A stretch of 64,000 nucleotides of DNA from an uncultured Spirochaetales bacterium (GTDB lineage Bacteria > Myxococcota_A > UBA9160 > SMWR01), in NCBI GenBank assembly GCA_964494795.1, contig CAZBSV010000005.1, forward strand, positions 12,842-76,841, given 5' to 3'. Shown here one piece after another: positions 1 through 64,000 of the stretch (position 1 is the first letter of the stretch; every line of letters begins with the position of its first letter). Under the pieces are notes generated by a model. That model did not search any database, was not told where the DNA came from, and was given only the letters and a program-made list of their open reading frames with translations. A program made the position numbers and the translations under genes.

Positions 1-1819
1 GTGCGGAAACGACCATCAGGTCTGCGAGTTCGTCGATGATCACGACGATGAAGGGGAGGCGTCGATACGCGACCTCTTGTCCGTCCTCCTCTTCGGGTTT
101 CGGCTTGAGTCGGTAGGTCTTGTTTCCTGCGGCGAGTTCCCGATCGACGCGTTCGTTGAACTGGGTGATGCTTCGCACCCCGAGCGCAGCCATCATCTGG
201 TAGCGTTCCTCCATCTTGCGAACGATGCCGCCGAGCGCAGCTGCAGCGCGCTTCGGATTCGTCACGACGTCCGCGATCAGATGCGGGATCCCGCCGTAGA
301 CGGATAGTTCCAACAGCTTCGGGTCGACTAGTAGAAGCCTGAGTTCGTCGGGTGTCGTGCGACATAGAAGAGAACACAAGAGTGAGTTGAGAAATACGCT
401 CTTGCCCGTTCCAGTGGATCCCGCGACGAGCAGGTGCGGCATCTTCGCGAGGTCCGCGTGGCTCGGATTGCCGAAGATGTCCTTGCCGAGCGCAATCGTG
501 AGCAGCGATTTCTCCGCTCGCAGCGAGTCGGACTCGAGAATATCTCGCAGATAGACGGTCTCGCGGTCGGGGTTCGCGACTTCGATTCCGACTACGGATT
601 TTCCCGGGAGAGGCGCGATGATCCGAACCGACAGCGCGCGAAGCGCCAGCGCGAGGTCGTCGGCGAGGGTCACGATGCGGTTGACCTTGACGCCCGACGC
701 GGGTTCGAACTCGTACATCGTGATCACGGGACCCGGATGCACGGTCACGCAGCGGCCGCCGATCCCGAAATCCTGGAGTTTCTTTTCGAGGATGCGCGAG
801 TTCATGATCAGGCTGTCGCGGTCGTACTTGTGCGAACCCTCGGGCGGGCGCTCGAAGACGCTGATGTCGGGCAGCTGATAGGGACCGCGGCGCTCCTCGC
901 CGAACGAGAACGTCTCCTGCACGCCTTCGCGGCGGGGGCGCTCGGCGATGTGGTCCACGATCGTCGGCCCCGCAGCGCCGCCGCGCTTGGGAGCGCGTGC
1001 GGCCTCAACCGAGCGCCCCGCGGCTGACGCATTGGAATCCGCAGTTTGCGCTATTGCACTCGCTGAATCGTCCGCCGCAGCGGCCCTGCGGCGCCGGGAT
1101 CGCCGCTCCCGCCAAACGCGAATGGACCGCGATCCACTCTCGAGCCCGCCGATCAATTCGGCTCCGCCGCGCCGCAAGCCTGCAAAACTGCTCATCAATG
1201 AATTGCCGAGTGCGAGAGCCGCGGAGCCGATCGCGGCGGCCGACCAGCCGAGCCCGATTCCGAGGCGGGCGAGCAGCGCACCCGCTGAGATTCCGGTGGC
1301 GCTCAGCACCCCGACCAGCCCGAGGACGGCGTTGCCGATCACCACACCCCAGGAGCCCACGAGCCAGATTTCGCGCTCGGCGAGAAAGGCTCCGACGGCG
1401 CCGCCCTCTTTGCCCGAGTAGACAAAGGGCGAGGCCTGCTGGACGATCGGCGCCAACGTCGAAATCGACAGCAGGAGCGCGACGCTCGCGAACCAGAAGC
1501 GCGACATCGGTCCAGGCAATCCCCGGCCGAGGATCAGTCGGGCTCCGATCGCGCCCGACGCGATCACCAGAACCGCGGACGCGTAGCCGAGTGTGCGGAA
1601 CAGAATTGCGGCCACCGCGGCCCCGATGACGCCCGCGCGGTTGGCGACCTCGACGCGCTCGAAGATCGGATCTGCTGGCGAGTACGTCGCGAGCGCGAGA
1701 AGCGCGAGCACCGACGCGCCGACCAGCGCGAATCCGACGCATTCCTCGGCGACTCGCCGTGAGATCGGCGAACCGGATCGGCTTGCGGACCGGCGCTTGC
1801 TGGCGGCAGTCCTAGCCAC
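1..1819 (-). CDS. ftsK: DNA translocase FtsK/SpoIIIE; the C-terminal part runs off the window start
   Basis: Absent from the ORF track because it is open at the edge. My minus-strand translation gives a GTG start at 1819 (MARTAASKRRSASRSGSPISRR). Several hydrophobic N-terminal helices follow. Then comes MPHLLVAGSTGTGKSVFLNSLL (Walker A) and FIVVIIDELADLMVV (Walker B). Confidence 0.85.
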   Translation of the reverse strand, partial: MARTAASKRRSASRSGSPISRRVAEECVGFALVGASVLALLALATYSPADPIFERVEVANRAGVIGAAVAAILFRTLGYASAVLVIASGAIGARLILGRGLPGPMSRFWFASVALLLSISTLAPIVQQASPFVYSGKEGGAVGAFLAEREIWLVGSWGVVIGNAVLGLVGVLSATGISAGALLARLGIGLGWSAAAIGSAALALGNSLMSSFAGLRRGGAELIGGLESGSRSIRVWRERRSRRRRAAAADDSASAIAQTADSNASAAGRSVEAARAPKRGGAAGPTIVDHIAERPRREGVQETFSFGEERRGPYQLPDISVFERPPEGSHKYDRDSLIMNSRILEKKLQDFGIGGRCVTVHPGPVITMYEFEPASGVKVNRIVTLADDLALALRALSVRIIAPLPGKSVVGIEVANPDRETVYLRDILESDSLRAEKSLLTIALGKDIFGNPSHADLAKMPHLLVAGSTGTGKSVFLNSLLCSLLCRTTPDELRLLLVDPKLLELSVYGGIPHLIADVVTNPKRAAAALGGIVRKMEERYQMMAALGVRSITQFNERVDRELAAGNKTYRLKPKPEEEDGQEVAYRRLPFIVVIIDELADLMVVSA

Positions 1820-2163
1820 ATCGAACCCGCTGTCGAGTCAGCCTCTCACCCCCTGGGAAGGCGTCGCTTCCAGGGTAGGCGGCGCCCGTCACCCGTTCAA
1901 GAACTCGGCAACAAAGAACTCGCCCGCGGGGCGGCCGGCTGAAGCGGCGCTGAAGGCGCTCCGCGCTGATTCGTGGGCATTCGCGAGTCGGTCCGCTGCT
2001 ACGCGATCGAGCACCGCTTGGCGAAGTCGATGAGACCGCGGGTTCACAGCGACACAGGTCGATCGACGACAATTCGCGATGCTTGAGGGATCGAACGGTT
2101 GACGTCTTGCTCCGTCGGCGGGATGATGGGTCGTCACCCTGCAAAACGACGGAGAAGACATTC

Positions 2164-2601
2164 ATGGCGAGCGTAAACAAAGTCATTCTGGTTGGAAATC
2201 TCGGGCGGGATCCGGAACTTCGATACATCCCGAGCGGTCAGGCCGTCGCGAACTTCACACTCGCGACCAACGAGCGCTGGCGCGACAAGGAAGGAAACAA
2301 TCAAGAGCGAACGGAGTGGCACCGCATCGTCGTGTGGGGAAAGAGTGCTGAAAACTGCGCCCAGTTTCTGCAGAAAGGACGCAGTGTGTACGTCGAGGGC
2401 AAGCTTCAGACCCAGGAGTGGGAAGACAAGGAAGGCATCAAGCGCAAGACCACCGAGGTCGTCGCGCAGACGGTGCAGTTCCTGGGCGGACGGGGCAGCG
2501 CTGAGACGAGCGGCGGATCTACCGGGGATTCCGGTTCGTCCGGCGGAGATTCCGGCCCCGGCGAAGCCTCGGGGCCGCCGCCGAGTGACGTCCCGTTCTA
2601 G
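2164..2601 (+). CDS. ssb: single-stranded DNA-binding protein
   Basis: ATG at 2164 lies inside track ORF 2083..2601. [21 protein letters not shown]...WHRIVVWGK is an OB-fold core. A Gly/Ser-rich tail ends in PPSDVPF. Confidence 0.93.
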
Positions 2602-3011
2602 ACCGAAGCGTCCGGTTCAGCTGCGCTCTTGGAGCGGAGCTTCTGGATGATTTCATTGATCTGTTCGCGGACGTCCGCGGCGAGATTCTCGAATTCGATT
2701 GCCATGCCGACGGCTCCATCGGGTCCGACCTGATCCACGCTGATCGAGCGCACCACATTGCCGACGACTTCGACCGGCCTTTCCGCGCCCGGCAGCTTGA
2801 ACTCGAGCTCGACGTTGGTTCCGACGGGTTGCGGCGCTTCGGTTTCGACGAAGATGCCACCATCATTGATGTTGCGCGCGAATTCGGAAAAGAACGAATC
2901 AACGGTCTGATAGTTGACGCGTACGACGAATTCTGCGCGCGGCGAGTTGCGCCGCTCGATCGCATCGATGAAGCGCGGAGACACGGCTGCTTGTAGCTGC
3001 GGTCTGGCCAT
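2598..3011 (-). CDS. PilZ domain protein (putative c-di-GMP binding)
   Basis: 137 aa. It has an RxxxR-type motif (RRNSPR) and [11 protein letters not shown], resembling the PilZ RxxxR / D-x-S-x-x-G motifs. Its stop shares the CTAG at 2598-2601 with the convergent ssb stop. Confidence 0.65.
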
Positions 3012-3134
3012 CGGCTTCGATCCCGGGGGCGCCTGGTTGCGGGCTCCACTTTGCGAAACCTCTCATCGGCCGATCCGGCCCGCCCCCTTAGCCCGTTCTC
3101 GGCTCGAAATCCGCCCTGATTGCCCAATTTCGGC

Positions 3135-3809
3135 TCAGAGTTCGCCCTGCTCGCGGAGGCTGCAGAAGCCCCGCTCGGCGACCACAATGTGATCCAGAAT
3201 GCGCACGCCGAGAATCTCCCCCGCGCTCGCGAGCCGTGCGGTGATCTCACGGTCTTCCGCGCTCGGTGTCGGATCGCCGCTCGGATGGTTGTGGACGAGC
3301 ACGAGCGCGGCGGCGGCGTCGCGCAAGGCGGGTCGAAATACTTCGCGCGGATGCACGAGGCTCGCCGTGAGGGTGCCCTGGGAGATCATCTCCGAGCGCA
3401 GCACGCGATGGCGGGCGTCGAGCAGAATCACGAGGAAATGCTCCTGGCGGGCGTCTCTCAGGCTCGGGTGGAAGTGGTGGTAGACGTCCGACGGGCTGCG
3501 AATCACGGCTCCCGCTTGAAGCCTCCGGCCCGCGAGTCGGCGCCCGACCTCGAGCGCGGCTCGCAGGCTCGCACTCTTGGCGGGTCCGATTCCGCGAATG
3601 CTGGCGAGTTCGCGGCCGCTCACCCGCGACAGCCCTTGGAGCCCTGCGTGGCGTTTGAGCAAATCCGTCGCCAGCGCCAAGGCGCTGCTGCCGCGACTGC
3701 CGGTGCGGAGCAAGAGGGCGATCAGCTCCGCGTCACTCAGAGCAGATGAGCCCAGCGCGTCGAGGCGTTCGCGGGGGCGGTCCGGAGGGTCCGATCGAGA
3801 GCCGCGCAT
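3135..3809 (-). CDS. radC: RadC-like JAB domain protein (UPF0758)
   Basis: 224 aa. It has an N-terminal helix-hairpin-helix region (IRGIGPAKSASL). The C-terminal JAMM motif is LVLVHNHPSGDPTPSAED. Confidence 0.9.
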   Translation of the reverse strand: MRGSRSDPPDRPRERLDALGSSALSDAELIALLLRTGSRGSSALALATDLLKRHAGLQGLSRVSGRELASIRGIGPAKSASLRAALEVGRRLAGRRLQAGAVIRSPSDVYHHFHPSLRDARQEHFLVILLDARHRVLRSEMISQGTLTASLVHPREVFRPALRDAAAALVLVHNHPSGDPTPSAEDREITARLASAGEILGVRILDHIVVAERGFCSLREQGEL

Positions 3810-3893
3810 TTTCGCTCCCGGGACCGGGGCGTGACGACTATAGCGCTCCGAAAGCGCCTCGGCGGCACGTCTTCGCGATCTGATTTCGAAGAG

Positions 3894-5138
3894 CTATGGG
3901 CCCGAGACCGAAGTTCGCGCGCTGCAGCGCCGCTCGAGATCTTCGGCGAAGTCGGAGATGCCGTCGAATTGCTCGCGCGACATCTCCGGCGCGATCACGC
4001 CTCGCAGTGTGTTACGTCGATCGCGGTCAGTCGGTTCGAGTTCGGCCACGAGTTCCCGCAGCAGGGAGAGATAGCCGACAGCTTCGGCTGATCGGGCGCT
4101 CGCGGCTGCGAGATCGATCGGTTTCGACGGGAGAAACTTCGTGGTGTCTGTTAGCTCGATGAGGCCATCGGGCGAGAGTTCTCCGAGACGCCGCAGTGCC
4201 GACTGCAAGTAGGGGGCGAGAAACGCCGCCGAAGGAGTGAGTGCCCTCGAGAGCGCTTCGGGGTCGAGCCGCGAGCGCATCGCGCGGTCGAACTCGAGCC
4301 CGCATCCGAAGACCTTCGAGCGCTGAATGCGGTCCAGCGCCTGTTGGCATCGGGCTAGCGCCGCTGCGTTTCCCTCTGCGGGAACGAGTTCGACACTCAA
4401 ATGATGCAGATCGCGAATTGCGTCGTAACCTTGTGTGGATCGAACGTCTAGCCCCTTTTCGGCGGAGGCGTCGAGCCGAGCCCACACGACGAGATCTTCC
4501 CCCAGCTGCTCGGCGCGCAGTGTTTCGATACCGGCACTCGAGACGCTCTGCATCGAATCGGAAGCGCGATCCGAAAGGCGGGTGCGCGACAATACGATCG
4601 AAAACCCGTCCGACATCTTTCGCAAGCGGAAGACCGTAGCCTCGGTCGTGAGAAAGCGAAGCGATTCGCGACCCGAGAGGCGTGTATGGGTGATGGCTTG
4701 TAGGCGATTTGGCAGCGGGGAAAGATCGATGGTCGCCTGCGTTTCGAGGGATCGGACCTCGACGCTGACTTCCTCGTGTAGGAAACCATCGAGCACGACG
4801 CGGATGGCGACCGAATCGCGCGAGCCGGCATCGATCCGCTTTGGGAGCAACAGCAGGACCGGTGATTCGGCGCGTTCGAAGCGGAGCTGGACGTTTTCTC
4901 TCAGATAGAACAGGTCGAGGCTCGCGCCCGACGGTTGGGTGTCGATTTCGAGCGTCCGCTCGTCGTACCAGTAGCCGGGCCCACCCCGGAACAATCCGGT
5001 GATCGGGGCGAAGAGTCTTCCGATCGTCCAGCCCGATCGCGTCGGGGGAATCAAGTCGACGGTCGCGCGCTCGGCCGCGATCGCGGGCAGCGCGATGAGC
5101 GCGATCGCCAGAAGTCCGATGGGTCGTGTCTTCGCCAT
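3894..5138 (-). CDS. hypothetical secreted protein
   Basis: 414 aa with a clear signal peptide (MAKTRPIGLLAIALIALPAIAAERA). No motif recognised. It lies directly downstream of the ECF sigma/anti-sigma pair. Confidence 0.55.
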   Translation of the reverse strand: MAKTRPIGLLAIALIALPAIAAERATVDLIPPTRSGWTIGRLFAPITGLFRGGPGYWYDERTLEIDTQPSGASLDLFYLRENVQLRFERAESPVLLLLPKRIDAGSRDSVAIRVVLDGFLHEEVSVEVRSLETQATIDLSPLPNRLQAITHTRLSGRESLRFLTTEATVFRLRKMSDGFSIVLSRTRLSDRASDSMQSVSSAGIETLRAEQLGEDLVVWARLDASAEKGLDVRSTQGYDAIRDLHHLSVELVPAEGNAAALARCQQALDRIQRSKVFGCGLEFDRAMRSRLDPEALSRALTPSAAFLAPYLQSALRRLGELSPDGLIELTDTTKFLPSKPIDLAAASARSAEAVGYLSLLRELVAELEPTDRDRRNTLRGVIAPEMSREQFDGISDFAEDLERRCSARTSVSGP

Positions 5139-5236
5139 GGTGTCGGGTTTGGCGGGGGCGTCAGCGTAGCCACCGGGAGATCCCGACGATAACCGATTGC
5201 ACCGTGTTACGTCGCTTCCGCGGATTCGGTGGTGGG

Positions 5237-6061
5237 TCAGTACGACGCGGGGACGACCCTCAGATTCGTCACGGGTATCGCAGGCATCGGATCGAACTCA
5301 GCCGCCAATGGGCCCGCCAGGGGATGGGCGGTGGCGCGGAGTTGACCGGCTACCGCCTGCGCGTCGCCGCGGCGACCCGCTCGAACCACGAGCGGCGCGA
5401 CCCTGGAGCGCCGCTCCATCTCGGCGATCTGGTCGAGCTGACGCAGAAAGCCTCCCGGATCGAGTTTGGCGCGGTCGAGCTGTTCGTCGAGATCCAGCTG
5501 CTGAGAATCGGGATCGACCCGACCGTAGAAGCCGACGACCATCTCTCGAGGATCCGGACGATAGAAGCGATTGGCGGCGGTTCTCTCGATTGCCGCGAGG
5601 CGCGGCTGGATCGCCCGGACGTTGGCAAGCGTCGGAGGTGAAGTCTCCCACATCTCGATCAATTTCGCGTCTACGACGCCTTGCGCGATCGGTGCGACCG
5701 CCACGACTTCAGGAGCGTGTACCCAGCTGGTCTCCACGCTCGTGAAGATCGCAAATCCCACGAATCCCGCCGCCATTGCAGCGGCCACGCGCGGGTCGAA
5801 CAAATGTCGCATGGCGGTCGAAATCCGCCGCGGCCGAAATTCTCCGCTTTCGATTCGCTGCATCACCTCGCGGCCCATCTCGCTCGGCGGCAGGCAAGGC
5901 GGGAACGATCGGAGCAGTGCAATCGTCGATCTCAGCTCGCTGAGTTCTCTCGCACAGCTCGGACAACGACCCAGGTGTTCATCGACCCGGGCACGAAACG
6001 ACAGATCCAGATCTCCTTCGAGATGATCGCCGAGGTGGGAGCGTATCCTCGTGCAATTCAC
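5237..6061 (-). CDS. anti-sigma factor, zf-HC2 type, single-pass membrane
   Basis: The N-terminus is C-x..H-x3-C-x2-C (MNCTRIRSHLGDHLEGDL...HLGRCPSCARE). There is a central TM segment (AAAMAAGFVGFAIF). It overlaps the upstream sigma gene by 4 nt. Confidence 0.7.
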   Translation of the reverse strand: MNCTRIRSHLGDHLEGDLDLSFRARVDEHLGRCPSCARELSELRSTIALLRSFPPCLPPSEMGREVMQRIESGEFRPRRISTAMRHLFDPRVAAAMAAGFVGFAIFTSVETSWVHAPEVVAVAPIAQGVVDAKLIEMWETSPPTLANVRAIQPRLAAIERTAANRFYRPDPREMVVGFYGRVDPDSQQLDLDEQLDRAKLDPGGFLRQLDQIAEMERRSRVAPLVVRAGRRGDAQAVAGQLRATAHPLAGPLAAEFDPMPAIPVTNLRVVPASY

Positions 6062-6783
6062 GTTCCTTCTCCTTTTTTACCAGTCGACACGAGTCCCTTC
6101 AGACGATCGCGAAGCGCGCTTCGCGCGCGATGGATTCGTGACTTGACGGTGCCTTCGGGAATCTCGAGCACGGCCGCAATTTCTCGGTACGAGAGTCCTT
6201 CGATGTCGTAGAGAACGGTTGCGGCTCTGAGGTCGGCGGGCAGTTGGAGCAACGCCTGCTGCACTTGTTTCTGCACCTGCACGCCGTAGGTGGCGGCCTC
6301 GGGGTCGCGGGGCGTCGACGGCAGATCGTCGCCCGCCGCGTTACGCGACTGAAGTCTGGCGATGCGGGCGTTCTTGCGTCCGAGCGTTCGGCGTCGATTG
6401 AGGGCCGCGTTGGCGGCCACGCGATAGACGAAGGTGGAAAAGCGCGCGTCGTGGCGGAAGCGGTGGCCGTGGCGGTAGAGGCTGATGAACGTCTCCTGCG
6501 CGACATCTTGCGCTTCTTCCCGACTGCCAAGCATCCGCATCAGGAGGCCGAAAACGCGCGATTCATGCCGCCGGATCAGGCTCTCGAACGCGCTCGTGTC
6601 ACCGGCCTTCCAGCGGCTGACCAGATCTCCGTCGGGGTCGACGTCGCGATAATCTCCGGTTTTCACCGAAGTCAGGGGTGTCGTCGCGTCGAGCGTTCCA
6701 CAGCCGGAAGCAGTCATCGCCTGGCTCTGACACCGGTCCGCCGGGTTTGGTTCTCGGGAACTCGCGTCATCTCCGCCCAACAC
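6058..6783 (-). CDS. ECF-type RNA polymerase sigma-70 family factor (start uncertain)
   Basis: Region 2 is AQDVAQETFISLYRH...FSTFVYRVAANAALN. The region 4 HTH is EGLSYREIAAVLEIPEGTVKSRIHRAR. Confidence 0.85.
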   Translation of the reverse strand: MLGGDDASSREPNPADRCQSQAMTASGCGTLDATTPLTSVKTGDYRDVDPDGDLVSRWKAGDTSAFESLIRRHESRVFGLLMRMLGSREEAQDVAQETFISLYRHGHRFRHDARFSTFVYRVAANAALNRRRTLGRKNARIARLQSRNAAGDDLPSTPRDPEAATYGVQVQKQVQQALLQLPADLRAATVLYDIEGLSYREIAAVLEIPEGTVKSRIHRARSALRDRLKGLVSTGKKGEGT

Positions 6784-6786
6784 CGG

Positions 6787-7308
6787 TCACCCCCCGGAGG
6801 GGTCCGAAGCTAGCGTCGATTTGCCCGGGCGCTCCCACGACCCGCTCTTGCCGCCGCTCTTGTGGACGAGCTCGATTCCACCGATCGAGATTGCGCGATC
6901 GATCGCCTTGCACATGTCGTAGATCGTGAGGCAGGCGGCGGAAACCGCCACGAGCGCCTCCATCTCGACCCCGGTTCGGGCGTGGGTTTCGACCCGAGCT
7001 TCGATTCGCACGCGTGATGCGTCGGGATCAGGTGTCAGCGCGATCTCGACGCCGTCGAGCGGAAGCGAGTGGCAGAGCGGAATCCACTCGTCGGTGCGCT
7101 TCGCGGCCTGGATTCCGGCCAATCGCGCGGTGTGGAGTACGTCGCCCTTGGCGATTCGGCCTTCTGCGATGCAGGCGAGGGTTTCCGCGGCCATTCGCAC
7201 TTCTCCACGCGCGATGCAGACGCGGTGCGTCACCGCCTTGTCCGCCACGCCGACCATCTGGGCGCGGCCGCTCGCGTCGACGTGTGAAAGTTTTCCCGCC
7301 ATTGGCAC
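6787..7308 (-). CDS. moaC: cyclic pyranopterin monophosphate synthase MoaC
   Basis: LSHVD..G.A.MV.V..K..T.R.A, then IPLCH, then [23 protein letters not shown]. The length (~170 aa) is typical. Confidence 0.9.
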
Positions 7309-7326
7309 CCCCCAGGTCCTCGAAAC

Positions 7327-8238
7327 CTAGCCGAGTTCGCGAATCCAGCCGGTGAGATCGTCGAGGACCTCGCGCCGCTCCGGCTCGTTGAAGATTTCGT
7401 GCCGCAACCCAGGATACGTGCGCAGCCGCCGCTGGGTCAGCTTGAGCTGCTCGAAGAAGCCGCGGCTTCCCTCCACGGGGCAGAGCCGGTCGTCTTCGCC
7501 GTGCAGCAGCAGCATCGGAACCCGCACCGCTGCCGCAGCGGCAACGGTTCGCTTCATCGCGGACAACATCTCCGCCGCGAGCGAGACCGCGATCCGCGTC
7601 TCTACGAGCGGGTCTTCGAGAAAGGCGCGGACCACCTGCGGGTCGCGCGAAAGGGTTTCCGGGTCGAGTCGGCTCGCGAACGACAGGCGGGGCGCGAGCC
7701 ACCTCAAGCCGCGGAGCATGCTCATGCGCGCGCGAGAGAGATCTGGGGGCGTGGCGAGCGCCGCACCCGAAGTCGCGACGCCAGCTACGTCCGGGTTTCG
7801 CTGGCTCGCATACGCGGCGACCAGCAACCCCCCCATGCTGTGACCGACGACAACGATCGGCAGCGGCGTTTGCTCGGCGCGCAGCGCCGAGACGAAGCCT
7901 TCGAGGTCGTCCAGCAGGTCGTCGAATCGGCGCACGTGACAGCGGACGCCGTGCGAGCGGCCGTGGCCTTGCTGATCGTAGGCGTGGACCGCGAAGCCCG
8001 AGTGAGCCAGATCCGTCGCGGTGCGTTCGTAGCGGCCGCTGTGTTCCCCGTAGCCGTGAACGAGAACGATGATTCGCTGCGGTGTCGGCGGTAGCCACGC
8101 GCGTCGAAACAACAGGTGTCCGGTCGCTCCCTGGATGTGCGATTCCGTGCGGCGGATCGCGGCGTGGATCGACTCGGGGGCGCGCTCGTGATCGCCGGCT
8201 AGGCGCTGGTCGCCGGATAGGCCCGTCGGGGGATTCAA
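7327..8238 (-). CDS. alpha/beta hydrolase, lysophospholipase / monoacylglycerol-lipase-like
   Basis: VLVHGYGEHSGRY, the nucleophile elbow GHSMGG, and a late LLLHGEDD...RHEIFNE. Confidence 0.8.
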   Translation of the reverse strand: MNPPTGLSGDQRLAGDHERAPESIHAAIRRTESHIQGATGHLLFRRAWLPPTPQRIIVLVHGYGEHSGRYERTATDLAHSGFAVHAYDQQGHGRSHGVRCHVRRFDDLLDDLEGFVSALRAEQTPLPIVVVGHSMGGLLVAAYASQRNPDVAGVATSGAALATPPDLSRARMSMLRGLRWLAPRLSFASRLDPETLSRDPQVVRAFLEDPLVETRIAVSLAAEMLSAMKRTVAAAAAVRVPMLLLHGEDDRLCPVEGSRGFFEQLKLTQRRLRTYPGLRHEIFNEPERREVLDDLTGWIRELG

Positions 8239-8777
8239 GACTCGGATGCGCCGCGAACCGCCGCGCGCGCTTTCTTGACGCGATCGAGATAGGCGACGCT
8301 GCGGATGTCGGATCCCCAGAAGTAGGCCGAGACGCCGTCTTCCTCACCGAGGCGGCGGATGTTGTCGGCGAGAATCCAGCAACCGGCCTCGATGTTCGTC
8401 TCGATCGCCGCGAGGCTCCCCGCGAGTTCGAGCGATTCGGCGACGTGCGGCATGACCTGCATCAGCCCGATCGCGCCGAGTCGGCTGCGAACCCAGGGCC
8501 GCGCGCCGCTCTCGACCCAGAGCACCTGCGTGACGAGAACGGGGTCGAGCTCGTATTTTTCGCTGTACCGGATCACCGCGGCCGCGATCCGCCGGATTTC
8601 GTTCGGCGACAACGCCGCATTCGCCTGATCGAGAAAGCGCATCAACTGGGTTTCGTCGAAGCGGGCCGGTTCGAGACTGGCCGCGACTTCCACGACCTCT
8701 ACCGGCTGCTCGGCGCGCGTACCCGACAGCATCAACGTGGCGATTGCGATCAACGCTACGACTCTGGTTCGACCCAT
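8235..8777 (-). CDS. lytic transglycosylase (SLT domain), secreted
   Basis: Internal ATG at 8777 of track ORF 8235..9206 gives a signal peptide (MGRTRVVALIAIATLMLSGTRA). The SLT core is VLWVESGARPW...SRLGAIGLMQVMP. The upstream 143 codons look like GC-shadow extension. Confidence 0.75.
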   Translation of the reverse strand: MGRTRVVALIAIATLMLSGTRAEQPVEVVEVAASLEPARFDETQLMRFLDQANAALSPNEIRRIAAAVIRYSEKYELDPVLVTQVLWVESGARPWVRSRLGAIGLMQVMPHVAESLELAGSLAAIETNIEAGCWILADNIRRLGEEDGVSAYFWGSDIRSVAYLDRVKKARAAVRGASES

Positions 8778-9234
8778 CTCATACCCCGCCTTTGGTCCGG
8801 TCTGTTGCGTTGGATTCGGGCTAAGTTTCTCGACGGCGTCTCCGGGCGCGCTGCGATTGGATCCGATCGATGGCTGGTCCCAAAGAAGTTGGCTTTGCGG
8901 CCACGCAAAGCCCCCGCGGGGGGTCGGGTGTGTTCGGTGGCTCCGATGCGGGCCGGAGCATAGGCAAGCCAACGCACTCCTTCCACGCACCCAGCCGGAT
9001 CGCCGCCTCCGGAGCGCCGGGGGCGCCTGGACCGGCGCGCCCACTGAATGACGCTGTCCCCAAAGCTTTCGTTGACCCAGGGTTTTTTGCGGTGATACCA
9101 TCCGTCGGCCTTGGACAGGGGCGGGGGTGGGCATAGGCGATCCTGGGTGCGCGCTCTTACGCGCTGGAGGTCGGTCAAATCGAATTGACCGCTCCACGCG
9201 GAGCATTGGCAGCTGCAGTGGTGTCTGGAGTTGA

Positions 9235-10755
9235 ATGAGTCCCCCGATTACGGTTCCCCAGCTTCTCGTTCAGCGTATTTCCGACGGCGATCGACCGGTC
9301 GACCGAATTCCGGCCCGCACGCTGCTCGAAGCCCTCGCGAAGATCTACGAGTTCGTGCTCGTTACCGATTCCAGCGGCCGCGTGCTCTGGAGAAGCAATG
9401 GGCTCGTCGGTCTTTTCGGGGGTGCGCAATTCCCGATCGGCTGTGAGGTCAAGACGCTTCTCCCGTTTCTTCCAGAATTTACCAGTCCCGAGCAGGCATT
9501 CGAATTGCGCTCCCGCTTGCGCCGGGACGGCTTCTTGAGCAATGCCGTCATCGGACTCAACGACGAGAACGGAGATTCGATCCGGATCGAGATCAACGTG
9601 GTTCCCGTGTCGGACCGACCCGACGAGCGGTCGTATTACGTCGTCATCGCGCGGCCGGTGGAATCCAAAAAACAGGCGACCGAACTCGCCGAGCAATCGA
9701 GGGGCGGAGCGCTGCAATCGATCCTCGATGACGCGCCGGACGCGTTGCTGGTCGTCGACGCACGAGGCTTCATCGTCTACGCGAATGCGGCGGTCGAGAG
9801 GCTGTTGGGCTACGGCAGCTGCAGCCTCGTCGATCGACCGGTCGCGGCGCTCTTGAACAATGCCGCGGATCTCGAGCGCCTGGCTTCCTCGATCGATGTG
9901 GAGCGCCATGTCGAACAATGGGAGCTGACGCTGACCCACAGCGACGGGCGCGAGGCGCGAATCGCCGCGTCCGCGCGGACGCGGCGTCTCGACGACGGAA
10001 CCTTCGACGGCACTGTGATCTGTTTGCGCGACGCCAGCGAGCGCCACCAGGCGATGAGCGAACTCGCCCGCAAGAATGCCGAGCTCGAGCATTGTGTCCA
10101 CGCACTCGCCCACGATCTGCGCTCTCCGCTGGTGGCGCTGCTGGGATTCTCGCGGTTGCTGCGACAGGATTACGGCACGCTGCTCGACGATACGGGCATC
10201 CACTTCGTCGATCGGATCGAGCAGGCGGGGCGCACGATGGAGGATCTGATCCACAACTTGTTGGAGCTGTCGCGGATCGGACAGCCGGGTGAACGGAAGG
10301 CGCTCGTCAACCCACTGTCCGTACTCGCCCAGCTGGGGGCAGAAATCAAACCGCGGCTCGATGCGGCGGGCATCGATCTCGAGCTTCCCCACGATCCGCC
10401 GCTCGTCTATTGCGATCGAACGCGTCTCTACCAGGTGTTCTCGAATCTGATCGGAAACGCGATCGACCACATGGGCGCCTGCGACCATCCGCGGATCGCG
10501 GTCTCGATCGTCGAGGAGGGAGACCTGACCCGCGTCTCCGTGAGCGACTCTGGACGCGGAATCGATTCCGAACACCACGAGCAGGTATTCGAGGTATTCC
10601 AGAGTCTCGGCCCGACGAGAGACGGGCGATCAGGCACGGGAATCGGACTCGCAATCGTCAAGAAGATCGCCGAAACGCACGGCGGTCGAGTCTGGCTCGA
10701 AAGCGGCAGCGGATGCGGCACGACCTTCCACGTTACGTTTCCGCGTCGCAGCTAG
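9235..10755 (+). CDS. PAS-domain sensor histidine kinase (cytoplasmic, no adjacent response regulator)
   Basis: Two PAS-like segments. The H-box is HALAHDLRSPL. The N, G1 and G2 boxes are NLIGNAIDH, DSGRGI and GTGIGLAIVKKIAETHGG. Confidence 0.85.
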   Translation: MSPPITVPQLLVQRISDGDRPVDRIPARTLLEALAKIYEFVLVTDSSGRVLWRSNGLVGLFGGAQFPIGCEVKTLLPFLPEFTSPEQAFELRSRLRRDGFLSNAVIGLNDENGDSIRIEINVVPVSDRPDERSYYVVIARPVESKKQATELAEQSRGGALQSILDDAPDALLVVDARGFIVYANAAVERLLGYGSCSLVDRPVAALLNNAADLERLASSIDVERHVEQWELTLTHSDGREARIAASARTRRLDDGTFDGTVICLRDASERHQAMSELARKNAELEHCVHALAHDLRSPLVALLGFSRLLRQDYGTLLDDTGIHFVDRIEQAGRTMEDLIHNLLELSRIGQPGERKALVNPLSVLAQLGAEIKPRLDAAGIDLELPHDPPLVYCDRTRLYQVFSNLIGNAIDHMGACDHPRIAVSIVEEGDLTRVSVSDSGRGIDSEHHEQVFEVFQSLGPTRDGRSGTGIGLAIVKKIAETHGGRVWLESGSGCGTTFHVTFPRRS

Positions 10756-10839
10756 CCCGGACAGTTCCGCTCTCGATTGAGATAGCCCCACTAGTCCGGA
10801 CAGTTTCGCTTTCGATTGAGACAGCTCCACTAGCCCGGG
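10752..10839. repeat. 39-bp tandem repeat, 2.25 copies
   Basis: CTAGCCCGGACAGTTCCGCTCTCGATTGAGATAGCCCCA / CTAGTCCGGACAGTTTCGCTTTCGATTGAGACAGCTCCA / CTAGCCCGGG. The kinase TAG stop (10753-10755) lies in the first unit. Confidence 0.9.
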
Positions 10840-10955
10840 CCCGCTTGGCGGGGTCGGTTTGGGAAGAAGCGTTGTCTTTTGCGTCGGGGGAACTGTCGGT
10901 CGGCAGCTGCGGCGGCTTGCTCGGGTTTGGGGCATTGCGTAGGCTGGGCCGTCCT

Positions 10956-11702
10956 ATGTATCCCGAACTCTTTACGATTTTTGGTTACACGATCAGCACG
11001 TTTGGGCTGATGCTCGCGATCGCATTCCTAGTCGGATCGTGGATCGCCGGCGTGCGCATGCAAGAGGAAGGCCTCGATCGCGAGCAGGCCAGCACGATCC
11101 TCATCTACGTCATCATCGGCGGGATTCTCGGCTCCAAGCTCTATTTTGCGGTCGATGTTTCGATTCGCGAGGGGCGGGCATTCTCGGAGTTGTTCTTCGC
11201 GCGAGACGGAATCACCTGGTACGGCGGATTGATTCTCGCGACGATCGTTGGCGCGGTTGGTTGCCGGATCCACAAGATTCCTGTGAAGATCTTTGCGGAC
11301 TGCGCCGCAGTGGCGGCGGCGATCGGGCAGGCGATCGGAAGGGTCGGCTGTTTTCTCGTGGGTGACGATTACGGTCGCGTCACTGACGTTGCGTGGGGAG
11401 TGCGATTTCCCGATGGTGCTCCACCCATCGACGTACCCGTTCACCCTACACAGCTCTACGAGGTCGCGTGGTTGCTGGTGGTGGCCACCGTTTTATGGCG
11501 GCGTCGAAAAGTGAGTCCGTTCTTGTTCGGTGAATACGTGGCCTTCAACGGTCTGGGTCGGATCGTCATCGAGAATTGGCGCGTAAACCCGACCGTCGCT
11601 TTGGGGATGACCGAGCCGCAGTGGATCGGGGTCGCGTTGATCGTGATCGGCGTCGGTGGATGGCTCTACTTCTCGACCCGTGCGCGCGCGGAAGCGGCTT
11701 GA
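10956..11702 (+). CDS. lgt: prolipoprotein diacylglyceryl transferase
   Basis: ATG at 10956 lies inside track ORF 10410..11702. The sequence is MYPELFTIFGYTISTFGLMLAIAF...GRVGCFLVGDDYG...HPTQLYE. It is polytopic. Confidence 0.9.
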   Translation: MYPELFTIFGYTISTFGLMLAIAFLVGSWIAGVRMQEEGLDREQASTILIYVIIGGILGSKLYFAVDVSIREGRAFSELFFARDGITWYGGLILATIVGAVGCRIHKIPVKIFADCAAVAAAIGQAIGRVGCFLVGDDYGRVTDVAWGVRFPDGAPPIDVPVHPTQLYEVAWLLVVATVLWRRRKVSPFLFGEYVAFNGLGRIVIENWRVNPTVALGMTEPQWIGVALIVIGVGGWLYFSTRARAEAA

Positions 11703-11704
11703 TC

Positions 11705-12682
11705 TCAACTCGCCGGATGAAGCTTTCCCAGGAGATTCGACGCCGATGCGAGAGTCTTGTCGCGTTCATCGCCTTCCACCAAGCGAGAAAGACTCGAAAC
11801 CGCGGAATGCGCCAGATCCCTGAGGGAGTCGTCGCCGGCGCTTCCCGAATCTGCCCACTCGTTCAAACCCACCAGGCTCTCCGGATAATTTCCTGCGAGA
11901 TACGCGGACATCCCGCGCGCGTAGGCGGACCAATGTGAGACCTGGCGTCGATCGCCACCATGCTCTAGGGCTATGGCGAGGGCGCGGTGCGCTGTCTCGT
12001 AATGGCCGCTCGCGAGATACGATTTCCCTGCGATCACATATCCCGCGGCCGCATCGCCATGAATGGACGCCAGCAAGGCTTCCAATCCCGGAGGGCCCAT
12101 CTTCTCGAGCGTCTCGCGTCTCTCGATCAGGAAGCGAGTGACGAAGCCCTCGGCGCCCTGCTCGGAAAGTAGGACCCGCAGCTGGTCCCAGGACTGCACC
12201 ATCAGGGACTGCGTTTCGGCGAATCCCTGTTTGAGACGGGCGGAGACCGCCGACAGAATCCGCTCGAATTCGTGAAACAATCCGTTCGCTTCCGCGCCCG
12301 CTTCGGCGCGCAGCGACCGCACCCGAGGGCCGTAGACCTCGCGCTGGTAGAAATCCTCGCGAAACTTCATCGCTTCGTGGAAGAGCGACCCGACCGCGAG
12401 GTCGAACAGCGCTTCGCGGGGTTTGGCGACTTGCGAAGCGCCGGGTTCCGGTCGAAACAGCGAGTGACACTTCTCTTTCAGGCGGAAGAGAACGCTGTAA
12501 TCGCTGTCTCCGACGAATTGCTGAAGATCCGAAAAGACGAGCTGGTCTCTTGCGTACTTCTCTGCGAGCTCGTCCAGCAGCTCGTAGGCGGTGAGAAACT
12601 CCCGCAGGATGTCGACCAAGCTGGCCGGGGCGCTCGCCATCCCCGGATTATACTCGTCGCGCCGCTTGGGGCCGCTCGCCAT
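11705..12682 (-). CDS. hypothetical protein with C-terminal TPR-like helices
   Basis: 325 aa with coding-like composition. No catalytic motif recognised. Confidence 0.5.
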   Translation of the reverse strand: MASGPKRRDEYNPGMASAPASLVDILREFLTAYELLDELAEKYARDQLVFSDLQQFVGDSDYSVLFRLKEKCHSLFRPEPGASQVAKPREALFDLAVGSLFHEAMKFREDFYQREVYGPRVRSLRAEAGAEANGLFHEFERILSAVSARLKQGFAETQSLMVQSWDQLRVLLSEQGAEGFVTRFLIERRETLEKMGPPGLEALLASIHGDAAAGYVIAGKSYLASGHYETAHRALAIALEHGGDRRQVSHWSAYARGMSAYLAGNYPESLVGLNEWADSGSAGDDSLRDLAHSAVSSLSRLVEGDERDKTLASASNLLGKLHPAS

Positions 12683-12885
12683 CGCATCGATCCCGCTCGG
12701 CCTCGCGCGAGCGATCGAATCGATCGCGGTCGATTCTGGCGACGGGGACCCCGGTTTGCCTATTTTCGGCGTCCGCGATCGGCTCGCCGCTGGCGCTTCG
12801 ATTCGCTCGTTTTCGTTTCGCTGTCTCGCTGCCTCGCCGTCTCATCGGATTGCTGGATCGCCGTCTTGCCAAATTGGAGGTTTGG

Positions 12886-14583
12886 ATGAGCCCCGTCGAA
12901 CGTGAGAGCATGCAGGTCGACGTCCTCTACGTCGGGGCGGGACCCGCTTCGCTGGCCTCGTCGCTGCATCTGATGAACCAGATCCAAGCGTTCAACGAGC
13001 GCGCCCAAGGCGAGCGAAGAGCGCCCATCGAGCCTCCCTCCGTGCTGGTTCTCGAGAAGGCTGCGGCGGTCGGCGATCACATGCTCTCGGGTGCCGTGAT
13101 GAATCCGCGCGGCATCCGCGAACTCGTGCCGGATTTCGCCGAGAAAGGCTTTCCGACGGAGTACGTCTGCGACTACGCGGGATTCTGGATCTTCCATCCG
13201 AAGGGGAAAGTCAGCGTTCCCGGACCGCTCGTTCCGCCAAATTTTCGCAAAAAGGGTTATCACGTCACCTCACTCAACAATGTCGCCAAATGGATGGCGG
13301 AGCGTTGCGAAGAAGCGGGTGTGGACATCTACCCCGGATTCGCCGCCGACCGAATTCTCAGCGAGGGAAATCGGGTGATCGGTGTTCGGATGGGCGACAT
13401 GGGTGTAGACAAGAATGGAAAACCCAAGAGCACGTTCCAACCGGGAATGGACATCCACGCCAAGGTCACGGTACTCGGCGAGGGTGTTCGAGGCTCTCTC
13501 TCGAAGCAGCTCATTTCAGATTTCGAACTCGCTGGCGCGAATCCGCAAACCTTCGAGGTGGGCATCAAGGAATTGTGGAGGATCGATCCGAAGAAACACC
13601 GGCCGGGCCGAGTCGTTCACGGACTCGGAATTCCGCAGATCTTCGACGGTTTTCACGGGATGTGGCTCTACGACATGAAGGACAACCTCGTGTCGTTCGG
13701 ATTCGTCACGCTGCTGGATTCGGAAGACCCGCACTGCGACCCTCATCTGGAAGCGCAGAAGTTCAAGACGACTCCGTACATGAAGTGGCTGCTCGACGGA
13801 GCGGAACTCGTGAAGTACGGCGCGAAGTGCATTCCAACCGGCGGCCTGCATTCGATGCCCAAGCTGTATGCGAATGGAGTGCTGCTGATCGGAGACACGG
13901 CCAGCTTCTGCAATGCCGAGAAACTCGCGGGAATCCACCTGGCCATCAAATCCGGAATGATGGCCGCGGACACGATCGTCGACGCGTTGGCGCGAAACGA
14001 TTTCTCGACCACGACGCTCGGTGGTTTTTCGGAGCGATACCGCTCGAGTTGGGCTTTCGACGAGCACTGGGCGTCCCGAAACTTTCACCAATCGACGGAG
14101 CGGGGCCTTCCGTTCTTCATGTTGAACGAACCCTTCCGCCAGCTGACAGGTGGGCGCGGCCTGATCGGCGAGATGAAGTCCAAGCCGGGCCATGCGCACA
14201 TGAAGCAGCTGTCCGAGCTTCCGAAATCCAAGCGGCAGCAAGAGTCGTTCGAATTCGACGGTGTGCTCACCTTCAGCAAGGAGCACCTCGTTCAGTTCAG
14301 CGGCACGCAGCACGAGGCCGATCAGCCATCGCATCTGGTGGTCGCAGACACCAATCTGTGCAGTACGACCTGCGCGGAGGAATTCGGCAACCCGTGCGAG
14401 AATTTCTGTCCTGCCGCCGTCTACGAGATGATTCCAGATCCCGATCGGCCCGGCGGAAAGAAGCTCTTCATCCACCACGAGAACTGCGTCCACTGCAAGA
14501 CCTGCGACATCGCCGACCCCTATCAGGTCATCACCTGGACTCCGCCCGAGGGCGGAGAGGGGCCGGATTATCAGCAGATGTAA
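12886..14583 (+). CDS. electron-transfer flavoprotein:ubiquinone oxidoreductase (ETF-QO)
   Basis: GGAGG at 12876-12880 precedes the ATG at 12886. FAD-binding motif VDVLYVGAGPASLA. The C-terminal 4Fe-4S ferredoxin-like part is FCPAAVYE...NCVHCKTCDI...ITWTPPEGGEGPDY. Confidence 0.9.
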   Translation: MSPVERESMQVDVLYVGAGPASLASSLHLMNQIQAFNERAQGERRAPIEPPSVLVLEKAAAVGDHMLSGAVMNPRGIRELVPDFAEKGFPTEYVCDYAGFWIFHPKGKVSVPGPLVPPNFRKKGYHVTSLNNVAKWMAERCEEAGVDIYPGFAADRILSEGNRVIGVRMGDMGVDKNGKPKSTFQPGMDIHAKVTVLGEGVRGSLSKQLISDFELAGANPQTFEVGIKELWRIDPKKHRPGRVVHGLGIPQIFDGFHGMWLYDMKDNLVSFGFVTLLDSEDPHCDPHLEAQKFKTTPYMKWLLDGAELVKYGAKCIPTGGLHSMPKLYANGVLLIGDTASFCNAEKLAGIHLAIKSGMMAADTIVDALARNDFSTTTLGGFSERYRSSWAFDEHWASRNFHQSTERGLPFFMLNEPFRQLTGGRGLIGEMKSKPGHAHMKQLSELPKSKRQQESFEFDGVLTFSKEHLVQFSGTQHEADQPSHLVVADTNLCSTTCAEEFGNPCENFCPAAVYEMIPDPDRPGGKKLFIHHENCVHCKTCDIADPYQVITWTPPEGGEGPDYQQM

Positions 14584-14648
14584 GGCGATTGGAACCCGGC
14601 ATTCGCGTCGCACGGGGGTCAAAAACGGACACAGCCGTGTTTCGAAAT

Positions 14649-15515
14649 TCAGCCTTGAATCGCGGCGAGGGCTTCCTGGAGGTGGCCCAGGATTTCCGGG
14701 GTGGCGGCGACGAGCAGGGCGCGGGCGGGGGTTCGGATTTCGGGCGGGAAGGGGGCGGATTCGCCCATCACGAATGCGCCGGCTTCGGCTGCGATCAGCG
14801 CGCCGATGCGGCCGCGGATGCTCACTCCTTCCGGGTTCTCGCCCGCGAAGCGAAGGCCCGCGCAGACGCCCGGAATCAGCGGAGCGACGGAGATCGCGCC
14901 GCCTGAAGCAGCAGCCACCTCGTATCCGCGATGCTGCAGCTTCTCGACTGCGGCGCGCGGGAGGTCGTGGGAAACGAGGACCCGGTTTCCGCTGGGTTCG
15001 CCGACCCTGACGCTTTCGATCGCGCCGGCCCGGTTGCGCGCTTGCGCGCCGCGGCCGCGTATCGCATCGAAACACAGCTGCTCGCGGGGTAGCGCGACGA
15101 GGCTCGCTTCGTAGCGACCCTCGATCGCTAGGCCGATCATCACCGCGTACGGGCCCGCGCCTTCGAGATAGAATCGCAGGGTGCCATCGATCGGATCGAT
15201 CACGACCAGTGCGTCGCTCGATTCCGAAAATCGCGCGACGGACGGAGTATCCTCTTCGGCTTCCAACTTCAGCTCCGGGAATTGCTCGAGCAGCGGAATC
15301 AGCAGCGCTTCCTGGGATGCGGTGTCGGCGATCGTGAGTGCGGCCTTCACGGCGGTTGCCTCACCGGCCTTGGGGCGATTGGCGACGCGCCCTTCGAGAG
15401 CGCGCGCGATCGATGCGGCCTGACGCAGCGCCGGAGCCAGTGTGCGTACGAAATCGCTCGTAAACGACGTATCCTGCATCTTCGTGTTGGGTAGCAGGTT
15501 TGTGAGCGTCGTCAC
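14649..15515 (-). CDS. inositol monophosphatase / CysQ-family phosphatase
   Basis: EAEEDT, VVIDPIDGT and a later WD-type region give the IMPase-fold metal-binding pattern. Confidence 0.7.
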   Translation of the reverse strand: MTTLTNLLPNTKMQDTSFTSDFVRTLAPALRQAASIARALEGRVANRPKAGEATAVKAALTIADTASQEALLIPLLEQFPELKLEAEEDTPSVARFSESSDALVVIDPIDGTLRFYLEGAGPYAVMIGLAIEGRYEASLVALPREQLCFDAIRGRGAQARNRAGAIESVRVGEPSGNRVLVSHDLPRAAVEKLQHRGYEVAAASGGAISVAPLIPGVCAGLRFAGENPEGVSIRGRIGALIAAEAGAFVMGESAPFPPEIRTPARALLVAATPEILGHLQEALAAIQG

Positions 15516-15594
15516 GGGATTTCACGTGTTGCTTCAGCGAAGTTTTGGATCGACCGATAATCGGGGGAAAAGAGCCCTAACAAGGAGCTTCGAT

Positions 15595-16029
15595 ATGACC
15601 CGGTTATCACGTTCGACACTCATTTCGATCTGCACGATAGCTGCCGCTTTGTTGCTGGTGGCATCTCCCTCCATCGCGGACTCGGTCGCAGCGATTCCCG
15701 ACTCGACCGACGAGCGCGCAGAGAGCTCGTTTTCGGATTTTGCGCGCTCGTGGATGGCCAAGATGGAAGAAAACGAGACCCAGAACCGCAAGAATTCTAC
15801 CGTCCAGCCCGGGCCGAGCCAGAACCTGATTACCTACCGTGGATTTGGCGAGGATTTCACGGTGGAACTGCGTCCGACGGGTCATCCTTCGGCGCCGTTC
15901 GTCGGGATTCTCCGCTACAACGAAGAGGTCTACAGCTGTGACGGGGCGGATGCCTCGCGCTGCTCGGTGGCTTCGTCGCTTCCGGTGACGGAAATCTTCC
16001 GCTATCAGGGCGGTCGCTGGATCTATTGA
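15595..16029 (+). CDS. hypothetical secreted protein
   Basis: AAGGAG at 15582-15587 precedes the ATG at 15595. The signal peptide is MTRLSRSTLISICTIAAALLLVASPSIADS. Confidence 0.5.
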   Translation: MTRLSRSTLISICTIAAALLLVASPSIADSVAAIPDSTDERAESSFSDFARSWMAKMEENETQNRKNSTVQPGPSQNLITYRGFGEDFTVELRPTGHPSAPFVGILRYNEEVYSCDGADASRCSVASSLPVTEIFRYQGGRWIY

Positions 16030-16045
16030 TTTCGCGCCGAAACCA

Positions 16046-16127
16046 GGAGCGCGGAGCGCACTCGGTCAATTGACCCAGGCGACTCCGCGCTCCCCGGCGT
16101 CTCTCACCCCCCCAAGTTCGAGACGCC
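16046..16127. terminator. two GC-rich hairpins between convergent genes
   Basis: GGAGCGCGGAG (16046-16056) pairs with CTCCGCGCTCC (16083-16093). GGCGTCTC (16096-16103) pairs with GAGACGCC (16120-16127). Confidence 0.45.
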
Positions 16128-16139
16128 GTTAACCCCCGA

Positions 16140-18911
16140 CTAACTACAACCGCTGGTTTCGCCGCAGTTGAAGCACTTGTAACAAGTGCCGCTGCGAATC
16201 ATGATGGCGCCGCAAGCGTGGCAGCTCGGAGCGTCGGCCTGATTGATGAATCCCTGAGCTCGGCTATGGGCTCGGTCGCCCGAGCCTCCGGCGACGGCGG
16301 ATCGGAGCGGCAGCGCGTCGATTCCACTGGCGCTGGCGCGTTCGGCCTGTTCTTCCTCGACTGGATCGCTCTGCAGGTAGCGGTTTCCGAGATAGCGGAA
16401 CACGTAGTCCATTACGGACTTTGCGATCGGGATCGACGGGTTGTTGGTAAAGCCCGCCGGCTCGAAGCGCGTATGGCTGAACTTGTCCACGAGAGCGCGC
16501 AGCGGCACGCCGTACTGTAGGGAGATCGACGTCATCGTCGCGATCGTGTCCATCAGACCCGACACCGTGCTGCCTTCCTTCGCCATTCGCAGGAAGATCT
16601 CGCCGGGCTGGCCGCTCTCGTAGAGACCGACGGTCAGATATCCCTCGTGCCCTGCGATCACGAATTTGTGCGTGACCGCGGTGCGTTCATCCTCGAGCTT
16701 CTTGCGAATCGGCCGCACCTCGGCGAGTCGCCGACCGCGGTCCTTGTCTTCGCCCGTGTTCAGCGGTTGGGTGCGTTTGCTTCCATCGCGGTAGATGGCG
16801 AGTGCCTTGAGGCCGAGTTCCCAACCCGCGATGTAGGCCTGCATGACGTCTTCGGCGCTGGCATCCGAGGGGAGGTTTACCGTCTTGCTGATGGCGCCCG
16901 AAAGGAAGGGTTGCACGGCGCTCATCATCCGGATGTGGCCCATCCAGGCGATGCTGCGCTTGCCATTCTGTGGCCGGAACGCGCAGTCGAAAACCGGTAG
17001 ATCGGACTCCTTGAGTCCCGGTGCTCCCTCGATCGTCTCTTGTTCGCTGATGTAGTCGGTAATTTCTTTGATCTCGGTTTCGTTGTAGCCGAGTTTATCG
17101 AGGGCTGCCGGTACGGTGTTGTTGACGATCTTGAGATAGCCACCGCCGACGAGCTTCTTGTATTTGACGAGCGCGATGTCCGGCTCGACGCCCGTCGTAT
17201 CGCAATCCATCATGAAGGCTATCGTGCCCGTCGGAGCGAGCACCGTTACCTGGGCGTTCTTGAATCCGAACTGCGCGCCCTTTTCGTACGCGATGCGCCA
17301 GCTCTCTCGAGCCGCGGCGAGCAGCGGCTCCGAGACGCCTTCACCCGTGATCGCGAGAGCTGCTTCCACGTGCATCTTGATCACTTCGAGGAAGGGCTTG
17401 CTGTTCATCCGGTAGCGCAGGAACGGCCCCATCGCTTCGGCGATGTCCGCGCTCGTGTGATAGGCCTCGCCACACATCAACGCGGTAAGCGTTGCGGAGA
17501 AGTTGCGCCCCGTGTCGCTGTCGTAGGGCAGCCCGCAGGTCATCAGGAGCGCACCGAGGTTCGCATAGCCGAGTCCCAGCGGCCGGAAGAGATGACTGTT
17601 GTGCGCGATCGCCGGCGTCGGGTAGTCGGCGTGATCGACCATGATCTCCTGGGCGAGAATCGTGAGTCTCACCGCGTGCCGGAAACCGGCGATATCGAAC
17701 TCGCCGGATTCGTCGAGGAACGTGAGCAGATTGAGGCTGGCGAGGTTGCAGGCCGTGTCGTCGAGAAACATGTACTCCGAGCATGGATTGCTGGAATTGA
17801 TTCGCCCCGAAGCCTTGACGGGGTTCCAGCGATTGATCGTCGTGTCGTACTGCATGCCAGGGTCGCCGCACTCGTGCGCGGACTCTGCCATTTGCTTCAA
17901 GAGATCGCGTGCCTTGAATTCGTCGATCACCTCGCCGCTGGTGACGCTGCGGGTCTCCCAGTCGCCGCCCGCCAGCGCGGAATGCATGAACGAATCGGTG
18001 ACGCGAACCGAGTGATTGGCGTTTTGATAGAAGACCGAGTCGTAGGCGCCGCCGGGAACGTTGAAGCCGCCGTCGTAGCCCGCATCGATGAGCGCGTGCG
18101 CCTTCTTTTCTTCATCGGACTTGCTCCGGATGAATTCCATGATGTCCGGATGGTCCGCGTTCAAGATCACCATCTTCGCGGCGCGACGGGTCTTGCCGCC
18201 GGACTTCACTACACCCGCGAAGGCGTCGAAGCCGCGCATGAACGAAACCGGACCGGATGCGGTCCCGCCACCCGCGAGCGTCTCTCGCGACGAGCGAATC
18301 TTCGAGAGATTCGAGCCCGTGCCGGATCCGCCCTTGAAGAGCATGGCTTCCGTCTTCGCGAGGTCCATGATCGATTCCATGGTGTCTTCGACGGAGTTGA
18401 TGAAACAAGCGCTGGCCTGCTGCGGGTTGTTCTTCACGCCCAAATTGAACCAAACGGGGCTGTTGAACGACATGCGCTGGGTGAGCAGGATGTGTTTGAG
18501 TTCGTCCGAAAAGGTCTGCGAATCTCCTTCGGTGCGGAAATAGCCCGAGGTGTCTCCCCATTCGCGAATTCGGCCGACCACGCGGTCGATCAGCTGCCGG
18601 ACGCTGTTTTCGCGCTCGGGGCTTCCGATGTGTCCGCGGAAGTACTTGGAGACGACGACGTTGGTGGCGAGCTGCGACCATTTCTTCGGGACTTCGACAT
18701 CCGTCTGCTCGAAGACGACCTCGCCATTCTCGTTGGCGATCTTCGCACTTCGGGTTTCCCACTCGTCGAAGTCGTAGGGGTTGTCACCGACGGACGTGAA
18801 ATGCCGAGAGACCTGCATACCGAGCGGTGCTCGGCTTGGTTTCTTCTGCTCGCCCACAGCGTGGAGTTGTTCCTTCTGCAGGGTGCCGTCCGTCGTCTCG
18901 CTACTTTTCAC
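16140..18911 (-). CDS. nrdJ: class II (adenosylcobalamin-dependent) ribonucleoside-diphosphate reductase
   Basis: 923 aa. Family landmarks are SSNPCSEYMFLDDTACNLASLNL, LGLGYANLGALLM and TGTIAFMMDCDTTGVEPD. There is a C-terminal Cys-rich zinc ribbon (CHACGA...CYKCFNCGETSGC). Confidence 0.92.
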   Translation of the reverse strand: MKSSETTDGTLQKEQLHAVGEQKKPSRAPLGMQVSRHFTSVGDNPYDFDEWETRSAKIANENGEVVFEQTDVEVPKKWSQLATNVVVSKYFRGHIGSPERENSVRQLIDRVVGRIREWGDTSGYFRTEGDSQTFSDELKHILLTQRMSFNSPVWFNLGVKNNPQQASACFINSVEDTMESIMDLAKTEAMLFKGGSGTGSNLSKIRSSRETLAGGGTASGPVSFMRGFDAFAGVVKSGGKTRRAAKMVILNADHPDIMEFIRSKSDEEKKAHALIDAGYDGGFNVPGGAYDSVFYQNANHSVRVTDSFMHSALAGGDWETRSVTSGEVIDEFKARDLLKQMAESAHECGDPGMQYDTTINRWNPVKASGRINSSNPCSEYMFLDDTACNLASLNLLTFLDESGEFDIAGFRHAVRLTILAQEIMVDHADYPTPAIAHNSHLFRPLGLGYANLGALLMTCGLPYDSDTGRNFSATLTALMCGEAYHTSADIAEAMGPFLRYRMNSKPFLEVIKMHVEAALAITGEGVSEPLLAAARESWRIAYEKGAQFGFKNAQVTVLAPTGTIAFMMDCDTTGVEPDIALVKYKKLVGGGYLKIVNNTVPAALDKLGYNETEIKEITDYISEQETIEGAPGLKESDLPVFDCAFRPQNGKRSIAWMGHIRMMSAVQPFLSGAISKTVNLPSDASAEDVMQAYIAGWELGLKALAIYRDGSKRTQPLNTGEDKDRGRRLAEVRPIRKKLEDERTAVTHKFVIAGHEGYLTVGLYESGQPGEIFLRMAKEGSTVSGLMDTIATMTSISLQYGVPLRALVDKFSHTRFEPAGFTNNPSIPIAKSVMDYVFRYLGNRYLQSDPVEEEQAERASASGIDALPLRSAVAGGSGDRAHSRAQGFINQADAPSCHACGAIMIRSGTCYKCFNCGETSGCS

Positions 18912-19519
18912 GCTCTCCCCTTGTGTCAGCGCGATGACCAGTCTACGCCGTGCGCCGAGATGTTTGCGCGGCGATCGACACGCCGCGCATTGGATTCATT
19001 CGCTTACTTCGGAGCGCCTGCCTCGCTCCACTCCACGACACGAGCACGACCGGCGATTCCGCGAGATACGGCTGACCGCGATATTGCCGGCCGCAATTGA
19101 ATGGTGGCTGGTTGGAGTGACGTGGTCGCAAGGTCCCCCGAGGCGGGCCAAGCTATCCCGGGGATGAGAGAGGCTCCGGAACCTCCAGAGCCCCCGGGTC
19201 GGATTCGGGTCCTCCATCCCTCCTCCAACTCGCTTCTCCTCGACGGCTGCCTGTAAATTGAAACCCCCCAGGCCATCGAGCAGACTGTCTCATCCCCGTC
19301 GGGCCTGTGTACTCCCAGCGCGCTGGAGCGTCAATAGAAATTCCACAAAATCTGGTGCTTATCTCCGCACTGACACACAACCCATTGAGCCTGAATGGTT
19401 TTTCATCCTTCGCAGCATGGCGGTGTCGGCCGGCCGCGCAGTACCTGCGCACACCAACGCCTCAAGTCCTTGAAATCATTGGTTTAACGCCCGATATAGG
19501 GCGCGGGTGCCGCGGCTTT
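18912..19519 (-). promoter_or_regulatory. 608-bp non-coding region upstream of nrdJ: AT-richer promoter-like patch plus long GC-rich leader
   Basis: No credible CDS. The locally AT-richer segment at 19325-19400 contains TTGACG-17nt-TACACA on the minus strand. About 400 nt of GC-rich sequence rich in self-complementary runs lies downstream of it. Confidence 0.3.
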
Positions 19520-20227
19520 TCAACGATCGCTTTCCGGAAGCCCCGTGAAGCGGATTCCGGTACCGCCGGCGACCCGGTAGCGGATGTTCAGGCCGATCAG
19601 CAGGGCCGTGATCGCCTCCGCGATCCGGGCGTTCGCGAGGGGGCCTCCATCGATCCCGCGCAGGCCGGGTACGAGTTCACACAGCGCCATGATCTGCCTT
19701 CGCGCGGGTTCTGGGCCGCAAACGACGACGTCGCAGTCGACGGGCCGTTCCAGCTCCCGGAGGCGCTCGGCGGCCACGTTTTGAAACGCCGAGACGGTTT
19801 GTACACCCTCCGGCAGCAGCGCGGCGACCATCTCCGCACACGAGCCCTGCCAGACTCCGAGCGTCTGGGTCGCCGGGCCTCCCGTCGCCGAGGCCAGCGG
19901 AACGCCCATCGACACCACGATCTGGCCCGCGACCAGCGCGCCGCGGATCGCCTTGACGCTGCTCGCGGTGTGTTCGAACGGAACGGAAAGGATGATTGCG
20001 CGCGCGCGGCGGCACGCCTGCTCGTTTTCGCAGCCCGAGACGTCAGCGCCCGGAACCGCCGCGCGGACGCGCTGTGCGGCCGCGTCGGCGCGTTCCGGGC
20101 TTCGAGAGCCGATCGCGACCGGTCGGCCTGCCTTCGCGAAACGCAATGCGAGCCCCAGCCCCTGTGCTCCGGTGCCGCCGAGAATCGCGATCGCGTCGTC
20201 GAAGTTCGGATCCGCCACGAGCCGCAA
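19520..20227 (-). CDS. NADPH-dependent F420 reductase-like oxidoreductase (NADP_oxidored_F420 fold)
   Basis: The N-terminal Rossmann motif is IAILGGTGAQGLGLALRFAKAGRPVAIGSRSPERA. Size (~235 aa) and layout match NpdG/FNO-type proteins as I remember them. Confidence 0.65.
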   Translation of the reverse strand: MRLVADPNFDDAIAILGGTGAQGLGLALRFAKAGRPVAIGSRSPERADAAAQRVRAAVPGADVSGCENEQACRRARAIILSVPFEHTASSVKAIRGALVAGQIVVSMGVPLASATGGPATQTLGVWQGSCAEMVAALLPEGVQTVSAFQNVAAERLRELERPVDCDVVVCGPEPARRQIMALCELVPGLRGIDGGPLANARIAEAITALLIGLNIRYRVAGGTGIRFTGLPESDR

Positions 20228-20295
20228 CGCTAGCCCGCGCGGATCCGCGTGTCTCGCTGAGCGGTCGGTGCGCGCGGAGCTAGAATTTGCGCGCC

Positions 20296-20607
20296 ATGGA
20301 TGACGCCCCTGCGACGACGCCGATCCGGATCGAACAAGCGGGCCCGAGCGAACTCGGGATCACCTGGTCCGACGGGCAGCAGAGTCGATACTCGGTGAGG
20401 CGGCTTCGGCTCGCGTGCGCGTGCGCTCACTGCGTCGACGAATGGTCCGGCGCGCCCCGCCTGGATGTCGAGTCCGTGCCCGAGGATGTCCACCCGCTGA
20501 AGATCCAAGGCGTCGGCCGCTACGCGATCCAGATCGATTGGAGCGACGGACATTCGACGGGGATCTATTCCTTCCGCCAGCTGCGCGCGCTCGACACGAG
20601 CGGCTGA
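20296..20607 (+). CDS. DUF971-family protein (gamma-butyrobetaine-hydroxylase-like N-terminal domain)
   Basis: LGITWSDGQQSRYSVRRLRLACACAHC...IDWSDGHSTGIYSF. Two repeated half-domains with a CxCxxC. Confidence 0.6.
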   Translation: MDDAPATTPIRIEQAGPSELGITWSDGQQSRYSVRRLRLACACAHCVDEWSGAPRLDVESVPEDVHPLKIQGVGRYAIQIDWSDGHSTGIYSFRQLRALDTSG

Positions 20608-20673
20608 GCGCCCCGCTTTCCGCTGCGCGGCCGCGGCGCTCGTCGCGCGCCGACGTGATATGCTCGGCCCCCC

Positions 20674-21498
20674 ATGCACGCGATCGATCTCGAAAAAGTG
20701 GCGGCTGCCGCGCAGGCCGCCGCCGATCTCGCGAGAGCAGAGACACTTCCGCGTTTCCGCAGCGTCGCGGTCGAGACGAAAAGCGACGGCACTCCCGTTA
20801 CCGAAGCCGATCGCGCCGCCGAGCGGGTGATCCGAAAACACCTCCAGCAGTGCTTTCCGGAGTTTTCGATCCTCGGAGAAGAATACGGCGCCGAGGGGAG
20901 AAGTGACGGCCCGGAGTGGATCATCGATCCCATCGACGGAACGCTCGGGTTCTCGCGCGGAATCCCGCTGTTCTCGACGCTGATCGCGCTTGCGATCGAC
21001 GGCGAACCCGTCATGGGGCTGATCGATCTGCCCGCCCTCGACGAGCGCTACGTCGGTTGGAAGGCAGGCGGCTGTCGTCGGAACGGCAAGCCGACGCGGG
21101 TGTCCAGCGAGACGGATCTGCAGCGCGCGATCATTTCGCACGGCGACCCCTTCTGTTTCGACGAACGCGGCGAGAGGCGAGCCTTCGAGCGGATGGCGCG
21201 CGAAATCCCGATCCTGCGCGGTTACACGGACGCGTTCGGCTACGCGCAGGTCCTCGGCGGCGGCGTCGGCGCCATGCTGGACATGGGCCTGCGCATCTGG
21301 GACGTCGCGCCCGTTCAGATCCTGGTACCCGAGGCGGGCGGCCGCTGCGTGACGCTGTCCGAGCGCGATGGAAAACTCGGACTCGTAGTCGGGAACCCAT
21401 CGCTCGTCGATCAGCTGATGGCCTATCTCTCCGATACCAGCGCGGAACGCGATAGTCTCCGATACCAGCGCGGAACGCGAGAGCCGCTGAGTACCTGA
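20674..21498 (+). CDS. inositol monophosphatase family (HisN/SuhB-like) phosphatase
   Basis: TEADRAAE, ILGEE, WIIDPIDGT and WDVAP motifs. Confidence 0.8.
   Translation: MHAIDLEKVAAAAQAAADLARAETLPRFRSVAVETKSDGTPVTEADRAAERVIRKHLQQCFPEFSILGEEYGAEGRSDGPEWIIDPIDGTLGFSRGIPLFSTLIALAIDGEPVMGLIDLPALDERYVGWKAGGCRRNGKPTRVSSETDLQRAIISHGDPFCFDERGERRAFERMAREIPILRGYTDAFGYAQVLGGGVGAMLDMGLRIWDVAPVQILVPEAGGRCVTLSERDGKLGLVVGNPSLVDQLMAYLSDTSAERDSLRYQRGTREPLST
21428..21483. repeat. 28-bp tandem duplication (27/28 identical) inside the last codons of the phosphatase gene
   Basis: TCTCCGATACCAGCGCGGAACGCGATAG / TCTCCGATACCAGCGCGGAACGCGAGAG. Confidence 0.95.
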
Positions 21499-21521
21499 AC
21501 TCCTAAACAGCTGCGCGGAAC

Positions 21522-21588
21522 GCTAGTGGGGGAAGCTTCGCTTCCCTTGCGGCGCACCTCGAACCCGTTCCGGGTTCGAGGTGCTAGC
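21522..21588. repeat. 67-bp double-hairpin palindromic element, copy 1 (inverted relative to copy 2 at 56646..56712)
   Basis: GCTAGTGGG-GGAAGCTTCGCTTCC-CTTGCGGCGC-ACCTCGAACCCGTTCCGGGTTCGAGGT-GCTAGC. It is the reverse complement of copy 2 with one mismatch. The terminal CTA supplies the TAG stop of the minus-strand gene 21584..22060. Confidence 0.95.
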
Positions 21589-22060
21589 GACCGGGCACCA
21601 CCATGAGCGTCGCCGTGCGGTGGGGCGGGTGTAGTTGGCATCCGATCGTGTAGATCGCCGCGTGCTCGAGGGCGGGAAGCTCGATCTTGGTTTCTTCGCC
21701 GGGATTCAGCACGGTTTCGATCGACAATCCCTTGATCGCAAAGCCGTGTGGTTGGTCGGTGGTGTTGAAGACCGAAAGCAATTGAGGCCTGCCCGCGGTG
21801 ACGACGATCGTCGACGGGATGAACACGTTCTTTCCGCCGACCAAGGCGCTGATCACCTGGACGCTGGCGACATCGCTGCTGTATCCGCGAGCATCGCCGG
21901 TCGCGTCGGCGCCGCGGTGAGCCGCGCATCCATTCGTGGTGGCGAGTAACAGGCCGGTGGTGGCGAGTAACAGGCCGGTGGCGGCGAGTCGCAGGCCGGT
22001 GGCGGCGAGTAGCAGGCCGATCGCGACGGCTCCGACTCGGACTGAAGATCGAACGCTCAT
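21584..22060 (-). CDS. cupredoxin-like (type-1 copper) lipoprotein/secreted protein
   Basis: Signal sequence followed by TTNGC (possible lipobox). Candidate Cu ligands are PHGF and GCQLHPPHRTATLM (a C..H..M pattern). Confidence 0.6.
   Translation of the reverse strand: MSVRSSVRVGAVAIGLLLAATGLRLAATGLLLATTGLLLATTNGCAAHRGADATGDARGYSSDVASVQVISALVGGKNVFIPSTIVVTAGRPQLLSVFNTTDQPHGFAIKGLSIETVLNPGEETKIELPALEHAAIYTIGCQLHPPHRTATLMVVPGR
21938..22021. repeat. 21-bp tandem repeat x4 inside the signal-peptide coding region
   Basis: GGTGGCGAGTAACAGGCCGGT x2, GGCGGCGAGTCGCAGGCCGGT, GGCGGCGAGTAGCAGGCCGAT. On the minus strand it is in frame and encodes LLLAATG/LRLAATG/LLLATTG/LLLATT. Confidence 0.9.
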
Positions 22061-22118
22061 GGCACCCCCGGGCGAAAATGCGCTTCGCTGACTGTGCGAT
22101 CACGCTATCCTAGGCGGC

Positions 22119-23801
22119 TTGCATTTTCCAGGACTCGCGAAAGGATCCTCGATGGCTGCCGAAGCGACTCTCTCCGACGCCCGATCGCTGCTCGACGCGG
22201 CAGAGAAACTTCTCGACCAGACCGTCGAGCGCGCGAGCGCGGTTACACAGGGCGGCGAGCGAATCGACGATCACCAGGTGCTGGCCGAACGCGTCGCATA
22301 CGCGGTGACAGAGGGGCGGGCCGCGCGCGCAGCGCTGGATTTTGCGGCAGCGCTTCGCGAGGAGGGAAGATCCTCCGCGATCCTCGAGACGACGTTCGCG
22401 GCCGCGGTGGCGCATCTCGTCGAAAGCCTGCGCGTTCGCCTCGCCCCCGCCGTCGACGATCTTGGAATCGGCGAGGAGGCGTTCGAGGTAGCGTTCCCCG
22501 CGGACGTCCGCGCGCTGCTGCGGCGCGTCGGACACGAGTCGGTGTTCAGAGCAATTGGTCGCCACGTCATCGACACGCGTGGGCGAAACGATGTTCCGCT
22601 CGACGAGATGTCAGAACAGGTCCGCGAATCGGTGCGCGAGTTCGCGGGTGCGGAGATCGCGCCGAAGGCCGAGCACATCCACCGCAGCGATGCTCTGGTT
22701 CCCGAGGAGTTCATCACCAAGATGAGCGAACTCGGTTATTTCGGGATGGGCATCCCCGAGCGTTACGGCGGCTCCGAGATGGGCAATCTTGCGATGATCC
22801 TCACGACGGAAGAGCTATCGAGGGTTTCGCTGGCCGGCGCGGGGTCGCTCATCACCCGACCCGAGATTCTCACCAAGGCGCTGCTCGGGGGCGGCACCGC
22901 AGCGCAGAAACAGCATTGGCTGCCGAGGATCGCGTCCGGCGAAATCATGGTCGCGATCGCCGTCACCGAACCGGATGTCGGCAGCGACGTCGCCGCCGTC
23001 AAGTGCAAGGCCGAGCCGCGCAGGCTCGAAGGCCGCGACCAATGGGTCATCAGCGGCCCGAAGTCGTGGTGCACGTTCGCAGGTCGGGCCGACGTGCTCG
23101 CATTGTTGGCGCGAACCGATCCGGATGTTTCGAAGGGTGCGCGCGGCCTTTCGCTGTTCATCGTCCCGAAAGACGCTTTCACGGGACACGAATTCGAAAT
23201 GACGCAGTCGGGTGGAGGTCGATTGGTCGGAAAGGCAGACGCCACGCCGGGCTATCGCGGGATGCATTCTTTCACGCTGAATTTCGACAACTATGCGGTG
23301 CCGTTGGATCATCTCGTCGGCGGTGACGCAAATCTCGGACGAGGCTTCTATCTCCAGATGGCGGGTTTTGCGGCGGGCCGGCTCCAAACCGGTGGCCGCG
23401 CCTGTGGACTCGCGCAGGGGGCGCTCGAAAAAACCGCCGAGTACGTGGTGGATCGAACTCAATTTGCCAAGCCGCTTTCGGAATTTCAACTCACCCAGTA
23501 CGCGCTGGGGCGGATGGCAGCTCGGCTGACCGGCGCCCGTGCGATCACCTACGCGGCTGCGATCGCGATGGACGAAGACGAGCGCGCAGCGTCTACACTC
23601 GCCGCGCAGGCGAAACTCCTCAGCTGCGACGTGGCGGTCGAACTCACCCAGCAGGGTCAGTTGCTGCACGGAGGATGGGGTTATGCGGAGGAGTATCCGA
23701 TCAGCCGCTACGTGGTCGACGCCCAGGTGCTACCGATCTTCGAAGGTGTCAAGCCGATCCTCGAGCTCAAGGTGATTGCGCGCAGCTTGCTCGCGGGGTG
23801 A
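22119..23801 (+). CDS. acyl-CoA dehydrogenase, long form (start uncertain)
   Basis: ACAD middle and C-terminal domains: AVTEPDVGSDVAAVKC, WCTFAG, and QLLHGGWGYAEEYPISRYVVDAQVLPIFEG. Confidence 0.85.
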   Translation: MHFPGLAKGSSMAAEATLSDARSLLDAAEKLLDQTVERASAVTQGGERIDDHQVLAERVAYAVTEGRAARAALDFAAALREEGRSSAILETTFAAAVAHLVESLRVRLAPAVDDLGIGEEAFEVAFPADVRALLRRVGHESVFRAIGRHVIDTRGRNDVPLDEMSEQVRESVREFAGAEIAPKAEHIHRSDALVPEEFITKMSELGYFGMGIPERYGGSEMGNLAMILTTEELSRVSLAGAGSLITRPEILTKALLGGGTAAQKQHWLPRIASGEIMVAIAVTEPDVGSDVAAVKCKAEPRRLEGRDQWVISGPKSWCTFAGRADVLALLARTDPDVSKGARGLSLFIVPKDAFTGHEFEMTQSGGGRLVGKADATPGYRGMHSFTLNFDNYAVPLDHLVGGDANLGRGFYLQMAGFAAGRLQTGGRACGLAQGALEKTAEYVVDRTQFAKPLSEFQLTQYALGRMAARLTGARAITYAAAIAMDEDERAASTLAAQAKLLSCDVAVELTQQGQLLHGGWGYAEEYPISRYVVDAQVLPIFEGVKPILELKVIARSLLAG

Positions 23802-23875
23802 TCGGGTTGCGCGCTCGCGGGTTGATCTCGCTGCGAGTTCGCGGGTTGAGCTGGCTGCGTGCTCGCGCGGCGGGG
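23780..23875. repeat. imperfect 24-bp tandem repeat x4
   Basis: GCGCAGCTTGCTCGCGGGGTGATC / GGGTTGCGCGCTCGCGGGTTGATC / TCGCTGCGAGTTCGCGGGTTGAGC / TGGCTGCGTGCTCGCGCGGCGGGG. Unit 1 contains the last codons and TGA stop of the ACAD gene. Confidence 0.7.
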
Positions 23876-23901
23876 TCTAGATCCGCCCCTGCGCGGCGCG
23901 A

Positions 23902-24213
23902 TCAGTCGGACGGTTCGTTCTTTTTGGCGCGCTTTTCCTTGATCGCGGACCAGGTGAAGTAGATCGCGGCGAGCGAGAAACCCGCGAGTCCGTATTGGTT
24001 GAACCGCGGGTAATTCCGATAGGCGTCGGAAGCGGTGACGATGTCCCAGCCGAACCAGACCGCAAAGGCCCAGAGCAGCACGGGAAGGAAAAATGGATTG
24101 TCGAACGGGGTGGGGGCGGGCGCGTCAGCGTCTTCTTCGTCGCGCTCGCTGTCGCGTTGATCCTGATCTTCGCTCATGGCGCCGAGAATAGCGCGGGCGG
24201 CCGCGCGAGCCAC
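23902..24213 (-). CDS. small two-TM membrane protein, hypothetical (start may be the ATG at 24178)
   Basis: Acidic N-terminus, then FFLPVLLWAFAVWFGW and GLAGFSLAAIYFTW helices, then a basic tail. Confidence 0.5.
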   Translation of the reverse strand: MARAAARAILGAMSEDQDQRDSERDEEDADAPAPTPFDNPFFLPVLLWAFAVWFGWDIVTASDAYRNYPRFNQYGLAGFSLAAIYFTWSAIKEKRAKKNEPSD

Positions 24214-24409
24214 GCAGATCGGACTTCGCGCGGCAGCGACACTTCAGGTTCCCGGCGGTGTCTGGCCCGAATAGAGCGCGCAACTCCGGTAGGCGTCGAG
24301 CAGGTCCTCCACGAAGACCTGACTGTCGAGACTGCGAGCACGATCGCGAAGCGGACGGATCGCGCGATGAAGTCCCGATCCAACTCGCCGTTGTTGTTCA
24401 TGTGCGCGT

Positions 24410-25723
24410 CTAGCCTTCCAGAAACGAGCGCAATACGTCGATCATCGGCTCGACGTCCGCCGTTCCGGCCATTTCGCGGCACGAGTGCATCGAGAGCATC
24501 GGGTTGCCGACGTCGACGGTGCGGATCCCGATCCGCGCGGCGGTAATCGGGCCAATCGTGGATCCACACGCGAGATCGCTGCGCGACACGAAGTGTTGGG
24601 GCTTGATTCCCAAACGATCACACAGCCCCGCAAACACGCCGGCCGTCTGCGCATCACTCGCATACGACTGATTGGCGTTGGTCTTGATCACGGGCCCACG
24701 GCCGATGACCGGGCGATGTTCGGGCTCGTGTCGATCCGGGTAGTTGGGGTGGATGGCGTGCGCCATGTCGGCGGAAATCAGCATGGAACGCGCCACTGCT
24801 CGTTCGAGGCCCTGCGGTTCGCCTCCCTTGAAGCCCGCGATCGTTCGCTCGAGGACTCCGGCGAGAAGTGGGCTCGCCGCTCCGCGGGCGCTTCGGCTTC
24901 CGACTTCTTCGTGATCGTAGAGCACCACGATGCGCGTGTGCCGCGGCAGCGGCTTCGATCCCGCACCGATCAGGGCGGTCAAGGCGGCATGACAGGAAGC
25001 CAGGTTGTCGAGCCGCGAGGCGTGGATGAATTCGCCGCGCGCGCCCGAGACCATCGAAGGTTGCACGTCGTAGGTCATCAAATCGAAGGCCAGCAGGTCT
25101 GCGGCCTCGACCTCGATCTGATGCTGTGCGCGGAGTTCCGAGGTGAGCAGGTCCCGCAGCGGGGGCGACTCCTCCAACCCGATGATCGGCGCCATGTGCT
25201 GCTGGGCGTTGAGCTTGAGCCCGTCGTTGGCCAGCTCGCGCTGCAGGTGGATCGCGAGATTGGGAATGCGGAGAATGGGCCGGCCGAAATCGATCAGGAG
25301 TGTGCGCGGCTCGGGTTCGCGTCGGAGCGTCACGCGCCCCGCGAGCGACAGATCCCGATCGAGCCAACTGTGGAGCAGCGCGCCGCCGTAGGGTTCGACG
25401 CCGAGTTGGCGATAGCCGTGGGCGTTGACGTCGGGGGTCGGCTTGACGCGCAGATTCGGCGAGTCCGTGTGAGCACCGACGATGCGGAAACCGCCCAGCG
25501 CGGGCGAGCTTTCACCGATCTCGAACGCGATTAGGCTGCCCTCGTGGCGAACCGCGTAGCGCCGATCGCCCGGCGAAAGTTCCCAGATTTCGTCTTCGCG
25601 GATCGCCGCGTAGCCGGCGCTTCTCAGGCGATTGACGCACTCCGCGACGGCGTGATAGGGAGTGGGTGCGCGATCGATGAAGGAAAGAAGGTCGACGACC
25701 GGGTCCGACATGGCGCCGAGCAT
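24410..25723 (-). CDS. apeB: M18 family aspartyl aminopeptidase
   Basis: PTPYHAV, RIVGAHTDSPNLRVKP, DHEEVGS and SADMAHAIHPNYP. Confidence 0.88.
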   Translation of the reverse strand: MLGAMSDPVVDLLSFIDRAPTPYHAVAECVNRLRSAGYAAIREDEIWELSPGDRRYAVRHEGSLIAFEIGESSPALGGFRIVGAHTDSPNLRVKPTPDVNAHGYRQLGVEPYGGALLHSWLDRDLSLAGRVTLRREPEPRTLLIDFGRPILRIPNLAIHLQRELANDGLKLNAQQHMAPIIGLEESPPLRDLLTSELRAQHQIEVEAADLLAFDLMTYDVQPSMVSGARGEFIHASRLDNLASCHAALTALIGAGSKPLPRHTRIVVLYDHEEVGSRSARGAASPLLAGVLERTIAGFKGGEPQGLERAVARSMLISADMAHAIHPNYPDRHEPEHRPVIGRGPVIKTNANQSYASDAQTAGVFAGLCDRLGIKPQHFVSRSDLACGSTIGPITAARIGIRTVDVGNPMLSMHSCREMAGTADVEPMIDVLRSFLEG

Positions 25724-25818
25724 AACACGCTACAGGGCGGCTCCCCCTGGGGGAGACGCTTCATTGGAGCGACGCAGCCGAATTCCGGACTCCATTTCGG
25801 CTTTTGCCTTGACAAGAA

Positions 25819-25833
25819 ATGACTTGAAGTCAT
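25819..25833. promoter_or_regulatory. perfect 15-bp palindrome ATGACTTGAAGTCAT next to a TTGACA hexamer; candidate operator
   Basis: TTGACA at 25809-25814. The palindrome (7-1-7) is at 25819-25833, in the divergent region between the aminopeptidase gene and the first gene of the FAS-like operon. Confidence 0.3.
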
Positions 25834-26008
25834 CCTTGGGCGAGCCCACGAGAGGACTACGACGCTGGTCCGGTCGCTCATACCAGGGATAGTGCTCTCT
25901 ACACAACCTAGATATTGGCCGCGACGAAACCCGGGAGCTTTTTCGTGAGGCGGCCCTGAGCGGGCGCCTTGTGTCTAATCAGCAACTGCGAGTCATGGCG
26001 GGGGGCGC

Positions 26009-26956
26009 ATGAATCAGGACTTCAACCGCGACCAATGGGCGATCGTGCTCGGAGGCTCGAGCGGTTTCGGGCTCGCGACTGCCCAGAAGCTCGCCGAGCA
26101 CGGCATGAGCCTGTGCGTCGTACATCGCGATCGGCGCGGCGCCATGTCGCGCATCGAGCCCGAATTCGAGAAGATTCGCGGCACGGGCGCGGCGCTGCTC
26201 AGCTTCAACACGGACGCGCTCGATCCCGCCAAACGCGACGAGATCCTGACGGAATTGAAGCGCGCGATGGGTACGGACGGCCGAGTGCGGGTTCTGCTTC
26301 ACTCGATCGCGTTCGGTAATCTCAAGCTGATCGCACCCGAGAAGCTGGCAGCTTCGACTACGGCGCGCGACCTCGCGGAACGGCTCGGAGTTGCGGAGGA
26401 AAGCCTGAAGGCAGCGGCGGACCAACTGTTCGAGGCGGGCGCCGACGGCCTCCACACGCTGGCCGCGCGACCGACCTATCCGGATCGCTCCTACATCGAC
26501 GACGAGGATCTCGGGCGAACGATCTACAGTATGGGAACGAGCCTGCTCGGGTGGTCCCAGGTCGTGCTGGAGCGCGGCCTGTTTGCGGATGACGCGCGCA
26601 TCTTCGGTCTCACCAGCGAGGGAAACGAAGTTGCCTGGAAGGGTTACGCGGCCGTGGCGGCCGCCAAGGTGGCGATGGAGTCGATCACGCGTTCGATGGC
26701 GGTGGAACTCGCTCCGTATGGAATCCGATCCAATGTGATTCAAGCCGGTGTGACCGATACTGCCGCGCTGCAGGCGATCCCCGGCAGCCTCCAGCTCAAG
26801 GCCCAGGCCCGCCAGCGCAATCCCTTCGGGCGCCTGACGACGCCCGCTGATGTTGCCAACGTGATTTATCTGCTGTCCACGCCAGAAGCGTCCTGGATCA
26901 ATGGCGAAGTGATTCGAGTGGACGGCGGCGAGCACATCTCGGGAGTGCTGAAGTGA
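26009..26956 (+). CDS. enoyl-ACP reductase-like SDR (FabI/FabL-type signatures)
   Basis: GGSSGFGLA nucleotide loop. HSIAFG replaces the classical NNAG. Y-x6-K (YAAVAAAK) replaces YxxxK. There appears to be an extra segment between them. Confidence 0.7.
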   Translation: MNQDFNRDQWAIVLGGSSGFGLATAQKLAEHGMSLCVVHRDRRGAMSRIEPEFEKIRGTGAALLSFNTDALDPAKRDEILTELKRAMGTDGRVRVLLHSIAFGNLKLIAPEKLAASTTARDLAERLGVAEESLKAAADQLFEAGADGLHTLAARPTYPDRSYIDDEDLGRTIYSMGTSLLGWSQVVLERGLFADDARIFGLTSEGNEVAWKGYAAVAAAKVAMESITRSMAVELAPYGIRSNVIQAGVTDTAALQAIPGSLQLKAQARQRNPFGRLTTPADVANVIYLLSTPEASWINGEVIRVDGGEHISGVLK

Positions 26957-27948
26957 CGGTCTATCTCCACAGCGTCGGGCATTTTCATCCCGAGAACGAG
27001 ATTTCGAATCAATTCCTCGAAGATCTCGACATCGGAACGAACGATCAGTGGATCATCGACCGCGTCGGCATCCGCTCACGGCGCACCGTGCTACCGCTCG
27101 ACTACATCCGCGAGACCCGGAATGCCGAACCGCGGGCCGCGATGGAAGCGGCTCTCTACAGCAACGCAGAGATCGGGAGACGGGCGGCAGAACTCGCGAT
27201 TGCGAGGGCTGGTATCGAGAAGAGCGACGTCGGCATGCTGATTGGCGGGACTTCGCTGATGGACACGACGTCACCCGCCGAGTCCTGCAACATCGCCCGC
27301 GCGCTGGAACTCGAAGTGCCCTCCTTCGACATCAATTCGGCCTGCACCAGCTTCTACGTGCAGCTCTATCTGCTTTCGAAGATGCAACCCGACCTGCTTC
27401 CCGACTACATCGTTCTCGTCGTTGCGGACTGCCTCACGAAGGCGGTCGACTATTCCGATCGCTCGGCCGCCGTGTTGTGGGGCGACGGTGCTGCTGCCGC
27501 CGTGGTTTCGACGAGGCATCCGGCGCGGGCTCGGATCGAGGGGAACACCATTGCGTCGAGCCCGGCGGGAAACGACAAGGTTGTCGTTCCGCGCCTCGGC
27601 TTCTTTCATCAGGAGGGGCGAACCGTCCAGACCTTCGGCATCAAGCGGATGACACGCCTGCTCAGCAGCTTGCGCGAGCAATTCGAGGAGCCCGACCGAA
27701 GATTCAACTTCGTCGGCCATCAGGCGAATCACCGCATGCTCGAGTCGGTCTGCAAGCACTGCGACATCCCCGCCGATCGCCACTTCAGCAATGTCGAATG
27801 GTTCGGGAATACCGCGAGCGCGAGTTCCGCGTCGGTCGTGTCGATGGAGTGGGAGAAGTGGCGCGACGGTGACGATGTGGCCGTCGTAGGCGTGGGCTCC
27901 GGTTTGACCTGGTCGAGCTACCTGATCCGATTCGGAGATCTTCTGTGA
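26953..27948 (+). CDS. 3-oxoacyl-ACP synthase III (FabH-like)
   Basis: GTG start overlaps the upstream stop (GTGA). Cys in INSACTSF, His in VGHQAN, Asn in FGNTASAS. Confidence 0.85.
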   Translation: MTVYLHSVGHFHPENEISNQFLEDLDIGTNDQWIIDRVGIRSRRTVLPLDYIRETRNAEPRAAMEAALYSNAEIGRRAAELAIARAGIEKSDVGMLIGGTSLMDTTSPAESCNIARALELEVPSFDINSACTSFYVQLYLLSKMQPDLLPDYIVLVVADCLTKAVDYSDRSAAVLWGDGAAAAVVSTRHPARARIEGNTIASSPAGNDKVVVPRLGFFHQEGRTVQTFGIKRMTRLLSSLREQFEEPDRRFNFVGHQANHRMLESVCKHCDIPADRHFSNVEWFGNTASASSASVVSMEWEKWRDGDDVAVVGVGSGLTWSSYLIRFGDLL

Positions 27949-28535
27949 CCTACGAGGAGTTCCGAGATCGCAAGAGTTTTTCGAAGCAAGAGATGCTCGC
28001 ATTCGCCCACGCAAATCTCTTCACTGACGCGCCTCCCGAGTTCAACGTACAACTTCCGGCACCGCCGATGTTGATGGTCGATCGGATTCTCGAAATCCGA
28101 AGCGACGGCCCCCGGGGCCGAATCGTCGCCGAGCGCGACGTGGCGATCGACGATTGGTTTTTCCAGTGTCATTTTCGCGGCGACCCCGTTCAGCCCGGCT
28201 GCCTCGGTGTCGACGGTGTCTGGCAACTGCTGGGATTCTTTTGCGCGTGGCGCGGCGGGCTTGGATCCGGCCGAGCACTGGGCTGCGGTGAGATCGAATT
28301 CTCGGGCCAGATCCGGCCGCACGACCGCTGCGTGCGCTACGAGATCGACGTTCGCCGTTTCACCAAGATTGCCCACGCCGGAGCCACACTGGTGATCGGT
28401 GATGCAACGCTGTTCGTCGACGACGAACCGATCTACGAGATCAAGCGAGCCAAGGTCGGCACCTTCCGAGACATCGCGTACTCCGATTATCCGATGGCCT
28501 CTGAGCGTTCTCGCGGCGGAAAGATGCAGCGATGA
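27945..28535 (+). CDS. fabA: 3-hydroxyacyl-ACP dehydratase / trans-2-decenoyl-ACP isomerase
   Basis: FFQCHFRGDPVQPGCLGVDGVWQLLGFF...GRALGCGEIEFSGQI closely parallels the E. coli FabA active-site region. Confidence 0.88.
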   Translation: MTYEEFRDRKSFSKQEMLAFAHANLFTDAPPEFNVQLPAPPMLMVDRILEIRSDGPRGRIVAERDVAIDDWFFQCHFRGDPVQPGCLGVDGVWQLLGFFCAWRGGLGSGRALGCGEIEFSGQIRPHDRCVRYEIDVRRFTKIAHAGATLVIGDATLFVDDEPIYEIKRAKVGTFRDIAYSDYPMASERSRGGKMQR

Positions 28536-28990
28536 GCGGAACTCGACTGACACCCAAGGAAGTCCTGGCGCTGATCCCGCAGCGGGAACCCTTTCGCTTC
28601 ATCGACGACATCCTCGAGCTCGACGATGATCACATCGTTGGCACCTATCGGTTTCGTCCCGATGCGGATTTCTATCGCGGTCACTTTCCCGGGAATCCGG
28701 TCACACCCGGAGTCATTCTGATCGAGTCGCTCGCACAGGTAGGCATCGTCGCGCTGGGCATCTATCTGCTCGCCCAGGAGAGTGAAGCCGATACCGCGAA
28801 GATGATGACCCTATTCACCGACACGAATGTCGAATTCGCCGGGATCGTGAACCCGGGCGACCGCGTGACCATCACCGCGGAGAAGGTGTTCTTTCGCCGG
28901 CGAAAATTGCGTTCGAGGGCCGAGATGAAGCTCGATGATGGAACGCTCGTTTGTTCGGGAACTGTTTCTGGAATGGGAATCTTCAAATGA
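28532..28990 (+). CDS. FabZ-like hotdog-fold 3-hydroxyacyl-ACP dehydratase
   Basis: IPQREPFRFIDDI...FYRGHFPGNPVTPGVILIESLAQ. Confidence 0.8.
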   Translation: MSGTRLTPKEVLALIPQREPFRFIDDILELDDDHIVGTYRFRPDADFYRGHFPGNPVTPGVILIESLAQVGIVALGIYLLAQESEADTAKMMTLFTDTNVEFAGIVNPGDRVTITAEKVFFRRRKLRSRAEMKLDDGTLVCSGTVSGMGIFK

Positions 28991-30264
28991 GTGCGCGGGT
29001 GGTGGTGACGGGGATCGGTGTGCTGGCACCGAATGGCAACAACGTCCGAGACTTCGAGCTCGCGCTCCGCAAGGGGCTCTCGGGTATTCGCGTTCAAGAG
29101 AAGATGGTCGAGAGCGGCTTCGGATCGCATGTCGCGGGTATTCCCGAGGGCATCGATGAACTCGCGGAGTCGTACTTTTCCGAGGATCTCCTGCTCGCGA
29201 TGAACTCTGGGCACCGATGCGCGGCGATTGCGGGAGTGGACGCCTGGACGGATGCCGGATTCGAGCGACCGGATTCCGCTGACGATCGCGTCGACTGGGA
29301 CACCGGAGCGGTGCTGGGCACTGGGATCGGCGGCATGGATACGATCGCCAATTCGGTCGTTCCGATGACGAACGCAAAGAACGTTCGTCGACTCGGAAGC
29401 GTCGCCGTCGAACAGGTGATGTCGAGCGGGGTCTCGGCGCGTCTATCTGGCATCCTTGCATTGGGCAATCAGGTCACCACGAATTCCAGCGCGTGCAGCA
29501 CCGGCAGTGAAGCGATCTCGATGGGCGTCGAACGGATCCGCCGCGGACTCGCCAAGCGGATGTTGTGCGGAGGCGCCGAGGGCGCGAGCCATTACACCTG
29601 GGCCGGCTTCGACGCGATGCGGGTGCTCTGCCGCCGTTTCAACGCTGCACCGGAGCGTGCATCGAGACCCATGAGCGCGACGGCGGCGGGCTTCGTCCCG
29701 AGCGCGGGCGCGGGCGTGCTCATGCTGGAGAGTCTCGAGAGTGCGCGGGAACGCGGAGCGCGAATCCTCGCCGAAGTGGCCGGCTCAGCGCTCAACTGCG
29801 GTGGCCACCGAGGAGGTGGCAGCATGACGGCGCCGAATCCCGACGGGGTGAGGCGCTGCATTCAGGCTGCACTCGCCGACGCGCGGGTTGCTCCCGAAGA
29901 AGTGGGCGCGATCAATGGGCATCTGACGGCGACGAGCGCGGACCCGAAGGAGGTTCATTCCTGGGCGGCCGCTCTCGGCTGCAGACCTGACGATCTGCCC
30001 CCGATCACATCGACCAAGTCGATGATTGGTCACGCCCTTGGCGCGGCTGGCGGAATCGAGGCGGTTGCTTGCGTGTTGATGCTCACTGGAGGATTCATAC
30101 ATCCTTCGATCAATTGCGAGGATGTGCACCCCGACATCGAGCCGTACGCGGCGTCGATTCCGCACACCGCCCTTCAGGCCCCGGACCTTCGAGTCGTGGT
30201 GAAGGCGGGTTTCGGTTTTGGGGATGTCAACGCATGTCTGGTGTTTCGAAAGTGGAACGAATAA
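28987..30264 (+). CDS. 3-oxoacyl-ACP synthase I/II (FabB/FabF type)
   Basis: ATG at 28987 (ATGA overlap) gives MSARVVVTGIGVLAPNG. Cys in SSACSTGSEAI, His in NGHLTATSA and KSMIGHALGAAG. Confidence 0.9.
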   Translation: MSARVVVTGIGVLAPNGNNVRDFELALRKGLSGIRVQEKMVESGFGSHVAGIPEGIDELAESYFSEDLLLAMNSGHRCAAIAGVDAWTDAGFERPDSADDRVDWDTGAVLGTGIGGMDTIANSVVPMTNAKNVRRLGSVAVEQVMSSGVSARLSGILALGNQVTTNSSACSTGSEAISMGVERIRRGLAKRMLCGGAEGASHYTWAGFDAMRVLCRRFNAAPERASRPMSATAAGFVPSAGAGVLMLESLESARERGARILAEVAGSALNCGGHRGGGSMTAPNPDGVRRCIQAALADARVAPEEVGAINGHLTATSADPKEVHSWAAALGCRPDDLPPITSTKSMIGHALGAAGGIEAVACVLMLTGGFIHPSINCEDVHPDIEPYAASIPHTALQAPDLRVVVKAGFGFGDVNACLVFRKWNE

Positions 30265-30359
30265 CTCCTCTCCGGGGTATCATGCTGTTCACCAGCTAGT
30301 TAGCCCGAGAGCATTCCGCGCCTGCGGGCGTTGCAAAGACACAAGAAAGGAGCCCTTCC

Positions 30360-30608
30360 GTGGATCAAACCGAGATCTTTGAGAAAGTCGTCAAGATTCT
30401 AACCCCCTATGTGAAGAACCAGGAGGCGCTCAAGGGCGTCTCGTTGAAGACCCATATCCTCGATGACCTGAAAGTGAACTCTGCCCGGCTGGTAGACGTC
30501 GTGCTCGAGTTCGAGGATGCGTTCGACATCGAGATCGATGACGACGACGTCGACAAGGTCGAGACCGTCGGAAATGCGGTCGAGTTGATCGAGGCGAAAA
30601 TCGGATAG
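30360..30608 (+). CDS. acyl carrier protein, atypical serine context
   Basis: AAGGAG at 30347-30352 precedes the GTG start. 82 aa and acidic. The phosphopantetheine site reads DLKVNSARLVD (NSA instead of DSL). Confidence 0.8.
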   Translation: MDQTEIFEKVVKILTPYVKNQEALKGVSLKTHILDDLKVNSARLVDVVLEFEDAFDIEIDDDDVDKVETVGNAVELIEAKIG

Positions 30609-31372
30609 TGGCGCTTCGGCCCATCGCCCCACTGTCGGCGGCTGTGCGCCGAAAGTTGGCGCTACAGCGCGAGATTTCGCGACTGCTGTCGCCCCTGACG
30701 ATTCCGCTGGTTGGGATCGCGCTGTGCGGTGTGCTGCGTTACCGCATCGAGAACCTCCGCGGCCTTCGACGCGAGTATCGCCGGATCTGCCTCGAGCGGG
30801 ACGGGCCGCTGATGATCTGCGCGAATCATCTCACGATGATCGACTCGCTCGTAATCGCGTGGGCGTTGGGATCTCCATGGTGGTATTTCCGACACTTCAG
30901 AACGCTGCCCTGGAACGTTCCGGAGCGGTCGATTTTTGCGGTGACGCGATTCGCGCGAATGGCGATCTACGCATTCAAGTGCGTTCCCGTGGAGCGCGGT
31001 GGCGATCGATCGGAAGTCACGCAAGTGCTGGCTCGCCTGGCGTATGCGGTCTCCAACTGCGAAGTGGCTCTGATCTTTCCCGAGGCGGGGCGGAGCCGAA
31101 CCGGACGTGTGGATCCGGATTTGGCGGCTTCGGGAGTCGGGCGGGTCTATCGAAGCGTTGCGGGTTGCAGGGTGCTCTGTGTGTATCTGAGAGGCGATCA
31201 CCAGGATGGTTATTCGGATCTGCCTGTGCGGGGCGAGCGTTTTCGCGGATCCGTTTCGGTCATCGAGCCCAAGACGAGCTGCCGAGGCCTCCGCGCTTCG
31301 CGGGACATTTCGCGGCAGATCGCGCAACGGCTCGCCGAGATGGAGCAGGAGTACGTTGATGCTCGGAAATGA
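30608..31372 (+). CDS. PlsC-family (lysophospholipid/glycerolipid) acyltransferase
   Basis: N-terminal TM. HX4D motif CANHLTMIDS. Motif III is IFPEAGRSRTG. Confidence 0.75.
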   Translation: MALRPIAPLSAAVRRKLALQREISRLLSPLTIPLVGIALCGVLRYRIENLRGLRREYRRICLERDGPLMICANHLTMIDSLVIAWALGSPWWYFRHFRTLPWNVPERSIFAVTRFARMAIYAFKCVPVERGGDRSEVTQVLARLAYAVSNCEVALIFPEAGRSRTGRVDPDLAASGVGRVYRSVAGCRVLCVYLRGDHQDGYSDLPVRGERFRGSVSVIEPKTSCRGLRASRDISRQIAQRLAEMEQEYVDARK

Positions 31373-31973
31373 CATCGTCGATCTCCGCGATCCTGAATCG
31401 TCGCTCGTGGCGTGCCACGCGCGTTTCGATCGGCGCGTGTTTTGCCCTGGGGAATTCGAAGCAATCTCGAGCGGCCACACGGACGTGCAGCGGCGCTGGA
31501 TCCTGTGGTCGGCAAAAGAGGCCGCCTTCAAGGCTGTGCGTCGGGAACACCCAGGGGCCGCGTTTTCTCCCGCGCGCTTCGTCGTCGATCTCGATCGCTC
31601 GCTCTGCGGATCGGTCCGATACGGAATTCACCGCTTGCCGGTGCGGATCCGGATCGACGGGGACTGCGTGCACGCGGTCGTGAGCGAAAATCAAGCTCAC
31701 ACCGGATTGTTTTGGGGCGCGCGTCGGCTGACGACGGCCGAACTTCGCGACTCGAGTCAAGCAGTTCGCCGGTTTGCGATCGCGTCGATTGCAGCCGAAC
31801 TGCGCCTTGCGATTTCGGATCTGCGGATCGAGAAGGCCCGCCGGATTCCCGAGTTGATCGTCTCCGGCGAGCGCGCACCCGTGGCGCTTTCGCTGTCACA
31901 CCATGGCTCGTACGCGGGTTTCGCGTGCCGCGATCCGCGCATCGACCAAGCCCGCCCGAGCGTTCTCCATTGA
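31359..31973 (+). CDS. 4'-phosphopantetheinyl transferase superfamily protein
   Basis: Internal ATG at 31359 gives MLGNDIVDL. WSAKEAAFKA motif. ~204 aa. Confidence 0.7.
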   Translation: MLGNDIVDLRDPESSLVACHARFDRRVFCPGEFEAISSGHTDVQRRWILWSAKEAAFKAVRREHPGAAFSPARFVVDLDRSLCGSVRYGIHRLPVRIRIDGDCVHAVVSENQAHTGLFWGARRLTTAELRDSSQAVRRFAIASIAAELRLAISDLRIEKARRIPELIVSGERAPVALSLSHHGSYAGFACRDPRIDQARPSVLH

Positions 31974-34900
31974 GTCTCGCTACCGCCATTCGCCGGCTCG
32001 CCATCCTCAATCGCGGGGAGGCGGCGATGCGCTGCATTCGCTCCGTCAAGGCGCTCAAGGCGCTCGAGGGTTCGGATCTCGAATCGATCGCGATCTACAC
32101 TGACGTCGATCGCGACGCGCCCTTCGTCCGCCACGCGGACCACGCCATTCGACTCGAGGCGCCCAACGGAGCGGTTGCCGCCTACCTCGACCACGATCGC
32201 TTGATCGATCTTCTCGTGCGCGCCGGTGCGGACGCCGTCTGGCCCGGCTGGGGGTTCGTCGCGGAAGACCCCATTTTCGTGGATCGAGTCAGCGCGCTGG
32301 GGATTCGATTCCTGGGGCCATCCGGGGATGTGATGCGCGCTCTCGGCGACAAGATCGACGCCAAGCGAATTGCCGAAGATGCGGGAATTCCGGTCGTGGC
32401 GTGGAGCGGTGGCGCTCTCGCAGACGAGAATGCCGCCGCGCGCTGCGCGGCGGAACTCGGCTACCCGGTGGCCGTCAAGGCCGCTGCGGGGGGTGGTGGT
32501 CGCGGTATCCGGATGGTGGAGTCGGAGTCCGAGCTCGCGGCCGCGTTCCGTTCGGCGGCCGCGGAGGCGAAGGCGGCTTTCGGCAGCGATCGCCTGTTCA
32601 TCGAACGCAAGCTTTCGCGCGGTCGGCACATCGAGGTCCAAATCGCCGCCGATGCGAAGGGTTCTGCAATGTCACTCGGATGTCGCGACTGTTCGGTGCA
32701 GCGTCGGCACCAGAAATTGATCGAGGAAGCTCCGCCTCCGAGACTCTCGCAGAAACTTCGCGATGAACTCGAGCAAGCCGCTGTTCGTCTGGTCGAATAC
32801 GTCGGGTACGTGGGCGTGGGAACCGTGGAATTCCTCGTCGTCGACCAGGCGTATTCGTTTCTCGAAGTGAATCCGCGTCTGCAGGTCGAGCATGGGATTA
32901 CCGAGGAGTTGACGGGAATCGATCTGGTGCAACTCCAGATTCGCATCGCGAGGGGAGAACCGCTGCCGGAGCTCCGAGATTCCGGAGGCTGGGTTGCGAT
33001 CGAAGCCCGCGTATGTGCAGAAGACCCCCAGGCGGACTTTCTTCCGACACCCGGCCGGATCGCGCTATTCGATCCCGCACTCGGGCTGCGACTGAGGGTC
33101 GACTCCGGAGTTTCCGCCGGATGCCGCGTGCCTGCGGAGTTCGATTCGCTGATCGCGAAGATCATCGCCACGGGTGAGACGCGTGAAGAGGCGCGCGCTC
33201 GACTCGTCTGTGCGCTCACGGATTTCGAGCTCGTGGTCGCGGGAGGGGCGAGCAACAAGGGTTATCTGATCGATATCCTCGAGACTCCTGAATACCGCAG
33301 GGGCGAGTTCGACACCCAGTGGTTGGATCGCACGCCCGAGCTTCGGTTGGGCTCCGACGCTCACGCCGTCGAGGCCCTGGTCGCCGCGTCAATCCTCGCC
33401 TACCAGCGCTCGCGCGACGCGGCGCGGCAGAAATTCTATGCGGACCCGGCGACGCTTTCGCCGACGTCGATCCCGCCTTCGACCGGCCAGCGGATCGATC
33501 TCACAGCCGGCGCGGAGAGTTACCGCCTCGAGGTTTTCGCGGTGGGCGCCTGGCGCTACCGGGTCCACCTCGACGGTCGCGTTGCCGTCGCGACGCTCAG
33601 CGATGAGCGCGAGAACTCCGCGATCCTCGAACTGGGCGGTCGAAACCTCCGCGTATTGCACGATGTGTCGGAGCGCGGCCTGCGGATCGAGATCGAGGCG
33701 CATCCCTACCGCTTCACGAGTGAACTCGCCGGCCAGGTTCGCTCGGGCACTCCCGCCGTCGTGATCGCTCTGCAGGTGGCGGTCGGAAACCCGGTGAAGG
33801 CGGGCCAATCTCTCGGCCTGCTCGAGGCGATGAAGAGCGAAATCGACTTCCGCGCTCCCATCAGTGGCGTCGTCAAAGAAATCTGTGTGCGAAGCGGGCA
33901 GCAGGTGAGCGCGGGAGAGCTGCTCTTGATCATCGAAGCCGAGACGCGTGAGGCATTCGAATCGCCGCTTCAAAAGCGTCTGATGCTGACACCCGAAGTG
34001 GATTCGCTGGATCTCTTCTTCTCCGACGAAGTTGGAGGTGAGATCGTCGTGCAGAATCTGAAAGTCGTCGAGCGAGCGGATGCGGCCGCTCGACGCGCTG
34101 CGATCGATGCTGCGCGAGGCGAGATTCGGCGCATCCTGATGGGTTATGACGTGAATCCCGCACGAGGCATGCGCCTCGTCGCGTTGCTCGAGTGCCCGCT
34201 ACCCGAGGGCCTCTCGGCTGGATTTTGCAGCGAGCTCGCCGAGATCCGTCACGAGTTGTCGATCTTCTCGGATGTCGAACAGCTCTTCGTGCGGGCTCCG
34301 CACGCGTCCGAGACCGGTGTGGTTGGCCCGTCGAATCACGCGCGCTTGCGGGCCTACATGCGAAGGATGGCTACCGAGGGTTCCGGGATGCCGGAAGCTT
34401 TCCTGGCGATCCTGCGTCGCGCGCTCGTCCACTATGGAATCAACGATCTCAAGGCTTGCGACAGTCTCGAGCGCGCAGTCCTGCGCATCGTGGCCAGCCA
34501 GTTGTCACCCGATCTGCGGCGGCGTCTCGTCTTGGAGATCCTGAAAAGAATTCACGCTCTCGCAGAATCAGGTGTTTCGCTCGGAGGCGACGAACGGCTC
34601 CGCGATTCCCTGTCTTGCATTTCGAGTCTGCGCGGTCTGGTGCCCGACGCGCTGGCCGATCGCGCGATCGAAGCCAGCTATACGATCTTCGAAGGTCCCG
34701 CCTTGGAGCGCCAAGCGGAGCAGACCACCCAGGAGGTGGAAAGCTGGCTCGCCGACGCCGAATTCGTGCCCAGCCAACCTCCCAGAGCGGTGTTGGTTCA
34801 TCTTGCCAACGCACCCCAGAACGTTTTTGATCGCGTCGGTCGTTGGCTGGCGGATTCGAATCCACTGCGCCGTTCGGTCGCCGTGGCGGCACATATCAGC

Positions 34901-37558
34901 CGTTTCTACGCGCCCAATAAACCTCCGACGCACACGACCACGGTCATCGGGTCGACCTACGTTGAACGGCTCCACCGGGAGGACGGTCGAACGCTGCTCG
35001 GGAGCGTTACCAAGCCCGACCAGATGCTCCAGACGCTCGAGCGGCTCGCCCAAGCATCGCGTGAATTCGGTTCCGAAAAGCGAATCGATGCGATCGAATT
35101 GCTGGTTCCCGTCGGAGATCGCCGAGATCTCGAAGGCCTGCGCGACGAGATCGCATCCGCGCTCTCCGAGCGCTTGCATGCTGACCGCCTCAGCCTGACT
35201 GCACTCGTCGAAAACGACCGACCCGAGCACTTCAGTTTCGTGCAGACCGCTCGAGGTTGGGAGGTGATGAAAGAACTTTACGGTCTGCATCCAGAGACAG
35301 CCGGGCGCGTCGATCTCCACCGACTGAGAGCATTCGACTGCGAGCGCTTGGATTCTCCAGACGACATCTATTGCTTCCACCTGCGGTCGCGAGAAATTTC
35401 CGGTGACGAGCGGATCTTCGTACTCGCCGACTTTCGAGGTCGCTCTCCCGAGCACGGCCACGAGGCTACGCTGCATCTCGCATCGTTCGAGCGCGTGTTC
35501 TTCGACGCCGCGCGTACGTTGCGAAGCCACCTCGGCTTGCGGGATCCGAGTCGAAGACTGCAGTGGAACCGCATCGCGGTCTTCACTTCGCCGGCGATCT
35601 TCCTCGACGACCAGGTTGCCGCGCGCTTCGCGCGGCGCCTGGCGCCCGCCACGCGACATCTCGGCCTCGAGAAGGTGATCGCGCGGCTGAACGTACTCGA
35701 TCGCGCTCACCCGGAGAAGCGCGCCAGGCCGTTCGAGGTCGTGATCGCCGACCCAACCGGGAGCAACATGGAGCTCTCGTGGCGCGAACCGCATCTGGAT
35801 CCCCTGGAGCCGGCCCGGGATTACGAGCGAAAGGTCGTCGAGGCGCGCCGCCGCCGGCTCGTCTATCCCTATGAGATCATCCGTCTGCTGACCGGCGGAT
35901 CGTCGAACAACGGCGTCGCGAACCCGGAAGCCGCACCGGACTTGCCGCCCGGAAAATTCGAGGAGTTCGACCTGGCGCGCGACGCAGCCGCACCGACGGC
36001 GGCAAGCGTCGCGGGTCGCCCCTACGGGATGAATGCGAGTTCCGTCGTCTTCGGCGTGATCGAGACGCCGACGGAAAAAGTCCCGGAAGGCATGAAGCGT
36101 GTACTCGTTCTGTCGGACCCGACGATTGGAATGGGCGCGTTGGCGGCGCCGGAGTGCGATCGGATCATCGCGGCAATCGACCTCGCGGAGAGCATGAAGC
36201 TTCCGCTCGAATGGTTGCCGGTGTCGAGCGGCGCGCGGATCGCGATGGACAGCGGCACGGAAAATCTCGACGCGACGGCGAGAGTGGTGAGGCGCATCAT
36301 CACTTTCACGCAGTCGGCGGGTGTCATCCACATCATCGTCCAGGGCGTCAACGTCGGTGCGCAGAGCTATTTCGACGCGTTGGCGACGATGCTCCAGCAC
36401 ACTCGCGGCGTGCTGATCATGACCGCGTCGGCTTCGATGCTGCTCACGGGTCGGGCCGCTCTCGAAGCGGCGGGTGCGGTGTCGGCCGAAGACGACACCG
36501 CGATCGGCGGCTTCGAGCGGATCATGGGACCCAATGGTGAGGCCCAGTTCTACGCGCGCAATCTCGTGGACGCCTACCGGATCCTCTACGACCACTACCG
36601 CTTCACGTTCGTTCCGCCCGGCGAGGGCGCGCCCCGGCTGTTTGCGACCAGCGACCCGGAGACGCGCACGATCACCGAGTATCCCTGCGAGCCGGAAGAG
36701 GGACACGACTTCCGCAAGCTCGGCGAGATCTTCGATCGGGATTCGAATCTCGACCGCAAGCGCCCGTTTTCGATGCGCGCGCTGATGGCCGGCGTGATCG
36801 ATCAAGACGGCGGCCAGCTGGAGCGCTGGCGCGCCTGGCAGGGCGCGGAGATGGCGATCATCTGGGATGCGCATCTCGGCGGCTTTCCGGTCAGTCTGAT
36901 CGGCATCGAAAGCCGCAGCCTGGCGCGGGAAGGCTACAGCCCGACCGACGGCCCATCCGTGTGGAGCGGCGGCACCCTGTTTCCGCTCTCGTCGAAGAAG
37001 CTCGCGCGCGCGCTCAACGCGGCGAGCGGGAATCGACCGGTGGTTCTGCTCGCCAATCTATCGGGATTCGACGGGTCGCCCGAGTCGATGCGGAAATTGC
37101 AGCTCGAGCACGGCGCAGAAATCGCCCGGGCCGTGGTCAATTTCGCAGGCGCGATCGTCTTCCTCGTGGTGTCGCGATACCACGGCGGCGCTTACGTGGT
37201 CTTCTCGGGCAGCTTGAACGAGGGCCTGCGCGCCGCTGCGCTCACGGGTTCTTTCGCGTCGGTGATCGGTGGAGCGCCGGCGGCTGCGGTCGTATTCACC
37301 CGAGAAGTGCGAGCGCGCGCGGCGAAAGATCCGCGGATCGCAAAACTCCGACGGGAAACCGGAGCGAGCGGCCGCGACCGACTCGAAATTGCCTGGAAGG
37401 AAGTCCTGCTCGAGAAACAGGCCGAACTGGCGTCCGAATTCGATTCGATCCACAGCGTGGAGCGAGCTCTCGAAGTCGGCTCTCTCGAAGCGATCGTCGA
37501 CCCCGAGAACATGCGCAGTTACCTGATCGGAGAACTTCGAAAAGCAGCGGCGCGATGA
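31970..37558 (+). CDS. single-chain multidomain acyl-CoA carboxylase (biotin carboxylase - BCCP - carboxyltransferase), LCC-like
   Basis: In-frame TTG at 31970 (TTGA overlap with the PPTase stop). The first 186 codons of the track ORF look non-coding or shadow. BC: ILNRGEAAMRCIRS, KAAAGGGGRGIRMV, EVNPRLQVEHGITE. BCCP: LGLLEAMKSEIDF. CT: LSDPTIGMGALAAPE, LLANLSGFDGSPESM, SRYHGGAYVVFS. Confidence 0.85.
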   Translation: MSLATAIRRLAILNRGEAAMRCIRSVKALKALEGSDLESIAIYTDVDRDAPFVRHADHAIRLEAPNGAVAAYLDHDRLIDLLVRAGADAVWPGWGFVAEDPIFVDRVSALGIRFLGPSGDVMRALGDKIDAKRIAEDAGIPVVAWSGGALADENAAARCAAELGYPVAVKAAAGGGGRGIRMVESESELAAAFRSAAAEAKAAFGSDRLFIERKLSRGRHIEVQIAADAKGSAMSLGCRDCSVQRRHQKLIEEAPPPRLSQKLRDELEQAAVRLVEYVGYVGVGTVEFLVVDQAYSFLEVNPRLQVEHGITEELTGIDLVQLQIRIARGEPLPELRDSGGWVAIEARVCAEDPQADFLPTPGRIALFDPALGLRLRVDSGVSAGCRVPAEFDSLIAKIIATGETREEARARLVCALTDFELVVAGGASNKGYLIDILETPEYRRGEFDTQWLDRTPELRLGSDAHAVEALVAASILAYQRSRDAARQKFYADPATLSPTSIPPSTGQRIDLTAGAESYRLEVFAVGAWRYRVHLDGRVAVATLSDERENSAILELGGRNLRVLHDVSERGLRIEIEAHPYRFTSELAGQVRSGTPAVVIALQVAVGNPVKAGQSLGLLEAMKSEIDFRAPISGVVKEICVRSGQQVSAGELLLIIEAETREAFESPLQKRLMLTPEVDSLDLFFSDEVGGEIVVQNLKVVERADAAARRAAIDAARGEIRRILMGYDVNPARGMRLVALLECPLPEGLSAGFCSELAEIRHELSIFSDVEQLFVRAPHASETGVVGPSNHARLRAYMRRMATEGSGMPEAFLAILRRALVHYGINDLKACDSLERAVLRIVASQLSPDLRRRLVLEILKRIHALAESGVSLGGDERLRDSLSCISSLRGLVPDALADRAIEASYTIFEGPALERQAEQTTQEVESWLADAEFVPSQPPRAVLVHLANAPQNVFDRVGRWLADSNPLRRSVAVAAHISRFYAPNKPPTHTTTVIGSTYVERLHREDGRTLLGSVTKPDQMLQTLERLAQASREFGSEKRIDAIELLVPVGDRRDLEGLRDEIASALSERLHADRLSLTALVENDRPEHFSFVQTARGWEVMKELYGLHPETAGRVDLHRLRAFDCERLDSPDDIYCFHLRSREISGDERIFVLADFRGRSPEHGHEATLHLASFERVFFDAARTLRSHLGLRDPSRRLQWNRIAVFTSPAIFLDDQVAARFARRLAPATRHLGLEKVIARLNVLDRAHPEKRARPFEVVIADPTGSNMELSWREPHLDPLEPARDYERKVVEARRRRLVYPYEIIRLLTGGSSNNGVANPEAAPDLPPGKFEEFDLARDAAAPTAASVAGRPYGMNASSVVFGVIETPTEKVPEGMKRVLVLSDPTIGMGALAAPECDRIIAAIDLAESMKLPLEWLPVSSGARIAMDSGTENLDATARVVRRIITFTQSAGVIHIIVQGVNVGAQSYFDALATMLQHTRGVLIMTASASMLLTGRAALEAAGAVSAEDDTAIGGFERIMGPNGEAQFYARNLVDAYRILYDHYRFTFVPPGEGAPRLFATSDPETRTITEYPCEPEEGHDFRKLGEIFDRDSNLDRKRPFSMRALMAGVIDQDGGQLERWRAWQGAEMAIIWDAHLGGFPVSLIGIESRSLAREGYSPTDGPSVWSGGTLFPLSSKKLARALNAASGNRPVVLLANLSGFDGSPESMRKLQLEHGAEIARAVVNFAGAIVFLVVSRYHGGAYVVFSGSLNEGLRAAALTGSFASVIGGAPAAAVVFTREVRARAAKDPRIAKLRRETGASGRDRLEIAWKEVLLEKQAELASEFDSIHSVERALEVGSLEAIVDPENMRSYLIGELRKAAAR

Positions 37559-38256
37559 ACACGAGAGAGATCATCAGCGACCCGCGAAGGCCGTCCAGCA
37601 GCGGGCGAGAGGAAAAGAAGGCCGAAGTACGCCGCCGGATCCTCGAGGCCGCAAAGGAGATCTTCTTTCGGGACGGATTCATGGGCGCGAACCTCGACGA
37701 GATCGCAGAACTCGCGGGTGTCGCCAAGGGGACGCTCTACCGCTACTTCGACAACAAGGCGCAGATCTACCTCGCGGTTCTCTCGCGCAAAGCCCAGAGA
37801 TTCGAGAAGAAACTGCACGCCGCGCTCGACCCGAAGGCCACGCCGGCCGAGGCACTCGTTCGAGTGAGTCGTTTCTACTTTCAGCATTACGTCGAAAATC
37901 CGGACTATTTCCAGATCTTCTGGGCGATCGAGAACCAGGCCGTGATCGGCGACCTGCCGCCCGAACTCGTGGAAGAGGTGGTCCGACTCTGGGAAGAGGG
38001 CCTCGGGCTGTTGGCCGGGATCGTCGAAAGGGGCATTGCCGAGGGTGTGTTCGCCCCGTGTGACGCGTGGGAGGTTGCGAGCATCCTTTGGACGCTCGCG
38101 AATGCGATCATTCGAACCGAGCGCTCCTCCGCGCATCGGAGCCTGCGACGCAGCGCTCTGGATACGTTCTTCGACGATGCGATCGCGCTGGTGCTACGCG
38201 GCCTCGCCACGCCCGCGACTTGCGAGTCGCAAATGACGAACGCCCCGCGGGTTTGA
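37555..38256 (+). CDS. TetR family transcriptional regulator
   Basis: ATG at 37555 (ATGA overlap). The HTH is ILEAAKEIFFRDGFMGANLDEIAELAGVAKGTLYRYF. Confidence 0.88.
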   Translation: MNTREIISDPRRPSSSGREEKKAEVRRRILEAAKEIFFRDGFMGANLDEIAELAGVAKGTLYRYFDNKAQIYLAVLSRKAQRFEKKLHAALDPKATPAEALVRVSRFYFQHYVENPDYFQIFWAIENQAVIGDLPPELVEEVVRLWEEGLGLLAGIVERGIAEGVFAPCDAWEVASILWTLANAIIRTERSSAHRSLRRSALDTFFDDAIALVLRGLATPATCESQMTNAPRV

Positions 38257-38304
38257 GCGCGGGGCGTTCGGTCGATCCGAGGAGTAGGAAATCAGAGCGT
38301 CGTA

Positions 38305-38922
38305 TCAGCGCTTCGGGCGCATCCTGCGCCCAACCCCATACAGGCCACCCAGTCCCATACCGAGCAGGGAAAGCGTACTCGGCTCGGGCACGACCGCGAA
38401 GGCGCTGTTGAACGTGGTCGTTGGGGTGATGACATTGTAGAAACCATCCAATATGTCGTCCGTAGGAGCGAAGTCGCCCGAGGTGATCTGAAAGGATCCC
38501 GCGGTCGCGGTGTCGAGATGGAACACGACGGTCCCCAGCAAATAGCTCTGTCCGGCCAACAGACCGTCCGGACCAGGCGGAGCAAACACCGTAGCGTTGA
38601 TGTTTCTGATTTGGGTTCCGGTATCCGTGGTAGCTCCGAGTCCGAGCGGCAGAGGGCCTCCCTGGAAGCTCTGGAAGCTGACGACCGAAAAATCCGCAAC
38701 CAGCGCCGTGTAGTCGATACTCATACCGCCGCCCGCCGAACCATTCGCACCTGCTGTGAGGATCACGTTCAGCGTGATGTTGCTCGACGCAAGGGCAATG
38801 CTCGTGGTGTTTGTTCCAGAGGCCGCCCAGATCAAATCGATCGTTGCGCTCGCACTGGCCGCGCCGGCGAAGCCCGCCAGTGCGATGAGTCCACCAGCCA
38901 TACCGACCAAGAATTTCCGCAT
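38305..38922 (-). CDS. PEP-CTERM sorting-domain protein 1
   Basis: ATG at 38922 preceded by GAGGAGA. The signal peptide ends AGAASASA. The C-terminus is VPEPSTLSLLGMGLGGLYGVGRRMRPKR (PEP motif, TM, basic tail). Confidence 0.85.
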   Translation of the reverse strand: MRKFLVGMAGGLIALAGFAGAASASATIDLIWAASGTNTTSIALASSNITLNVILTAGANGSAGGGMSIDYTALVADFSVVSFQSFQGGPLPLGLGATTDTGTQIRNINATVFAPPGPDGLLAGQSYLLGTVVFHLDTATAGSFQITSGDFAPTDDILDGFYNVITPTTTFNSAFAVVPEPSTLSLLGMGLGGLYGVGRRMRPKR

Positions 38923-38997
38923 CTTCCTATCTCCTCGTTCCTCGTGTTCCACGACGTAAATCGTGCAAAGTGTTTCGAACCACACAGCGGTCTTCGA

Positions 38998-39384
38998 CTA
39001 CGGGCAGGCAGTCGTGCCCGTTGTCGTACCCGACGGGCCGGGGACGACGCCAAAATTCAGCGCAAAAAACGCATACTGCGCGAAGCCCACGGTGCAACCC
39101 GGGATCGTACCGGTGTGACATTTTTCCTGGTCGTTGGTGCCGAAGGCGAGGGCAAACTGACCGAAGTCGCTGAATCCAGGAACGCCATTGTTGTCGTAAT
39201 CCGCGTCGCAGCGGTTTCCGCACAGATCTCCGTCCGTGTCGTCCTGGGCCGAATTCAAGGCTGTTCTACAGTTGTCCTGAAAATCGTAGAGACCATCGCC
39301 GTCAGTGTCGGTCGGGGGGCCAGCCAACGCGGGCGCCCCCCAGAACAACAAGACCAAAGTGCTTGCAAGTAGCATGCGTTTCAT
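38998..39384 (-). CDS. small secreted Cys-rich protein with TSP3-type Ca-binding repeat and dockerin-like segment, paralog 1
   Basis: 128 aa. MKRMLLASTLVLLFWGAPALA / GPPTDTDGDGLYDFQDNC...DDTDGDLCGNRCDADYDNNGVPGFSDFGQF...PGPSGTTTGTTACP. Confidence 0.7.
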   Translation of the reverse strand: MKRMLLASTLVLLFWGAPALAGPPTDTDGDGLYDFQDNCRTALNSAQDDTDGDLCGNRCDADYDNNGVPGFSDFGQFALAFGTNDQEKCHTGTIPGCTVGFAQYAFFALNFGVVPGPSGTTTGTTACP

Positions 39385-39707
39385 GGGGGGGCTCTCCTCT
39401 TTATTCACGCCTAAGTGCGCGGCGTGCCTCTCTTGTTCGGCCGTTCGCAGAAGAGCCTTTAGGCATAATGTCACCCCAATCACGGAAGCCGGCTGAAAGA
39501 CACGGACGAGCCGGGGCTGAAAGACGAGATCCAGCAAAGGCGAAGAATTACAGCCACGCCGTGACGCGATCTCCACGCGTCAGAAGCGCGTATGTCGAAG
39601 GAGAGCGGAAACGCGCGCGCGTTAGATCCGAGGTCAGGTCGGACGTCAGAGGTCAAAGGTCAGGTCAGAGAAGAGGGCGCCGTGGAACGGGGCAAGCAGT
39701 GTGGCGC

Positions 39708-39839
39708 GGGAGAATGGTGGGAGAAGAAGGGAGAATGGCGGGAGAAGAAGACGGGGGACGCATCGGAGTGGAGGCGTCGACGGGAGAGAAGAGGAGTTCA
39801 GCGAGACGCAACTTGAATGCAAGACGCAACTTGAATGCA
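39708..39839. repeat. two adjacent tandem duplications (21 bp x2 and 18 bp x2) in a purine-rich spacer
   Basis: GGGAGAATGGTGGGAGAAGAA / GGGAGAATGGCGGGAGAAGAA at 39708-39749. AGACGCAACTTGAATGCA x2 at 39804-39839. Confidence 0.9.
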
Positions 39840-39870
39840 AAACGCCCCGGGTCGAAACCCGGGGCGTTTT
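39839..39870 (-). terminator. rho-independent-type terminator (bidirectional hairpin)
   Basis: AAAACGCCCCGGG-TCGAAA-CCCGGGGCGTTTT is a 13-bp stem flanked by A and T runs. It lies 35 nt downstream of PEP-CTERM gene 2. Confidence 0.8.
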
Positions 39871-39904
39871 GATCTGGTCGAGCGCTACGCTAGGAAAACT
39901 TGAT

Positions 39905-40528
39905 CTAGCTCCTGCGGCTGCGCCCTGCGAGCGCGACGCCACCCAGTGCCATCACGAGCAGGGAGATGGCTCCCGGCTCCGGGGCATTGATCAGGCTGGC
40001 GCTGTTCAGCGTAAGCGTCGCGTTCGATATGGTATCGCCAGCGAAGTTCAGAATGCCGTCATTAGGCCCCATGACCGGCCGGAACGTAAACGTGCCGTTT
40101 CCGAGCGCGCTCTTTCGGAACGTGATCGTTCCGAGCTGGGCGGTTCCGCCCGCGCCTTGTATGCCGGTGCCGACACCTAGGAAGCAGACGCAGACCGCGT
40201 TGAGGCCCACAATCTGCGATCCCGAGTCGGTCGGCAGTCCGAGAGTCGACGGGAACACATTTGATGGAATGTTCGGTGTGTTCGCGAATGAGACGACCGC
40301 CACCTTGCTCAGTGCGTTGCTGTAGTCGACGCTCACAACGCCGCCCGACGAGCCGCCCGCGCCCGTGGTGAGCCTCACGTTCAGGACGATTGTGCCCGAC
40401 AGCGGGACGTCTTGAATCGTGTTAGTGCCGTTGGCCCAAAGAAGGTCGATCGTGGCGCTCGCACTGGCTGCACCGGCAAACCCCACCAGTGCAACCAAGC
40501 CCACTGCTGCTGTAAAGAATTTCCGCAT
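39905..40528 (-). CDS. PEP-CTERM sorting-domain protein 2
   Basis: MRKFFTAAVGLVALVGFAGAASASATIDLLWA shares the N-terminal ATIDL(I/L)WA with protein 1. The C-terminus is APEPGAISLLVMALGGVALAGRSRRS. Confidence 0.85.
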   Translation of the reverse strand: MRKFFTAAVGLVALVGFAGAASASATIDLLWANGTNTIQDVPLSGTIVLNVRLTTGAGGSSGGVVSVDYSNALSKVAVVSFANTPNIPSNVFPSTLGLPTDSGSQIVGLNAVCVCFLGVGTGIQGAGGTAQLGTITFRKSALGNGTFTFRPVMGPNDGILNFAGDTISNATLTLNSASLINAPEPGAISLLVMALGGVALAGRSRRS

Positions 40529-40610
40529 TGTCCTGTCTCCTCGATTAACTCAGAGTGTTCTGATCAAGATCAGAGTGGTTTGATTGCAATGTTTCCCGAA
40601 GCTCCTACGG

Positions 40611-41012
40611 CTACAACGGGCAAGCCACCGTTCCCGGTGTTGTTCCAGACGGACCGGGCGCCTTGAGGTAGAGCTGACCGAATCTGCCGAAGTCGGAAAC
40701 ATTAACCGTGCAGCCGGGAACGACGTGGCCGATGGCGATGCAAAAGCTCTCCGCGCCCGTTTTGCCGTACTTTTGGCCGAACAAACCGAAATCCGTAACG
40801 TTCGTGTTGCCTAGTTGGTTAAAATCGGCGTCGCAGACGTTTCCGCACTTATCCGAGTCGCTGTCATCCTGAGCCGGATTCTTCGCAATTTTGCAGTTGT
40901 CGGCTATATCTACGATCCCGTCGCTGTCCGTGTCGGGTCCGGCGGTGCCCGCGAATGCGGGGCTTCCCCACAGCATGAACGCGAACATCGCTGCCAATAT
41001 CGTCAATCTCAT
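40611..41012 (-). CDS. small secreted Cys-rich TSP3/dockerin-like protein, paralog 2
   Basis: 133 aa. MRLTILAAMFAFMLWGSPAFA / GTAGPDTDSDGIVDIADNC..DDSDSDKCGNVCDADFNQLGNTNVTDFGLFGQKYG...VNVSDFGRFGQLYL..PGPSGTTPGTVACPL. Confidence 0.7.
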   Translation of the reverse strand: MRLTILAAMFAFMLWGSPAFAGTAGPDTDSDGIVDIADNCKIAKNPAQDDSDSDKCGNVCDADFNQLGNTNVTDFGLFGQKYGKTGAESFCIAIGHVVPGCTVNVSDFGRFGQLYLKAPGPSGTTPGTVACPL

Positions 41013-41129
41013 TTTAAGCTCCTTGTCGATGGCGCTGACCAGTTTCAGTTCTCAATTCCCAGTTCTTCTGACTTTCGACCGATTGCATTTCGCCAGGGGA
41101 CATTAAGCCCGAATTCGCTCCAGGTTGTC

Positions 41130-41145
41130 CAGTCAAAAATGACTG
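41130..41145. promoter_or_regulatory. perfect 16-bp palindrome CAGTCAAAAATGACTG in the conserved leader; candidate operator
   Basis: 6-4-6 palindrome about 125 nt upstream of the start at 41012. An identical copy lies at 55604-55619. Confidence 0.35.
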
Positions 41146-41201
41146 TTTGCCCAAAGAATTTCGCGAGCCCGATCAACCGATCAATCCGCAGATAGAAGAC
41201 G

Positions 41202-41250
41202 CTCCCATTTCTCCCATTTACTCGCTTTCTCGCTTTCTCGCTTTCTCGCG
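41202..41250. repeat. microsatellite-like repeats (9 bp x2, 8 bp x3.5)
   Basis: CTCCCATTT x2, then CTCGCTTT x3 plus CTCGCG. They sit exactly where similarity between duplication copies A and B ends. Confidence 0.9.
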
Positions 41251-41407
41251 ATCTCTGGCAGGGCCAACCAGAATCCCCTGCGCGCATCGCACTTGGGCCC
41301 GATTATGTGCAAACGCGATGCCACTGGCCAACTGAAAGGTAAGTCATTGATCTTAAAGGAAGTTTTATATCTGGCGAAGGAGCCGGGTGTGAACGCGCGT
41401 TCCTGAA

Positions 41408-41427
41408 TAGGGAAAAGCTTTTCCCTA
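41408..41427 (-). terminator. perfect 20-bp palindromic hairpin just downstream of the exosortase stop
   Basis: TAGGGAAAAGCTTTTCCCTA lies 9 nt after the stop codon at 41436. Confidence 0.6.
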
Positions 41428-41435
41428 GGGCTGCG

Positions 41436-42995
41436 CTATACGCTCGGCGGGTAGCCGGTGAGGTCGATTTTGGGTCGGAACGAGCGGTAGAAATCGAGCA
41501 GCAGCGCCTCCGCGGCGGCTAGCCGCGAGGGGCTCGTCGCCCCCAAGGGCGTGCTGATTCGCACGGAAACGCCCTCTCGCGGCCGGCCCCAGGCGCTGTT
41601 GTCCAGCGCGAGCGCGTAGCGGAGGATTTCGTCCGCGAGGCCCCGGCTTCCCTGCGTCCAGTCGAGTGCCAGCTCTCGCCGATTCCCCGTCCCGAAGCGG
41701 ACCACGCTCAGCCGCGCCCGCGGGCCATCGAGCGGCAGCGCAACTTCGCGCAATTCATCCTCCCGCCACCAGCCGCTGCCGGGAAACGCGGTTTTGGGTG
41801 AAAGCGGACTCCCGTTGCGGGTTTCGAGATTGCCGACGCCGACGAACAGCCGCACCGACTCTCGGCCTCGCTTGTATTCGCGATCGACCCGCGCCCGGAA
41901 GCGCACGATTCCGAGATAGGCGAGATCCGTATTGAGCGCGGTGGACGTCCAGCCGTCCAATTCCTTGGGGATCTGGTTGTCCGGGAGGGGTAGCGACCCG
42001 CGCGCGGGTGCCTGCCAGCGCGGCAGCGTCTCGGAGAGGGTCACGAGCGCGCCCGCGATCAGCGCGCTGACGAGCAGCGGTCCGACGAGGCTGGTCTTCG
42101 CAGGTCGAGCGTCGCTCGACGCAGCGGCTCGCTTGGCGCGTGCGCGGCGGGGCAAGAATTTCTCCAGCACCCCGTCAATTCCATAGAGGATCAGCAGGCC
42201 GACGAGCAGCATCGCGATCCCCTGCATGGTGTGGATTTCGCCGATCTCCGAATGCGGGTTCAAGATCAGCGTGACGGCGCGAAGCCCGTTGACGCCGAAC
42301 GCGACCACGGGTGCCGCGACGAGTAGCAGCGCGGCGTGCAGTCCGCGGCGCCGAAACATGTCCAGCATCAGGAACGCGAGCATCGTGAGCGACTCGCAGG
42401 AGCGCAGGCCCGCGCAGGTTTCGATGATCGCGAAGTTCTGGTCCGGCTGGAGGATCTGGTCCCCGGTGACTGAAGTGGGAATCCCAAGCACGCGCAGCAC
42501 GAAACCCGTGTACTCGGCGGTCCAGATCTGCATCGCCCAGAGAACCTGATTGAGCAGCGCTGCGGGGATCCGCATCGCCAACACCAGAAACAACGTCGGC
42601 AGCGCGAGTATCCGGAGCGCTGGCGCGCCCCAGAGCAGTGCCCCGGTACCCATCAAGTGGAGCATCAGCGCGGGAACGAGCAGATCTTGCGCGCCGGTGT
42701 AGGTCGCCCAGGCGTAGATCGCGACGCAAGGCAGCAGCAGGCCGAGCGCGAGGCCGTATGCTGCGCGCCGCGGCAGCGCGAGCAGTCGATACCAGCGGCG
42801 GTAGACGAACCAGAGCGCGACAACGAGTGTCACGCCAGGGCCCGATGCGGTGCTGTGAAAAAACAGATTCTCCACTTCATGCTCGAGGTCGTAACTGCTC
42901 GTCGTGAAGAGGCCTTGGTAGGCGAGCGCGGATAGGATCAGCGCGAGCGCTGCGAGCGCGATGTAACGCCAATCGATGCTGCTGATGATGCTCAA
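41436..42995 (-). CDS. exosortase fused to a C-terminal EpsI-family domain
   Basis: TTG start. It is polytopic. The exosortase catalytic region is FAIIETCAGLRS, followed by NGLRAV and H-containing helices. After the last TM the periplasmic domain contains IPKELDGW...REYKRG...SPLSPKTAFPGSGWW, resembling EpsI. Confidence 0.85.
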   Translation of the reverse strand: MSIISSIDWRYIALAALALILSALAYQGLFTTSSYDLEHEVENLFFHSTASGPGVTLVVALWFVYRRWYRLLALPRRAAYGLALGLLLPCVAIYAWATYTGAQDLLVPALMLHLMGTGALLWGAPALRILALPTLFLVLAMRIPAALLNQVLWAMQIWTAEYTGFVLRVLGIPTSVTGDQILQPDQNFAIIETCAGLRSCESLTMLAFLMLDMFRRRGLHAALLLVAAPVVAFGVNGLRAVTLILNPHSEIGEIHTMQGIAMLLVGLLILYGIDGVLEKFLPRRARAKRAAASSDARPAKTSLVGPLLVSALIAGALVTLSETLPRWQAPARGSLPLPDNQIPKELDGWTSTALNTDLAYLGIVRFRARVDREYKRGRESVRLFVGVGNLETRNGSPLSPKTAFPGSGWWREDELREVALPLDGPRARLSVVRFGTGNRRELALDWTQGSRGLADEILRYALALDNSAWGRPREGVSVRISTPLGATSPSRLAAAEALLLDFYRSFRPKIDLTGYPPSV

Positions 42996-43091
42996 CGCAG
43001 CCTCCCGTTGCGGGCCGGATTTCCCGCCCTAGTCCATCGACCCGTAAGCGGCGATTCGTTACCGATGCGTGACGAAAGCGCGCGACGGACC

Positions 43092-43289
43092 CGGCGTGTT
43101 CGACGGGCCCGACCTGTTTGACAGGTGCGAGCTGTTTGACAGGCCCTAGCTGCTTGACAGGCGCGAGCTGCTTGACAGCCGCGAGCCGTTTGACAGCCGC
43201 GAGCCGTTTGACAGCCGCGAACCGTTTGACAGCCGCGAACCGTTTGACAGCCGCGAACCGTTTGACACCCGCGAGCCGTTTGACTGGAC
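43092..43289. repeat. 18-bp tandem repeat array, 11 copies, each carrying TTGACA
   Basis: The core unit CGAGCCGTTTGACAGCCG is perfect or near-perfect in the central copies and degenerate at both ends. It fills the gap between the lipoprotein gene stop (43297) and the exosortase start (42995). Confidence 0.95.
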
Positions 43290-43296
43290 ACCGCGA

Positions 43297-44166
43297 TCAA
43301 CGCTGCGGGGAGTCATGCGACCGCGAATCCGGCAGATCCTCGAAGCCGAAGAAGAGATCGTCATAGTAGACGTCCGCATGCAGCGCGGCCCCCTCGGGCT
43401 TGTCGTCCCAGCGGACCCCGAAGATCACCCCCAGCTTCTGGTACTTCTCCGGCAGAGTCCCCCAGAGCCGCTCGAAGTCGCTTTTCACCGGTAGATCGAA
43501 GTGCACCCAGGTTGCAAGTTCGGGTGGTCCATGGGCGATGATCGCCGTCTTGACGTTTCCCCCGTCATCGGGTTCTTCGGCGGGCCCCGCGAGCTGGTAG
43601 CGGACCTGTAGGTTGTTGAGTTCTGGGCTGATCTCCGTGTCAGCTGGATGATGCGACGCAACGATTTCGGGCGTGCGCGGGTCGCCGGCCGCGACGACGA
43701 TGATCTGTAGCTGGAGAATTCCCGATTCCGGGACATCCTCCCATCTCTCCACGCGATACCAGCCCGCAACCCTGTCGGGAAAGCGGGTTGGCGAGATTTC
43801 CTGGGGCGCGCTGACGAAGCGGACGGGGCGCTCTTGGTCTCCTGGCTGCCAGCTCGCGAGAAAGTAGGCGGAGCGATGGCCCGCGTGTACGGGCGCAGTC
43901 GCGAGTTCGAAATCGACCAACTTGCGGTCGCCGCCCTCTCCCCAGCCTTCCGTGTCCTCCTCGAAGCCCGGGTTTCGCAGTTGATTTCCGACGAGCAGAG
44001 GGGTTGGGGCCTGCCACTTCACATCGAGACGCTTCTGCACCGGAGGCGCTGCGTCGCCGCAGGACAGCACAGCGGCGGCGAGCATCAGCGCGACCGCGTG
44101 GCCGGCCCGCCTTGCTTGCGTTCGGTGCTCTACTTGCGTTCGTTGCTCTAGTATGGGCTTGGCCAT
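43297..44166 (-). CDS. hypothetical lipoprotein with CBM4/9-like sugar-binding signature
   Basis: Internal ATG at 44166. Lipobox LAAAVLSCGD. NPGFEEDTEGW is typical of the start of CBM_4_9-type beta-sandwiches. Confidence 0.55.
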   Translation of the reverse strand: MAKPILEQRTQVEHRTQARRAGHAVALMLAAAVLSCGDAAPPVQKRLDVKWQAPTPLLVGNQLRNPGFEEDTEGWGEGGDRKLVDFELATAPVHAGHRSAYFLASWQPGDQERPVRFVSAPQEISPTRFPDRVAGWYRVERWEDVPESGILQLQIIVVAAGDPRTPEIVASHHPADTEISPELNNLQVRYQLAGPAEEPDDGGNVKTAIIAHGPPELATWVHFDLPVKSDFERLWGTLPEKYQKLGVIFGVRWDDKPEGAALHADVYYDDLFFGFEDLPDSRSHDSPQR

Positions 44167-44299
44167 CGACGAGTTCGAGTATAGGGAGCACTGCGAGCCG
44201 TTTCGACCGATGTTGCGGCGTTCCAGCGCCGGTCGCGGAAACGCATCGCGCAGGGCGCGCCGCTTGCTTCGAACGCGATCCGATGCGCGAGGGGTTAGC

Positions 44300-44992
44300 G
44301 TGCCCATCTATCGTCTGACCGACGAGTTGATCTTTCCGCCAGCCGAACAGGCCGATTTCGGCGGACTGCTCGCGCTGGGTGGAGACCTCGAGCCGCGGCG
44401 CCTGCTGCTCGCTTACTCGCTGGGAATCTTCCCGTGGTACGAAGAAGGGCTCCCGATTCTCTGGCACAGCCCCGATCCGCGCATGGTGCTGCTTCCCTCG
44501 CGGCTGCGGGTTTCGCGCAGCCTTCGCAAGATCCTGCGCGATCCACCGTTCGAAATCCGACTCGACGGCGCGTTCGAGTCGGTGATTCGCGCGTGCGCGC
44601 GCATGCCGCGCGATGGGCAGCACGGGACCTGGATCACCGACGAAATGATCGATGCCTACACACGGCTCTTCGCGCTCGGCTACGCGCACTGCGCGGAGGC
44701 TTGGTCGGGTGACGAACTCGTCGGTGGACTCTACGGTGTGTCGCTAGGCGGTTGCTTTTTCGGCGAGTCGATGTTCGCGGCGCGCGCGAACGCGTCGAAA
44801 GCAGCGTTCGTGATGCTCGTCGAGCAGCTCGCGCGTTGGGGATTCGACCTGATCGACTGTCAGGTCCACACCGAGCACCTCGCGCGCTTTGGCGCGACAG
44901 CGTGGCCGCGCAGCCAGTTCTTGTCGGCTCTGAAGGCGTCACTCGGCCAGAAGACGCGCCGCGGTCACTGGCAGTTCGACGCTGAAAGCTGA
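44300..44992 (+). CDS. aat: leucyl/phenylalanyl-tRNA--protein transferase
   Basis: GTG at 44300 gives a ~230-aa protein. Motifs are LLLAYSLGIFPWY, WHSPDPRMVL and GGLYGVSLGGCFFGESMF. Confidence 0.85.
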   Translation: MPIYRLTDELIFPPAEQADFGGLLALGGDLEPRRLLLAYSLGIFPWYEEGLPILWHSPDPRMVLLPSRLRVSRSLRKILRDPPFEIRLDGAFESVIRACARMPRDGQHGTWITDEMIDAYTRLFALGYAHCAEAWSGDELVGGLYGVSLGGCFFGESMFAARANASKAAFVMLVEQLARWGFDLIDCQVHTEHLARFGATAWPRSQFLSALKASLGQKTRRGHWQFDAES

Positions 44993-45016
44993 GCGATTTG
45001 ACCGATTGCCGGGCGA

Positions 45017-46198
45017 TCAGCGGCCCAGCGGTTCGGGTCGAACCGTTGGCTGATCGAGTTCGGCGAGAATTCGCTGCCGATCCGCATCGAGCGCGGGTGC
45101 CGCTTGGCGTGTCGCCCGGTCCTCGTGCGCTGAGAACTTGATCGGATTGCCAGCCATCGTTAGCCTGCCGCCCGCGCCGTCGTCGACGGACAGCAGCATG
45201 TTTCGGGCCAGCAGCTGCGGATCCCGCATGACCTGGCCGATGTCATTGATGGGTCCACAGGGCAGCCCCGCGCTCTGAAGTGCTTCGAGCCAGGCGCTCG
45301 TCGTTCGCTTGGCGAGAGCCGCCTCGATCAGGCCTTTGAGGGCGTCCGCGTTCTGGTTCCGCTCGTCGTTGGTTCGAAAGCGCGCGTCGCGGGTCCATTC
45401 GGCTGCGCCGATCGTTTCGCATAGTTTCGCGAAGAGGTCGTCATTTCCGGCTGCGATTACAATGAAACCGTCTTGTGTCGAGAATGCATCGAAGGGCGCA
45501 ATCGACGGGTGGCGAGCGCCGATCGGTTTCGGAACCTCGCCCGTCACCGCGTAGCGCGCAATCGCATTCTCGAGAATGGCGACCTGGCAGTCGAGCAGGC
45601 TCACGTCGACGCGCTGCCCCGTTGTGCTGCGCTGGCGCTCGAGCAGGGCCGCCTGGATGCCGATCGCGGTGAACAGCCCCGCCGCGATGTCGCCGATCGA
45701 AGTTCCGACGCGGGTGGGTCGATCGCCCGCATGGCCGGTGACGCTCATGATTCCGCCCATCGCCTGCGCGATGACGTCGTAGGCGGGTCGCTGCGCGTAG
45801 GGGCCGCTCTGACCGAAGCCCGACGTGCTCGCGACGATCAGGCGCGGAAAGCGCGCGTGGAGTTCGTCCCAGCCGTATCCCAGACGCGCCATCGCGCCGG
45901 GGCGAAAATTCTCGACCAGCACGTCGGCTCGTGCGAGCAGCTTTTCGAACAGGGGCCGGTCTGCGGCGTGCTTGAGATCGAGCGCGATGCTCTGCTTGCC
46001 GCGATTGAGCGACATGAAATAGGCGGAGCGATCCCCGACGAAGGGTCCGATCTTTCTCGCGTCGTCTCCGCGGCCGGGCGCTTCGACTTTGATCACCCGC
46101 GCGCCAAGGTCCGCGAGCACCATCGTGCAATACGGGCCCGCGAGCACTCGAGTGAGATCGACGACGAGCAGGCCCGAGAGCGGTCCAGAGGCGGTCAA
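45017..46198 (-). CDS. family III CoA-transferase (CaiB/BaiF type)
   Basis: LSGLLVVDLTRVLAGPYCTMVLADLGARVIKVE...GDD. Confidence 0.85.
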   Translation of the reverse strand: MTASGPLSGLLVVDLTRVLAGPYCTMVLADLGARVIKVEAPGRGDDARKIGPFVGDRSAYFMSLNRGKQSIALDLKHAADRPLFEKLLARADVLVENFRPGAMARLGYGWDELHARFPRLIVASTSGFGQSGPYAQRPAYDVIAQAMGGIMSVTGHAGDRPTRVGTSIGDIAAGLFTAIGIQAALLERQRSTTGQRVDVSLLDCQVAILENAIARYAVTGEVPKPIGARHPSIAPFDAFSTQDGFIVIAAGNDDLFAKLCETIGAAEWTRDARFRTNDERNQNADALKGLIEAALAKRTTSAWLEALQSAGLPCGPINDIGQVMRDPQLLARNMLLSVDDGAGGRLTMAGNPIKFSAHEDRATRQAAPALDADRQRILAELDQPTVRPEPLGR

Positions 46199-46242
46199 GA
46201 GGCGGTCAAGAGACGGTCACGAGCTGCGGGATCGCCCGCCCG

Positions 46243-48036
46243 TCAGCTCTTGGCCGCTTCGAGCCGGTCTTGCATCGCGCGTAGCTCGTCGCGGAGCGGC
46301 TCGGGTAGATGAGTGCCGAACTGCGCGTAGTAGGCGTCTATCAACGGCAGCTCCGCGAGCCAGCCGTCGACATCCACCCGCAGCAGTTCCTTCACGTCGT
46401 CCCGCGAGATCTCGTCGAGGCCGCTCAGATCGAGCGCATCGTTCGCGGGAAGATTTCCGATCGGTGTCTCGATCGCCTTTGCGGTTCCCAGGCAGCGCTC
46501 GAAGATCCACTTGAGCACGCGGCCGTTCTCGCCGAAGCCCGGCCAGAGGAAGTCGCCCCCCGCGCTCTTACGGAACCAGTTGACGTAGTAGATCTTCGGG
46601 AGCTTCGCGCCGGCGCGGCGTCCGATCTTCAGCCAGTGCGCCCAATAGTCGGCCATGTTGTAGCCACAGAAGGGCAGCATCGCCATCGGATCCCGACGCA
46701 GCTCGCCAACCTTTCCCGCGGCCGCGGCGGTCTTTTCGCTGCTGATGATGGAGCCGAGAAAGGTGCCGTGCTGCCAGTCGCGCGCTTCGTTGACGAGCGG
46801 CACGACGGTCGCGCGGCGCCCGCCGAACAGGATCGCGCTGATCGGCACGCCCTTCGGATCTTCCCATTCCGGGGCGATCACGGGGCATTGGCTCGCGGGC
46901 GCGGTGAAGCGCGCATTCGCGTGTGCGGCCGGCCGGCCGCTCTTGGGCGTCCAGTCGTTGCCGTGCCAGTCCTTGAGCTTTGCGGGCGGCTCATCGGTCA
47001 TCTGCTCCCACCAGATGTCGCCGTCGGGAGTGAGCGCGCAGTTGGTGAAGAACGCGTTCCTGGTGATGCTCAGCATCGCGTTTGGGTTCGACTTCATGCT
47101 CGTGCCCGGCGCGACGCCGAAGAAACCCGCCTCGGGGTTGATGGCGTAGAGCCTCCCGTCGTCGCCGAATTTCATCCACGCGATGTCGTCGCCGATGGTC
47201 TCGACCTGCCAACCGTCGAGCGTCGGATTCATCATCGCGAGGTTGGTCTTGCCGCACGCGCTCGGGAACGCCGCGCACACGTAGCGGACCGCTGCTTCGG
47301 GTGAGGTGAGTTTGAGGATGAGCATGTGCTCGGCCATCCAGCCCTCGTCGCGCGCCATCGCCGAAGCGATGCGAAGCGCGAAGCACTTCTTGCCGAGAAG
47401 TGCGTTGCCGCCATAACCCGAGCCGTAGGACCAGATCTCGCGTGTCTCGGGAAAGTGCACGATGTATTTCTTTTCAGCGTTGCACGGCCAGGGCACGTCC
47501 TGTTCGCCGTCGCTGAGCGGTGCGCCGACCGAGTGGAGGCACGGCACGAACGCAGCGTTACCGAGCGTGTCGAGAACCCGCTTCCCGATGCGCGTCATCA
47601 CGCGCATGCTCGCCACCACGTAAGGGGAGTCCGTGATCTGAACGCCGATGTGCGCGATCGGAGAGCCGATCGGCCCCATGCTGAACGGGATCACGTACAG
47701 GGTGCGGCCCTGCATCGCGCCGTCGAACAGGCCCCGCAGCAGCGTCTTCATTTTGGCCGGGTCGCGCCAATTGTTGGTCGGGCCGGCGTCTTCCTCGCGC
47801 GCAGAGCAGATGTAGGTGCGGTCTTCGACCCGCGCGACGTCCGCGGGATCCGACCAGATCAGGTAGCTATTGGGTCGCTTGCTTTCGTTGAGCTTGCGGG
47901 CCGTTCCCGCGTCCAGCATCTGCTGGATCAATCGCCGGTTTTCGGCTTCGGAGCCGTCGCACCAGTGGACGTCGGTTGGTCGGCACAGGTCTTTGATTTC
48001 CTGAACCCATGCGTTCAGCTTCGCGTTCTCGCTCAT
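46243..48036 (-). CDS. pckG: phosphoenolpyruvate carboxykinase (GTP)
   Basis: 597 aa. [12 protein letters not shown] kinase-1a motif, [16 protein letters not shown], and YFVNW-type region (YYVNWFRK). Confidence 0.93.
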
Positions 48037-48169
48037 TCCAAGAAATCCTTGATTTTCTCGATTCTTGCGGCCTCGAATCAGCCGCGGGAAAGGCGAAAAG
48101 TCTAGCCCTTTCGCAGGTCCTCGCTGCTGATCCCAGCTGAAAATGTCGGCGCTCGCTCAGAAGGCGGGT

Positions 48170-48475
48170 TCAGAGATACGCAACAATCGCGCCAATCAGT
48201 CCTCCGAGCGTCAGCACCAGGTTCGCGAGCAGTGAGAATCCGAAGCCGAGGGCACGCTTCGGGGGATCGCGATAGTAGGCGCGGGCGAACAGCGCGCGAC
48301 CGAGGACGAAGACGAGCCCGAGGCCCGCGCCGATCGGCGCGCTCACGTAGTGGCCGAAGAGCAGCATCGCCGGAATGAAGACGATGAGCTGCTCGAGAGT
48401 GTTCTGCTGGGTGCGGAAGTAGCGCTCGAAGACCGGGATTCGCCGCCGCTCAGCGGCGCCGCGTAACCGGGCGGA
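48170..48475 (-). pseudogene. 5'-truncated MAPEG-family membrane protein remnant
   Basis: The ATG ORF 48170..48367 (65 aa) holds only the last two helices. The same frame upstream encodes the MAPEG loop motif (YFRTQQNTLEQLIVFIP). It hits an in-frame stop at 48476-48478 with no ATG/GTG/TTG in between, and it overlaps the tesB 3' end. Confidence 0.4.
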
Positions 48476-49343
48476 TCAGCCCTTCCTGGACGACCGAAAC
48501 CACCAGTCGGCCGTCGCGGCCGAATAGCCGCCCCGTGCTGAAACTCCGCGCGCCGCCCGCGCTCGGGCTCTGCTGATCGTAGAGCAGCCACTCGTCGGCG
48601 CGAAACTCCCGATGAAACCACATCGCGTGATCGAGGCTCGCAACCATGTGCGCGCCGTCCGACCACGAGATGCCGTGGGGCAGCGCGGCCGCTTCGAGCA
48701 GCGTCATGTCCGACGCAAACGCGACCACGCACTGGTGGAGCAGCGGGGAATCGGGCAGCTGTCCGTCCGCGCGCAGCCACACCTGCAACCGCGCCGGCAG
48801 CTTCGCGGGCGCGATCGGGTCGAAATGCGTGACGTGGCGGATGTCGATCGGGCGGTCCTTCGCGAGCCAGTGCTTGATCCGATCCGGCGAGCGGGCGGCG
48901 AGCTTCTCGACGAGTTCCGGTTGCGAGGCCAGCGGCTGCATGCGCTCGCGCCAGGTCGGCAGCGATTCAGGGTCGGGCACGTCGGGCATCTCGTCTTGAT
49001 GCTCGGGCCCGCGCTCCGCGCGCTGGAAAGAGGCTTCGAGGTGGAAGATCGCGCGGCCGTGCTGGATCGCGGTCACGCGCCGGGTCGTGAACGTCCGCCC
49101 ATCGCGCGTGCGGTCCACCTCGTAGAGGATCGGAATCGTCGAGTCGCCGGGCCTGAGGAAATACGCGTGAAAGGAGTGGGCGACGCCTTCTGCGACGCTG
49201 CGGCCCGCCGCGACGAGGGCCTGCGCGAGCACCTGGCCGCCGAAGACGCGCTGCCAGCCCTCCGTGCAGCGGCCGCGGAAGATGTTCACCTCGAGTTCCT
49301 CGAGGTCCAATAGCGCGATCAGGTTGTCGAGTGATTTTTGCAC
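48450..49343 (-). CDS. tesB: acyl-CoA thioesterase II
   Basis: GTG at 49343 gives VQKSLDNLIALLDLEELEVNIFRG...QVFGGQVLAQAL...HSFHAYFLRPGD...WFHREFRADEWLLY. It is colinear with E. coli TesB. Confidence 0.85.
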   Translation of the reverse strand: MQKSLDNLIALLDLEELEVNIFRGRCTEGWQRVFGGQVLAQALVAAGRSVAEGVAHSFHAYFLRPGDSTIPILYEVDRTRDGRTFTTRRVTAIQHGRAIFHLEASFQRAERGPEHQDEMPDVPDPESLPTWRERMQPLASQPELVEKLAARSPDRIKHWLAKDRPIDIRHVTHFDPIAPAKLPARLQVWLRADGQLPDSPLLHQCVVAFASDMTLLEAAALPHGISWSDGAHMVASLDHAMWFHREFRADEWLLYDQQSPSAGGARSFSTGRLFGRDGRLVVSVVQEGLIRPVTRRR

Positions 49344-49438
49344 GGCCGCCCGCAGTGGGTCGCGAAACGCGTAGCACGCGCGCTCCGGCGCAGCGAACGA
49401 CGCGCGGATACACTCCGCGCGAAGCCAGGAGGTGCAGC

Positions 49439-50035
49439 ATGTTCGGGACGTTCGCCGAAGACTTGAATGCGGTCGTCCGCAACGACCCCGCGGCGACCAG
49501 CCGGCTCGAGACGCTGCTCTGCCATCTGCCGCTCCACGCGATCTGGATCTACCGCGTCGCGCATTTCGCGCGCGAGCGCCTGCGGATCCCGATCCTGCCG
49601 CGGCTGTTGTCCGCACTCGCGTGCGTCTGGTCGGGAGTCGAGATCCACCCGGGCGCGCGCATCGGCCGGGCCTTCTTCATCGATCACGGGATGGGCGTGG
49701 TGATCGGCGAGACCGCGGAAATCGGCGACCGCTGCGTGATGTTTCACAACGTGACGCTCGGAGGAACCGGTAAGCACGGCGGCAAGCGACATCCGACGCT
49801 CGGCGACAACGTGCTGGTCGGAACCGGCGCCACGCTGCTCGGGCCGATCGAGGTCGGCTCGAATGCGAAGATCGGCGCGGGCTCCTTCGTTCGCATGCAC
49901 GATGTGCCGCCCGACAGCACCGCGGTCGGCACGCCCGCACGGCTGGTCAAGCGGGCCGGCGTGCGGGTCGACGAGGAACTGCCGCGCACGAAGCTATCGG
50001 AGCGCTCGATTCCGGTCGCGGAGCGAGCAGACTGA
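49439..50035 (+). CDS. cysE: serine O-acetyltransferase
   Basis: AGGAGG at 49427-49432 precedes the ATG at 49439. Hexapeptide-repeat core is GVEIHPGARIGRAFFIDHGMGVVIGETAEIGD...LGGTGK. Confidence 0.88.
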   Translation: MFGTFAEDLNAVVRNDPAATSRLETLLCHLPLHAIWIYRVAHFARERLRIPILPRLLSALACVWSGVEIHPGARIGRAFFIDHGMGVVIGETAEIGDRCVMFHNVTLGGTGKHGGKRHPTLGDNVLVGTGATLLGPIEVGSNAKIGAGSFVRMHDVPPDSTAVGTPARLVKRAGVRVDEELPRTKLSERSIPVAERAD

Positions 50036-50061
50036 CTGGCGGCTTCGCCGCCGCCGCCAAT

Positions 50062-50150
50062 CTTGCGCGCTACACGAATGGCTGAACGAGGGGCCTGCGC
50101 TTCGCGCGCTACACGGGCGGCTGAACGCGGAGCCTGCGCTTCGCGCGCGA
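50062..50150. repeat. 38/39-bp tandem repeat, about 2.3 copies
   Basis: CTTGCGCGCTACACGAATGGCTGAACGAGGGGCCTGCG / CTTCGCGCGCTACACGGGCGGCTGAACGCGGAGCCTGCG / CTTCGCGCGCGA. It contains the stop and last ~13 codons of the minus-strand gene 50109..50480. Confidence 0.9.
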
Positions 50151-50480
50151 GCGATCTTCTGGTTCGGGCCGCCAGCGGTAGCGCTCGAGTTCGATGCGAC
50201 CCGCGGCGTCGAACTCGACACCTTCGCGCTCGAGCCGTTGGCGTTGCAGCGAATCGTCGCCGGGGTCCGAGCGCGCGCTGATCTCGCCGCGCGCGTTGAC
50301 GACCCGATGCCACGGCACCGCGCGCTCGCTCGTGAGCGCGTGCAGCGCGTAACCGACCTGCCGCGCGTGGCCGCCGAGGCCTGCGAGTTCGGCGACCTGT
50401 CCGTAGCTGGCGACGCGCCCGTGCGGGATGCGGCGAACCACCGCGTAGATCCGATCGTAATTGCTCTCGCCCGACTCCAC
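50109..50480 (-). CDS. alkyltransferase-like (ATL) protein, MGMT DNA-binding domain without the acceptor cysteine
   Basis: IPHGRVASYGQVA...VPWHRVVNARGEIS. The PCHRV acceptor motif reads PWHRV. Confidence 0.8.
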   Translation of the reverse strand: MESGESNYDRIYAVVRRIPHGRVASYGQVAELAGLGGHARQVGYALHALTSERAVPWHRVVNARGEISARSDPGDDSLQRQRLEREGVEFDAAGRIELERYRWRPEPEDRSRAKRRLRVQPPV

Positions 50481-50565
50481 GGCGCGGATTGTGACCCAAC
50501 TCGATGCGCTCGAAAAGTCTGCGCGGCATCCGCTCCGCGCGCGTCGGCGCTACGCTGGGCGGGCC

Positions 50566-51222
50566 GTGAAGCGCGAAGAAAAAGCCCAGCGAATCCAACA
50601 GCAACTCGACGCCCTCTACCCCGAGCTCGTCGCGCCGCTGCGCCACGAAGATCCCTACACGCTGCTGATCGCGGTGCTGCTCTCCGCGCAGTGCACGGAT
50701 CTGCGCGTCAACCAGGTCACCCCCAAACTCTTCGCGCGCGCCTCGACGCCCGAACAGATGTGCAAGCTCTCGGTCGACGAGATCCGCGAGATCATCCGGC
50801 CCTGCGGGTTGTCGCCCTCCAAGGCGAAGGCGATCGCGGAACTCTCGCGGGTCCTCGTCGACAAGTACGACGGGCAGGTACCGAAGACTTTCGAAGAACT
50901 CGAAGCGCTGCGCGGCGTGGGCCACAAGACCGCGAGTGTGGTGGTCGTGCAAGCCTTCGGGATGCCCGCGTTTCCGGTCGACACCCACATCCACCGCCTC
51001 GCCGCGCGCTGGGGGCTCTCGTCCGGCAAGAACGTGGCGCAGACCGAGCGTGACTTGAAGCAGCTCTTCGCGCGCGAGACCTGGGGCCGCGTTCACCTGC
51101 AGATGATCTACTTCGGGCGCGAATACTGTCCAGCGCGCGCCCACGAGCTGGGCGCGTGTCCGATCTGTGCGTGGGCGGCCTCGAAGGCGCGCATCGCGAG
51201 CGAGCGCCGCGGCCGCGCCTAA
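50566..51222 (+). CDS. nth: endonuclease III (start uncertain; track ORF begins at 50461)
   Basis: LLIAVLLSAQCTDLRVN, the HhH-GPD motif LRGVGHKTASVV, VDTHIHR, and a C-terminal Cys cluster. Confidence 0.88.
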   Translation: MKREEKAQRIQQQLDALYPELVAPLRHEDPYTLLIAVLLSAQCTDLRVNQVTPKLFARASTPEQMCKLSVDEIREIIRPCGLSPSKAKAIAELSRVLVDKYDGQVPKTFEELEALRGVGHKTASVVVVQAFGMPAFPVDTHIHRLAARWGLSSGKNVAQTERDLKQLFARETWGRVHLQMIYFGREYCPARAHELGACPICAWAASKARIASERRGRA

Positions 51223-51291
51223 CGCTCGGCTCGCGCTTCGCACGGATCGGCGCCTGCTGCGCGCGGACCGCGCTGAGCGGCGCGTCGATGC

Positions 51292-53856
51292 TCAGGTTCC
51301 GATCCGGCGGATTCGCACGATCGGGTCCTCGGGATCGCGCTGCTGGGTGAGATCGATCGCGGCTTCGATCGCCCAGAAGTGGTCGCCCTGCGGATCGACG
51401 AGCACCTGAGAGACATTCCAGGTCCGGGGCCCGCTGGACGCAAGCCGCGTGCGTCGCGAATTGCGCGCGTCGGGCGTGAAGAGGATCTCCGCGTATTCGT
51501 CGAAGTAGGGCGCGAGAGCCCGCTCGAAGCGCAGCGCATCCCACGGATCGTCGGCGTCCTGATGGACGCACGCGGCCGCCGCTTCGAAGTCACCCACGGC
51601 GAGCGCGCGCACGAGCACGTGGAGTTCCGATCGCGCGCGTGCCGCGAGCAGCGCGGGATCCTTCGCGAGATCGAACTGTCGCGCCGCGGCCTCGGATCTC
51701 GCGAGCTTCGCGACGGGATCGCTGAGCGTCTCCCAGGCGTCGATCAGGCTCGAATCGACGCGCTGGATCATGCTGCGGAAGTACGCGATCGCGTCGTAGA
51801 CCGCATCGGTCTTCGCGTTCTCGGGGATCGTCTTCACGAGCGTGCCGAGCACCTGGTTGAGGTAGCGCAGCAGCAGCCCCTCGCTGCGCGCGATCGCGTA
51901 CTCGCGCGTGTAGTCGGCAAAGTCGCGCAGGCTCTCGAACATTTCGCGCGCGATCGACTTCAACCGGATGTTCTGCGTGCCAAACCAGGGATGCGTCTGG
52001 ACGAACAGGCGAAACGCCGCGTAAACGAAGTCGGCGTCGGGCTTGGGATGGCTGACGCGTTCGAGTTTCGCGATGCGCTGCTCGTAGGGAATGCGCTGCG
52101 CCTTGAGCGCCGCCATCAGCTCCGTCTTGTGCTTGCGGATCTGCGCGTAGAGGATTGCGCGGGGGTCTTCGAGGATGGACTCGACCAGGGTCAGGACTTC
52201 GAGCGCGTAGCTCGGCGAATGCGGGTCGAGCACCGCGACCGCGTCGACGAGAAATGGAGACAGCGTGTGGTGTAGAGAGAAGTCGAACTGGAGACCTTCC
52301 GCGACGCGAGCCTCCGGCCGACCGCTGGGGGTCTGGACGATCTCGATGATCTCCGCGCTCCGCAGCGATCGGAAGAGTTTCGCGGCCTCGCGCCGCAGCT
52401 TTGCCTTCGCGGCCGGCCGCTCGTGCGACCGATCGATCAGTTCGATCACGCCGCGGTATCCGCGATCGGCGGGCGGCATCGCGGCATCGCGCTGGAGCAC
52501 GCTCACGATCATTCCGTGATCGATCTGGAAGCGCGAGACCAGAGTTTCGGGAGACTGGTGGATCAGCCGCTGGAAGGTGTCGCGATTCCAGGGCACGAAG
52601 TTCTGGGAGGGCGGCTGCTTCTTCTTCGCGACTTTGCGCTTCTTGCCCCCTCCGCCCGCGCGCTCCGCGGCGCGTTTGTTCTCGATCGCGTACTCGGGTG
52701 CCTGACACACGACGCTGCCGCGCTCGTCGAAGCCCTTGCGCCCGGCGCGCCCGGCGATCTGCTTGAACTCGCGCGCGCTGAGGATCCCGATCTTCTCGCC
52801 GTCGAATTTGAACAGCTGCGAGAACAGCACGCTTCGGATCGGGATGTTCACGCCGACGCCGAGCGTGTCCGTGCCGCAGATTACCTTGAGCAGGCTCTTC
52901 TGGGCGAGCTGCTCGACGAGCAGCCGGTATTTCGGGAGCAGACCCGCGTGGTGCAGGCCGATGCCGTGGCGCAGGAAGCGCTTCATGTCCTTGCCGTACG
53001 GAGAATCGAACTTGAACTCCGCGAGCACGGAGTCGATCTGCTCGCGCTCGTCGCGCGTCGCGATGCGCGCGCTCGTCAGGCCCTGCGCCTGCTCGGCGCA
53101 CTGGCGCTGGGTGAAGTTCACGACGTAGATCGGCGCCTGTTCGCGCTCGAGCAGCGCTTCGATCGTCTCGGTCAGCGGCGTCTCGCGGTACTCGAAGTCG
53201 AGCGGAACCGGGCGCGCCTCGGAGTAGACGCAAGCGACCTCGCGCCCGCTCTGCGCGTGCAGCCGCTCTTCGATCGCCGCCGTGTTTCCGAGCGTCGCGG
53301 ACATCAACAAAAACGTGGTCTGCGGCAGCAGCAACAGCGGGATCTGCCAGGCGACGCCGCGCTCGCGGTCGCCGTAGTAGTGGAACTCGTCGAGCACCAC
53401 GTAGCGGATCGGCGCCTGCGCGGCCTCGCGCAGCGCCATGTTCGCGAGCACTTCGGTCGTGCAGCAGATCAGCGGCGCGGCGTGGTTGATGCTCGCGTCG
53501 CCGGTCAGCATGCCGACCCGCTCGGCGCCGAACAAGTCGCACAGCTCGAAGAACTTCTGGCTCGCGAGCGCCTTGATCGGGGCGGTGTAGAACGAGCGCT
53601 CGCCCTCGCACAGCGCCTTGAAGTGCAGCGCGAGCGCGACGAGCGATTTGCCGGAGCCGGTCGGCGTATTGAGCACGACGTGGCGCCCGGCCATGAGTTC
53701 GATGAAGGCCTCTTCCTGGTGGGGGTAGGGGTCGAAGCCCGCTTCCGCCAACCAATCGACGAAGCGGTCGAGAATCTCGCCGGTGTCTCGCGTACCGCCG
53801 CTCGGAACGCGATCGTAGAGCGGAGCCGGGGTCCTTTCGCGGGGTGCTTCGCTCAA
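51292..53856 (-). CDS. DEAD/DEAH-box superfamily 2 helicase with large C-terminal extension (DUF3516-like)
   Basis: In-frame TTG at 53856 (TTGA overlap with the upstream gene stop). Motifs are NTPTGSGKS, DEFH, SATL and QIAGRAGRKG. Track ORF codons upstream of 53856 overlap the GTPase gene and look spurious. Confidence 0.85.
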   Translation of the reverse strand: MSEAPRERTPAPLYDRVPSGGTRDTGEILDRFVDWLAEAGFDPYPHQEEAFIELMAGRHVVLNTPTGSGKSLVALALHFKALCEGERSFYTAPIKALASQKFFELCDLFGAERVGMLTGDASINHAAPLICCTTEVLANMALREAAQAPIRYVVLDEFHYYGDRERGVAWQIPLLLLPQTTFLLMSATLGNTAAIEERLHAQSGREVACVYSEARPVPLDFEYRETPLTETIEALLEREQAPIYVVNFTQRQCAEQAQGLTSARIATRDEREQIDSVLAEFKFDSPYGKDMKRFLRHGIGLHHAGLLPKYRLLVEQLAQKSLLKVICGTDTLGVGVNIPIRSVLFSQLFKFDGEKIGILSAREFKQIAGRAGRKGFDERGSVVCQAPEYAIENKRAAERAGGGGKKRKVAKKKQPPSQNFVPWNRDTFQRLIHQSPETLVSRFQIDHGMIVSVLQRDAAMPPADRGYRGVIELIDRSHERPAAKAKLRREAAKLFRSLRSAEIIEIVQTPSGRPEARVAEGLQFDFSLHHTLSPFLVDAVAVLDPHSPSYALEVLTLVESILEDPRAILYAQIRKHKTELMAALKAQRIPYEQRIAKLERVSHPKPDADFVYAAFRLFVQTHPWFGTQNIRLKSIAREMFESLRDFADYTREYAIARSEGLLLRYLNQVLGTLVKTIPENAKTDAVYDAIAYFRSMIQRVDSSLIDAWETLSDPVAKLARSEAAARQFDLAKDPALLAARARSELHVLVRALAVGDFEAAAACVHQDADDPWDALRFERALAPYFDEYAEILFTPDARNSRRTRLASSGPRTWNVSQVLVDPQGDHFWAIEAAIDLTQQRDPEDPIVRIRRIGT

Positions 53857-54755
53857 GCGTCGATCCGGCGGATCAGCACGATGCGTCCGAGCAGATCTGC
53901 GGGCGGTGAGAACTCGAGCTTCGACAACTCGATGCGCGGTCCGACGCCCTGCAGGATCCGCGGCCCTTCGGAGGTCAGCACGAAGCCCTTCGCGCGCAGC
54001 GGCGCGAGCGCGCGCACGCGCTCGAGCAAGTCTTTGGGCTCGACGGCATCGGCGACCAGCAATACCTCGGCCGCGAAACTCTCGTGCGGGTGGGGCGGCC
54101 TGCCGATCTGCGCGCTCCGGCGGCGTTTGCGCACGCCGTCTGGATCCGGCGGAAACAGCAGCGCGGGATCGACCCGTGCCTGAACCGCGCGAATCAGCGG
54201 CGCGTCGGGTTCGATCGCGCGCAGCGCAGCTTCGATTGCCGGCAGCGCCTGCGCGGCCACGAGGTCGAGCTTGTTGAGCAGCAGCAGATCCGCGGACGAC
54301 ACCTGCTGCGCGAAGGTTCCGTCCAGATCGCGCCCCTGTGCGACTTGTTCGGCGTTGACGACGACCACCGCGACGTCGCTCTCGATCCAGTCGGCGATCG
54401 GCTCGCGCCAGAGATTCAGCTGCACGTCGAACGGCAGCGCGACACCCGAAGTTTCGACGATCACGAGATCCGGATCCACGCGCTCGCGCAGCCGTTGCAG
54501 CGTTTCGACGAGGTCGTCCGAGAGTCGGCAACACACGCAGCCGCCCGACAACTCCACGTACGCATCGCCCGCGCGGTCGAGCAGCGCGCCGTCGATTCCG
54601 AGTTCGGCGAATTCGTTCGAGACGACGGCCGCGCGGCGGCCGTTGCGCTGCGCGTCCGCGAGCAGGCCACGCACGAGCGTGGTCTTGCCGGAACCGAGGA
54701 AGCCCGACACGACCAGCGCGGGCACGCTCCTTGTTTCGTTCACGCGCGCAAGCAT
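53853..54755 (-). CDS. CobW/COG0523-family G3E GTPase (putative metallochaperone)
   Basis: P-loop GFLGSGKTTL, metal motif GCVCC, and ETSG. Confidence 0.85.
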   Translation of the reverse strand: MLARVNETRSVPALVVSGFLGSGKTTLVRGLLADAQRNGRRAAVVSNEFAELGIDGALLDRAGDAYVELSGGCVCCRLSDDLVETLQRLRERVDPDLVIVETSGVALPFDVQLNLWREPIADWIESDVAVVVVNAEQVAQGRDLDGTFAQQVSSADLLLLNKLDLVAAQALPAIEAALRAIEPDAPLIRAVQARVDPALLFPPDPDGVRKRRRSAQIGRPPHPHESFAAEVLLVADAVEPKDLLERVRALAPLRAKGFVLTSEGPRILQGVGPRIELSKLEFSPPADLLGRIVLIRRIDA

Positions 54756-55059
54756 AGGGCGCGCTGGCGCGGACGCGTAGCCAAATCACCTCGCCGTCGA
54801 TCGGAATCGCTGTCTGCGCCGAGAAGCATCTCAAGCGGCTGAGGGATTTGCTCGATACAGGGCGCGGGTATCCGAGCGTCCGCGTCTCCACTCGAAGCAT
54901 GGCTGCTTTGGTTTGCTCGATGGGCTCGCGTTCAAGCGGTCGAAGAGCTGGCTCCCGCCGTGTTCACGCTGCTGCTGCCGCTGTTCTCGGGCGCTCGGAT
55001 CCCCGGACTTCCGCAAACACGCTGCGCGCTGCCACCACTACGTCCAGAAGCTCCTACGG

Positions 55060-55487
55060 CTACAACGGGCAAGCCACCAATCCCGGTGTCGTTCCGGATG
55101 GGCCGGGCTTCTTGAGGTAGCGCTGACCGAATCTGCCGAAGTCGCAAATATTGACCGTGCAGCCGGGAACGACGTGACCGATGCAGATGCAATATTTCTC
55201 ACAGTCCTCTTTGCCGAACACACCACAGTCCACTTTGCCGAACGCTTGGCCGAACAAACCGAAATCCTTAATGTTCGTTATGCCGTCTTGGTTGAAATCG
55301 GCGTCGCAGTAGTTTCCGCACAGATCCAAGTCGGTGTCATCCTGAGCCGCGCGTTCGGCGCAGTCCTGCAGTTGTCGGCTATATCTACGATCCCGTCGCT
55401 GTCCCACTCGGATCCGGCGGTGCCCGCGAATGCGGGGCTTCCCCACAGCGTAAGAGCGAACATCGCTGCCAATATCGTCAATCTCAT
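55060..55487 (-). pseudogene. small TSP3/dockerin-like protein, paralog 3, apparently frameshifted
   Basis: The N-terminal part (MRLTILAAMFALTLWGSPAFAGTAGSEWDSDGIVDIADNC) is in track ORF 55278..55496. The remainder (DDTDLDLCGNYCDADFNQDGITNIKDFG...PGPSGTTPGLVACPL) is in track ORF 55060..55446. Relative to paralog 2 there is a 2-nt excess: AACGCGCGGCT versus AATCCGGCT. Confidence 0.6.
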
Positions 55488-55603
55488 TTTAAGCACCTTG
55501 TCGATGGCGCTGACAAAATCCAGTTCTCAAGTCCCAGTTCTTCTAACCTCTACCGATTGCATTTCGCCAGAGGAGATTGAGCCCGAATTCGCCCCAGGTC
55601 GTC

Positions 55604-55619
55604 CAGTCAAAAATGACTG
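55604..55619. promoter_or_regulatory. second copy of the palindrome CAGTCAAAAATGACTG
   Basis: Identical 16-mer at the same relative position in the conserved leader. Confidence 0.35.
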
Positions 55620-55807
55620 TTTGCCCAGAGAATTTCTCGAGCCCGATCAACCGATCCATCCGCACGAAGGACGAGGGGATGAGGCGCGTAGAGTCAGCCC
55701 CTAGGAAACCCGAGAAGCGCATGGCACGGCCAGCCTGCCAGGTTGGCGCCGCGCCCGATCCATCGCGCGACGCTCTGATCCTGGCAGTGTACCACCGGGG
55801 CAGATCG

Positions 55808-55823
55808 AAATGGCTAGCCATTT
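55808..55823. promoter_or_regulatory. perfect 16-bp palindrome AAATGGCTAGCCATTT
   Basis: Lies in the 480-bp divergent region between the paralog-3 leader and the GST gene. Confidence 0.2.
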
Positions 55824-55966
55824 TGATCGCTACTTCTGGCGCGCGGGTCGCTGGAGCGCCGCGAAGGCTGGCGCGCGAGTCGCGGAAGCGCCGCGAAGCA
55901 GATCGCCGGCGTGAACGCGTCGGTTATCATGGGCTTTCTTGCGCCAGATGCCCGACGAGGAACTCC

Positions 55967-56650
55967 ATGATCGATCTCTACACCGCAGCGACGCCAAATG
56001 GCCACAAAGCGTCGTGTACGCTCGAGGAACTCGAGATCCCCTACGAGATCCACGCGGTCGACCTTTCCGCGCTCGAGCAGAAGAAGCCGGACTTCCTGCG
56101 GCTCAACCCCAACGGTCGGATCCCGGTGATCGTCGATCGCAGCGAAGGCGACCTGCCGGTCTTCGAGTCGGGCGCGATCATGCTCTACCTCGCCGAAAAG
56201 GCCGGGCGGCTGCTGCCCGCGGATCGGCGCGGCCGCGCGCGCGCAATCTCGTGGTTGATGTTCCAGATGGGCGGGATCGGTCCGATGATGGGACAGGCGA
56301 ACGTGTTCTTCCGCTATTTCCCCGAGAAGATCCAGCCCGCGATCGACCGCTACCAGAACGAATCGAGGCGGCTGTTCGAAGTGCTCGACGCGCAGCTCGC
56401 GCAGAGCGAGTGGCTCGCGGGCGAATATTCGATCGCGGACATCGCAAACTGGTGTTGGACGCGAACGCATCGCTGGTCGGGGGTGTCGGTGGACGGGCTC
56501 GAGAACTTGCAGCGCTGGATGGACGCGCTCAAGCAGCGGCCCGCGCTGAGACGCGGCGTCGAGGTTCCGGCTGCGCGCCCGAGCCTCATCGAAGACGAAG
56601 AGGCCAGCGAGAAGTTCGCCGAAAGGGCGCGCGCGATGTTGCAGCGCTAG
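55967..56650 (+). CDS. glutathione S-transferase (YfcG / Nu-class-like)
   Basis: ATG at 55967 gives [27 protein letters not shown]...[11 protein letters not shown]...[14 protein letters not shown]. Confidence 0.85.
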
Positions 56651-56712
56651 CACCTCGAACCCGGAACGGGTTCGAGGTGCGCCGCAAGGGAAGCGAAGCT
56701 TCCCCCGCTAGC
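56646..56712. repeat. 67-bp double-hairpin palindromic element, copy 2
   Basis: GCTAGC-ACCTCGAACCCGGAACGGGTTCGAGGT-GCGCCGCAAG-GGAAGCGAAGCTTCC-CCCGCTAGC. Its first GCTAG supplies the TAG stop of the GST gene. Confidence 0.95.
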
Positions 56713-56724
56713 GCGCGGCTCGGA

Positions 56725-57069
56725 TCAGAACAGCGAGTAGCGGTTGCACGCCCAGGCCGCCGCGATTGCCGCGAGCCAGGTCGCGCCGATCCAGCCGGAG
56801 AGGAGGCCCGGTCGGCGCTGTCTGCGCAGCTCGAAGCGCACGCAGCCGAAGCTCAGCGCGATCAAACCGAACAGCGCCATCTGCGCGCCGAGCCTGCGGT
56901 CGCGCAGCGCAAAGATCAGCATCGGAGCGCTGAACGCGACGACGTGCCCGACGATGACGAGCACGAGCGGCAGCAGCGACGAGTCGCGCAGCGCGGGCAG
57001 GATCCAGCGCTCGACCCAGAGTTCGCCGCGGGGTTCGCGCTCGCCGCCCGGTTCGCTGGAGCTCGGCAT
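56725..57069 (-). CDS. small membrane protein, hypothetical
   Basis: GGGAGGA precedes the ATG at 57069. 114 aa with three hydrophobic helices. The rest of track ORF 56725..58452 is shadow over gcvP. Confidence 0.5.
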   Translation of the reverse strand: MPSSSEPGGEREPRGELWVERWILPALRDSSLLPLVLVIVGHVVAFSAPMLIFALRDRRLGAQMALFGLIALSFGCVRFELRRQRRPGLLSGWIGATWLAAIAAAWACNRYSLF

Positions 57070-57119
57070 GCATCCTCCCTCGCGCGCGGGAGGATAACGG
57101 GCGTTGCGCGCTCCGCGCG

Positions 57120-60038
57120 TCAGTCGATCAGATCCGAAAGCGGCGGGCAGGTGCACATGAGGTGGCGATCGCCGTAGGCGTTGTCGATGCGCCCGACGGC
57201 GGGCCAGAATTTGTTCGCCCGCACCCAGCCGAGCGGATACGCGGCGCGCTCGCGCGAATAGGCGTGGTCCCAGGCGTCGGCCGAGACCGCGGCTGCGGTG
57301 TGGGGCGCGCCCTTCAACGGATTGTCGATGCGGTCGCAGCTGCCGTTTTCGATCCCCTCGATTTCGCGACGGATCTCGATCAGCGCGTCGCACAGGCGAT
57401 CGAGTTCGGCCTTCGATTCGCTCTCGGTCGGTTCGATCATCAGCGTGCCTGGCACCGGGAAGCTCATCGTCGGCGCGTGGAAGCCGAAGTCCATCAGCCG
57501 CTTGGCGATGTCTTCGACGCCGACTCCGGCCGAGGTTTCGAAATGCCGGCAGTCGATGATGAATTCGTGGGCGACCCGACCCGTCGCGCCCCGATAGAGC
57601 ACCTCGTAGTGGTCGGCGAGCCGCGCCGCCATGTAGTTGGCGTTGAGGATTGCGACCTGGGTGGCGCGCTTGAGGCCGGCCGCGCCCATCAATGCGATGT
57701 AGACCCAGCTGATTGGAAGGATGCTCGCGCTGCCGTACGGGGCTGCGGACACGGCGCCCTCGCCGTCGATCGGGTGGCCGGGCAGGTACGCGCGCAGGTG
57801 TTCGGCAGCCGCGATCGGGCCCATGCCGGGCCCGCCTCCGCCGTGCGGGATGCAGAAGGTCTTGTGGAGATTCATGTGGCAGACGTCTGCGCCGATTGCT
57901 GCCGGTGAGGTCAGGCCCAGCTGGGCGTTCAGGTTGGCGCCATCGAGGTAGACCTGGGCGCCGCGCTCGTGGATCCGTTGGCAGACTTCCTTCACGCGCG
58001 TTTCGAACACGCCGTGCGTCGAGGGATAGGTGAGCATCAATGCGCCGAGTTCGTCGCCGGCCTCGTCGACGCGAGCCTGCAGGTCGTCGAGGTCGACGTC
58101 GCCCTGCCGGTTGGTCTGCACCGCCACGCAGCGAAAACCCGCGATCACCGCGCTCGCGGCGTTGGTGCCGTGCGCGGACACCGGGATCAGGCAGACTTTC
58201 CGCTGCCGATCGCCGCGCGCGTCGTGATAGCGGCGGATCGCGAGCAGGCCCGCGTACTCGCCCTGGGAGCCCGCATTGGGTTGCAGCGACACGGCCGGCA
58301 GACCCGTGATCTGCGCGAGCCAGGTCGCGAGATCGCCGAGCATCGTCGCGTAGCCGCGCAGCTGGTCGGCGGGCGCGTAGGGGTGGATGCGGCTGAACTG
58401 CGGCCAGCTGACCGGCAGCATCTCGCTCGTGGCGTTGAGTTTCATCGTGCACGAGCCGAGCGGGATCATCGACGTGGTGAGCGAGAGGTCGCGCGCTTCG
58501 AGGCGGTGGATGTAGCGGAGCATCTCGTGCTCGGACCGGTAGCGGTGGAAGACGGGATGGCTGAGGAATTCGCTCGTGCGCGCAAGCTCGGCGGGAAGCG
58601 AGAGGTCCGCGTTTTCGACCAGCGCCGCGACGTCGACGCTCGGATCCGCTTGCGCGGAGAACGCCGCGATCAACTGTGCGACGTCGGATGGGGTCGAGGT
58701 CTCATCGAGCGATACGCCGAGACTTCCATCTTCGAACGCGCGCAGGTTGAAACCGCGCTCGAGCGCCGCGGCGATGACGGCGCGCGCTCCCTTTCCGTTG
58801 GGTGTCACGCGCAGCGTGTCGAAGTGGGGTGCATCGCCGAGCTTGCAGCCGACCGCGCGCAACCCGGCCGCCAACGCCGCGCTGAGCGCATGGATGCGCC
58901 GGGCGATCCGCCGCAATCCCTCGGGCCCGTGGTAGACGCAGTACATGCTCGCCATGATCGCGAGCAGCGCCTGCGCGGTGCAGATATTGCTCGTCGCCTT
59001 GTCGCGGCGAATGTGTTGTTCGCGCGTCTGGATCGCGAGCCGGTAGACGGGCTCGCCGTGCGCGTCCATCGACACGCCGACGATGCGGCCCGGAATCCGT
59101 CGCACGTTTGCCTGCGTGGTGGAGAGGAAGGCCGCGTGCGGCCCGCCGAAGCCCATCGGGACGCCCAGTCTTTGAGCGGAGCCGATCGCGATGTCCGCGC
59201 CGAATTCGCCGGGTGGCACCAGCAGGGTGAGGGCGAGCGGATCCGTTGCGACGACGACGCTCGCGCCCGCGGCGTGGGCGCGCTGCGCGAGCGCGCGATG
59301 ATCTTCGACGCGACCGTCGGTCGACGGGTATTGCAGCAGGATGCCGCAGAGATCCTGCGGCCCGAAGTCGATCGCGTCGATTGGCCCCACCTGGAGTTTG
59401 ATCCCGAGCGCGGCCGCGCGCGTCCTCAGTACGCCGAGCGTCTGCGGATGACAGTCCGCGGCGGCGAAAAAGCCGCGCCGCTGGCCTCGCGCGATCGACG
59501 CGCACATCCCGAGCGCCTCGGCGGCGGCCGTCGCCTCGTCGAGCAGCGACGCGTTCGCGAGCGGAAGACCCGTGAGGTCCGCGATCAGCGTCTGAAAGTT
59601 CAGCAGCGCTTCGAGTCGACCCTGCGAAATTTCGGCCTGGTACGGGGTGTACTGGGTGTACCAACCCGGATTCTCGAGGATGTTGCGCTGGATCACCGGC
59701 GGCACGATCACATCCGAATAACCCATTCCGATGCACGATCGGATTGCGCGGTTTTCGCATGCGATCTCGCGCAATCGTTCGAGCAATTCGAACTCGCCGG
59801 GCGGCGGGCCTTCGAGTCCGGCCAGCTTCAGTGGCTCGGCGAGTCGGATCGCGGCGGGCACGGTGTCGTCCGTGAGTTCGTCGAGGCTCGCGTAGCCGAG
59901 GCGTTGCAGCATCTCGCCGATCTCGGAATCGCTCGGGCCGATGTGGCGCCGCTCGAAGACGTCGCCGGGCGCGAGCAGCGACCGCGGAGATTCAGCCGGG
60001 AGAGATGTGCTGCGATCGGTGTTTCGTTCGTCGTTCAC
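57120..60038 (-). CDS. gcvP: glycine dehydrogenase (decarboxylating), single-chain P protein
   Basis: GTG at 60038. [30 protein letters not shown], and the PLP site [16 protein letters not shown]. Confidence 0.92.
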
Positions 60039-60053
60039 CAAGTCTTCCAGTTT

Positions 60054-60085
60054 GAAGCGGATCCAGCCTGAAGCGAATCCAGCCT
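60054..60085. repeat. 16-bp tandem duplication in the gcvP leader
   Basis: GAAGCGGATCCAGCCT / GAAGCGAATCCAGCCT. Confidence 0.9.
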
Positions 60086-60253
60086 GCGCCGAGCGCGTCC
60101 GATCGGATCTGCAAGGCGGCGGGTCGCTGGGAGCGGATGCCGGATGAGAGGAGCGCATTCTAGCGGCCACTTCGACGGGTCTCGAACGAAAACTTTCCCG
60201 CGGACCCGGTCGGCACTTTGGGCGCGCGGCGCAGATCGCGCTCGAGCGGTCGA

Positions 60254-60565
60254 TCAGCTCCGCGAGAGCCGCCGGAACACGTCCTCGGGCGAGCTGCCGA
60301 CCGCTTCAGCCTCGCTGTCCTCGAATCCCTTGACGGCCCGGGAGAGTTCCCGACACACGGCCTCCGGATTGTCGACGCCCCTCACCCGCAATTCGCGCGG
60401 CATCACCTGGTCGATCACCACGACCATCTGCTCGCGTGTGAGCTCGCGCGGCGTCAGGCCCGAAGATTTCAAGGCGAGCCGCAGCGTGCCGCGCGCCTCG
60501 AGATTCTCGAGTCCGCTGCGTAGCTGGAGCTCGGCGGCGACGAATTCAAAAAGAGTCTCGGACAA
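60254..60565 (-). CDS. hypothetical small protein (TTG start proposed)
   Basis: Only the last ~103 codons of track ORF 60254..60913 have protein-like composition ([33 protein letters not shown]...). No family recognised. Confidence 0.4.
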
Positions 60566-60859
60566 GCAGATTCCCCTCGCGCATATCTTCGGACGAGCGC
60601 CACGAGCACTCAATTGCATTTGTGTCGGACGCGCCTTCGCTGCTCGATTCGATGGGTCGCTCGGAGTTCGATCGCGACCTCGATCTAGCCGCCGGCCGCG
60701 CGTCTCGCGTTGCCGTGGCTTCGGATCATTCCGCGCAGGTTTGAACTCCGATCGCGCTCGCGCGAGCCCTCTGGCCCCGATCGGGGCTGCGCCGCTTCTC
60801 GGCTGGCTCGTCGCATCGCGCGCTGCGAGATGGTATGCATGCCGCAGCGCTGCGCCGCA

Positions 60860-60899
60860 GCTCGCTGGGGGTGGACATAGCTCGCTGGGGGTGGACATG
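60860..60899. repeat. 20-bp tandem duplication covering a translation-initiation region
   Basis: GCTCGCTGGGGGTGGACATA / GCTCGCTGGGGGTGGACATG. The second copy ends in the ATG of the SDR gene. The first copy has ATA. Confidence 0.95.
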
Positions 60900-61688
60900 A
60901 GAGTGCTGATCACCGGATGTTCGACGGGATTTGGCCGCGCGACCGCGATCGAGCTCGCGAGACGCGGTCACGAGGTGGTGGCGACCGCGCGCCGACCCGA
61001 AACCCTCGCGGGTGTCGATGTCGCCCAGACGCTCGCGCTCGACGTCGATTGCGACGAATCGGTGCGTGCGGCGGTCGCGCAGGCGGGCGCCGTCGATGCG
61101 CTGGTAAACAACGCAGGCTGGAGCACCCACGGGCCGATCGAGAAGGTTCCGCTCGCAGAAGTCCGCCGGATGTTCGAAACCAATTTCTTCGGCGCCGCGC
61201 GGATGATCCAAGCTCTCGCGCCGAAGATGCGCGCCCAGGGGGGCGGCGTGATCGTGAACGTGTCCTCGATGGCAGGGCGCGTCGCGGCGCCCCTGATGGG
61301 CTTCTACGCGGCCAGCAAGTTCGCCCTCGAGGGGTTGTCCGAAGCGCTGCACCTCGAGCTCGGACATTTCGGGATTCGCGTGGTCGTGATCGAGCCCGGT
61401 TTCGTGAAGTCGTCGTTTCGAGCCAACTCCACCCGATACGGCAGCGACGCGCCTCCCTACGACGAACTGCAGCGCGCGTGGGGCGGGTCGGATGAGGCGC
61501 TGATCGGCGGCGAGCGTCCCGGCCCCGAGATCGTCGGTGTCGCGATTGCCGACGCCGTCGAGGGCAAGCGGCAAGAGCTGCGCGTGCCGGTCGGCAAGGA
61601 CGCCGAACTCGTCCTCAAGGCGCGCGCCAGCATGGACGACGCGGCTTTCGAGCAGGCGATGCGGGGAATCCTGAAGCTTCAGTGGTAG
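60897..61688 (+). CDS. classical short-chain dehydrogenase/reductase
   Basis: MRVLITGCSTGFGRA, NNAG, and YAASKFALEG (YxxxK). Confidence 0.85.
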   Translation: MRVLITGCSTGFGRATAIELARRGHEVVATARRPETLAGVDVAQTLALDVDCDESVRAAVAQAGAVDALVNNAGWSTHGPIEKVPLAEVRRMFETNFFGAARMIQALAPKMRAQGGGVIVNVSSMAGRVAAPLMGFYAASKFALEGLSEALHLELGHFGIRVVVIEPGFVKSSFRANSTRYGSDAPPYDELQRAWGGSDEALIGGERPGPEIVGVAIADAVEGKRQELRVPVGKDAELVLKARASMDDAAFEQAMRGILKLQW

Positions 61689-61730
61689 CCCGCGCAGGGC
61701 CGGGGTCTAATGAGGGAGTCCGCCACTGGC

Positions 61731-61838
61731 GGGGGCCCAGTTGGCTGGGTCGCTCCGCATCGCAACGCGGTTGATTGCGCGCGAGGGGGGCCAGTTGGCC
61801 GGGTCGCTCCGCGTTGCAGGGCGGCTGAATGCGGGGGG
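61731..61838. repeat. imperfect 54-bp tandem duplication
   Basis: GGGGGCCCAGTTGGCTGGGTCGCTCCGCATCGCAACGCGG... / GGGGGGCCAGTTGGCCGGGTCGCTCCGCGTTGCAGGGCGG... Confidence 0.8.
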
Positions 61839-61930
61839 TGGGAGCAGTTGGGGCGGGGGGGAGAATTGAGTTCCAATTGGGGAGAGTGTCGGGTATCGTG
61901 TTGAATTGGCTACGTGTTTTGGAGATCCGG

Positions 61931-62503
61931 GTGCGGGTGGCCGGTTGCCTCGGGATTTTTGGGGCCGCGTTGTTGGCGGCGCTCTTGTTTGCCGCCGGAT
62001 TTGCGCGGGGCGACTCTCCGGTTCGCGATTCCAGGCGCGAGGTGACGCGCGACGCGTCGGGTCGGCCCACGGGTACGCGCTTGCTGCGAAGTTGGCGCGA
62101 GACCGTGAAGCTGGGCGGCCGCGACGAGCCGCGCAGCGTCGAGATCGTCTACGACTACGAGGCCGGCGTTGCGCGTCGGCGCATCTACGCGGTCGATGGT
62201 GCACTCATTGCCGATCAGCCGCTGGCCGACCAACCGCAGCCGTCTCCCGAAGAAATCGCCGACGCGGTTGCGGTGATCCGCGCGGATGCGGAACTCGGGA
62301 CGTTGGCGCGAAGGGTCAGCGCGAATTTCGACGGAGGCTTCGTGCTCCAGGAAGCCGCCGGCAAGGCTTGCGGGCCGGGCACTCGCTGTCTGCAGATCTT
62401 CATGCTGTCTGAATCGCGATTCGGTCTGCACCGGCGTTCGGCGGTCGACATACGCGGGGAACGCATCGCCCGCCGGAACTTCCACACGGCGGATGGCGAG
62501 TGA
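61931..62503 (+). CDS. secreted protein resembling copper amine oxidase N-terminal (N2/N3) domains (start uncertain)
   Basis: GTG at 61931 gives a signal-like MRVAGCLGIFGAALLAALLFAAGFA. QPSPEEIADAVAVIRAD resembles the P-L-s-x-E-E-I..A..i motif that opens the CAO N2 domain. Confidence 0.45.
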   Translation: MRVAGCLGIFGAALLAALLFAAGFARGDSPVRDSRREVTRDASGRPTGTRLLRSWRETVKLGGRDEPRSVEIVYDYEAGVARRRIYAVDGALIADQPLADQPQPSPEEIADAVAVIRADAELGTLARRVSANFDGGFVLQEAAGKACGPGTRCLQIFMLSESRFGLHRRSAVDIRGERIARRNFHTADGE

Positions 62504-62509
62504 TCTGAG

Positions 62510-64000
62510 ATGGCTGTCGTCCGCAGTTTCGCTCCGTTCGTCTTCGCCGTCGGCGTGCTTCTCTCGCCGATCGCCGCCAACGCTGGCCGTCCCAGTTGCA
62601 CGGGCGACGAGCACCTGCTCAGCTGGCCCAAAACCAATCCGCTCTGGGAGATGTGCTGGCTGCGTCCCGCGGAGAGCAGCGGTGGAAACGGCTCGGGACT
62701 CGAGCTGCGCGATGTTTATTTCCGCGGCCAACTCGTGCTCAAGCGCGCGCACGCGCCGATCCTGGCCGTCAAGTATCTGCCCGGCGGATGCGGCTGCTTC
62801 CGCGACTGGACCTTCGAAGAGGCGACCTTCATCGCCGACAACGAAATCTTTCCGGGCTACGCCGAGCCGAGATCGCCGCCGCTGACGGTCTGCGAAACCG
62901 GTGGCAGCGGAGGCGACGTCGGCAGCTTCCGAGGTGTCGCGGTCGAGAAGAAACCCAACGAGTTGATCCTGACCACACACATGCAGGCCGGCTGGTATCG
63001 CTACAAGATGACGTGGACGTTCCTTCCGAATGGAACGATCATTCCGTTCTTCGGTTACGCGTCCGTCCCCGCCTACTGCGTCACCTTGACCCATCATCAC
63101 CACAATTTCTGGCGTCTCGATTTCGACATCAACGGCGCGGATCACGACAATGTCGCCGAGACCAACGCGGGCGTGTCGCCGCTTGCAATACAGACCGAAA
63201 CCACGCGCAACTGGGTCGACGCGAACACCGCGTGGGAGATCCGCGACTCCAAAACGAAACTCGGCTACCGGCTGCTGCCGGGTGCGGGTGCGGAATCCGA
63301 AGATCTCGAAATGCCCGTCGACGAGTTTGCGGAAGCCGACGCGTGGATCCTCCACTACCAGCCGGGGAGTGAGGTCGAGGACCTGGACATCCCACCTGGA
63401 AACACGGAGTTCGCGTATTGCCGCAGCCGCATGGCCGCCTATGCGGACGGCGAGAGCGTCGAAGACACCGACGTGGTTTTCTGGTACCGCGCCGCCGCCA
63501 ATCACACGGGCGGAGAGATCGACCACTGCGAGCGCACCGGTCCGGTGATCGTGCCAATCGGGGACTGGGTGGATCCGGACTCGGACACGCTCGAAAACCC
63601 CGATGACAACTGCCCGTTCGAGCCGAATTCCGATCAACTCGACGCCGAAGGCGATGGAGTCGGGGACGCCTGCGACACTTGCCCGTCGACGCCGAACCCC
63701 GATCAGTTCGATCTCGATGGCGACGGACTCGGCGATCTCTGCGACGAAGATCGCGATGGCGACGGCGTGCTCGATGTTTCCGACAACTGCCCCGTCGACT
63801 CCAATCCCGACCAAGAGGACCTGGATTTCGACCTGCTCGGCGACGTTTGTGATTCGGATCGCGACGGAGACGGAACTCTCAACGCGGGCGACAACTGTCC
63901 GGATGCCTCCAATTCGAACCAGTCGGATTTCGATCTCGACGGGATCGGCGACGCCTGCGACCCGGACGACGACAACGACGGCCTGTTCGACAGCGTCGAA
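62510..64000 (+). CDS. copper-amine-oxidase-like catalytic domain fused to thrombospondin type-3 repeats; 3' end beyond the window
   Basis: Not in the track because it is open at the edge. My translation from the ATG at 62510 gives a signal peptide (MAVVRSFAPFVFAVGVLLSPIAANA). Then come QAGWYRYKMTWTFLPNGTI and LTHHHHNFWRLDFDING. From about 63560 there are at least five DxDxDGxGDxCD / DNCPxxxNxDQxD repeats. Confidence 0.7.
   Translation, partial: MAVVRSFAPFVFAVGVLLSPIAANAGRPSCTGDEHLLSWPKTNPLWEMCWLRPAESSGGNGSGLELRDVYFRGQLVLKRAHAPILAVKYLPGGCGCFRDWTFEEATFIADNEIFPGYAEPRSPPLTVCETGGSGGDVGSFRGVAVEKKPNELILTTHMQAGWYRYKMTWTFLPNGTIIPFFGYASVPAYCVTLTHHHHNFWRLDFDINGADHDNVAETNAGVSPLAIQTETTRNWVDANTAWEIRDSKTKLGYRLLPGAGAESEDLEMPVDEFAEADAWILHYQPGSEVEDLDIPPGNTEFAYCRSRMAAYADGESVEDTDVVFWYRAAANHTGGEIDHCERTGPVIVPIGDWVDPDSDTLENPDDNCPFEPNSDQLDAEGDGVGDACDTCPSTPNPDQFDLDGDGLGDLCDEDRDGDGVLDVSDNCPVDSNPDQEDLDFDLLGDVCDSDRDGDGTLNAGDNCPDASNSNQSDFDLDGIGDACDPDDDNDGLFDSVE

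Follow-up and report, generated by a model that had tools for sequence, protein, structure and literature searches.

Copper amine oxidases (CAOs) are the textbook case of a protein-derived cofactor made by self-processing. In canonical members (EC 1.4.3.21/22), domains D2 and D3 precede the catalytic domain D4 on one chain, and the enzyme is a homodimer held via two beta-hairpin arms of D4. The Asn and Asp/Glu beside the tyrosine that becomes topaquinone (TPQ) count as strictly conserved residues that matter for its biogenesis. Other fixed points are a strictly conserved Tyr with a hydrogen bond to TPQ O4 (Tyr369 in the E. coli enzyme TynA, hereafter ECAO; Tyr305 in HPAO-1) and an invariant Asp as the catalytic base (ECAO Asp383). 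The Pichia pastoris enzyme PPLO, which acts on peptidyl lysine, is likewise a canonical single-chain TPQ enzyme with N-Y-D/E. The two flanking residues steer the biogenesis and orientation of TPQ; in HPAO-1, Asn404Ala contained only 5-10% TPQ and Glu406Gln slowed TPQ biogenesis tenfold (PMC3382800). The lysyl oxidases of the LOX type are not homologous to CAOs (PMC3382800).

The gene pair studied here lies at the end of a window, i.e., the whole stretch of 64,000 nucleotides that was analysed, and belongs to a large and widespread bacterial CAO-related family (the GWYRY clade) for which no published characterisation was found. In the literature available in full text, which left most subscription journals outside reach, there was no W-Y-R variant, no split CAO and no TSP3- or exosortase-linked amine oxidase. 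On balance, the two genes probably encode one exported two-subunit enzyme of the CAO superfamily, an amine oxidase with copper and a tyrosine-derived quinone.

Organization of the gene pair

The initial annotation had described a first gene of about 190 aa with a signal peptide, followed closely by a second gene open at the window end, and the layout given below agrees with it.

61931..62503, plus strand: gene 1, small subunit; GTG start, TGA stop, 190 aa (ORF and translation)
61931..62008, plus strand: N-terminal hydrophobic signal/anchor of gene 1, residues 1 to ~26, MRVAGCLGIFGAALLAALLFAAGFAR (modelled helix 8-22, low pLDDT)
62075..62221, plus strand: four-stranded beta sheet of gene 1, residues 49-97, the D2 remnant (model secondary structure; hhalign to the second half of ECAO D2)
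62240..62473, plus strand: alpha/beta domain of gene 1, residues 104-181, the CAO D3 (PSPEEI helix and four strands)
62510..64000, plus strand: gene 2, catalytic subunit; ATG start, open at the window end
62510..62584, plus strand: Sec signal peptide of gene 2, residues 1-25, ending ...PIAANA before G (sequence; N-terminus of low pLDDT in the model)
62585..63568, plus strand: compact CAO D4-like beta-sandwich catalytic domain of gene 2, residues 26-353 (AF2, Foldseek, hhalign)
62774..62776, plus strand: Tyr89, opposite ECAO Tyr369 (hhalign, high column confidence)
62789..62809, plus strand: C94-G-C-F-R98-D99-W100, with near-invariant Arg98-Asp99 (266-member conservation)
62990..63004, plus strand: G-W-Y-R-Y, residues 161-165, aligned to ECAO G-N-Y466-D-Y
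63077..63079, plus strand: Cys190, kept along with Cys94 in fused and split members
63092..63127, plus strand: H195-H-H197-H198-N-F-W-R202-L-D204-F-D206, aligned to ECAO H524-Q-H526...R-L-D533-L-D535
63470..63505, plus strand: D321-V-V-F-W-Y-R-A-A-A-N-H332, with His332 opposite the third ligand and Asp321 opposite ECAO Asp678
63578..64000, plus strand: TSP3 Ca-binding repeat array, residues 357-496 and beyond (Pfam TSP_3, motif positions)

The product of gene 1, in which QPSPEEIADAVAVIRAD is present, is identical to database protein P0121. Only 6 nt separate its stop codon from the ATG of gene 2 at 62510. The full gene 2 ORF beyond the window was obtained as protein P0001 of 578 aa, and the gene is therefore expected to end near 64246. 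Each protein has its own N-terminal hydrophobic leader. Homologues of gene 1 have signal ends of the A-x-A type. Cleavage of the gene 1 leader is predicted near residue 26, and that of gene 2 after residue 25. A long minus-strand ORF (61910-63814) runs antisense to the pair; since all homology lies on the plus-strand genes, it is most simply explained as a spurious frame in GC-rich sequence.

Fold and active site of the catalytic subunit

Gene 2 carries a compact CAO D4 catalytic domain. Its AF2 model (pLDDT 89.6, pTM 0.88) was compared with the PDB by Foldseek, and the top 50 matches were all CAOs (best E 4.7e-14, TM about 0.6), with no unrelated beta-sandwich family among them. Pfam Cu_amine_oxid (PF01179) scored 32.5 bits against a gathering threshold of 27, covering residues 225-333 only. 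A phmmer search of the PDB with the single gene 2 sequence gave no relevant match; single-sequence searches were thus too weak, and profiles of ten canonical CAOs, with sequences taken from plasmid records, were needed as a reference set. With the family profile, the 35 best-scoring PDB entries were CAOs (top E 4.5e-8), and hhalign aligned the domain with the ten canonical D4 domains over 317 columns (prob 98.7%, E 2.1e-16).

The catalytic landmarks proposed in the initial annotation could be placed in this alignment. Tyr163 aligns with ECAO TPQ466, and His195, His197 and His332 align with the copper ligands His524, His526 and His689; D204, D206 and D321 fall opposite D533, D535 and D678. The two segments that hold most of these residues are QAGWYRYKMTWTFLPNGTI (residues 159-177, with GWYRY inside) and LTHHHHNFWRLDFDING (residues 193-209, with HHHH at 63092-63103). 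The non-canonical TPQ motif was also recovered as described, the Tyr being kept while Trp162 and Arg164 stand where CAOs have Asn and Asp/Glu; the site reads Q-A-G-W-Y-R and departs from the consensus T-x-x-N-Y-D/E.

The position of the catalytic base is less clear. Asp99 follows Tyr89 by 10 residues, against 14 in ECAO, as part of an aromatic-x-Asp sequence, and hhalign puts ECAO Asp383 opposite Phe102 with low confidence; with a loop 4 residues shorter than in ECAO, the match of Asp99 to Asp383 is ambiguous. Asp99 is a candidate catalytic base and the aromatic residue 97 a candidate gate. At ~330 residues against ~430 in ECAO the domain is about 100 residues shorter, so that the dimer-forming hairpin arms may be missing.

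A detached N-terminal module

Gene 1 is the remnant of D2 plus the complete D3 of a CAO. Its AF2 model (pLDDT 84.5), built from an alignment without locus-derived rows, gave CAO chains as the top 11 Foldseek matches in the PDB, followed by a sharp drop in score. By hhalign, the gene 1 family profile matched canonical D2-D3 with prob 91% and E 9e-7 (an alternative alignment to D2 was weaker, E 1.3e-3; against ECAO alone, E was 0.02-0.05) and matched the N-termini of 70 single-chain homologues with prob 98.7% and E 3.4e-16. The N2/N3-like nature assigned to gene 1 by the initial annotation was thus upheld by profile and fold comparison and not by Pfam: N2/N3 (PF02727/PF02728) gave no match even at E 10, other Pfam and NCBIfam searches were without match, and a profile search of the PDB found nothing. 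An invariant C147-G-P-G-x-R-C153 lies within the D3-like domain.

Distribution and conservation of the GWYRY clade

In a protein collection clustered at 90%, gene 2 has at least 999 homologues and gene 1 at least 36. The gene 2 clade comprises 326 representatives at 50% identity (E<=1e-30) and at least 549 loci in species-representative genomes, spread over Acidobacteriota, Rhodothermales, Bacteroidota, Actinomycetota, Myxococcota, Burkholderiales, Nitrospira and Lysobacterales. The nearest genomes with the family carry Myxococcales or Deltaproteobacteria MAG labels, and one gene 1 homologue is labelled Polarisedimenticolaceae.

Residue conservation was counted over 266 diverse family members. 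Tyr89 and R98 are each present in 263, D99 in 262, and residue 97 is Y or F in 262. In the columns of the altered motif, W occurs in 263 members, Y in 265, R in 252 (K in 6) and the last Y in all 266; exact GWYRY is found in 231, x-A-G-W-Y-R is family-wide, and N-Y-D/E occurs in none. H195 is kept in 256, H197 and R202 in 266, and H198 in 240. The H332 position is His in 225 members and Asp in 23, the replacement of this third copper-ligand His being found in one sub-clade. Retention of the aligned active-site residues, each in 225-266 of the 266 members, points to purifying selection. The near-invariance of GWYRY, the His ligands, Tyr89 and Arg98-Asp99 identifies them as clade hallmarks and not as signs of decay. 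The altered TPQ motif noticed at first is therefore real but not peculiar to this gene, as it is nearly invariant across a very large clade. Decay of the pair into pseudogenes was ruled out by this strong conservation.

The hallmarks of the clade are G-W-Y-R-Y, H-x-H-H-x-(Y/F)-W-R-x-D-x-D, Y89, (Y/F)-R-D-W and a D2/D3 module that is fused or immediately upstream, and the gene pair in the window shows all of them. Among 78 species-representative genomes, 77 of them evaluable, gene 1 lies directly upstream of a split gene 2 in 56, the module is fused in 20, and it is lacking in 1; the pairing was also seen in 6/6 loci read by hand. The split pair of the initial annotation is thus a recurrent arrangement, and chance neighbourhood of the two genes was ruled out by synteny and fusions. 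Fused single-chain homologues occur, for example, in Variovorax and Nonomuraea. A hydrophobic N-terminus is present in 98% of the split-type gene 2 homologues, and in a crude test for hydrophobicity about a third of the fused forms are without one. Conservation of six further Cys is confined to split forms; Cys94 and Cys190 are kept also in fused forms that are without the other Cys. The majority of the family consists of secreted domains of 350 aa with nothing added, of T9SS-tagged proteins, or of proteins that have no leader.

The TSP3 tail and its putative sorting signal

A TSP3 tail had been noted on gene 2, and Pfam TSP_3 (PF02412) detected it in 5 stretches from about residue 357 (63578), with 96 bits against a cut-off of 25 (E 9.6e-28 to 1e-26) and the motifs D-x-D-x-D-G-x-x-D-x-C-D and D-N-C-P-x-x-x-N-x-D-Q-x-D. 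Past the window end, the protein runs into a bacterial TSP3-like segment and then a putative C-terminal sorting signal, IPAVSGWGLAVLGALLLGVAAGFLRRYSAARV, with the tripartite form IPAVS - WGLAVLGALLLGVAAGFL - RRYSAARV. The scores of this tail with three sorting-signal models were near threshold, and none reached its cut-off (Pfam IPTL-CTERM, 18.1 bits against 20.8; NCBIfam IPTL, 19.8 against 20.5; VPAMP-CTERM, 22.8 against 32). A TSP3 and IPTL/PEP-CTERM-like tail was found only in close relatives of the window, about 13/120 of the closest clusters. At 19-23 kb upstream of the gene pair, two small TSP_3 ORFs adjoin genes for an exosortase and for two proteins with PEP-CTERM:

38998-39576: small TSP_3 ORF (26.4 bits, above the cut-off of 25)
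40611-41012: small TSP_3 ORF (22.2 bits, below the cut-off of 25)
41436-42995: exosortase

The repeat type of the tail was earlier reported in small exosortase-associated proteins; the scores place one of these ORFs above the cut-off and the other below it. As judged from its C-terminus, the catalytic subunit is probably sorted to the cell surface.

Proposed function and alternative explanations

As a two-subunit amine oxidase, the pair would work as follows. Both products would be Sec-exported and would join up beyond the cytoplasm to form a disulfide-containing D2'/D3 + D4 unit. Cu(II) would be bound by His195, His197 and His332, and autocatalytic oxidation of Tyr163 would yield a cofactor of the topaquinone type, with Tyr89 holding it in place. 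Primary amines would then be converted to aldehyde, NH3 and H2O2, with Asp99 as the base, in a cofactor pocket reshaped by the clade-specific Trp162, Arg164, His198, Arg98 and Cys94/Cys190. The Arg residues of such a pocket would hint at an anionic or carboxylate-bearing amine substrate. In this organism only, the TSP3 spacer and the PEP-CTERM-class signal may place the catalytic subunit at the surface or matrix, with sorting possibly by the exosortase of the same window.

No conserved amine-metabolism neighbours were found by all-against-all ORF clustering of 78 loci, in which the only recurrent genes were those of the cassette, the ORFs antisense to it and neighbours restricted to single lineages, and which pointed to no pathway. 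Among the lineage-restricted neighbours are BNR/sortilin-like, glutamate-receptor-like channel, PQQ-GSDH-like and multihaem cytochrome genes. The nearest relative for which the surroundings could be read (80% identity) has sulfatases and a spermine-synthase-like gene downstream, and these are not conserved at other loci.

The Trp/Arg surroundings of Tyr163, together with the HPAO-1 mutant data, make a different cofactor, or none, possible. The CAO fold and copper site could then serve another chemistry, with a non-TPQ cofactor built from Trp162-Tyr163-Arg164, His198 and Cys94/Cys190 and with oxidation of something other than primary amines; the candidates include a site with Cu-tyrosinate or a tyrosyl radical, a quinone formed by cross-linking, and a Tyr that is permanently 'on-copper'. 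The replacement of Asn and Asp/Glu in 252-263/266 members speaks for it, as do the extra near-invariant His198, the retention of Cys94/Cys190 even in fused forms, the change of the third His to Asp in a sub-clade and a galactose-oxidase-like gene that adjoins the Variovorax homologue. However, all alignable residues of TPQ chemistry are kept (the Tyr, Tyr89 as the O4 partner and the three His), the expected place of the base is taken by an invariant Asp, and nothing positive points to another cofactor, so that this explanation is considered rather unlikely. That the GWYRY clade as a whole builds a new protein-derived cofactor on the CAO scaffold, or employs a Cu-tyrosyl site for some other oxidation, and includes no TPQ amine oxidase, is likewise unlikely.

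A lysyl-oxidase-like, surface-tethered matrix enzyme, which would oxidise peptidyl lysines of exosortase-sorted proteins and cross-link the biofilm matrix, is improbable. The TSP3 spacer and the putative sorting tail on gene 2, the window's exosortase with its PEP-CTERM and small TSP3 neighbours, and the precedent of PPLO as a lysyl oxidase of the CAO fold (matches 1rky/1n9e/1w7c) are in line with it, but the tail is limited to the close relatives (about 13/120 clusters) and most of the family has other architectures, so that tethering cannot be essential to the core function. Homology to true LOX is also lacking, and a true lysyl oxidase (LOX/LOXL, with LTQ) was itself rejected as no LOX family matched in Pfam. 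Very improbable is a maturation or copper-delivery role of gene 1, which has no family annotation and whose invariant C-G-P-G-x-R-C could bind metal, or a non-catalytic binding pseudoenzyme formed by the pair, given the D2/D3 homology of gene 1, its fusion in the same order in 20/77 genomes and the fact that hardly any of the 266 members departs from the copper ligands and the Tyr.

The clade retains the copper site and the Tyr while both flanks are swapped to Trp/Arg under strong constraint, and it is therefore a natural experiment on the real need for the TPQ consensus. With about 330 residues, the gene 2 domain represents a minimal form of the catalytic unit, and the pair would be a rare case of an extracellular enzyme with its domains divided between two subunits that are each exported on their own. 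The carriers include many uncultured bacteria of soils and sediments; in such habitats, amine oxidation outside the cell would matter for the scavenging of nitrogen and the production of H2O2. If the non-TPQ explanation were true, the clade would be a new quinoprotein or copper-radical class in at least 549 sampled bacterial species, with two secreted subunits in many of them.

Comparison with described enzymes

The window enzyme shares about 15% sequence identity with canonical bacterial CAOs. In common with ECAO and the Arthrobacter globiformis enzyme (AGAO) are the D4 beta-sandwich, the three His ligands, the Tyr at the TPQ position with Y at +2 and W at +6 after it, the Tyr369 equivalent, the R-x-D-x-D and D-V-V-W segments and D2/D3-type alpha/beta module(s); predicted export via a signal peptide is shared with ECAO. 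Unlike ECAO and AGAO, which have (T-x-x-)N-Y-D/E-Y, gene 2 has G-W-Y-R-Y, an extra conserved His after H-x-H and Cys94/Cys190. The N-terminal module sits on a chain of its own, with D2 cut to a sheet, and the C-terminus of gene 2 bears the TSP3 array and a putative sorting signal. PPLO is also extracellular and has the CAO fold (1rky, 1n9e and 1w7c among the fold matches, with E of about 4e-12 to 2e-11).

For the tail, the nearest described proteins are those of the Myxococcus MtsC type (NCBIfam NF047638), in which a TSP3 array precedes a C-terminal tripartite sorting signal, as is predicted for gene 2; the model gave 131-135 bits on gene 2, on the repeats only, against a cut-off of 350 bits. 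MtsC has no enzyme domain, and the tail of gene 2 is IPTL/VPAMP-like, not MYXO-CTERM. Among fused clade members, Variovorax sp. WDL1 WP_162487223.1 (529 aa) and a Nonomuraea gerenzanensis ORF (518 aa) are 32-38% identical to the window catalytic domain. They are without six of the eight Cys and without a TSP3 or sorting tail, and they differ in having complete D2 + D3 + D4 on one polypeptide; GWYRY, HxHH, RD(W), Tyr89 and the order of the modules are common to them and the window pair.

Organization of the gene pair

Two genes in the same direction, with 6 nt between them, are located at the end of the window, and every sequence string quoted in the initial annotation was found at the position given there. 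The product of gene 1 is identical to a database protein (P0121), and the full product of gene 2 was obtained through another identical database protein (P0001), which is the only source of its C-terminal 82 residues.

Features of the gene pair (window coordinates)
61931 (GTG)-62503 (TGA), + strand: gene 1, 190 aa
62510 (ATG), open at base 64000, + strand: gene 2, full product 578 aa
62990-63004, + strand: GWYRY motif in gene 2
63092-63103, + strand: HHHH motif in gene 2

An antisense ORF of 634 aa (61910-63814, - strand) lies opposite both genes. It is regarded here as an artefact of high GC content, all homology being on the plus-strand genes. Antisense ORFs of the cassette also formed clusters across loci in the neighbour analysis. 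Directly upstream of gene 1, the intergenic stretch 61731-61838 holds a 54-nt unit twice in tandem (80% identical), both copies including CCAGTTGGC(T/C)GGGTCGCTCCGC; a search of the region for sigma-70-like promoters was negative.

Identity of the two products

The initial annotation read the pair as a split copper amine oxidase (CAO). At the level of Pfam this stood for gene 2, although over a partial span (enzyme domain, 32.5 bits against a gathering score of 27, residues 225-333 only); gene 1 gave no match even at an E-value of 10. The NCBIfam search returned no specific model for either product. Profile and structure comparisons reached further. When the gene 2 family was compared by hhalign with a profile of the canonical catalytic domain (D4), built from ten annotated primary-amine oxidases with E. 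coli tynA among them, 317 columns and nearly the whole domain were aligned (probability 98.7%, E 2.1e-16; hhalign E-values here and below are per single pairwise comparison). The 35 best-scoring PDB entries for the family profile were CAOs (top E 4.5e-8), and so were all of the best 50 PDB fold matches of an AF2 model (pLDDT 89.6, pTM 0.88; 39 homologues as input), with E-values down to 4.7e-14 and a TM score of about 0.6. Gene 2 accordingly encodes a compact CAO catalytic domain, with a predicted metal and cofactor site that looks intact.

The product of gene 1 corresponds to the N-terminal module of the same enzyme family, detached from the catalytic domain. Its AF2 model (pLDDT 84.5) starts with a leader helix and continues through a four-stranded sheet (49-97) and a pair of helices (106-128) to a second four-stranded sheet (132-181). 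The best 11 PDB fold matches were chains of the Arthrobacter globiformis CAO (AGAO) and the E. coli enzyme (ECAO) only, with E-values from 4.9e-5 to 7e-3 over about 160 aligned columns, and unrelated proteins followed at 0.05 or worse. The family profile covered the D2 sheet and all of D3 of canonical CAOs (probability 91.4%, E 9e-7), which bears out the earlier N2/N3-like reading. The PSPEEIA helix marks the start of D3 in the best alignment; a weaker alternative placed it on the equivalent D2 helix, as expected because the domains are duplicated. Single-chain homologues include a 529-aa protein of Variovorax sp. WDL1, annotated as hypothetical, and a 518-aa ORF of Nonomuraea. The N-terminal portions of 70 fused proteins of this kind matched both the gene 1 profile (probability 98.7%, E 3.4e-16) and canonical D2+D3 (E 2.8e-9).

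The active site and its conservation

Tyr163 aligned with ECAO TPQ466, the topaquinone (TPQ) position, and His195 and His197 with the copper ligands His524 and His526, as had been proposed from the motifs; His332 fell on the third ligand, His689. Tyr89 aligned with ECAO Tyr369, a conserved residue that forms a hydrogen bond with TPQ O4, and Asp204, Asp206 and Asp321 with Asp533, Asp535 and Asp678, which make up the buried Ca site of ECAO. The candidate base is Asp99, invariant in an aromatic-Arg-Asp-Trp context 10 residues past Tyr89. The ECAO counterpart region (Tyr381-Leu-Asp383) lies 14 residues past Tyr369; the loop is shorter here and hhalign placed it differently. The flanks of the TPQ site are non-canonical as noted before, gene 2 reading Gln-Ala-Gly-Trp-Tyr-Arg.

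Homologues of gene 2 numbered at least 999 after 90% clustering, and when the 50%-identity representatives, 1.84 billion in all, were searched exhaustively by HMM, 1492 matched at E<=1e-3, 326 of them at E<=1e-30. Conservation was counted in 266 of these matches, aligned to the family HMM. GWYRY was present in 231 members and Asn-Tyr-Asp/Glu at the TPQ site in none of the 266, and the altered motif is therefore a hallmark of the clade rather than a local oddity.

Conservation of gene 2 residues among 266 aligned family members
Tyr89: 263
Arg98: 263
Asp99: 262
Trp162: 263
Tyr163: 265
Arg164: 252 (Lys in 6)
Tyr165: 266
His195: 256
His197: 266
His198: 240
Arg202: 266
His332: 225 (Asp in 23)

The 23 members with Asp for the third copper His form a sub-clade (including P0081, P0095, P0102 and P0107, and loci L031 and L032) whose proteins end in a GF(S/E)DGFESGD..W tail. 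Neighbouring ORFs share this ending, a PQQ-GSDH-like one in L032 and a multihaem-cytochrome-like one in L031; it is possibly a C-terminal sorting tag of Holophagae/Acidobacteriota that has gone unrecognised.

Pairing and neighbourhood

The pairing of the two genes is essentially obligate. In six of six loci read by hand, a gene 1 homologue of 178-191 aa abuts or overlaps the catalytic gene, in agreement with the split pair described initially. Among 78 loci of species-representative genomes, scanned by HMM in all frames, 56 had the module directly upstream as an ORF of its own, in the orientation of the catalytic gene, and 20 had it fused; it was missing from one locus, the second copy of a MAG that carries a complete pair as well, and a further locus had too little upstream DNA to score. 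Among cultured carriers, Pseudofulvimonas gallinarii DSM 21944 has the split form and Variovorax the fused one. No conserved flanking genes were seen beyond the cassette across the 78 loci.

Two unrelated lineages (L004 and L007, the latter on Variovorax sp. WDL1 plasmid 3) have FG-GAP/ASPIC-type repeat proteins close to the cassette, and in Variovorax the fused homologue is followed by a galactose-oxidase-like gene. In two Acidobacteriota loci (L001 and L002) the pair is flanked by M28 and S9/tricorn-type peptidases, with arginine decarboxylase and RidA genes nearby and AmtB-PII genes in L002 only. These neighbours give a weak hint of nitrogen scavenging, a pattern not seen in other lineages.

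Export and possible surface tethering

Hydrophobic leaders open both products, and 98% of split-type catalytic subunits carry one. Six Cys residues (30, 49, 96, 128, 304 and 340) are kept at 87-99% in split forms and at 1-24% in fused forms, which fits structural disulfides of exported proteins. Cys94 (62789-62791) and Cys190 (63077-63079) are kept in both (96-97% in fused, 91-92% in split), each five residues before a key position, Asp99 and the first copper His, respectively; they may form an active-site disulfide or act as a cross-link partner.

Pfam assigned five thrombospondin type-3 (TSP3) repeats to the C-terminal part of the gene 2 product (E 9.6e-28), consistent with the at least five counted initially. 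The array is limited to close relatives of the window (about 13 of the nearest 120 clusters), as is a C-terminal IPAVSGWG-hydrophobic-RR tail beyond the window, which scored just under the curated cut-offs of the IPTL-CTERM and VPAMP-CTERM models; other family members have T9SS tails or none. The TSP3 repeats reported for small exosortase-associated proteins correspond to TSP3-like motifs in two proteins within 38.3-43.0 kb.

Features of the exosortase locus (window coordinates)
38305-38985, - strand: PEP-CTERM protein
38998-39576, - strand: small secreted protein, single TSP3-like motif
39905-40528, - strand: PEP-CTERM protein
40611-41012, - strand: small secreted protein, single TSP3-like motif
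41436-42995, - strand: exosortase, EpsI/DUF3485 domain
42992-43300, - strand: ORF with (T/A)RGCQ(T/A)-type short repeats, a tandem DNA repeat, directly upstream of the exosortase gene

Because of the TSP3 array, the near-threshold sorting tail and the exosortase locus in the window, it is plausible that the gene 2 product is tethered via an exosortase-type pathway.

Proposed mechanism

The homology and fold of both parts, the conserved and aligned copper and Tyr residues, the synteny and fusion, the leaders and the repeats are the demonstrated part of the system. A TPQ-type amine oxidase is the reading we favour, at somewhat better than even chances. The two exported subunits would assemble as a reduced D2 (D2') and D3 on D4, the three His would bind Cu(II), and Tyr163 would self-process, yielding a TPQ-type quinone that Tyr89 holds in place; amines would then be oxidized with Asp99 as the base, by an enzyme standing at the cell surface on a Ca-stiffened TSP3 stalk. 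Conservation of Arg164 and Arg98 invites the speculation that the amine substrate is anionic or bears a carboxylate.

In the main rival reading, the Trp, Arg, His198 and Cys94-Cys190 surroundings would make another cofactor or serve another reaction. In its favour, altering the Asn or Glu beside the TPQ Tyr impairs TPQ formation in the CAO HPAO-1 (PMC3382800), and we consider such different chemistry rather unlikely, with the Tyr and copper positions of gene 2 aligned to those of ECAO. The strong constraint on active-site residues across the 266 members argues for a working active site in the clade, and a pseudoenzyme, or a gene 1 product that is a mere helper, deserves little credence.

Comparison with known copper amine oxidases

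Members of the clade are annotated only as 'hypothetical protein' or, automatically, as 'Copper amine oxidase, enzyme domain', and none of the PDB sequences searched is a solved structure from within it. Nothing on an enzyme of this clade was found in the literature, in a search that most subscription journals lay outside. The gene pair descends from copper amine oxidases and appears to work like them. It differs from the canonical family in that the consensus motif is absent from gene 2 and D2-D3-D4 are not on a single chain, and it fits best in a clade of its own kind, distinct and uncharacterised.
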